IMG/VR virus record: IMGVR_UViG_2663763282_000004 | Length of the DNA: 13,632 nucleotides | Source of the DNA: a virus | Taxonomy: Duplodnaviria; Heunggongvirae; Uroviricota; Caudoviricetes | Strand: one strand, 5' to 3' | Shown here: positions 1-13,632 of the stretch, piece by piece | How the letters are laid out: every line of letters starts with the position of its first letter | Numbering within the stretch: the first letter of the stretch is position 1 | Translations under genes and position numbers: made by a program | The notes under the pieces: model-generated | Seen by the model: only the letters and a program-made list of their open reading frames with translations | Database searches by the model: none | What the model was told of the DNA's origin: nothing

Positions 1-1
1 C

Positions 2-430
<429 letters not shown>

Positions 431-460
431 CTCGGTGGCCAGTTTTTGTTGACCACTTCA
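431..460 (+). repeat. IS terminal inverted repeat (right end)
   Basis: ctcggtggccagtttttgttgaccacttca directly after the OrfB stop; ends in CA. Confidence 0.55.
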
Positions 461-559
461 CTGAAATGCTTCTTCTGCGGCTGCGTTCTGGTTCATGACC
501 AGTTTGTAAATCTCTAACTGGAATTTCTGTTCTTCAGTCATGGGAATAATCTCTGCCAT
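458..559 (-). pseudogene. ORF truncated by the IS insertion (33 codons; stop codon TGA is formed by the last 3 nt of the IS terminus)
   Basis: Minus strand: GGAG RBS 8 nt upstream of ATG at 559; MAEIIPMTEEQKFQLEIYKLVMNQNAAAEEAFQ then TGA = complement of IS end TCA (458-460). Confidence 0.4.
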
Positions 560-807
560 TGTTGGCTCCGTTTATCCGTTAAAAGGGATATCAGTTAAGT
601 TATCCCGTGTAGGGTATAAGCCATTGTCGAGACCACTCATTGAATGGTCTCTGCAATAACCGATGTCTTTCCATCAGTCCGCCACCACAAAGAATCTTTT
701 TTTGCCATAAGGCAGGAGGTTCATCTTTCAGTGGCTGCCAGTGTTATTTCCCCACTTACTGGCTTGGGTTGTTTCGCTGTACTGCCGTTAATTAGTGAGT
801 CCGGGGA

Positions 808-1293
808 TTATTTCAGTTCGTTACCAGGCATTTCTTTTAGCTCTTTCAAATGACAACGATTGAGGCTAAACCACTCCCCGTGCGACCTATAGTTGTAATA
901 TTTTTGGTGCAATTTGGTTTCAAGCTCTCTATCGGCCGGAATCTTTGCAATTAGATTTAGCTTCCCACCACTCATGCGAGATATCTCTGAAATTCGTTTA
1001 TTAACCCTGCGACTAAACCCTATTTTTGTTAGCCCACTATCTTCAGCATGCAGAACGTACACATATGATTTTTGCGAAGCACTGGGTGCGACTTTGTTGT
1101 AATTAATCATGTCAAACATAAAGCCTTGCTTTAGCAAAGTTTCAAAAAAGATAGAATTAACACACCCATTCCTTCTCAGCTCTGCACTTAGCTTGTCAAT
1201 TTCCTCTATGATGTCGCCAGACCCCTTTCCACTTATAAGAAAATCTTGGTACATGCGACCAATTCTTGAGGTAATTTCAACAAAGTTATTCAT
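808..1293 (-). CDS. Cargo protein with C-terminal T5orf172 (GIY-YIG-like, MUG113-type) domain; N-terminal ~75 aa unassigned
   Basis: 161-aa ORF, AGGT RBS upstream of ATG 1293; C-terminal motif series YVYVL...KIGFS...RISEISR...ELETKLHQKY...GEWFSL matches the T5orf172 pattern; locus visibly AT-rich relative to neighbours. Confidence 0.7.
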   Translation of the reverse strand: MNNFVEITSRIGRMYQDFLISGKGSGDIIEEIDKLSAELRRNGCVNSIFFETLLKQGFMFDMINYNKVAPSASQKSYVYVLHAEDSGLTKIGFSRRVNKRISEISRMSGGKLNLIAKIPADRELETKLHQKYYNYRSHGEWFSLNRCHLKELKEMPGNELK

Positions 1294-1438
1294 AGCGTTT
1301 ACCTTTTAGAAAGATGAGCCTGTTCGCACAGAAAAGCCGCCCCCGAGATGGTCGCCACCATATACGGCAATTCTCAGGCTCAGCTTTCTGAAAGACTCGG
1401 GATTGTTACGCGCTGCGATGCGCGGTTTACTGCAGATG

Positions 1439-1463
1439 TAAAAAAGCCCCGCAAATGCGAGGC
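1439..1463 (-). terminator. Rho-independent terminator downstream of lysis cassette
   Basis: Minus strand gcctcgc-attt-gcggggc (7-bp stem with one G.U, 4-nt loop) followed by TTTTT. Confidence 0.6.
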
Positions 1464-1637
1464 TAAATCCTGGTATTTGTAATGACTGGCTCTTATCTCA
1501 ACGCAGCCCCTTACCGCGCGCCAGATGCTCAATATCAAGCATCAGCAATGAGATGTTTAATCTGGATTCACTCCAGAAGTGATCATCACCCTGTCTACAG
1601 AGCCAGATGTGAAGGATGATGAGTAAAATTATCGCTA

Positions 1638-2075
1638 TCATCGAAGGCATTGCGTCCTGATGTACTCCTGCAGGTAGTTAACCTGCGCGGTTATCCTGTC
1701 GATTCCGCTTCGTAGACGGTAATAATTGAGTTCAGCATCTGCTGTAAGTCTTGGGCTTTCTCCATCGCCCATGCTGCTGGCTCCGGTCGTTGACTTTGCA
1801 CAGGTGGCGGCGACTTGCAGGCGCTTACGCCCAGCAGAAACATCAGCACGGAGACTTTCGATAGTCGCGTTAGCATCAGCAAGCTCCTTTGTATATCTGG
1901 CATCGAGTTCTGCTACATCACGTTGACGCTTCTGCATGTCAGCAATTGTGGATGCGGCCTTATCGCGCTGCTCTTTGTAGGCGATGGCGTTATCACGGTA
2001 GTGATTAACAGCCCATGACAGGCAAACGATGATGCAGATAACCAGAGCGGAGATAATCGCGGTTACTTTGCTCAT
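1638..2075 (-). CDS. Rz: Spanin inner-membrane subunit Rz (lambda Rz-like)
   Basis: 145 aa; N-terminal [30 protein letters not shown] closely resembles lambda Rz; start overlaps the R stop. Confidence 0.9.
1691..1876 (-). CDS. Rz1: Spanin outer-membrane lipoprotein Rz1, embedded in +1 frame within Rz
   Basis: Embedded ORF with signal peptide [20 protein letters not shown] (lipobox VSAC) then proline-rich segment [10 protein letters not shown], as in lambda Rz1; start chosen at the internal Met of the 70-aa track ORF. Confidence 0.7.
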
Positions 2076-2548
2076 ACCTCAATCTCTCTGACCGTTCCGC
2101 CTGCCTCTTTGAATTTTGCAATCAGGCTGTCAGCCTTATGCTCGAACTGACCATAACCAGCGCCAGGCAGTGAAGCCCAGATATTGCTGCAACGGTCGAT
2201 AGCCTGACGAATATCACCGCGATCAATCATCGGTAAAGCGCCACGCTCTTTAATCTGTTGCAGTGCCACAGCGTCCTGGCTTTTCGGAGAGAAGTCTTTC
2301 AGGCCAAGCTGCTTACGGTAGGCATCCCACCAACGGGAAAGAAGCTGGTAGCGTCCGGCGGCTGTTGATTTGAGTTTCGGATTTAGCGTGACAAGTTTGC
2401 GAGGGTGATCAGAGTAATCAGTGAATAGCTCTCCGCCAACAATGACGTCATAACCATGATTTCTGGTTTTTTGACGTCCGTTATCAGTTCCCTCTGACCA
2501 CGCCAGCATATCGAGGAACGCCTTACGTTGATTATTGATTTCCACCAT
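2072..2548 (-). CDS. R: Endolysin R (lambda-type lytic transglycosylase)
   Basis: 158 aa, [49 protein letters not shown]... near-identical to lambda R from memory. Confidence 0.95.
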
Positions 2549-2855
2549 CTTCTACTCCGGCTTTTTTAGCAGCGAAGCGTTTGATAAGCGAACCAATCGA
2601 GTCAGTACCGATGTAGCCGATAAACACGCTCGTTATATAAGCGAGATTGCTACTTAGTCCGGCGAAGTCGAGAAGGTCACGAATGAACCAGGCGATAATG
2701 GCGCACATCGTTGCGTCGATTACTGTTTTTGTAAACGCACCGCCATTATATCTGCCGCGAAGGTACGCCATTGCAAACGCAAGGATTGCCCCGATGCCTT
2801 GTTCCTTTGCCGCGAGAATGGCGGCTAACAGGTCATTTTTTTCTGGCATCTTCAT
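2532..2855 (-). CDS. S: Holin S (lambda S107/S105 dual-start holin)
   Basis: 107 aa beginning MKMPEK (Met1-Lys2-Met3 dual-start motif), with [19 protein letters not shown]...; upstream cccc/gggg hairpin (2862-2875) resembles the lambda sdi structure. Confidence 0.95.
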
Positions 2856-2980
2856 GTCTTACCCCCAATAAGGGGATTTGCTCTATTTAATTAGGAATAT
2901 GGTCGGTTACTGATAGAACAAATCCAGGCTACTGTGTTGAGTAATCAGATTTGTTCGTGACCGATATGCACGGGCAAAAC

Positions 2981-3010
2981 GGCAGGAGGTTGTTAGCGCG
3001 ACCTCCTGCC
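2981..3010 (-). other. Perfect 9-bp stem hairpin (ggcaggagg / cctcctgcc, 12-nt loop), possible tR'-like terminator or RNA processing element
   Basis: Inverted repeat seen directly; on the minus strand it is followed by GTTTTG (weak T-run). Confidence 0.3.
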
Positions 3011-3097
3011 ACCCACTTTCACGAAGGTCATGTGTAGAAGGCCGCAGCGTAACTATCACTGATGAATTCAGGATAGCCAGTGGCTACGGCTCAGTTA

Positions 3098-3173
3098 TGG
3101 TGCTGGTTAACGGACTTGAACCGCTACCCATTCGCTTACAAGGCGACTGCTCTACCATTGGAGCTAAACCAGC
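3098..3173 (-). tRNA. tRNA-Thr (anticodon UGU), phage-encoded
   Basis: Manual fold of minus strand: perfect 7-bp acceptor stem GCTGGTT/AACCAGC, D-arm GCTC-CAATGGTA-GAGC, anticodon loop CTTGTAA, T-arm AGCGG-TTCAAGT-CCGTT, discriminator A, encoded CCA. One G-A mismatch at the base of the anticodon stem. Confidence 0.65.
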
Positions 3174-3178
3174 ATGTT

Positions 3179-3253
3179 TGGCGGGACAGCGTGGACTCGA
3201 ACCACGATAAGAAGGTTAACAGCCTTCCGTAATGACCTTTATACGACTGACCC
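3179..3253 (-). tRNA. tRNA-Asn (anticodon GUU), phage-encoded, slightly non-canonical
   Basis: Manual fold: acceptor GGGTCAG/CTGTCCC (one U-U mismatch at 4:68), anticodon arm GAAGG-CTGTTAA-CCTTC, T-arm CGTGG-TTCGAGT-CCACG, encoded CCA; 5 nt from the Thr tRNA. Confidence 0.5.
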
Positions 3254-3316
3254 AAATAAAAAAAGCCACCGTTGCAACTTAAGAGTCACTAACGGCAGCT
3301 TACCCTCTAATTATGG

Positions 3317-3835
3317 CTAAATGGCTAATTGCATGTCAAGGCTTTTAACGGCAACATGCTTAACTTTCTCAACACGTTTACGCATTTTGAAAGCATTTTG
3401 CATTGGTTGGTACAAAACAAATAACGACGCTTTCAGGATGTCGTCAATTTCATTTCTACAGGTTGCCAGTGAAGGTTTTCTCCATCCCTCACCACCACGC
3501 CCACACATCTTGCGTGGCTTTGCAGTCGCGTGATAGTAGGATGCAATTGCTCGCTTAGATGAACCATGAGCGTAGTAGCTGAGGAGGATGCCAAAGGCTT
3601 TCTTGTCAATGTACATGACGGAATCGACGACCTGAGAAATCAACATTCCATCATCATCATTACACATTGGCCTTGTCATAACTCTTCCCGGCTCTACGCT
3701 CTCCATGAACTTCGCTATTACGCTGCTCATGCGCTTTTCCAGGCGACCTGAGTAAACCCATGCACCCCACAGTTCAAGCCAGCCATTCAGCCAATCGTGC
3801 TGTTCTTTGGTGAGGTTTAGTTCTCTTATGCTCAT
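3317..3835 (-). CDS. Putative late-gene antiterminator Q (non-lambda Q type), assigned mainly by synteny
   Basis: 172-aa ORF located between ninH and the tRNA/lysis block, start overlapping the ninH stop; I do not recognise the sequence with certainty as a specific Q family. Confidence 0.5.
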   Translation of the reverse strand: MSIRELNLTKEQHDWLNGWLELWGAWVYSGRLEKRMSSVIAKFMESVEPGRVMTRPMCNDDDGMLISQVVDSVMYIDKKAFGILLSYYAHGSSKRAIASYYHATAKPRKMCGRGGEGWRKPSLATCRNEIDDILKASLFVLYQPMQNAFKMRKRVEKVKHVAVKSLDMQLAI

Positions 3836-4020
3836 CGTCTTCCCCTCTTGCCCTGTTTGACCATCAGGACGCCGTTAACTATTACGTGACGCTCGCCTTT
3901 GCTGTCTCGGTTGTACTTGAGCACTGTTCCTCTTGCGCAGGAAAGCATCCTCGCCACTTCGGTCTGATTTCCTCGTGTCTGGATAAGAAGCTCTGGTATC
4001 GTTTGAATTGTGGCGTTCAT
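3832..4020 (-). CDS. ninH: NinH-like small DNA-binding protein
   Basis: 62 aa; IPELLIQTRGNQTEVARMLSCARGTVLKYNRDSKGERHVIVNGVLMV resembles lambda NinH; start overlaps the rusA stop. Confidence 0.7.
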   Translation of the reverse strand: MNATIQTIPELLIQTRGNQTEVARMLSCARGTVLKYNRDSKGERHVIVNGVLMVKQGKRGRR

Positions 4021-4379
4021 ACGTTCTCCAGTTCGGTGATTTTTATTCCAAGCCGTCCGCCTGGTACTTTCACACCACGAATTACGCGAATGTCATCGAA
4101 TTGCTCGTCGTCTTCCGCAAATCCGGCGTGGATAAGGGAATCGAGTAAACCTTTCAGGATGTTATCGAGGTCGCGGCGGCGGGAGTCTGGAACGTCTGCG
4201 ATGACTTTGATGCGGAGTCGTGATTTGGTGAAAATGTCTAACTTGAGTTGGCGGATGATTTTCTGAACGTCTTTTCGGTATTTCTGGCCTTTATCGCTGA
4301 TGTAGTATTGGCTTCCCCGTCTTCGCCAGTAGGTGTTCACCGACGGCGGGTATGGAAGCACAAACTGATATTCGTTCAT
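4017..4379 (-). CDS. rusA: Holliday-junction resolvase RusA
   Basis: 120 aa; LPYPPSVNTYW...RRRDLDNILKGLLDSL...GGRL motifs match the RusA family (catalytic acidic residues present). Confidence 0.9.
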   Translation of the reverse strand: MNEYQFVLPYPPSVNTYWRRRGSQYYISDKGQKYRKDVQKIIRQLKLDIFTKSRLRIKVIADVPDSRRRDLDNILKGLLDSLIHAGFAEDDEQFDDIRVIRGVKVPGGRLGIKITELENV

Positions 4380-4666
4380 GGCTTAATCTTCCCCTCCTTC
4401 AGCAGTATCGCCTGCGTCCTGATCACGCCTTCGAGGTGGTAAAGTCTGGCGTCTTTGTTGTCGAGATTATGGGTGCGTCGGTCGATTTCATCGTGACACG
4501 CGCTACAAGCCCATGCGCCGATCAGGTCGTCAGGCTTCATTCCCGTTCCGCAAATTCCAGCCATCCGGTAATGTGCCAGAACTGTAGTTTCAGGATTGCC
4601 ATTGCATACGCCGTAAATACGCACCTGACATTCTCTTCCGCGCGCTTCTTTGCGTAGATTAGCCAT
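4376..4666 (-). CDS. YbcO-like (DUF1364) nin-region protein, putative nuclease
   Basis: Internal start MANLRKEARGRECQVRIYGVCNGNPETTVLAH...ACSACHDEIDRRTH resembles E. coli DLP12 YbcO; start taken at the Met overlapping the upstream gene stop (ATGGCTAA). Confidence 0.7.
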   Translation of the reverse strand: MANLRKEARGRECQVRIYGVCNGNPETTVLAHYRMAGICGTGMKPDDLIGAWACSACHDEIDRRTHNLDNKDARLYHLEGVIRTQAILLKEGKIKP

Positions 4667-4964
4667 TTGCCAGCTCCTTCTGTTGCTCATCTTCGTGAGA
4701 GAAGTCTTCTCCGTCGATTGGCATGAGTTCATCACTGTAAAAATAAGAGAAACCACCTGAAGGCTCGTTTGTATAAATCGATACATCGCCTTTAACTAGC
4801 CACCCAGGGGTGTCATCACGCCAACTATGCTTACCTGCACCAGGAAAATTAAATACATATCCGTTTGTTACTTTTTCGATTAACTCAACGCATCTGCCAA
4901 TTTCGGGTTTGTTTTCTGAAAAAATGACTATTGCGATGCCACCTGCGCGTAACTCACTCATCAT
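4659..4964 (-). CDS. Hypothetical nin-region protein (101 aa)
   Basis: ORF with GGAGGA RBS; start (ATGATG) overlaps the stop of the upstream zinc-ribbon ORF; no family recognised. Confidence 0.55.
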   Translation of the reverse strand: MMSELRAGGIAIVIFSENKPEIGRCVELIEKVTNGYVFNFPGAGKHSWRDDTPGWLVKGDVSIYTNEPSGGFSYFYSDELMPIDGEDFSHEDEQQKELANG

Positions 4965-5127
4965 CTTCCTCCAGCATTTGTCCGTTAGGGTCTGCCATTA
5001 ACTCTGCGCAGCAGTGCTCACACACGTGAACTTCCAGCACATGCAGCTTCTGACCGCAGTTAGCGCACGTTAAAGCTCGCTCGACGCTTTCTTTCTGGTA
5101 TTGAAGGGATTGGGATGGGCTAAGCAT
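4954..5127 (-). CDS. NinF-like small zinc-ribbon protein (57 aa); not in supplied ORF track
   Basis: Minus-strand ORF MLSPSQSLQYQKESVERALTCANCGQKLHVLEVHVCEHCCAELMADPNGQMLEEDDE with CxxC...CxxCC; start ATG overlaps the upstream stop (TAATG). Confidence 0.55.
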   Translation of the reverse strand: MLSPSQSLQYQKESVERALTCANCGQKLHVLEVHVCEHCCAELMADPNGQMLEEDDE

Positions 5128-5486
5128 TATTGGATTCTCTGCATCATGAGAAAGACAATCATGGCGGCGCGAAGGGGATTTTCATGTATAGCTCGCTTAG
5201 ATTTACGGTAGGTCACACCGCGTGCACCCCACTCGTCTTCATCGAGATTGATAATGCTAATCCTGTATTTTTCAATAATCGGCCATGCGTCTGCTGGGTT
5301 TGCGCATGGGTTAAAGGATCCGCGCTCAACCTCTACTTCAACTGCGTCTCCGTTTACAATGTCTCCCTCAAATGAGATAAACACCATCGCGCCATTCTTA
5401 CCTTCTTTGTAATCCGGTGATCCGTTATGAATGGCTTCGAATACCGCCACGTTAATTTCAAAATCACTTAACTGTGAATAATCCAT
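5127..5486 (-). CDS. NinX-like nin-region protein
   Basis: Track ORF 5127..5528 (non-ATG start); I prefer ATG at 5486 (MDYSQLSDFEINVAVFEA...) preceded by a GAGG RBS; resemblance to P22-type NinX is from memory only. Confidence 0.5.
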   Translation of the reverse strand: MDYSQLSDFEINVAVFEAIHNGSPDYKEGKNGAMVFISFEGDIVNGDAVEVEVERGSFNPCANPADAWPIIEKYRISIINLDEDEWGARGVTYRKSKRAIHENPLRAAMIVFLMMQRIQ

Positions 5487-5631
5487 TGTCATTTCCTCGC
5501 ACGATTTCTTAGCCACCGGATATCCCACAGGTGAGCCGTGTAGTTGAAGGTTTTTACGTCAGATTCTTTTGGGATTGGCTTGCGTTTATTTCTGGAGCGC
5601 TTCGTTGGAAGGTATTTGCAGTTTTCGCAGA

Positions 5632-5805
5632 TTATGTCGGTGATACTTCGTCGCTGTCTCGCCACACGTCCTCCTTTTCCTGCGGTAGTGGTAACACCCC
5701 TGTTGGTGTTCTTTCACACCGGAGACACCATCGATTCCAGTAAGGTTGATTTGGTCGGAAGCGGTTATCTTCTTTGCATTCACCGCACCGATAACATCGC
5801 ATCAT
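5632..5805 (-). CDS. NinD-like small zinc-finger protein (57 aa)
   Basis: [34 protein letters not shown]...; ATG overlaps the ninB stop (ATGATG/TGA), matching the ninB-ninD order in lambdoid nin regions. Confidence 0.55.
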
Positions 5806-6242
5806 GCTGCCCTGTCTCCCCATCTTGCTTTCCACTCCAGAGCCAGTCGCGCTTCGTCTGACCACTTAACGCCACGCTCTGTACCGAATGCCTGTATAAG
5901 CTCTAATAACTCCGCAAATTCGCTTACACGCATCCTGCTGGTTGACTGGCCTATTACCACAAAGCCATTCCCGGCAAGGTTAGGAACAACGTCCTGCTGC
6001 TTTAATGCTGCGGTAAACACACACTTCCAGCTTTCTGCATCCAGCCAGCGACCATGCCATTCAACCTGACGAGAGACGTCACCAAGGCAAGCCCAAAGCT
6101 TCCGATTCTGGTCTAAGCTGCGGTTGCGCTCCTGAATGATCACTACGATTGGCTTGGTTGGGTCTGGAAGGATTTGCTGTACTGCGTGAATAGCGTTTTG
6201 CTGATGTGCTGGAGATCGAATTTCAAAGGTTAGTTTTTTCAT
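5802..6242 (-). CDS. ninB: NinB (Orf-family recombination mediator)
   Basis: 146 aa [34 protein letters not shown]... essentially lambda NinB from memory. Confidence 0.9.
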
Positions 6243-6435
6243 GACTCCCCTCTCTAACAGATTTCAGGTTATTCCACTCCGTTACCGCACTGCGATAATT
6301 CGCGGCCGCCACAGCGGCATGGTTAGCGCAGTAGATTTGGCACCCGTTCTCCATGTCGAATATTGTCGGTGATTTTCCGCATTTACATTTTTTGGCATGC
6401 GGTGCGTCTGAACACATTCCGTTAACGGTGTCCAT
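6223..6435 (-). CDS. Small Cys-rich hypothetical protein (70 aa), possible zinc-binding
   Basis: GAGGGGG RBS 7-8 nt upstream of ATG; CKCGKSP...CQIYCANH cysteine pattern; 3' end overlaps the ninB start. Confidence 0.5.
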   Translation of the reverse strand: MDTVNGMCSDAPHAKKCKCGKSPTIFDMENGCQIYCANHAAVAAANYRSAVTEWNNLKSVREGSHEKTNL

Positions 6436-6460
6436 CAGAAGCCCCCTCGTTCTTAATCCA

Positions 6461-6490
6461 ATAAAAAAGGGCTACTGTGTAAATAGCCCC
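6461..6490 (-). terminator. Rho-independent terminator between helicase gene and nin region (tR2-like position)
   Basis: Minus strand gggcta-tttacacag-tagccc followed by TTTTTTATT. Confidence 0.55.
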
Positions 6491-6518
6491 TGTTATTATC
6501 TCAGTGATGTAGATGTCA

Positions 6519-7955
6519 TCAGAATCCTCCTTTCTTCTTGGACTGCGGTTCCTCGCGTTCACGGCGGCGCATTTCAGCAGACTGTTGGTCTGTGTCATAA
6601 ATAGCGCCATTTGCCTGAATGCAATACACCGTGCCGGTATTGCCATGACGATTGAGACGAAGGATTAGTTCAGTTTCACCAGGTGGAACACTGTCATCAA
6701 AAGCGCCTTCACGATGGATCCCGACCCAATAATCGCAATCCTGTTCAATCTGCCCTGTATCTCGTGAGTCACTTGGTAATGGGCGTTTATTGGTTCGGCT
6801 TTCCAGTGCGCGGTTAAGCTGTGTCAGAAGCACAACAACGCAATCAAGCTCTTTGGCAAGGTTCTTCAGTCCTTTGGTGATCATACCGTAAGCAAGGTCG
6901 TTGCGATCGGCCTTCTCAGCGGTCATTAGTGTCAGGTAATCGACCAGAATCATGCCAACACATCCTTTTTCTCGCTTGATTCGACGGCTTTCGCTGACGA
7001 TTTGAGCCAGAGATAATCCCGGCGTGTCGTCGATGTAAAGCATGTCGATTTCACTCAAGCGATTTGCTGTTTCTATCGCCCTGTTGAAGTCACCATCGTA
7101 ATCACCCTGATAGCCGTCATCAGCGTCATTTGTCGCCGGAAGGTAAAAAATATTCGGGTTAACACCTGACTTCTGTCCTACCAGCTTTTCCAGTATCTGG
7201 TCGCCTGGCATTTCAAGACTGAACATCAGAGCGGGCTTTTTCTCATGCACTGCGCAGTTGATTGCCATCTGGCTGTATAGCGTCGTTTTCCCCATCTTAG
7301 GGCGAGCGCCAATGACGAACAGAGAGCCTTTCACCAGACCTTTCGGTGACAGCATCCTGTCCAGAGATGGGATCCCTGTGCTCATTCCTCGTTGTTCGCC
7401 TGACGGGTCAAATCGCTTCTCAAGGTCGCTAACCCAGTCTTCCATGACCTCACCAAATGAGCGAAGGCCGCGACGCGATCCGGTTTTTGCATGGTCTGTC
7501 AGTTGCGTGAAAATCGCCTGAATAGCTTCGTACTTCTGCGTTGCAGTCATTCCGTTGCGGGAATAGAGCAATTCCGTCGCTTCAGTCATGCGGTTTATGG
7601 CGTAGCGTTCCATTGCGGTTTCGCGAACCTGCATTGCATAGGCAACGATGTTTGCGGCGCTCGGCGTGTTCTTTGCGATCTCAGCGATATAAGCAAAACC
7701 GCCAACAGACGCCGTTAACGATTTACGCTCCAGTTCATCGAAAAGCGTCAGGCCATCTACTGGCTTTTGCTCCCGGTGCATTCTGGTTATTTCTTCGAAA
7801 AGGATTTTGTGTGGTCGGCTGTAAAATGAATCGGGCTTCAGCATCGCCAGAACTTTCTGGACGCGCTCACTGCTGTCATCATCCAGAAGCAATCCACCAA
7901 TCACCGCCTGCTCTGCCTCGATGCTATGGGGCGGCGCATAAAAATTATCGGTCAT
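6519..7955 (-). CDS. DnaB-like replicative helicase (P22 gene 12 / lambda P functional analogue)
   Basis: N-terminus PPHSIEAEQAVIGGLLLD, Walker A GARPKMGKT, SLEM and VDYLTLM motifs typical of the DnaB family; start ATG 7955 (GAGGG RBS) overlaps the O-like gene stop by 11 nt. Confidence 0.9.
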   Translation of the reverse strand: MTDNFYAPPHSIEAEQAVIGGLLLDDDSSERVQKVLAMLKPDSFYSRPHKILFEEITRMHREQKPVDGLTLFDELERKSLTASVGGFAYIAEIAKNTPSAANIVAYAMQVRETAMERYAINRMTEATELLYSRNGMTATQKYEAIQAIFTQLTDHAKTGSRRGLRSFGEVMEDWVSDLEKRFDPSGEQRGMSTGIPSLDRMLSPKGLVKGSLFVIGARPKMGKTTLYSQMAINCAVHEKKPALMFSLEMPGDQILEKLVGQKSGVNPNIFYLPATNDADDGYQGDYDGDFNRAIETANRLSEIDMLYIDDTPGLSLAQIVSESRRIKREKGCVGMILVDYLTLMTAEKADRNDLAYGMITKGLKNLAKELDCVVVLLTQLNRALESRTNKRPLPSDSRDTGQIEQDCDYWVGIHREGAFDDSVPPGETELILRLNRHGNTGTVYCIQANGAIYDTDQQSAEMRRREREEPQSKKKGGF

Positions 7956-8844
7956 CGTGTTCACCCTCACGAACTTTCAGGTAGGTATTATCGTTAAGCA
8001 GGAAATCAAATCCCTTTTTGTGCCAGACGGTTCCGCGTTGATGGTTTGGGCGCTCTTCGAACATCCATCGGCAATTTTCGCCAACGTAGCTCAAATAATT
8101 TCTCCAGTCCTGCATCGTGAACCCATGCCCGTCAAGCTGGCGGGTTATCACTCCGGCTTTGCGCCAGAACGTTCGGATCTGGTTTTTACGCTTGTCATTC
8201 AGTGCGCGGATTCTTGGAGCTTCAGGAAGGATTTCGTGGTAAGCATCGACAACATCCTGACAGCTGACGGAAGGTTTTTTCTTGTCAGACTTTTTGTCTG
8301 CTGTGGCACTCTCTAATACGTCAGTATTAGAGATAATATTATTATATTCTTTATCTGTGGTAATTTGCTGGTAATCTGCTGGTACAGCATTGCTTACAGG
8401 CATTGGTATTGCTGGCTTTGAGGTGGTAATTTGCTGGTAATCTGCTGGTACAAAATTTGACTGATAATCGTCATATTTCTCTACTGAGAAAACTGAGAAT
8501 TTACCGTGTGAAACCCAGTCAATCATGCCGAGTTTTTTGAACTTTCTAAGCAGGTACTGAACGCGATCTGGTTTGAGTCCTGTTTCAAACGCCAGAGAGT
8601 TTCTACCGCCAAGTAGCTTCCCTCTGCCTACCAGAATTTCTCCTGCGTCAGTCATTACATACTCAGGCGTATGCTTTGCTTTGAGGATTAAGTGAACCCA
8701 CAGATGCGCTGCTTCTGCATCCTTGTAAAACGGCACATCCATAATTTTACGGTGCAGCAAGGCATACCCCTTACCGCTGCTTTGATGCGGTTGTTGTAGC
8801 CTTCTGGCCTCTCTGGCTTCGGCTAGATTAGATATGTTACTCAT
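7945..8844 (-). CDS. Replication initiator, lambda O-like (contains origin iterons within its coding sequence)
   Basis: 299 aa, AAGGAG RBS; internal duplicated peptide [10 protein letters not shown] encoded by DNA iterons; position between cII-like gene and helicase. Confidence 0.8.
8303..8452. repeat. Putative replication origin: iterons (8356-8452) plus adjacent AT-rich tract (8303-8355) inside the O-like gene
   Basis: tgGTAATTTGCTGGTAATCTGCTGGTACA occurs twice (8356-8386 and 8422-8452), each made of two GGTAATyTGCTG units, giving four iterons; followed in gene direction by an AT-rich stretch, as in lambda ori. Confidence 0.65.
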
Positions 8845-8983
8845 GACCTTTCTCCTTCTGCATCAGCTTCACTTTTTCCAACTCAGCCCGGAATCGACCA
8901 GGCTGCTTGAAGCTGGACAGGAAGCGATCACGTAGTATGTGTTTGTGAATTTTGTCCTGGTAAGGACTGAGTTGTTTTGTCAT
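8837..8983 (-). CDS. Small basic ORF (48 aa) translationally coupled to the O-like gene; not in ORF track
   Basis: GGAG RBS 6 nt upstream of ATG 8983; [48 protein letters not shown]; stop overlaps the O-like start by 8 nt. Confidence 0.35.
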
Positions 8984-9015
8984 AATTACTCCTGTGGATT
9001 GATCCAGTAATTCCC

Positions 9016-9312
9016 TCAGAATTGCATATCAATTTGCTTAAAATCCTCGGTGGCGGCCGGGGATTTTTTCTTTGTGATTTCATCAAGCGCATACTTAAAA
9101 GCCCTGCTAATCGGACTGATGTCTGATGCCATTCCGAAAGCACACAAGACCGAAGCAATAAATCTCCAGTCCGTTCTGCTTATCTTCGATTCATGACAGC
9201 CAATCATCTTTGCCAGACCGCGCTGGGTAAGCGTTGACAGGTTGATGAGTAAATCAGTTTCAGCGCGATCAATTTCTCGCTGTGTTGGCTTGCTGTAGCT
9301 TGCTTGTGCCAT
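9016..9312 (-). CDS. cII: cII-like transcriptional activator (P22 c1 / lambda cII family)
   Basis: 98 aa; C-terminus [18 protein letters not shown] parallels lambda cII; HTH-like segment [15 protein letters not shown]; AGGAAAA RBS. Confidence 0.8.
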
Positions 9313-9380
9313 TTGTTAATTTTCCTATATTGATATTGAGTTATAGCGGCACACCCAATGGATTTGCCGCTGATGTTTGC

Positions 9381-9421
9381 TCACCCGGTTAGAGGTGAAA
9401 GGCCAGAACTGTTAAAGAGCA
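9381..9421 (-). promoter_or_regulatory. nutR-like site (boxA + boxB) between cro and cII
   Basis: Minus strand TGCTCTTTAACAG (boxA-like, 9409-9421) followed by hairpin tcacc-tctaaccg-ggtga (9381-9398) whose loop shares CTAACC with the nutL boxB loop. Confidence 0.5.
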
Positions 9422-9427
9422 ATTTGC

Positions 9428-9613
9428 TTATGCCGCTTGGCGGTAAGCACTTTCTTGATACTTCAGGGCGCCAGCTGTAACGATTTCCAATCGATAGGCG
9501 TCTTTCTCTGGGATAACTTCTTTCCACTGAGAGACTGCTGCATCGCTAATGCCTAGTGCTTTAGCAACAGCACGCTGGGTTCCGAAGTGGTCAATAACAT
9601 CTTTTTTGTACAT
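9428..9613 (-). CDS. cro: Cro repressor (P22-type)
   Basis: 61 aa MYKKDVIDHFGTQRAVAKALGISDAAVSQWKEVIPEKDAYRLEIV... recognised as P22-like Cro; GGAG RBS; divergent from c2. Confidence 0.85.
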   Translation of the reverse strand: MYKKDVIDHFGTQRAVAKALGISDAAVSQWKEVIPEKDAYRLEIVTAGALKYQESAYRQAA

Positions 9614-9693
9614 AGACTCGCTCCGAAATTAAAGAACACTTAAATTATCCACCAAAGGAATCTTAAGTCAAGTTTATTTAAGATGTCTTAACT
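9614..9693. promoter_or_regulatory. OR operator cluster with divergent pR (for cro) and pRM (for c2)
   Basis: 18-bp pseudo-palindromes of P22 operator type: AATTAAAGAACACTTAAAT (9627-9644) and ATTTAAGATGTCTTAACT (9676-9693), with a degenerate middle site; pR on minus strand -35 TTGACT (9671-9666), 17-bp spacer, -10 GATAAT (9648-9643); c2 ATG abuts the last operator (short leader). Confidence 0.65.
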
Positions 9694-10344
9694 ATGAATA
9701 CACAACTGATGGGTGAGCGTATTCGCGCTCGCAGAAAAGAACTCAAGATTAGGCAGGCTGCCCTTGGCAAGATGGTTGGCGTGTCTAATGTTGCTATTTC
9801 CCAATGGGAGCGATCTGAAACTGAGCCCAATGGCGAAAACCTATTGGCCTTAGCCAAGGCTTTGCAGTGCTCCCCTGATTACCTGTTGAAAGGAGAGGAT
9901 AGTCTTTCAAACATTGCCTATCACAGCAGGCATGATCCAAGAGGTTCGTATCCTCTAATTAGTTGGGTAAGCGCAGGATGTTGGATGGAAGCTGTAGAGC
10001 CATATCATAGGCGTGCAATAGATAACTGGTACGACACAACGGTAGATTGTTCTGAAGACTCTTTTTGGCTCGACGTTAAAGGCGATTCAATGACTGCCCC
10101 GGCAGGACTGAGTATTCCTGAGGGGATGATTATTCTCGTCGACCCAGAAGTCGAACCACGTAATGGAAAGTTGGTAGTCGCCAAACTTGAAGGAGAAAAC
10201 GAGGCGACATTCAAAAAGTTAGTTATTGATGCCGGTAGAAAATTCCTGAAACCACTCAATCCACAATACCCAATGATTGAAATCAATGGGAACTGTAAAA
10301 TCATTGGCGTTGTCGTTGATGCCAAGCTAGCAAACCTTCCTTAA
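9694..10344 (+). CDS. c2: Prophage repressor c2 (P22 c2 / lambda cI family; N-terminal HTH, C-terminal LexA-like S24 autopeptidase)
   Basis: 216 aa MNTQLMGERIRARRKELKIRQAALGKMVGVSNVAISQWERSETEPNG... with C-terminal G-D-S-M and K motifs (VKGDSMTAPAG...VVAKL) of the S24 fold. Confidence 0.95.
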   Translation: MNTQLMGERIRARRKELKIRQAALGKMVGVSNVAISQWERSETEPNGENLLALAKALQCSPDYLLKGEDSLSNIAYHSRHDPRGSYPLISWVSAGCWMEAVEPYHRRAIDNWYDTTVDCSEDSFWLDVKGDSMTAPAGLSIPEGMIILVDPEVEPRNGKLVVAKLEGENEATFKKLVIDAGRKFLKPLNPQYPMIEINGNCKIIGVVVDAKLANLP

Positions 10345-10366
10345 GGGGCTTTCGCCCCTTTTTTAT
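10343..10366 (+). terminator. Rho-independent terminator immediately after c2
   Basis: aggggc-tttc-gcccct followed by TTTTTTATTT. Confidence 0.7.
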
Positions 10367-10404
10367 TTCCCGTTAAAAATCAAAGACAAACTAAATTCAC
10401 GCCC

Positions 10405-10470
10405 ATAAAATTAAGTTTTCTTCAAAAATACACTTGACCAATAAATTAAGAAGTCTTAAATTTAAGCCAT
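10405..10470 (+). promoter_or_regulatory. OL operators and pL promoter
   Basis: -35 TTGACC (10434-10439), 17-bp spacer, -10 TAAATT (10457-10462); overlapping 18-bp operator AATTAAGAAGTCTTAAAT (10445-10462), with further half-site-like TTAAG repeats upstream. Confidence 0.55.
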
Positions 10471-10507
10471 CAGCAGGACGCTGGAAGCCAAACGGAACAG
10501 ATTGGCA

Positions 10508-10548
10508 GGCTCTTTAACATCGACGGACTCTCAACCTAACCGTTGAGA
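10508..10548 (+). promoter_or_regulatory. nutL (boxA GGCTCTTTAACA + boxB hairpin tctcaac-ctaacc-gttgaga)
   Basis: boxA-like element at 10508-10519; 7-bp stem/6-nt loop hairpin at 10529-10548, upstream of N in the pL leader. Confidence 0.6.
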
Positions 10549-10658
10549 CCAGAACTTGAGTGGTTTTGGGGATGGCGCGAATTGCAGCTGCAAGACAGCG
10601 ATCGAGAAGATAAGCACCTCGACGCGTCATGCGCCAAAGCCACTTAAAGGAGACCATC

Positions 10659-10964
10659 ATGGTAACCATTGTCTGGAAAGAATCCAAAGGTACGGCAAAA
10701 AGCCGCTACAAAGCTCGCAGAGCAGAACTTATTGCCGAGCGACGCAGTAATGAAGCACTGGCGCGAAAAATTGCGCTAAAGCTCTCTGGTTGCGTCAGAG
10801 CAGACAAAGCAGCATCGCTAGGATGCCTTTGCTGCAAGAAGAAAGAAGAAGTCGTTCGAAAAAATAGAAGTATTTATTACAAAGATTCAAACCCATTAGG
10901 AAACAAAATACATGCAGTCCAAAAAATAAAATTGTACAGTAAACTACCGTACGGTGCTTATTGA
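10659..10964 (+). CDS. N: Antiterminator N, phage-21-type arginine-rich motif; 3' end mosaic
   Basis: AAGGAG RBS 6 nt upstream of ATG; N-terminal GTAKSRYKARRAELIAERR matches the phage 21 N ARM peptide as I recall it; the last ~40 codons are AT-rich and differ from the relic 3' end found at 11335-11430. Confidence 0.8.
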   Translation: MVTIVWKESKGTAKSRYKARRAELIAERRSNEALARKIALKLSGCVRADKAASLGCLCCKKKEEVVRKNRSIYYKDSNPLGNKIHAVQKIKLYSKLPYGAY

Positions 10965-10966
10965 GT

Positions 10967-11305
10967 ATGCTTATGGTGAAAAAGACTATTTATGTTAATC
11001 CTGACCGCGGACAAAACAGAAAAGTATCTGATAGAGGTCTTACATCTCGAGACAGGAGGAGAATAGCGAGATGGGAAAAAAGGATAGCATATGCATTAAA
11101 AAACGGTGTAACACCTGGATTTAATGCTATAGATGATGGCCCTGAATATAAGATTAATGAAGACCCAATGGACAAAGTTGACAAAGCATTAGCAACACCA
11201 TTTCCTCGCGATGTCGAAAAAATTGAAGATGAAAAATATGAGGATGTAATGCACAGAGTTGTTAATCACGCTCACCAACGAAATCCAAATAAAAAATGGT
11301 CATAG
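10967..11305 (+). CDS. Moron-encoded hypothetical protein (~112 aa, highly charged), unknown function
   Basis: AT-rich ORF starting 3 nt after the N stop (alternative starts at 10961 TTG or 10973 ATG; weak RBS); ends at a strong intrinsic terminator; no recognisable family. Confidence 0.55.
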   Translation: MLMVKKTIYVNPDRGQNRKVSDRGLTSRDRRRIARWEKRIAYALKNGVTPGFNAIDDGPEYKINEDPMDKVDKALATPFPRDVEKIEDEKYEDVMHRVVNHAHQRNPNKKWS

Positions 11306-11326
11306 CCCACTTCGGTGGGTTTTTTA
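11304..11326 (+). terminator. Rho-independent terminator after the moron ORF
   Basis: cccac-ttcg-gtggg (UUCG tetraloop) followed by TTTTTTATT. Confidence 0.7.
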
Positions 11327-11334
11327 TTGTCTGA

Positions 11335-11430
11335 ACAAACCTAATTTACTACCGCAAGCCACGCAGTGAAATGGGTGTGACTTGTGTTGGTCGCCAGAAA
11401 ATGAAATTAGGCAGCAAACCACTTATTTGA
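11335..11430 (+). pseudogene. Relic 3' end of an N gene (no start codon), left behind by module exchange
   Basis: In-frame translation TNLIYYRKPRSEMGVTCVGRQKMKLGSKPLI* parallels the C-terminus of the intact N (SIYYKDSNPLGNKIHAVQKIKLYSKLPYGAY*); an in-frame TGA lies immediately upstream. Confidence 0.55.
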
Positions 11431-11438
11431 GGTGATAT

Positions 11439-11525
11439 ATGGAAGAAGAATTTGAAGAGTTCGAAGAGCATCCTCAGGATGTGATGGAACAATACCAGGA
11501 CTATCCGTATGACTACGACTATTGA
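11439..11525 (+). CDS. Small highly acidic peptide ORF (28 aa); not in ORF track
   Basis: GAGGTGA RBS 4-5 nt upstream of ATG; MEEEFEEFEEHPQDVMEQYQDYPYDYDY. Confidence 0.4.
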   Translation: MEEEFEEFEEHPQDVMEQYQDYPYDYDY

Positions 11526-11596
11526 TAAAAATCAATGGTGTGGACAATACGAACGACGGCAATGATTTCCAGAGAACTTGGTAAACAGAACAACAA

Positions 11597-11623
11597 GGCT
11601 GCCTAATGGCAGCTTTTATTTTT
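11597..11623 (+). terminator. Rho-independent terminator
   Basis: gctgcc-taat-ggcagc followed by TTTTATTTTT. Confidence 0.6.
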
Positions 11624-11652
11624 GCCATAAAAAACAGAATAAACACTGCTCT

Positions 11653-11680
11653 GTGTATTCATTCCAACGAGTGAATACAC
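11653..11680 (+). other. 9-bp perfect inverted repeat hairpin (gtgtattca / tgaatacac, 10-nt loop) between two terminators
   Basis: Seen directly; no ORF in the 263-bp interval 11526-11788. Confidence 0.4.
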
Positions 11681-11742
11681 GGAGCAATGTCGCTCGTAAC
11701 TAAACAGGAGCCGACTTGTTCTGATTATTGGAAATCTTCTTT

Positions 11743-11768
11743 GCCCTCCAGTGTGAGGGCGATTTTTT
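11743..11768 (+). terminator. Rho-independent terminator
   Basis: gccctc-cagtgt-gagggc followed by gATTTTTTAT. Confidence 0.65.
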
Positions 11769-11788
11769 ATCTATGAGGATATGAATAG

Positions 11789-12157
11789 ATGTCAAACATC
11801 AAAAAATACATCATTGATTACGACTGGAAAGCATCAATAGAAATTGAAATCGACCATGACGTAATGACAGAGGAAAAACTTCACCAGATTAATAATTTCT
11901 GGTCAGACTCTGAACACCGACTCAATAAACACGGCTCTGTATTAAATGCTGTATTAATCATGCTGGCGCAACATGCTCTGCTTATAGCAATTTCAAGCGA
12001 CTTAAATGCATATGGTGTTGTGTGTGAGTTCGACTGGAATGATGGAAATGGTCAGGAAGGATGGCCTCCAATGGATGGTAGCGAAGGAATAAGAATTACC
12101 GATATCGATACATCAGGAATATTTGATTCAGATGATATGACTATCAAAGCCGTCTGA
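11789..12157 (+). CDS. Hypothetical pL-operon protein (122 aa), acidic; family not confidently recognised
   Basis: GAGGA RBS 9 nt upstream of ATG; clean ORF; located between N-proximal terminators and the cIII-like gene. Confidence 0.7.
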   Translation: MSNIKKYIIDYDWKASIEIEIDHDVMTEEKLHQINNFWSDSEHRLNKHGSVLNAVLIMLAQHALLIAISSDLNAYGVVCEFDWNDGNGQEGWPPMDGSEGIRITDIDTSGIFDSDDMTIKAV

Positions 12158-12180
12158 GCGCTGCGTTACCGCATACCAAT

Positions 12181-12207
12181 AACGCTTCACTCGAGGCGTT
12201 TTTCGTT
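12181..12207 (+). terminator. Possible weak intrinsic terminator
   Basis: aacgc-(10-nt loop)-gcgtt followed by TTTCGTT; weaker than the others. Confidence 0.3.
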
Positions 12208-12233
12208 ATGCAATAAAACAGAAGGAGCATCCT

Positions 12234-12404
12234 ATGCAACAGTTCGCTATTGCAGGGGCGGCATCGGTTCGCCCTTTCAACCCGATTTTATCGGTACAGC
12301 ATTCACGAAAAAACATTTTAACCGGAGCAGACTTTAAACAACCAAGAATGAAAAGTTTGCTCGAAAAGCTTTGGGATATTTTGAAACAACAAGGCCGTCC
12401 ATGA
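12234..12404 (+). CDS. cIII: cIII-like protein (FtsH inhibitor family), 56 aa; not in ORF track
   Basis: AGGAG RBS; MQQFAIAGAASV...SLLEKLWDILKQQGRP parallels lambda cIII (MQYAIAGW...LLERITRKLRDGWKRLIDILNQPG). Confidence 0.65.
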   Translation: MQQFAIAGAASVRPFNPILSVQHSRKNILTGADFKQPRMKSLLEKLWDILKQQGRP

Positions 12405-12559
12405 GTTTTACAGATAACTGGTCAGACGAAGAATTCATTCGTCATATGAAAGAATTAATCGGTAACGAAGGAGATATTCATGTCACTTGCAACCACAGTG
12501 AAGGAGAGCAGGTTACAGAGACGCATGTACACGCAGAAAGCTCTCTGGTATCGCCATAA
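12401..12559 (+). CDS. Small ORF translationally coupled to cIII (ATGA overlap), unknown function
   Basis: ATG at 12401 overlaps the cIII stop; MSFTDNWSDEEFIRHMKELIGNEGDIHVTCNHSEGEQ...; the track version (12371) starts earlier at a non-ATG codon. Confidence 0.4.
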   Translation: MSFTDNWSDEEFIRHMKELIGNEGDIHVTCNHSEGEQVTETHVHAESSLVSP

Positions 12560-12660
12560 TGGCGACCGCGAAGGAATGCGGGTATGCCTTAATTTGTCCC
12601 GAGTCGAAGTATTAAATCAGCGTTATTTTCTTGGGCCGTGTCCATTCTGAGATCAAACAT

Positions 12661-13266
12661 ATGAGCAAAGAATTTTATGCAAGGCTGGCAGCCATTCAGG
12701 AGAATCTGAACGCGCCAAAGAATCAGTACAACTCATTCGGTAAATATAAATACAGAAGCTGCGAAGACATTCTTGAAGGCGTTAAGCCGTTACTGAATGG
12801 CCTGTTTTTATCAATCAGCGATGAAGTTGTGTTGATTGGTGATCGGTATTACGTGAAAGCAACGGCAACTATTACTGATGGCGAAAACAGTCATACAGCA
12901 ACCGCTCTTGCACGAGAGGAAGAAAGCAAGAAAGGAATGGATTCTGCACAAGTTACGGGAGCTACAAGCTCTTATGCACGCAAGTATTGCCTCAATGGTT
13001 TGTTCGGCATTGATGATGCGAAAGATGCAGATACCGACGAGCATAAACATCAGCAGAACGCAGCAGCAAAGCAATCAAAACCATCACCTACACCTGAACA
13101 GGTTCTAAAAGCATTCACTGACGCAGCATTGCAGAAAAACACCGTGGAAGAGCTTAAACAGGCGTTCGCCAAAGCGTGGAAGATGCTCGAAGGCACACCG
13201 GAGCAGCACAAAGCGCAGGACGTTTACAACATCAGACGAGACGAATTAGAAGGAGCGGCTGCTTAA
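12661..13266 (+). CDS. erf: Erf-family single-strand annealing recombinase (P22 Erf-like)
   Basis: MSKEFYARLAAIQENLNAPKNQYNSFGKYKYRSCEDILEGVKPLL... closely resembles P22 Erf; ATG at 12661 chosen over the upstream TTG of the track ORF. Confidence 0.85.
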   Translation: MSKEFYARLAAIQENLNAPKNQYNSFGKYKYRSCEDILEGVKPLLNGLFLSISDEVVLIGDRYYVKATATITDGENSHTATALAREEESKKGMDSAQVTGATSSYARKYCLNGLFGIDDAKDADTDEHKHQQNAAAKQSKPSPTPEQVLKAFTDAALQKNTVEELKQAFAKAWKMLEGTPEQHKAQDVYNIRRDELEGAAA

Positions 13267-13613
13267 TGGCACATTCGATTACTGTAAGACTAAACAAGCC
13301 CGCAAGAGAGTTTCAGGCCGGGGAAAATATCGGATTCAACATCCGTGCTGGCGTTCAGTATTACGATCGCCAGACAAAAAAGAAAGAATGGACAAACTAC
13401 AGCGCCGTTGTATTTGCCAAGCCGGGAGCGCAAGCGGATTACTACCGTAGTGTTCTTGTTGAAGGTGGCATTGTAGAAATTACCGGAGAAAACATCAGGG
13501 TTGATGTTTATCAGGGGCAAAATGGTCAATCAATCACTCTTGAATTACTGAATGCAAAGATTGTAGACTGGCCCCCTGAATCTCCAGACAACCAGTATCA
13601 CTTATTTAAGTGA
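13266..13613 (+). CDS. Putative small OB-fold ssDNA-binding protein, coupled to erf (TAATG overlap)
   Basis: 115-aa ORF MAHSITVRLNKPAREFQAGENIGFNIRAGVQYYDRQTKKKEWTNYSAVVFAK...VEGGIVEITGENIRVDVYQGQNG; pattern reminiscent of short SSBs; the track ORF start (13176) lies inside erf and is rejected. Confidence 0.45.
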   Translation: MAHSITVRLNKPAREFQAGENIGFNIRAGVQYYDRQTKKKEWTNYSAVVFAKPGAQADYYRSVLVEGGIVEITGENIRVDVYQGQNGQSITLELLNAKIVDWPPESPDNQYHLFK

Positions 13614-13632
13614 TAGTCTTAATACTAGTTTT

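Follow-up and report, generated by a model that had tools for sequence, protein, structure and literature searches.

Insertion of an ISEc52 element into the DUF2560 gene of a P22-like prophage

The window analysed here is the entire contig L007 (AZQI01000019.1, assembly GCA_000566585.1; 13,632 bp). At its left end, a short minus-strand ORF of a P22-like prophage runs directly into the terminus of an insertion sequence (IS). This arrangement raises the question of whether the IS has cut a longer gene and, if so, which one, and whether the prophage is merely interrupted at this point or has lost the genes that should follow. Our analyses support, with high confidence, the simple insertion of a complete ISEc52 into the DUF2560 gene of the prophage.

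We first delimited the IS, of which the window contains the following parts.

1-460, plus strand: 3' portion of the IS (460 bases); the contig begins within the element.
2-430, plus strand: C-terminal part of the transposase OrfB (DDE/rve catalytic domain), with a TAA stop codon at 428-430.
434-460, plus strand: right terminal inverted repeat of the IS, ending ...CCACTTCA, as defined by the alignment of four contexts and by its match to the left repeat.

The first 460 bases represent the 3' end of an ISEc52-like element of the IS3 family, the final base of which is base 460. They are 99.6-99.8% identical to annotated loci of E. coli that carry the PGAP label 'IS3-like element ISEc52 family transposase', and they are identical to the final 460 bases of a complete, 1,250-bp copy found in another assembly (L006, see below). 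The OrfB fragment matches the Pfam families rve (73.6 bits), rve_3 (45.2 bits) and rve_2 (24.1 bits), as for a DDE transposase of the IS3 family with an rve integrase-core domain. The position of the IS end was established by aligning the window with three ISEc52 copies located in unrelated chromosomal contexts, namely adjoining yciI, within a lacI-family gene and adjoining a group II intron. The four sequences are invariant up to base 460 (…GACCACTTCA) and diverge beyond it. In that alignment, the IS end is followed by NNNAAATG in three of the four flanks and by NNNNAAATG in the remaining one. We rejected a target preference of ISEc52 as the reason for this similarity, because the aligned rows were the top BLAST matches ranked by their reach into the window's own flank, which makes it a selection artefact.

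The complete copy in L006 provides the features that are missing from the window. Its left inverted repeat, TGAAGTGGTTTACTG..., matches the right end at 21 of the 27 terminal positions, and the element is thus bounded by imperfect TG...CA terminal inverted repeats (left TGAAGTGGTTTACTG…, right …GACCACTTCA) as in the IS3 family. The assignment of the IS terminus in the original prediction depended on the existence of such a left repeat. The L006 copy has orfA in frame 1, orfB in frame 3 and an A6G slippery motif (AAAAAAG) at position 324, i.e. the two-frame organization with a -1 frameshift motif of the family; the window itself harbours only the 3' part of orfB. As both ORFs and the A6G motif are present and only 2 bases differ from the ISEc52 copies of E. 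coli ATCC 25922 and strain 23366, the L006 element looks intact, judging from its sequence. It shares with ISEc52 and IS911 its size of 1,250 bp, its TG...CA repeats (TGAAGTGG...), the orfA/orfB pair with A6G, the rve (DDE) domain and a 3-bp target-site duplication. Its end sequences presumably resemble those of IS911. Nothing of substance sets it apart from these elements: it is another copy at a new site.

On the other side of the IS end, the window contains the remains of a gene.

458-559, minus strand: truncated DUF2560 gene, with 33 native codons (461-559) followed by a TGA codon provided by IS bases 458-460.
461-463, no strand: CTG (CAG on the gene strand), right-hand copy of the target-site duplication, of which the window shows one side only.
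566-569, minus strand: GGAG ribosome-binding site (Shine-Dalgarno), 6 nt upstream of the DUF2560 start codon, as read from the sequence.

The ORF encodes the peptide MAEIIPMTEEQKFQLEIYKLVMNQNAAAEEAFQ. Its ATG start codon is the complement of 557-559, and its TGA stop codon is formed by the complement of the three terminal IS bases (458-460). The right end of the IS (TGAAGTGG... when read on the gene strand) places this TGA in frame directly after codon 33. Thus, the original description of a minus-strand ORF with a start at 559, a good ribosome-binding site and a stop supplied by the IS terminus after 33 codons was correct. IS3-family ends read TGA on the complementary strand. As this holds for every element of the family, approximately one in three insertions in this orientation would stop a host ORF at once, and the IS-supplied stop is unremarkable.

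All 33 residues match the N-terminus of the 80-residue DUF2560 protein of E. coli W (WP_000807791.1). The stub matches PF10834 with 52.5 bits (cut-off 25) over profile positions 1-29 of 72, compared with 145.9 bits over positions 1-72 of 72 for the full-length E. coli W protein; positions 30-72 of the domain are cut off in the window. The identity of 33 out of 33 residues and the PF10834 score argue that this is not a chance ORF. In all matching P22-like phages and prophages, a 243-bp gene annotated as 'DUF2560 family protein' starts at the equivalent of position 559 of the window, and its product has 80 residues in E. coli W, phage epsilon34 (gp69) and phage HK620 (hkbM). The genes of epsilon34 gp69, HK620 hkbM and Sf6 gp67 occupy the same slot, after the lysis genes and before the small-terminase gene, with the same start codon and ribosome-binding site. 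In contrast with those phage genes, that of the window is translated for only 33 of its 80 codons. The prediction that an IS3-family element had clipped a gene once extending past the insertion, to be looked for in uninterrupted form in related genomes, is thereby borne out. Regarding the function of DUF2560, the PHROGs family phrog_571 is annotated as 'unknown function', the PDB contains no significant relative (best E = 0.14), and our literature search yielded two incidental mentions of the name only.

We also considered that the 33-codon ORF might be a short gene in its own right, complete at this length and simply adjacent to the IS. An IS-free sequence, L014, encodes the same 33-residue product with its own TAG stop codon, and the first 28 residues are shared with a short PHROGs family, phrog_23132 (45 positions). 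However, the stop codon of L014 results from a 27-bp deletion in a normal 80-codon gene whose downstream codons are kept, and phrog_23132 represents the 45-residue variant of HK022, which diverges after codon 27 and runs beyond codon 33. The window follows the 80-residue type through codon 33, and L006 has the other 47 codons after the IS. The lengths in IS-free relatives are thus 80 residues for the P22-like type and 45 for the HK022 type, and we regard the short-gene reading as refuted.

An exact-sequence look-up of the 33-residue product recovered the window contig and L006, a 27-kb contig from a second assembly (GCA_900486015.1); in a comparison of 10,559 nt, it showed no mismatch to the window. 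There, the complete 1,250-bp IS lies in the middle of the contig with CAG on both sides as a 3-bp target-site duplication. Other ISEc52 copies are flanked by 3-bp duplications of CTT and ATC, and such short duplications are as in the IS3 family. The gene resumes directly after the IS at codon 34 (FIGTDELKLELFKIHFQ…TTGA*) and continues for its remaining 47 codons. In silico removal of the IS together with one CAG from L006 yields an uninterrupted ORF of 80 residues. The other IS end and the target-site duplication, both of which the original prediction had proposed to search for, are thus found in this contig.

The same contig identifies the genes that follow. After the remainder of DUF2560 come a 59-codon ORF and the genes for the small terminase, the large terminase, a P22-type portal, the scaffold and the coat protein. 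The corresponding Pfam matches are GP3_package, Terminase_6N/6C, P22_portal, Phage-scaffold and P22_CoatProtein, and the small terminase belongs to phrog_606. This is the P22-type packaging and head module of a Lederbergvirus-type prophage, present in L006 and located outside the window. Head genes thus exist beyond the IS. As predicted, the insertion site is close to the packaging-gene boundary, just upstream of the terminase genes. The expectation of a cos/terminase region was right for the terminase but not for cos: since the module is P22-type, with a GP3_package small terminase and a P22 portal, pac/headful packaging is expected instead. The 59-codon ORF is described as follows.

11498-11677 of L006: ORF of 59 residues with a GTG start codon, phrog_3546, without Pfam match, between DUF2560 and the small-terminase gene.

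This ORF is missing from the same interval in E. coli W, a difference that adds to the signs of mosaicism at the junction of the lysis and packaging modules.

L006 bears on two other explanations of the locus. The junction is at most 460 bases from the contig end and in repeated sequence, where an assembly chimera might arise, but the same junction is found in the middle of a 27-kb contig from an independent assembly, with a complete IS and a target-site duplication. We therefore consider a chimera extremely improbable. The other explanation is that, in the genome from which the window comes, the IS marks a deletion or rearrangement that it mediated. The prophage would then stop beyond the lysis and T5orf172 genes, its head genes having been lost or relocated. 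The contig does end inside the IS, leaving the far side outside the assembly of the window, and copies of the element could recombine with one another: ISEc52-like matches are present in 4,030 of 5,426 complete E. coli genomes, at a median of 2 places per genome and up to 24. Nevertheless, a contig break at a multi-copy IS is a normal outcome of short-read assembly, and in L006, whose junction is identical and which has no mismatch over 10.5 kb, the insertion is simple, its 3-bp duplication is perfect and the full head module is present. A deletion is accordingly rather improbable. Of the proposal that the prophage was interrupted or truncated here, the first part holds, and the second does not agree with the simple insertion and the head genes of L006. 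The genome of the window presumably has the same sequence beyond the IS as L006, and the window ends within the IS because the short-read assembly broke at a multi-copy repeat.

The simple-insertion reading is that a complete ISEc52 (IS3-family, IS911-like, 1,250 bp) transposed into the 80-codon DUF2560 gene at codon 33/34 and duplicated 3 bp (CAG), the gene being situated in the late operon after the lysis genes and before the small-terminase gene. With the IS oriented opposite to the late operon, its right end gives the in-frame TGA after codon 33. What is left is a 33-residue stub, presumably without function, and the other 47 codons, beyond the IS, lack a start codon. As the ribosome-binding site and start codon of the stub are intact, the late transcript probably still directs its translation. 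To reach the packaging and head genes, late transcription from PR' would have to pass through 1.25 kb of IS in antisense orientation. In lambda and P22, RNA polymerase modified by Q is resistant to terminators, and the polarity on the head genes may for this reason be mild. Consensus scans detected only two weak terminator-like hairpins in the direction of late transcription across the IS, about as many as chance alone would give. They detected no promoter directed outward from the IS, either at positions 380-1700 of the window or around the IS in L006. The additional 1.25 kb would also reduce the terminal redundancy of a headful-packaging genome. Placed antisense between the lysis genes and the packaging genes and enlarging a headful genome by 1.25 kb, the IS might act as a functional lock, such that the lysogen would induce and lyse without producing viable particles, or the loss of DUF2560 might expose a packaging-related role of this gene next to the terminase. 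We consider these effects unlikely.

We then analysed the prophage genes next to the insertion, with the following features.

560-807, minus strand: stretch without annotated gene between the T5orf172 and DUF2560 genes, ~97-99% identical in P22-like and HK022-like phages.
808-1293, minus strand: intact T5orf172/GIY-YIG-like gene coding for 161 residues (Pfam T5orf172, 39.2 bits; MUG113, 50.1 bits).

The non-IS segment 461-1320 is 98-99.5% identical to P22-like phages and prophages, including E. coli W and the Salmonella phages epsilon34 and g341c, the latter two being the best phage matches. The T5orf172 gene, which lies between the lysis genes and DUF2560 as an accessory gene, is unaffected by the IS. 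The suggestion that its partner or context had been destroyed is not supported, as the gene is intact and its context is the same in epsilon34 (gp68), g341c and E. coli W. Nor is DUF2560 a dedicated partner of T5orf172: among the 5,426 complete E. coli genomes, 2,552 contain the DUF2560 segment, and only 56 of these also carry T5orf172 (i.e. a place covering at least 80% of the query, T5orf172 included). The slot upstream of DUF2560 is occupied by Rha or KilA-N genes in other phages.

A strong intrinsic terminator is found on the minus strand at positions 1445-1464 of the window, with an 8-bp stem, 6 G-C pairs and a T-run, and it is also annotated in epsilon34. It divides the lysis genes and a conserved 50-residue ORF (1498-1650, phrog_11822) from the T5orf172 gene, a layout that resembles that of an independently acquired accessory gene. 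Two tRNA genes on the minus strand (3101-3173 and 3182-3253; Rfam tRNA, 61.5 and 55.3 bits) lie between the Q antiterminator and holin genes.

Part of the equivalent of the 560-807 stretch is annotated in epsilon34 as a remnant of ST64T orf118. No structured RNA was detected in this stretch at the Rfam gathering thresholds. A comparison of window positions 478-807 with HK022 (L016, 696-1015) showed that the first 27 codons of DUF2560 and ~240 nt upstream are ~97% identical in HK022/HK106-type siphoviruses. After codon 27, the HK022-type ORF diverges to code for an unannotated, 45-residue product of the phrog_23132 type, and the ORF that follows in HK022 is HNH-endonuclease-like by eye. The point of divergence, only 6 codons upstream of the IS site, is a recurrent mosaic joint.

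How widespread is this insertion? No place covering at least 80% of the junction query was found in the 5,426 complete E. coli genomes, and the GTDB representative genomes contain no exact match. The junction was found in a handful of related assemblies, through the look-up of the exact 33-residue product in a protein index. As no complete E. coli genome carries the junction, the insertion is rare and lineage-specific, and it is probably recent. IS elements in late-operon genes are a common route of prophage decay, and the present case shares with other IS-disrupted enterobacterial prophages a mobile element inside a late-operon gene of a resident lambdoid prophage. It differs from them in general in that the remainder of the prophage, i.e. 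the immunity, replication, nin, Q, lysis and head genes, looks intact. For this reason, the locus looks like a single recent hit rather than an eroded remnant.

The look-up also returned seven contigs (L008-L013 and L015) from different phage backgrounds that end within 2 nt of DUF2560 codon 33. We considered an insertion or recombination hot spot at this codon and set it aside as largely a selection artefact, because only products with precisely this sequence are recovered by the look-up. Of the seven contigs, five end in native sequence (…CAAT or …CAATT) and not in an IS, which points to assembly-graph forks. In the other two, isolate contigs L012 and L013, the sequence stops at …TTTCAG, and an IS could be concealed at the same site. 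Lastly, L014 (positions 141-260; Logan SRR32676728) has its 27-bp in-frame deletion right after codon 33. The deletion creates the TAG that gives the same 33-residue product, and the downstream codons (LFKIHFQSGG...) are kept. This deletion may represent either a true, independent lesion or an artefact of k-mer assembly.

In summary, the locus represents an ordinary case of insertional knockout, of a kind already known, involving a well-known IS and a well-known prophage type, and its relevance beyond correct annotation is small. The 33-codon ORF should be labelled as a fragment of a DUF2560 pseudogene that ISEc52 has disrupted, and the contig end, which reflects an assembly break at a repeat, should not be taken for the boundary of the prophage. 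The strain offers a natural knockout of DUF2560 in a P22-like prophage that otherwise looks intact, and it could be used to ask whether DUF2560, which is widespread among E. coli genomes (2,552 of 5,426), is needed for phage production.

Follow-up and report, generated by a model that had tools for sequence, protein, structure and literature searches.

A pair of tRNA genes with mismatched stems, placed between the antiterminator and the lysis genes of a lambdoid prophage, raises the question of whether these genes are decaying relics or working tRNAs and, if they work, what they provide to the phage. The window, that is, the whole 13,632-nt stretch of viral DNA that was analyzed (IMG/VR record IMGVR_UViG_2663763282_000004), carries on its minus strand a tRNA-Asn(GUU) of 75 nt (3179..3253) and a tRNA-Thr(UGU) of 76 nt (3098..3173), separated by a 5-nt spacer, AACAU (3174..3178), read from the sequence. 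ARAGORN called the genes as tRNA-Asn(gtt) and tRNA-Thr(tgt). Both matched Rfam RF00005 over model positions 1–71 of 71, a full-length cloverleaf, with scores of 55.3 bits (E = 7.2e-10) for tRNA-Asn and 61.5 bits (E = 1.5e-11) for tRNA-Thr, about twice the gathering score of 29. A CCA is encoded at the 3′ end of each. The two predictors agree with a first-pass annotation, made from the sequence alone, which had described tandem minus-strand tRNA genes 5 nt apart with encoded CCA and had proposed tRNA prediction on that strand as a check.

The same annotation named Ile/Arg isoacceptors as the known tRNAs at this position in lambdoid prophages and regarded a Thr/Asn pair as a different cargo set. 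The pair is, however, already known. Over 156 nt, spacer included, it is 100% identical to phage 21 (AJ237660). The ARAGORN-extracted tRNAs are those of phage 21, the tRNA-Asn is also that of Sf6 and phage L, and the AACAU spacer is the same in all three phages. The genes have been annotated in GenBank for years (in Sf6 as “similar to phage 21,” in BTP1, SPN9CC, and others), and the papers on phages L and epsilon34 discuss a tRNA-Asn/tRNA-Thr pair. The likeness to phage 21 covers both tRNAs, the spacer, the 50-nt leader/terminator, and the placement after Q. The two differ in the promoter/Q-binding (QBE) region upstream of +1, which in the window is of the Sf6/phage L type, and the remainder of the window prophage is a different mosaic. 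The same annotated pair lies between Q and the holin in the Shigella phage Sf6 (AF547987), the Salmonella phages BTP1, SPN9CC, and vB_SosS_Oslo, and the E. coli phages HF4s and Bas106. This group is 97%–99% identical to the window over a 451-bp region comprising the end of Q, pR′, tR′, and the tRNAs (97.6% over 451 nt for Sf6), with scattered SNPs only. Its genomes are mostly those of P22-like podoviruses (Lederbergvirus), unlike the window, whose best overall matches include HK022/mEp235-like lambdoid phages; no database record covered ≥80% of the window. The pair was found in 369 of 5,426 complete E. coli genomes (about 7%) and, within IMG/VR, on at least 120 contigs.

The Ile/Arg set is the ileZ-argN-argO cassette of Stx-converting lambdoid phages. 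That cassette lies between Q and the stx/lysis genes, and the role proposed for it is the supply of rare codons for stx and the late genes. The resemblance is one of location only: in lambdoid prophages, both sets follow Q/pR′ and precede the lysis cassette. The Stx-phage genes are Ile and Arg species with no sequence relationship to the present pair, and membership in that cassette was rejected because the anticodons here are UGU and GUU. Many lambdoid and P22-like phages integrate in tRNA genes and carry partial copies of them, thrW and argU for example, and the pair might in principle be such an attP-type duplication of host tRNA genes. The chance of this is negligible. Both genes are full length and are 71% (tRNA-Thr versus thrU) and 62% (tRNA-Asn versus asnT) identical to the host genes, and their place is not beside int but between Q and the holin, where they are kept in phages with different integrases. 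On position and gene length, an att-site remnant was rejected.

Function versus decay had been left open in the first-pass annotation on account of a U-U mismatch in the acceptor stem of tRNA-Asn and a G-A mismatch in the anticodon stem of tRNA-Thr. Both are seen in the Rfam alignment, as unpaired U4·U69 and, at the top of the anticodon stem, G27·A43. Two further irregularities had not been listed: U13·U22 is unpaired in the D stem of tRNA-Asn, and position 14 of tRNA-Thr is C, where A14 is near-universal. Otherwise, the tertiary nucleotides form a full set in tRNA-Asn (U8, A14, G18G19, U33, purine 37, and GTTC, i.e., T54-Ψ55-C56), and tRNA-Thr has U8, G18G19, U33, A37, and GTTC. The anticodon arms read GAAGG/CUGUUAA/CCUUC in tRNA-Asn and GUCGC/CUUGUAA/GCGAA in tRNA-Thr, the latter with U28-A42 where the host has C28-G42.

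Nonstandard positions of this kind, together with modest single-sequence MFE z-scores (−1.7 for each tRNA), could mark pseudogene relics, neither charged nor used any more. This explanation is largely refuted by the behavior of the homologues, and we regard it as very improbable. The tRNA-Thr alignment shows compensatory changes on both sides at four pairs and a covariation score of 0.133 versus 0.074 when shuffled, reached by none of 500 shuffles; tRNA-Asn shows double-sided changes at six pairs and a score of 0.159 versus 0.064, again reached by 0/500. Pairing is seen in 94.5% of cells of the tRNA-Thr homologues compared with 22%–48% for slid structures, and across the two alignments it falls to 22%–53% when the structure is slid. 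The irregular positions are conserved as well. G27·A43 is unpaired in all 20 distinct tRNA-Thr sequences, U13·U22 in 17 of 17 and U4·U69 in 15 of 17 distinct tRNA-Asn sequences, with U·U at 4·69 in 109 of 114 copies, and C14 of tRNA-Thr is kept, being U in four copies and never A. Because the stems covary while the mismatches stay conserved, the latter are features of functional tRNAs and not of decay. Also at odds with decay are the Rfam scores, the retention of an identical 156 nt in phage 21, Salmonella phages, and E. coli prophages despite divergence of the adjoining promoter region, the anticodon-stem mismatches that are likewise present in the experimentally functional Lys, Thr, and Asn tRNAs of phage T5, and the published activity in vivo of an identical tRNA-Thr, that of phage 21. 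The question raised by the mismatches is thus largely closed in favor of function.

Charging of both tRNAs by the host synthetases is also predicted. The identity elements of E. coli ThrRS are G1-C72, C2-G71, G35, and U36, and those of AsnRS are G34, U35, U36, and the discriminator G73. As read from the sequence, the first set is present in full in tRNA-Thr and the second in tRNA-Asn, so that the pair fits the substrate rules of both enzymes. Among the homologues, G1, C2, G71, C72, G35, and U36 of tRNA-Thr are invariant or nearly so, and in tRNA-Asn, G34–U36 are invariant and G73 is found in 16 of 17 sequences.

The genes that flank the pair define its transcriptional setting, and its position between a Q-like gene and the holin was borne out by Pfam matches on either side. 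Upstream, on the minus strand, lies an antiterminator Q of the phage 21/Sf6-type family (3317..3835; PF06530 Phage_antitermQ, E = 1.3e-25). An ORF with the same boundaries is called “antiterminator Q family protein” in E. coli NZ_AP021894, and the Sf6 counterpart is gene 59. The late promoter pR′, TTGACA-18 nt-CATAAT (3310..3339, minus strand; 11/12 matches in a promoter scan), overlaps the 3′ end of Q, and the homologous position in Sf6 is annotated “P R′ (or P Late).” It is followed by a 50-nt late leader RNA (3254..3303, minus strand) with the intrinsic terminator tR′, assigned by its fold and by homologous annotation, of which the hairpin spans 3301..3263 and the U-rich tail 3262..3254. 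The leader folds with −20.2 kcal/mol (z = −5.4), a stability equaled by none of 200 shuffles. In phage 21 (AJ237660) it carries the misc_RNA label “aRNA,” and in Sf6 it is marked as the t R′ terminator/qut region. An A/T run directly upstream of the first tRNA had earlier been taken as consistent with a pR′/tR′-like late transcript. The run, UUUUUUUAUUU (3264-3254, minus strand), lies immediately upstream of tRNA-Asn and is the U-tract of tR′, and the promoter, the terminator fold, and the match to the Sf6 and phage 21 annotation support that arrangement. Since tR′ abuts the 5′ end of tRNA-Asn, we infer that expression of the tRNAs depends on Q.

Between tRNA-Thr and the holin, inspection of the minus strand revealed a second stem-loop, GGCAGGAGGU...ACCUCCUGCC, followed by GUUUUG (2975..3010). 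The fold of 2960-3030 (minus strand) contains its 10-bp stem, the whole 71-nt segment reaching only z = −2.2, and in phage L a predicted terminator is annotated at the equivalent place; the stem-loop is possibly a weak terminator. The first protein-coding gene of the late operon is a holin of the lambda S family (2532..2855; PF05106, E = 2.4e-30), followed on the same strand by an endolysin (2072..2548; phrog_90, E = 1.6e-63) and an Rz spanin subunit (1638..2075; PF03245 Phage_lysis, E = 8.1e-37). The ORF with the endolysin boundaries is labeled “glycoside hydrolase family 24” in RefSeq and gave no match in a Pfam search at E ≤ 0.001.

This setting would also suit tRNAs that serve mainly as entry sites for RNase P or RNase E, detaching or stabilizing the leader or the late mRNA, with decoding secondary. 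As tRNA-Asn starts right after the U-tract of tR′, a cut by RNase P would take off exactly the leader; the first place in the late transcript is kept across phages with different Q/QBE types, and the phage L authors leave excision of the tRNAs from the late mRNA undecided. Late operons of the same kind in P22 and lambda, however, run without tRNAs (phage L paper). Neither the conserved anticodons nor the aminoacylation identity elements would be needed for such a role, and the phage 21 tRNA-Thr restores ACA decoding (PMC12445682). RNA processing as the main function therefore appears improbable.

A more specific function for tRNA-Thr is indicated by work on the Old Toprim nuclease of prophage P2, which removes the anticodon arm of the host tRNA-ThrU (Govande et al., 2025, NAR, PMC12445682). 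Killing by P2-OLD is due to the degradation of tRNA-ThrU, and phage tRNA-Thr(UGU) rescues as a replacement. The phage 21 tRNA, tRNA-Thr21, was protective and resisted cleavage in vitro, its Site 1 being almost fully resistant; it was expressed from a plasmid copy with a constitutive promoter and not in its natural late-operon context. Resistance to OLD requires two changes together, alteration of a paired CNG motif (nt 28–30 and 40–42 of the anticodon stem), which in tRNA-Thr21 is C28U/G42A, and shortening of the stem (PMC12445682). The equation of the AJ237660 tRNA-Thr with tRNA-Thr21 rests on the GenBank record and on three described features, U28/A42, the shortened stem, and the resistance of Site 1.

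The window tRNA-Thr has U28, A42, and G27·A43 in place of the host A27, C28, G42, and U43. Through U28 and A42, the CUG/CAG of the host CNG site becomes UCG/CGA. The UGU anticodon for ACA, the altered CNG site, and the lost 27-43 pair are all those of an OLD-resistant rescue tRNA. Resistance to cleavage arises because U28-A42 replaces C28-G42 and the unpaired G27·A43 shortens the stem. Of the two resistance determinants in the literature, the anticodon-stem “mismatch” is therefore the one that shortens the stem, and it does not vary among homologues in which the neighboring pairs covary. A literature search for links between lambdoid tRNA-Thr/Asn and defense returned no further paper, and in its text the BASEL collection paper is silent on the Old phenotype of Bas106, a carrier of the same pair. 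Triggers of OLD or PARIS (a Gam/Abc2-type RecBCD inhibitor or an Ocr-like protein) were not found in the early-left operon of the window, which encodes N-like, Nun-like, DUF2528, cIII, small recombination-associated ORFs, Erf, and SSB, and which is covered up to a point before the abc/gam position.

The tRNAs might instead enlarge the pools for codons favored by the phage and so speed late protein synthesis irrespective of defense. The codon usage of the late genes, proposed earlier as a check, was counted in a prophage with an identical Q-tRNA-lysis module (L002), the window being without structural genes of its own. ACA is 2.5-fold enriched in this prophage: it accounts for 25% of the Thr codons of late genes and 27% of those of early genes, compared with 10% in a set of 42 genes of K-12 (odds ratio about 3, p < 1e-6). 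Per 1,000 codons, this amounts to 14.4 versus 5.4, with 24 in the capsid gene. Asn codons are not enriched (36.7 versus 37.7 per 1,000, p = 0.84). The only Asn isoacceptor of E. coli is present in four gene copies, so that a further GUU tRNA from the phage brings no new decoding capacity, which counts against codon supply. The enrichment of ACA is equal in early genes, whose translation precedes the synthesis of the tRNAs, and codon supply alone does not account for the conservation of an unpaired 27·43 and of the CNG loss while neighboring pairs covary. Two published statements do favor it: host tRNA-ThrU is described as low-abundance (PMC12445682), and the phage L paper proposes codon supply for Asn, citing a count of AAC codons, 24 of 25, in the capsid gene. 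In the OLD study, however, additional host tRNA-ThrU protected little or not at all, unlike the phage versions (PMC12445682). Taken together, codon supply is an unlikely principal role for the pair, although it is the strongest of the competing explanations that do not invoke defense, and the ACA enrichment leaves it some weight for tRNA-Thr.

For tRNA-Asn, the same job as a substitute, here for host tRNA-Asn, is probable. OLD cleaves host tRNA-Asn too, more slowly than tRNA-ThrU (PMC12445682), and tRNA-Asn is also a secondary target of the PARIS nuclease AriB. The main targets of AriB are Lys(UUU), Thr(UGU), and Asn(GUU), which are cut between positions 40 and 41, and U39, A41, and U16 matter for cleavage (Belukhina et al., 2025). 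The window tRNA-Asn has neither CNG triplet and carries UAAC rather than UAAU beside the AriB cut site. At the positions that matter for AriB, it has C39/U41/A16 where host tRNA-Asn has U39/C41/U16, and the window tRNA-Thr has G39/G41/A16 where host tRNA-Thr has U39/A41/U16. At the low identity of the pair to the host tRNAs given above, some differences at AriB-relevant positions are expected by chance.

A precedent for this proposed logic, the replacement of host tRNAs by nuclease-resistant ones, is T5, whose Lys, Thr, and Asn variants rescue together and whose tRNA-Lys is required for escape from PARIS (Belukhina et al., 2025). Two of the three anticodons are shared with the window pair, U39, beside the AriB cut, is missing from the T5 tRNAs and from those of the window alike, and an anticodon-stem mismatch is present in all three T5 tRNAs as in the window tRNA-Thr. 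The T5 tRNAs are, however, unrelated in sequence and belong to a virulent phage that expresses about 25 tRNAs from early promoters, and the resistance of the window tRNAs to AriB is a prediction from sequence. A tRNA-Lys(UUU), the species that AriB attacks first and foremost, was not called by ARAGORN in the window or found in the 120 related loci listed. Lacking it, the cassette is unlikely to defeat B185 PARIS alone.

Two other temperate-phage arrangements bear comparison. [quoted passage not shown] The P1 genes lie in the ban operon region, the 5-bp stem of the tRNA-Thr is complete and bears host-like CUG/CAG, and the tRNA-Asn has host-like UAAUCA, so P1 is without the resistance signatures of the window tRNAs. 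Klebsiella phage ST16-OXA48phi5.2 and its IMG/VR relatives carry larger cassettes, Asn>Phe>Thr>Arg(UCU)[>Gly], with homologous Asn and Thr genes downstream of Q in which G27·A43 and U4·U69 are kept. They differ by the inserted tRNAs, by compensatory changes in the acceptor stem, and by C28-G42 in tRNA-Asn, which remakes the CNG triplets. The retention of host-like motifs in the P1 pair and the paired CAG/CUG triplets of the Klebsiella-type tRNA-Asn are each a poor fit to pure evasion.

The reading that best accommodates these observations, to which we assign a probability of roughly two in three, is that the pair consists of phage 21-type late-leader tRNAs, the first cargo of the late operon, of which tRNA-Thr is an OLD-resistant substitute for its host counterpart and tRNA-Asn probably likewise. 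Transcription would begin at pR′ around 3303, as judged from anatomy and homology, and without Q it would terminate at tR′, 1 nt short of the tRNA-Asn 5′ end. Polymerase modified by Q would pass the terminator and transcribe both tRNAs, followed by the lysis genes. From this late transcript the tRNAs would be released by host RNase P and 3′ processing enzymes; as CCA is encoded, its addition would not be needed. This order agrees with RNA-seq of a BTP1 lysogen, in which abundant reads are implied for the two tRNA genes and the lytic operon starts directly after them. [quoted passage not shown] Because the tRNAs are made only after Q, early translation would be unprotected. The Q gene itself has one ACA in 172 codons and only four Thr codons, with no clear avoidance of ACA.

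A broader proposal, which we hold tentatively and at somewhat less than even odds, is that the whole Asn(GUU)>Thr(UGU) cassette is a dedicated counter-defense module aimed at Toprim tRNA nucleases of the OLD family (P2 Old, PARIS AriB, and their relatives). In this proposal, tRNA-Asn would be a second cleavage-resistant replacement, and U4·U69 and U13·U22, C14 of tRNA-Thr, and A16 in both tRNAs may serve to evade the second subunit of the nuclease while charging is kept. If the cassette is indeed a counter-defense module, its position as the first part of the late transcript and its independence of translation would allow late protein synthesis to restart after host tRNAs have been depleted.

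The contribution of the present analysis is to correct the reading of these genes as possibly decaying, an apparent mismatch being in fact a published resistance determinant. The Thr member became, in 2025, a worked example of how a temperate phage can use a tRNA against an abortive-infection nuclease encoded by a prophage. If its Asn partner were proved to be a second anti-nuclease tRNA, the pair would bear on the idea that the tRNA sets of small temperate phages are minimal and targeted, each suited to particular defense nucleases.

Exactly two tRNA genes were called in the window by ARAGORN, both on the minus strand: tRNA-Thr(UGU) at 3098-3173 and tRNA-Asn(GUU) at 3179-3253. Both match the Rfam tRNA model over its full length, with 61.5 and 55.3 bits, respectively (gathering score, 29), and no Rfam family other than tRNA scored above threshold in the window. 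The genes lie 5 nt apart, and CCA is encoded at both 3′ ends. In the Rfam alignment, tRNA-Asn contains two non-standard pairs, an acceptor-stem U4·U69 and a D-stem U13·U22, and tRNA-Thr contains one, G27·A43, at the upper end of its anticodon stem. The first-pass annotation, which had proposed a check with a tRNA predictor, was therefore correct in its coordinates, strand, anticodons, spacing, CCA ends and mismatches in the acceptor and anticodon stems. Position 14 of tRNA-Thr (window 3160) is C; this position is almost universally A, the partner of U8. Among the IMG/VR homologues listed, it is C, or U in four copies, and never A.

The same annotation had suggested that a Thr/Asn pair would be a different cargo set from the Ile/Arg tRNAs of lambdoid prophages. 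The Ile/Arg genes belong to a separate Stx-phage cassette at an analogous site, and the pair itself is not new. Phage 21 (AJ237660) and several Salmonella phages match the 156 nt spanning the pair at 100% identity. Over a 451-bp region, identity is 97%–99% to Sf6, BTP1, SPN9CC, Oslo, HF4s and Bas106, and most of these records have tRNA-Thr and tRNA-Asn annotated at this site. In the Sf6 record (AF547987), where pR′, qut and tR′ are also marked, the tRNAs carry the label "similar to phage 21". The phage L genome paper places the Asn and Thr tRNAs of Sf6 at the same position and calls their expression route unknown, and P22-like prophages with Asn GTT and Thr TGT are mentioned in the epsilon34 paper. 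The pair was found in 369 of 5,426 complete E. coli genomes. It is the already known tRNA pair of the phage 21 type, which has long been annotated.

For tRNA-Thr, others have already demonstrated a role with the identical sequence expressed from a plasmid. Cells are rescued when phage tRNA-Thr(UGU) substitutes for the host tRNA, and resistance to OLD, the P2 prophage Old Toprim nuclease, requires a change in the CNG motif together with a shorter anticodon stem (Govande et al., 2025, PMC12445682). The phage 21 molecule, tRNA-Thr21, was among those tested; it protects, resists purified OLD and is almost fully resistant at Site 1, and the authors describe a shorter stem together with C28U/G42A (Govande et al., 2025). 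In host thrU, nucleotides 27-31 and 39-43 read ACUGA and UCAGU; in the window tRNA-Thr, they read GUCGC and GCGAA, giving U28, A42 and the unpaired G27·A43. The G-A mismatch is therefore one of the two published resistance determinants.

Whether the mismatches reflect function or decay had been left open, and the comparison of homologues favors selection. Across 20 distinct Thr sequences, pairs 3-70, 5-68, 6-67 and 49-65 change on both sides and stay paired; none of 500 shuffles reached the observed covariation, and sliding the partners reduced pairing from 94.5% to 22%–48%. Six pairs of tRNA-Asn change on both sides among 17 distinct sequences, with the same control outcomes. The odd positions are themselves conserved: G27·A43 is unpaired in 20/20 distinct Thr sequences, U13·U22 in 17/17 distinct Asn sequences and U4·U69 in 15/17, being U·U in 109 of 114 copies among the matches listed. 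In E. coli, ThrRS recognizes G1-C72, C2-G71, G35 and U36, and AsnRS recognizes the GUU anticodon and G73. These identity elements are present and conserved in the window tRNAs and their homologues. Both genes thus show the pattern expected of sequences under selection.

Alternatively, the tRNAs might serve codon supply. In a prophage with an identical Q-tRNA-lysis module, ACA makes up 25%–27% of Thr codons versus 10% in a K-12 sample, so supply may contribute for Thr. The proposed ACA/AAY enrichment was thus found for ACA, but equally in early and late genes, whereas Asn codons are not enriched, leaving the Asn gene without explanation. Nor does supply explain the conserved anticodon-arm features, and extra host tRNA-ThrU gave little or no protection from OLD (Govande et al., 2025).

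The pair lies, on the minus strand, downstream of an antiterminator Q gene (3317-3835; PF06530) and upstream of a lambda-S-type holin (2532-2855; PF05106), endolysin and Rz. A promoter scan located a sigma-70 promoter close to consensus, TTGACA-18-CATAAT, within the terminal part of Q (3339..3310). It is followed by a 50-nt late leader (3303 to 3254) with a long hairpin and then U7AUUU (−20.2 kcal/mol, z = −5.4), and tRNA-Asn follows with no intervening nucleotide. In the phage 21 record, this 50-nt stretch appears as a short RNA ("aRNA"); in Sf6, it is marked as the tR′/qut region. The A/T run noticed earlier is therefore the terminator U-tract of the late leader, and the pR′/tR′-like arrangement proposed for it agrees with the promoter, the fold and both annotations. 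The anatomy of the leader suggests Q-dependent expression and tRNA excision: Q would permit read-through at tR′, making the tRNAs the first late products transcribed. A second stem-loop, with a GC-rich stem of 10 bp and a weak U-tract (GUUUUG), lies between tRNA-Thr and the holin (3010..2975, minus strand), and a terminator is predicted at the equivalent place in phage L. Speculatively, if this hairpin stops Q-less polymerase, leak-through at tR′ could yield tRNAs without lysis genes in lysogens. RNA-seq of BTP1 lysogens implies abundant reads for both tRNA genes, with the lytic operon starting directly after them. Upstream of +1 (junction 3303/3304), the promoter and Q-binding region are of the Sf6/phage L type, unlike phage 21; from +1 on, the window matches phage 21 exactly through the leader, the terminator and the two tRNAs. 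This mosaic boundary at the transcription start indicates that the tRNA module is common to late-control modules with different Q specificity.

Scanning IMG/VR with a 20-nt piece of tRNA-Asn returned at least 120 loci. Among those listed, the order is Asn>Thr in 96, Thr is kept with extra Phe, Arg(UCU) or Gly genes in 10, and Asn>Gly(UCC) occurs without Thr in 7. Expanded cassettes, Asn>Phe(GAA)>Thr>Arg(UCU), sometimes then Gly(UCC), occur in contigs L015, L073, L076, L086 and others and in Klebsiella phage ST16-OXA48phi5.2 (L007). Contig L117 carries Asn>Thr>Gly(UCC) with a chimeric Thr gene ∼70 nt downstream of the search-pattern match; its nucleotides 1-26 are phage 21-type and 27-76 match E. 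coli K-12 thrU exactly, with the OLD-sensitive CUG/CAG arm, placing a recombination junction inside the gene. The second tRNA of Salmonella phage L (L006:1501-1572), published as tRNA-Leu(UAA), aligns over its whole length to the Thr21 gene, with a 4-nt deletion and a rewritten anticodon arm, and was absent, as Thr(tgt) or Leu(taa), from the filtered ARAGORN list. It looks like a diverged tRNA-Thr derivative of uncertain identity rather than a standard long-arm Leu tRNA.

Elsewhere in the window, the ORF at the left end, beyond the lysis genes (35-430, plus strand), has transposase domains of the integrase-core type (rve, rve_3), and phage and E. coli matches start only at ∼460; this prophage may have had its late region truncated or interrupted by an IS element. 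A 161-aa ORF with T5orf172/MUG113 domains (phrog_4284; 808-1293, minus strand) lies directly downstream of Rz, a typical moron position. At the start of the early-left operon (10629-11305, plus strand), an N-like antiterminator (phrog_271) adjoins a Nun-like termination factor (phrog_5632); Nun is the factor by which HK022 excludes lambda.

A nuclease-resistant replacement role may also be suggested for tRNA-Asn. OLD also cuts host tRNA-Asn, more slowly than ThrU (Govande et al., 2025); the host molecule has paired CGG/CCG triplets, and the window tRNA-Asn has none. Cleavage by the PARIS tRNA nuclease AriB is affected by U39, nucleotide 41 and U16 (Belukhina et al., 2025), and both window tRNAs are unlike the host at all three positions. 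U39 is also missing from the tRNA variants of phage T5, which have mismatches in the anticodon stem as well. The D-loop, the region of C14 in tRNA-Thr, is the proposed binding site of the non-cutting AriB subunit (Belukhina et al., 2025). At 71% (Thr) and 62% (Asn) identity to the host genes, some key-position differences are expected by chance. T5 escapes PARIS only with the combination of its Lys, Thr and Asn tRNA variants (Belukhina et al., 2025). No tRNA-Lys was called by ARAGORN in the window or seen among the at least 120 related IMG/VR loci listed, and the cassette should therefore not defeat the B185 PARIS system alone. No OLD or PARIS trigger was found within the window. The window tRNAs would appear only once Q has acted, and the Q gene, with only four Thr codons, shows no clear ACA avoidance. 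In the Klebsiella-type Asn variant, CNG triplets are re-created. Phage P1 (L008:2501-2654) shares the gene order of the window, tRNA-Asn(GUU) and then tRNA-Thr(UGU), with 2 nt between the genes, but its tRNA-Thr has a host-like CUG/CAG and a full 5-bp stem, and its tRNA-Asn contains UAAUCA, reported as the AriB cleavage site in host tRNA-Lys and tRNA-Thr. Asn and Thr pairing thus recurs in unrelated temperate coliphages, P1 and the phage 21 type.

What the first reader, a model, noticed from the sequence alone, without database searches (positions are those of the whole stretch)
10830..11430. Module exchange inside N: intact N has an AT-rich alternative 3' end while a relic N 3' end survives downstream of the moron
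The N reading frame switches to AT-rich sequence for its last ~40 codons. About 370 bp downstream, after the moron and its terminator, a start-less in-frame segment encodes a homologous but distinct N C-terminus (IYYRKPRSEMGVTCVGRQKMKLGSKPLI versus SIYYKDSNPLGNKIHAVQKIKLYSKLPYGAY). This is the footprint of homologous recombination within N that imported a foreign N 3' end plus the moron as one cassette. It marks a recombination hotspot and raises the question of whether the hybrid N is fully functional.
Basis: seen in the sequence. Interest (0 to 1): 0.5.

Follow-up and report, generated by a model that had tools for sequence, protein, structure and literature searches.

The report
Nun exclusion cassette inserted inside N
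The prophage's antiterminator gene N is interrupted by a 479-base cassette that supplies a substitute N tail and the known lambda-exclusion gene nun, leaving the original N tail as a dead copy downstream; this arrangement is old, widespread and already sequenced in several phages.

Summary
N (10659-10964) is phage-21-type up to base 10854. It then switches to an AT-rich, homologous but distinct tail. A start-less copy of the phage-21-type tail lies at 11334-11430, about 96% identical to phage 21 DNA.

The "moron" is not anonymous. It is nun, 108 of 109 residues identical to the HK022 Nun protein solved in PDB 6ALG, followed by its own terminator. The AT-rich N tail also carries the nun promoter annotated in phage O276. 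That explains both its base composition and why tail and nun always travel together: 69 of 69 related loci have both.

HK022 itself holds a start-less fossil of this same N tail upstream of nun. The same N-tail/nun/relic structure occurs in phages mEp235, mEpX1, PDP110P1, Kapi1 and Stx1a phages, and in 213 of 5426 complete E. coli genomes.

Against an uninterrupted N gene, the structure is a near-clean 479-bp insertion at N codons 65-67. The left joint is homologous and in register; the right joint is not homologous and is the same in all copies, so it arose once.

The hybrid N is very probably functional. Plaque-forming phages carry it, the ORF is kept in most loci, and the tail type is under purifying selection.

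This is ordinary lambdoid mosaicism with some instructive details.

The parts
10434..10462 (+). pL-like promoter (TTGACC, 17 nt spacer, TAAATT). It overlaps the phage-21-type OL1 operator. It is repressed in the lysogen and drives N-nun transcription in lytic growth.
   Evidence: Consensus scan. Position corresponds to OL1 and the pL start annotated in phage 21, L002 1545-1570, mapped through the 96% alignment.
10509..10548 (+). nutL of phage 21 type: boxA GCTCTTTA (10509-10516) and boxB hairpin TCTCAACCTAACCGTTGAGA (10529-10548).
   Evidence: Exact boxB match, with none expected by chance. Phage 21 annotation. No credible lambda-type boxB in the window: one 3-mismatch hit, as expected by chance.
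10659..10854 (+). N gene body, phage-21 type (codons 1-65 and the first base of codon 66). It includes the ARM, ESKGTAKSRYKARRAELIAERR.
   Evidence: 96-97% identical to phage 21 and to uninterrupted N in L099 up to base 10854. The phage 21 N used as query is identical to the window N over residues 1-55; its residues 8-29 match the PDB 1NYB peptide exactly. phrog_271, E = 3.9e-30.
10855..10964 (+). Alternative AT-rich N tail (codons 66-101 plus TGA). It is the first part of the inserted cassette. It completes the N ORF and also carries the nun promoter.
   Evidence: Diverges from phage 21 and L099 from base 10855. GC 0.305 for 10847-10964. 96.8% identical to the HK022 sequence upstream of nun, starting at 10847. 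Homologous to the phage-21-type tail. Purifying selection against the Salmonella copy.
10912..10940 (+). PNun promoter inside the N coding sequence: -35 ATGCAG (10912-10917), 17-nt spacer, -10 TACAGT (10935-10940).
   Evidence: Hexamers annotated 'nun gene promoter' in the phage O276 record MH547045. They are base-for-base identical in the window. The -35 hexamer is identical in all six nun-linked tails aligned; the -10 is TACAGT in four, TATAGT in L074 and TACGGT in L076; both hexamers are absent from the nun-less Salmonella tail.
10973..11305 (+). nun, the HK022-type transcription arrest and exclusion factor. Alternative start codons are ATG 10967 and GTG 10976.
   Evidence: 108 of 109 residues identical to PDB 6ALG chain N, with one change (S11R). 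The ARM peptide of 1HJI is identical. phrog_5632 'Nun-like transcription termination factor', E = 2.2e-69.
11304..11328 (+). Intrinsic terminator of the cassette: stem with UUCG loop, then T6ATT.
   Evidence: Terminator scan. Hairpin of -10.4 kcal/mol, although only z = -1.46 against shuffles. Conserved in type-A nun loci.
11329..11333 (+). Non-homologous right junction of the cassette (..ATTGTCTG|AACAAACC..). It is the same in every relic-bearing locus.
   Evidence: Junction sequences tabulated. Comparison with the empty site.
11334..11430 (+). Relic of the phage-21-type N tail (N codons ~67-99 plus stop). It has a 1-nt deletion at its 5' edge, no start codon, and its frame is closed by TGA 11332-11334.
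   Evidence: 95.7% and 94.7% identical to phage 21 and L099. Translation. Frame walk.
11439..11525 (+). 28-aa acidic ORF that normally follows the N stop codon. It marks the resumption of the phage-21-type backbone.
   Evidence: phrog_16060, E = 7e-19. Colinear with phage 21.

Best explanation
Window 10855-11333 is a 479-bp cassette inserted into a phage-21-type N gene at codons 65-67.

The cassette has three parts:
- The 3' end of a different natural N allele (the 'NPLGNKIHAVQ' tail type). It is read in frame and completes a functional hybrid N.
- nun, the HK022 exclusion factor.
- An intrinsic terminator.

The AT-rich codons of the substitute tail also form PNun, the constitutive nun promoter.

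Proposed operation (inferred). In the lysogen, pL and N are off. PNun inside the N 3' end makes a short nun transcript that stops at the cassette terminator. Nun then binds lambda-type boxB RNA on superinfecting phages and arrests RNA polymerase. The prophage's own nut sites are phage-21 type and are not targeted. In lytic growth, pL transcripts are modified by N at nutL and read through N, nun and the terminator.

The displaced phage-21-type tail (11334-11430) is an untranslated relic.

Proposed origin (inferred). One ancient event, most simply a break in N repaired from an N(alt)-nun donor. The left joint was homologous and in register. The right joint was non-homologous.

Proposed spread (inferred). 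The cassette is now flanked by the conserved N middle on the left and by an N tail on the right. It has therefore been moved among immunity types by ordinary homologous recombination, and the same exchanges keep refreshing the relic.
For: Shown by tool results:
- Nun identity.
- PNun hexamers annotated in O276 are identical in the window.
- Empty-site comparison: the flanks are contiguous in phage 21 and L099 except for ~5 nt.
- HK022 and HK75 share the alt tail from base 10847 although they have no N.
- Among 69 loci with nun at >=90% identity, 69 have the alt tail, 65 the relic and 60 the phage-21-type N 5' part.
- One common right junction.
- The same alt tail is joined to a second ARM type (MTVVITYLADDNARNRRRARR...) and to put-type left flanks.
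- Alt-type tails exist without nun in Salmonella (GC-richer codons; 13 synonymous, 6 non-synonymous, 5 identical of 24) and in related form in Cronobacter.
- Relic alleles (PLI, PLYEG, QRGKSIPAYYD) mirror those of functional N tails.
- The swapped part corresponds to lambda N residues 74-110. The RNAP-binding CTD of lambda N is residues 73-107 (PMC3526286).
- nutL is phage-21 type and no credible lambda boxB is present.

From the literature:
- Nun acts through its ARM on lambda boxB and through residues 87-109 in the RNAP cleft (PMC5386594).
- A paper on constitutive nun promoters exists (King et al. 2000; only the citation was seen).
- mEp235 and mEpX1 form plaques.

Inferred: the order of events, the break-repair mechanism and the role of the flanks as homology arms.
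Against: - PNun activity in this N-containing context has not been measured. I could not read King et al. 2000 and rely on a GenBank annotation.
- The terminator hairpin is not statistically distinct from shuffles (z = -1.46).
- That Nun ignores nut21 rests on my memory of Robert et al. 1987, and on the statement that Nun acts 'specifically on lambda DNA'.
- The left end of the module coincides within 8 nt in HK022 and in N21 contexts (10847-10854). The simple model does not predict this.
- All 71 relic copies are still open to the native stop. That could mean function rather than refreshment.
Confidence: 0.8

Rival explanations
1. Pure double homologous recombination within N. A crossover in N and a second crossover downstream replaced the resident 3' end with a foreign 3' end plus the moron.
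For: The left joint lies in a stretch shared by both alleles (GAAGAAGTCG, 10845-10854) and is in register. Slightly different left joints exist: the PA28 type reads KKAEEVERK|NRS.
Against: A replacement would not leave the resident tail behind. The right joint shows no homology: terminator T-run plus ATTGTCTG against N codon ~67. It is the same in all copies.
Confidence: 0.1
2. The downstream segment is not a dead relic but is kept because it has a function. It might be translated from the internal ATG (MGVTCVGRQKMKLGSKPLI), serve as a cis element for the 28-aa ORF or ral, or act as a spare tail that restores a phage-21-type N when nun is lost.
For: All 71 copies (29 distinct DNA sequences) keep the frame open to the native stop codon.
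Against: There is no start codon, no Shine-Dalgarno sequence was evident to me by eye upstream of the internal ATG, and TGA closes the frame just upstream. HK022, HK75, O276 and L076 lack the relic, and HK022 Nun is the experimentally studied protein. I count roughly 12 singleton non-synonymous variants against about 7 synonymous-only differences, which looks near-neutral. The allele pattern fits recombination with intact N genes.
Confidence: 0.07
3. In-situ tandem duplication of the N tail, followed by divergence of the upstream copy and later insertion of nun between the copies.
For: The two tails are homologous.
Against: The N body and the relic are about 95-98% identical to phage 21, whereas blastn finds no phage 21 match to the alt-tail segment. 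The alt-type tail exists independently in Salmonella and Cronobacter N genes that have no relic. The alt tail and nun share an AT-rich composition.
Confidence: 0.03

Closest known systems
Phage HK022 nun locus (pL-putL-PNun-nun; Oberto et al. 1989; King et al. 2000)
   Same: Nun is 108 of 109 residues identical. The 476 bp from window 10847 to 11322 is 96.8% identical, including the PNun hexamers.
   Different: HK022 has no N gene and no nut site; it uses put RNA. Its copy of the alt tail is a start-less fossil whose stop codon has mutated (TGA to TGG). Its nun 3' flank is a different type (type B, no relic). In the window, the same sequence is the working 3' end of N.
Phages mEp235, mEpX1, PDP110P1, Kapi1, PA28 and Stx1a-converting phages (GenBank records)
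   Same: They have the same hybrid N, nun, terminator and relic at 91-99% identity. N and 'Nun-like' are annotated in the mEp235 and mEpX1 records.
   Different: The sequence downstream of the relic differs. The PA28 type has a slightly different left joint, and its N stop is lost, giving a 112-aa N. I found no paper that describes the relic or the promoter-in-N overlap.
Phage 21 N / nut21 (PDB 1NYB) and lambda N (PDB 6GOV)
   Same: The ARM and nutL boxB are identical to phage 21. The module layout is ARM, middle, then C-terminal RNAP-binding tail.
   Different: The last 36 codons come from another allele, 49% identical to the phage-21-type tail.
Morons of lambdoid phages (an extra gene with its own promoter and terminator between genes that are adjacent in relatives)
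   Same: It has its own promoter, its own terminator and a deviant base composition, and it is absent from close relatives.
   Different: It sits inside a gene rather than between genes. It carries a replacement 3' end for the gene it interrupts, and its promoter lies within that replacement coding sequence.
Phage 434 290-aa gene downstream of N ('Nun C-terminal peptide-containing protein')
   Same: It occupies the same position after N. It ends with the Nun arrest peptide VNHAHQRNPNKKWS and shares the HK022-type 3' flank.
   Different: The rest of the protein is unrelated to Nun. There is no alt tail and no relic.

Membership tests
HK022 Nun transcription arrest/exclusion factor | N-terminal arginine-rich motif that binds lambda boxB (the peptide of PDB 1HJI) | tested here: met
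   Residues 20-45 match the 26-residue 1HJI chain over its full length (E = 5.5e-11), and they are identical to HK022 Nun in the 6ALG alignment.
HK022 Nun transcription arrest/exclusion factor | C-terminal arrest segment, residues 87-109, with H98, R102, K106, K107 and W108 | tested here: met
   Identical to 6ALG chain N over this segment. The residues are listed in PMC5386594.
HK022 Nun transcription arrest/exclusion factor | Constitutive prophage promoter PNun just upstream, and a terminator downstream | tested here: met
   The O276-annotated -35 and -10 hexamers are identical at 10912-10917 and 10935-10940. Terminator at 11304-11328. This is sequence evidence only; promoter activity was not measured.
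HK022 Nun transcription arrest/exclusion factor | Excludes lambda-nut phages but not the carrier phage | not testable with these tools
   Indirect evidence only: the window's nutL is phage-21 type and no credible lambda boxB is present.
Lambdoid N antiterminator, phage 21 type | ARM cognate to the phage's own boxB | tested here: met
   The ARM matches 1NYB exactly (residues 8-29) and nutL boxB is exact.
Lambdoid N antiterminator, phage 21 type | C-terminal RNAP-binding region homologous to lambda N residues 73-107 | tested here: inconclusive
   The phage-21-type tail aligns to lambda N 74-110. The alt tail is 49% identical to the phage-21-type tail and is under purifying selection. Binding to RNAP has not been shown.
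Lambdoid N antiterminator, phage 21 type | Profile match to an N family model | tested here: inconclusive
   phrog_271, E = 3.9e-30. Pfam N_peptide scores 18.1 bits, below the cut-off of 27.9; phage 21 N itself is also below it at 22.4 bits.
Lambdoid N antiterminator, phage 21 type | Supports phage growth (processive antitermination) | not testable with these tools
   Indirect evidence: mEp235 and mEpX1 carry the same hybrid N and form plaques.
Moron (Hendrix/Juhala sense) | Own promoter and terminator, deviant base composition, and absence from relatives whose flanks are contiguous | tested here: met
Moron (Hendrix/Juhala sense) | Located between two genes | tested here: not met
   The insertion point is inside N, at codons 65-67.

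The most novel reading that the evidence does not exclude
The tail swap may not be a passive hitch-hiker. The alt tail would be a dual-coded sequence (N C-terminus plus PNun) that is co-adapted with Nun. One possibility is that it makes the prophage's own N-modified elongation complexes insensitive to non-specific Nun arrest in the RNAP cleft. The always-intact relic together with the conserved N middle would then act as built-in homology arms. These would let the nun cassette be gained, lost or moved among N genes reversibly without ever inactivating N.
Probability: 0.12. Interest if true: 0.6.

Novelty: new member of a known kind. Interest (0 to 1): 0.33.

Why it matters
- The classical HK022 exclusion gene nun mostly lives in N-dependent, phage-21-immunity-type prophages. 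About 4% of complete E. coli genomes carry this arrangement, and there it is annotated only as 'hypothetical protein'.
- The HK022 nun promoter region is a fossil of an N gene 3' end. This implies that the put-RNA phages acquired nun from, or descend from, an N-carrying relative.
- A defence gene can be inserted inside an essential regulator without disabling it, because the cassette brings a replacement 3' end whose codons double as the defence gene's promoter.
- For genome annotation, it identifies a recurrent 'hypothetical' gene pair as N plus Nun.

None of this overturns current views of lambdoid mosaicism.

Tried and rejected
- King et al. 2000 (PMC94296) is not held, so the promoter assignment rests on the O276 GenBank annotation.
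- Five literature searches found no paper describing co-occurrence of N and nun, the relic, or a promoter inside N. This is absence from an open-access library only.
- NCBIfam, Pfam and PADLOC have no Nun model.
- I looked for relic N tails after other post-N morons (434, Cronobacter pentapeptide genes, Salmonella DUF7446, Proteus nun-like genes). None was found except one weak hit in L084, E = 0.018.
- Selection on the relic could not be decided: too few independent substitutions.
- Tandem duplication in place and assembly artefact were rejected. The first fails on divergence and on independent alt-type tails. The second fails on presence in 213 complete genomes.
- The composition profile and terminator fold gave only weak statistical support on their own.

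Full report
**Context.** The window is the early-left region of a lambdoid prophage, read in the pL direction on the + strand. It contains cro (9428-9613, minus strand), a repressor (9694-10344), a pL/OL region, phage-21-type nutL, N, an extra gene, and then a 28-aa ORF, a ral stub and an ea10/DUF2528 gene (11789-12157).

**1.
- N (10659-10964) encodes 101 aa.
- GC falls from 0.489 in the N body to 0.305 over 10847-10964.
- The relic peptide IYYRKPRSEMGVTCVGRQKMKLGSKPLI is encoded at 11344-11427, followed by TGA.
- Window 10400-10881 matches phage 21 at 96.3%. Window 11334-11564 matches the adjoining phage 21 sequence at 95.7%, E = 1.5e-104.
- The relic is therefore real phage-21-type N 3' DNA, not a chance resemblance.
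- It cannot be translated from its 5' end: TGA at 11332-11334 closes the frame and no start codon follows before the tail.

**2. What the 'moron' is.**
- The ORF 10973-11305 is Nun. It is 108 of 109 residues identical to HK022 Nun in PDB 6ALG, with an identical ARM (1HJI) and an identical C-terminal arrest segment.
- It matches phrog_5632, 'Nun-like transcription termination factor'.
- Nun binds lambda boxB RNA through its ARM. Its residues 87-109 wedge into the RNA polymerase cleft and block translocation (PMC5386594).
- An intrinsic terminator with a UUCG loop and a T6 run follows at 11304-11328.

**3. What the AT-rich tail is.**
- HK022 and HK75 have no N gene. Even so, they are 96-97% identical to the window from base 10847 onward.
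- So HK022 carries a start-less fossil, VVRKNRSIYCKDSNPLGNKIHAVQKIKLYSKLPYGAYW, between putL and nun.
- The O276 record (an HK022/lambda hybrid) annotates the 'nun gene promoter' -35 ATGCAG and -10 TACAGT in this stretch.
- Both hexamers are identical in the window, at 10912-10917 and 10935-10940, inside N codons 85-94.
- The tail is nevertheless a genuine N tail. It is 49% identical to the phage-21-type tail.
- The phage-21-type tail in turn aligns to lambda N residues 74-110 in PDB 6GOV. The RNAP-binding CTD of lambda N is residues 73-107 (PMC3526286).
- An alt-type tail occurs without nun in a Salmonella N gene, with GC-richer codons. Over 24 codons there are 13 synonymous, 6 mostly conservative non-synonymous, and 5 identical.
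- That pattern indicates purifying selection on the peptide. The Salmonella copy has neither promoter hexamer.
- Cronobacter N genes have a related tail.
- The AT-rich version therefore codes for an N C-terminus and a promoter at once. This explains why the tail and nun are inseparable.

**4. Anatomy of the joint.**
- Against an uninterrupted close relative (L099), identity runs to base 10854 (..GAAGAAGTCG) and resumes at 11334 (AACA-AACC..ATTTACTAC).
- Only about 5 nt (AGCGT) of N is unaccounted for.
- The structure is thus a near-clean 479-bp insertion (10855-11333) at N codons 65-67.
- The left joint is in register within a stretch shared by both alleles. The right joint, between the terminator tail and N codon ~67, shows no homology.
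- Every relic-bearing locus has the same right junction, so it arose once.

**5. Distribution.**
- Among 69 loci with nun at >=90% identity (IMG/VR and GTDB), 69 have the alt tail, 65 the relic and 60 the phage-21-type N 5' part.
- The same module is also joined to a second ARM type (MTVVITYLADDNARNRRRARR...) and to put-type left flanks, with or without the relic.
- A second kind of nun 3' flank, without a relic, occurs in HK022, HK75 and L076. It is shared with the phage 434 290-aa gene that ends in the Nun arrest peptide.
- 213 of 5426 complete E. coli genomes contain >=80% of window 10640-11440. In the best-matching genome, RefSeq calls both genes 'hypothetical protein'.
- Sequenced phages mEp235, mEpX1, PDP110P1, Kapi1, PA28 and the Stx1a phages have the same arrangement.

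**6. Is the hybrid N functional?** Very probably.
- mEp235 and mEpX1 encode the same hybrid N and are plaque-forming, inducible phages.
- An intact hybrid ORF was found in 56 of 61 loci with a recognisable N 5' end; at least one of the misses is a limit of the search pattern.
- The closest protein cluster has 229 member sequences.
- The tail type is under purifying selection.

**7. The relic.**
- All 71 copies (29 distinct DNA sequences) are open to the native stop.
- They carry the three end alleles also seen in functional N tails..KPLI..KPLYEG and ..QRGKSIPAYYD.
- Only 21 of 69 loci share the next 130 bp.
- My preferred reading is that the relic is repeatedly overwritten by homologous exchange with intact N genes of other phages. 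On this reading it also serves as the right-hand homology arm that lets the cassette move.
- A function for the relic itself cannot be excluded, but it lacks a start codon and is absent from HK022.

**8. How it most likely works.**
- In the lysogen, pL is repressed and PNun inside the N 3' end makes a short nun mRNA that ends at the cassette terminator.
- Nun then arrests polymerase on superinfecting phages that carry lambda-type nut sites.
- The prophage's own nut sites are phage-21 type: nutL boxB is an exact match and the nutR hairpin is identical to phage 21's. No credible lambda boxB is present. Self-targeting is therefore avoided.
- After induction, N-modified transcription from pL reads through nun and the terminator.
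- The sequence features are shown. Promoter activity in this context, the specificity for lambda nut over nut21, and the origin by break repair are inferred.

**9. Unexplained.**
- The left end of the module coincides within the octamer AGAAGTCG (10847-10854) in both the HK022 and the N21 contexts.
- The relic begins almost exactly where the left-hand identity stops (note).

**10. Verdict.**
- the gene is nun;
- the event is an old, widespread insertion rather than a local exchange;
- homologous recombination alone cannot produce the relic;
- the hybrid N works.

The components and the arrangement are already in public records. The promoter-in-coding-sequence overlap, the HK022 N fossil and the persistently intact relic are modestly new details.

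Noticed in passing
window 11509-11565: ral is a stub. A 104-bp internal deletion relative to phage 21 (microhomology GGnCAAT) leaves MTTTIDKNQWCGQYERRQ*. An 18-residue Ral-family gene is also called in L099, whereas E. coli BR1220 has an intact ral.
   Followed up: partly
window 11439-11525: A conserved 28-aa, highly acidic ORF (MEEEFEEFEEHPQDVMEQYQDYPYDYDY, phrog_16060) lies directly after the N tail or relic and overlaps the ral start. It is not annotated in the phage 21 record.
   Followed up: no
L007 677-1546 (phage 434); L086-L089: The 290-aa gene after 434 N ends with the Nun arrest peptide VNHAHQRNPNKKWS and shares the HK022-type 3' flank. An unrelated protein body is thus fused to the Nun RNAP-cleft segment.
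   Followed up: partly
L082 2655-3276, L085 2667-3288, L084 2700-3288 (Proteus phages): An N-like gene is immediately followed by a distant Nun-like gene ending ..VVNHAHQRNPNKKW. L084 has two tandem ARM proteins, and the first combines a Nun-like ARM with an N-like tail (SGEVTARA). This suggests ARM and tail shuffling between N and Nun.
   Followed up: partly
L079 2781-3330: A nun homologue 58% identical sits behind an HK022-like put sequence, with no alt N tail upstream. The nun-put association is therefore not unique to HK022.
   Followed up: no
L092 2806-3644; L094-L096 2821-3465: The slot just after N is a general moron hotspot. It holds DUF7446 plus a pentapeptide-repeat protein in Salmonella, and pentapeptide-repeat proteins in Cronobacter.
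   Followed up: no
window 10973-11305 and E. coli RefSeq genomes (L097 2520-3166): Nun has no Pfam, NCBIfam or PADLOC model. In the best-matching RefSeq genome, nun and the hybrid N are both annotated 'hypothetical protein', although 213 of 5426 complete E. coli genomes carry the pair.
   Followed up: yes
N protein clusters P0001-P0120: N proteins of this family are three-module mosaics. At least three ARM types are combined with at least four tail types: phage-21 type, alt, Cronobacter-type and P22/933W-type (LPNVALYAAGYRKSKQLTAR). All are joined through the conserved middle ARKIALKLSGCVRADKAASLGSL.
   Followed up: partly

Follow-up and report, generated by a model that had tools for sequence, protein, structure and literature searches.

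Nun is a textbook case both of superinfection exclusion encoded by a prophage and of transcription arrest. In HK022 Nun, the arginine-rich motif binds boxB of the lambda nut sites, for which the protein competes with lambda N, and arrest is stimulated by NusA, NusB, NusE and NusG when boxA is present; Nun-resistant rpoC mutants have also been reported, and HK022 lysogens hold Nun at a low concentration of about 100 nM (PMC5386594, PMC4124055). The role of the arginine-rich motif was set out by Kang et al. 2017 (PMC5386594), and in their structure, PDB entry 6ALG, residues 87–109 alone are visible, a segment that holds all of the known arrest determinants. The sole role known for Nun is to exclude lambda and lambda imm434, two phages with nut sites in common (PMC4124055).

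Here we analyse an ORF at positions 10967–11305 of a 13,632-nucleotide stretch of DNA from a tailed-phage record (IMGVR_UViG_2663763282_000004), called the window throughout. An earlier note, made from the letters alone, had proposed this ORF as a plausible undescribed accessory gene of the early-left operon, and we compared it with protein, structure, phage and bacterial genome collections and with the published work on Nun.

Results

The ORF adjoining N encodes Nun

Judged by homology, the ORF at 10967–11305 is nun, the gene for a transcription termination/arrest factor that was first described in coliphage HK022. In a phmmer search of all PDB chains, its product matched chain N of the cryo-EM entry 6ALG ("Transcription termination factor nun") at 108 of 109 residues (E 2.5e-71), and the sole change, S11R in the 109-residue numbering, falls outside both functional segments of Nun, the arginine-rich motif and the C-terminal arrest peptide. 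The boxB-binding NUN peptide of the NMR entry 1HJI is identical in the ORF product over its entire length (26/26 residues), and the profile of PHROG 5632 (phrog_5632, "Nun-like transcription termination factor") was covered from position 1 to 112 of 112 (E 4.5e-71). Every mutated residue discussed in PMC5386594 and PMC4124055 (H93, R94, N97, H98, H100, R102, K106, K107 and W108) is kept in the window Nun, and the arrest peptide is conserved in all full-length homologues. The likeness extends to the DNA: positions 10847–11322, including 120 nt upstream of nun, are 96.8% identical to HK022 DNA, a figure that holds for the HK022 nun record X16093, the HK022 complete genome, O276 and HK75. We met no evidence that contradicts this identification.

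The ORF had been described in the earlier note as uncharacterised and of no recognisable family, with clear homology to a known characterised protein named as the observation that would speak against this description. The 108/109 match to the 6ALG Nun, an identity of 99% to HK022 Nun, and the membership in PHROG 5632 are such homology, and the description must be given up. The proposal of an undescribed early function fares better in part: the class of function suggested, superinfection exclusion, is that of HK022 Nun, but after decades of genetics and biochemistry and the structures 6ALG and 1HJI it can hardly be called undescribed.

Table 1. Features of the early-left region of the window, in order of position.
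Feature	Position	Strand	Basis and remarks
nutR, phage-21 type, downstream of cro	9384..9417	-	boxA tgctctttaaca, boxB hairpin tcacctctaaccgggtga; read from sequence
pL promoter-like site	10434..10462	+	TTGACC-17-TAAATT; consensus scan
nutL, phage-21 type	10509..10548	+	boxA GCTCTTTA at 10509–10516; boxB hairpin CTCAACCTAACCGTTGAG at 10530–10547
Mosaic N antiterminator, 101 aa	10659..10964	+	PHROG 271 'N-like', E 8.7e-31
nun cassette, ~480 bp	10848..11330	+	36% G+C; absent from phage 21, common to HK022; five-way alignment, composition
Candidate PNun promoter, within the 3′ end of the N ORF	10912..10940	+	-35 ATGCAG at 10912–10917, -10 TACAGT at 10935–10940
nun coding sequence	10973..11305	+	110 codons plus stop; 6ALG match, PHROG 5632; start from homologues
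Arginine-rich motif, Nun residues 19–44, predicted binder of the lambda boxB RNA hairpin	11030..11107	+	26/26 to 1HJI
C-terminal arrest peptide, Nun residues 87–109, predicted to enter the RNA polymerase elongation complex	11234..11302	+	Identical to 6ALG chain N
nun intrinsic terminator	11304..11331	+	7-bp stem, UUCG loop, T run; stem-loop at 11304–11321
Displaced phage-21 N 3′ end, non-coding relic, ...NLIYYRKPRSEMGVTCVGRQKMKLGSKPLI*	11338..11430	+	Phage 21 alignment, translation

The nun cassette lies inside the 3′ end of N

The order of the genes and sites, cI (9694–10344), pL, nutL, N and nun, is that of an early-left operon beside a lambdoid immunity region (Table 1). We aligned the DNA of the window with that of HK022, O276, mEp235 and phage 21 in a five-way alignment, followed by local alignments. 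The window is collinear with phage 21 through pL, nutL and the first ~63 codons of N, switches to HK022-shared sequence at ~10848, after an octamer (AGAAGTCG) common to both, and returns to collinearity with phage 21 at 11338. On this alignment the cassette sits within a phage-21-type N gene, at its 3′ end, where it replaces the last ~38 codons. The insertion had been placed immediately after N, and the alignments with HK022 and phage 21 move its beginning into N itself.

Read in order, the cassette supplies 117 nt that encode a substitute C-terminus for N (...VVRKNRSIYYKDSNPLGNKIHAVQKIKLYSKLPYGAY), with the PNun hexamers inside those same 117 nt, then nun and then the terminator; PNun, nun and the terminator probably arrived together as one AT-rich cassette. 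Among the marks of a moron, it has the terminator, a G+C content of 36% as compared with 49% for the adjacent N sequence, and an absence from phage 21 that is delimited by sharp junctions, while its promoter is recognised by annotation only. The gene order, the composition and the terminator uphold the original impression of a self-contained, moron-like unit in the pL operon adjoining N.

As a consequence of the switch within the gene, N is mosaic, with codons 1 to about 63 representing the phage-21 allele and the last ~38 codons, from 10848 onward, a cassette-borne 'KDSNPLGNKIHAVQK' allele. BLASTP of the window N against phage 21 N gave 76/96 identical residues, with the divergence confined to the C-terminal part, and the mEp235 record annotates the same N as the window. 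A lambda-type N in an unrelated locus (L006, from Logan ERR3406188_276) carries the same C-terminal allele, ending ...ERKNRRTWYKDSNPFGNKIHAVQK..., and the substitute C-terminus is, to go by these comparisons, a genuine N allele. The displaced phage-21 N 3′ end lies just past the nun terminator, so that the window holds two diverged versions of the N 3′ end.

Beyond the relic, the window contains an intact orf28-like ORF of 28 codons (11439–11525, PHROG 16060), which lies upstream of a ral remnant. Compared with phage 21, this ral pseudogene (11509–11606) has lost 103 bp from its interior, at about 11544–11548 between short CAAT repeats, and its frame stops after 18 codons (MTTTIDKNQWCGQYERRQ*). 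Elsewhere, in the late-regulatory part of the prophage, adjacent genes for tRNA-Thr (TGT) and tRNA-Asn (GTT) occupy 3098–3253 on the minus strand; a search of the whole window with Rfam models at their gathering thresholds returned these two tRNAs only, and nothing in the nun region.

Candidate promoter and terminator of nun

The hexamers of the candidate PNun and their spacing are identical to the -35 and -10 elements annotated as 'nun gene promoter' in phage O276, in the HK022 immunity region, and it is on this identity to an annotated promoter that we assign PNun here. A generic sigma-70 consensus scan found no promoter before nun, PNun being a poor match to the consensus. PNun is said to have been mapped by King et al. 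2000.

At the other end, the UUCG-tetraloop terminator noticed at the first reading is present, with its 7-bp stem at 11304–11321 and a T run. Its fold has a predicted energy of -10.3 kcal/mol (z = -1.8). Relative to HK022, the stem has changed from CCCGC/GCGGG to CCCAC/GTGGG, so that both sides of the stem differ, by paired changes, in what is a homologous terminator; the loop differs as well. Nun would be expressed from PNun while the prophage is repressed and from pL once it is induced, through N-modified readthrough.

Predicted action of Nun and the resident nut sites

We took the mechanism from the literature on the 99% identical protein, which differs at one residue. In the repressed prophage, PNun would support low constitutive production of Nun from a transcript that ends at the terminator just past nun. 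Upon superinfection by lambda or by another phage with lambda nut sites, lambda imm434 for example, Nun residues 19–44 would bind boxB of the nascent nutL and nutR RNA, competing with lambda N, and the C-terminal 23 residues would thread into the active-site cleft of RNA polymerase, along a path between the beta′ lid and rudder, the RNA/DNA hybrid and the downstream DNA, blocking translocation. With arrest stimulated by NusA, NusB, NusE and NusG, lambda early transcription would stop and the infection would abort. Exclusion of lambda by the window prophage would be the known function of HK022 Nun carried over. To the explanation as a whole, in which the ORF is nun, Nun made from PNun jams RNA polymerase on lambda nut transcripts, and the cassette lies inside N, we assign a probability of about 94%.

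The nut sites of the resident phage belong to another class. The nutL boxB matches phage 21 exactly, with no such match expected by chance, and the positions fit the boxA-L and nutL features of phage 21, whose pL transcription start corresponds to about window position 10469. The boxB of nutR is not of the lambda type, and a search of the whole window that allowed up to 2 mismatches revealed no lambda-type boxB. Because the resident nutL and nutR are of the phage-21 type and the window contains no lambda boxB, Nun should spare its own phage, and self-arrest is not expected.

The nature of these sites also bears on whether the gene, although nun by descent, could have a different or additional role in an N-21-type phage, such as modulating the phage's own N-dependent antitermination, acting on other nut classes, or simply being carried without a current target. 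The co-transcription of nun with N from pL, the embedding of PNun in the N coding sequence and the other arginine-rich motifs borne by relatives would all accommodate such a role, as would a literature that knows no function of Nun beyond lambda exclusion (PMC4124055). We nevertheless consider it improbable: the protein has the same RNA-binding motif as HK022 Nun, whose specificity is for lambda boxB, the nut sites of its own phage fall in a different class, and the substitutions in the gene follow the purifying pattern that the known function predicts (see below).

Nun is missed by common annotation resources

Scans of the ORF with Pfam, NCBIfam and PADLOC yielded no matching model, and only PHROGs and the sequence search of the PDB identified Nun. 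In RefSeq, both N and nun are named "hypothetical protein" in E. coli BR1220 (NZ_CP093068, L010), whose nun copy is 100% identical to that of the window. The missing models and the RefSeq name probably explain why no family was recognised at the first reading. They are also what might favour an undescribed early accessory protein of no known family, acting for example in anti-restriction or host takeover, a view that retains almost no weight in the face of a 99% identical Nun whose structure and biochemistry are known, a named PHROG and Nun annotations in GenBank.

The gene is in fact already known, and the order N-then-nun is already annotated in published phage genomes: mEp235, mEpX1 and PA28 are annotated with it, the records of mEpX1, PDP110P1, mEp235 and Kapi1 use the names "antitermination protein N" and "transcription termination factor Nun" for the pair, and some records of phages with this order call nun a 'hypothetical protein'. 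The main cluster of nun proteins at 90% identity has 556 member sequences from 860 contigs, and we found the cassette in 221 of 5426 complete E. coli genomes (~4%), always in the chromosome. With no model in the usual collections and with the RefSeq naming as it is, some 4% of complete E. coli genomes, including those with Stx1a phages, therefore carry a Nun that annotation does not recognise. The practical value of our result is one of annotation, and there is little new in the finding itself.

Coding status and start codon of nun

On the plus strand, the ORF runs without interruption to a TAG stop at 11303–11305, with in-frame candidate starts at TTG 10961, ATG 10967, ATG 10973 and GTG 10976. 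ATG 10967 lies 3 nt past the last base of the N stop codon (TGA, 10962–10964), in agreement with the spacing given in the earlier note, but it is probably not the start that is used. Homologues have M[VAK]KK at their N-terminus and the solved chain, of 109 aa, has VKKT, so that ATG 10973 is likely to be the true start. Starting there leaves 109 residues after removal of the methionine, which agrees with the published numbering, where W108 is the last residue but one.

Counted from ATG 10967, the 112-aa product consists of K, R, D and E to 37.5% and has a pI of about 9.7, and the ORF has a G+C content of 37%, where the window as a whole has 46% and the 5′ part of N 49%; the original portrayal of an AT-rich, highly charged ORF of ~112 aa is accurate. 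The codon differences between the window nun and its HK022 counterpart comprised 8 synonymous and 1 non-synonymous change, and those between the window nun and that of PA28 comprised 13 synonymous and 7 non-synonymous changes. The comparison with HK022 shows the pattern expected of purifying selection, and both comparisons support coding. Moreover, the frame and the two functional segments are retained in homologues of 61–67% identity that come from Citrobacter, among other sources. The concern that the ORF might be a non-coding artefact, which had been raised along with its discovery, is laid to rest by the excess of synonymous changes and the frame kept in homologues. Rare truncated or frameshifted variants do occur in databases (P0010, P0012, P0016, P0017, P0019 and P0020), yet an intact frame, near-identity to a functional Nun, mostly synonymous substitutions, the dominance of the intact form (556 members) and the retention of both functional segments in the 61–67% homologues make a chance ORF or a decaying, functionless pseudogene exceedingly unlikely.

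We regarded an antisense ORF of 64 aa at 10990–11184 as a shadow that the nun frame casts on the other strand.

A wider set of Nun-type arrest peptides

The L006 locus, which provided the lambda-type N described above, also contains a 61%-identical nun homologue (3001–3330) directly after cI, pL and a putL-like sequence (2850–2930). In tandem with this homologue is a second ORF of 97 aa (3324–3617) with the same C-terminal arrest peptide (VNHAHQRRPDKKWS). The N-terminus of this second protein is arginine-rich and resembles that of phage 21 N (NRRYKERGELIAKRK), with 12/30 identities to the window N over its first 30 residues (E 2e-4), and its 14 cluster relatives, from Klebsiella, Enterobacter and metagenomes, are all unnamed or called hypothetical protein. 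The lambda-type N ORF itself is at 4117–4440 and has the arginine-rich motif MDAQARRRERRAEKQAEWKAAN; no lambda-type boxB was detectable upstream of it.

A profile built from Nun and these proteins was run exhaustively against 1.84 billion representative sequences and recovered only 30 proteins at E <=1e-3. Among the 18 that were retrieved, 17 are 70–124 aa long and end in D[AI]M..VVNHAHQR.P.KKW(S), the exception being P0050, which ends ...VNHAHQRNP. Their N-terminal halves resemble N proteins of more than one kind: that of P0046 is 48% identical to lambda/434 N over 52 residues (E 4e-15), P0042 aligns with 21-type N over about 75 residues (E 1e-6), P0048 and P0040 are also 21-like, and P0061 and P0053 begin in what we take to be the manner of P22 N.

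These sequences suggest that the arrest peptide is a module that has been joined to N-mimicking RNA-binding halves aimed at different nut classes, and the small proteins that carry it could serve in exclusion, with other nut classes as their new targets. Taken together with the comparisons below, they allow a broader reading, to which we would give even odds: Nun would be the founder of a wider family in which the D[AI]M..VVNHAHQR.P.KKW peptide has been recombined with lambda-like, 21-like and P22-like N halves, each allele excluding a different nut class, with the position adjacent to N serving as a hot spot of exchange. Under the same reading, the N-then-nun order would be ancestral, the 117 nt preceding HK022 nun, with PNun, would be a fossil of the N 3′ end, and the window phage, with its N-21 and boxB-21, would itself be the prey of 21-type alleles. 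In the limited collection of literature that we searched, we found no description of such a Nun family or of nun in the mEp or 434 genomes. The N 3′-end relic that serves HK022 as its PNun region, and the arrest peptides joined to lambda-, 21- and P22-like arginine-rich motifs, could make the targeting logic of nut-directed exclusion testable.

Comparison with known systems

The nearest characterised relative is HK022 Nun, whose arginine-rich motif and arrest peptide are identical to those of the window protein and whose gene occupies the same place in the pL operon beside the immunity region. The two phages differ in what precedes nun: HK022 has no N gene and has putL upstream, whereas the window has a live N of the phage-21 type. 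The 117 nt before nun in HK022 (L003 1441–1557), which hold PNun, correspond to a relic of an N 3′ end in which the stop codon has become TGG, whereas in the window the equivalent sequence encodes the C-terminus of a live N. When translated in the N frame, the HK022 segment is identical to the C-terminus of the L006 lambda-type N at 19/25 residues (E 4e-12), so that the stretch of HK022 that holds PNun resembles a fossilised N 3′ end. Because these 117 nt still read as an open N C-terminus with a mutated stop, they suggest that HK022 descended from an N-then-nun ancestor.

Several phages have the same arrangement as the window. In mEp235, mEpX1, vB_EcoP_Kapi1, PDP110P1 and Stx1a phages including PA28, the same mosaic N is followed 3 nt later by nun and then by the terminator. 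From the end of N to the relic, the DNA of mEpX1, PDP110P1, mEp235 and Kapi1 is 97–99.3% identical to the window, and in the Stx1a-converting phages and PA28 the nun copy is 91.6% identical at the DNA level, with its frame intact. The cargo farther downstream differs, in that the place taken in the window by the orf28-like ORF and the ral remnant is occupied in mEp235 by an ORF of 207 aa.

Phage 21 shares with the window pL, the boxA and boxB of nutL and the first ~63 codons of N, and the two are collinear again over the N 3′ end, orf28, ral and ea10. It lacks the ~480-bp nun cassette, retains its native N C-terminus and has an intact ral, and in all three respects the window differs from it.

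In phage 434, a 289-aa 'Nun C-terminal peptide-containing protein' (L009 677–1546, OL657226) is encoded directly after N, as nun is in the window, and its last 16 residues (NPVNHAHQRNPNKKWS) are those of the Nun arrest peptide. Unlike Nun, it has a large, unrelated N-terminal body and no Nun arginine-rich motif. Lambda N, finally, works with the same Nus factors and nut sites as Nun, but it brings about antitermination where Nun brings about arrest, and the C-terminal segments by which the two proteins bind RNA polymerase are unrelated.
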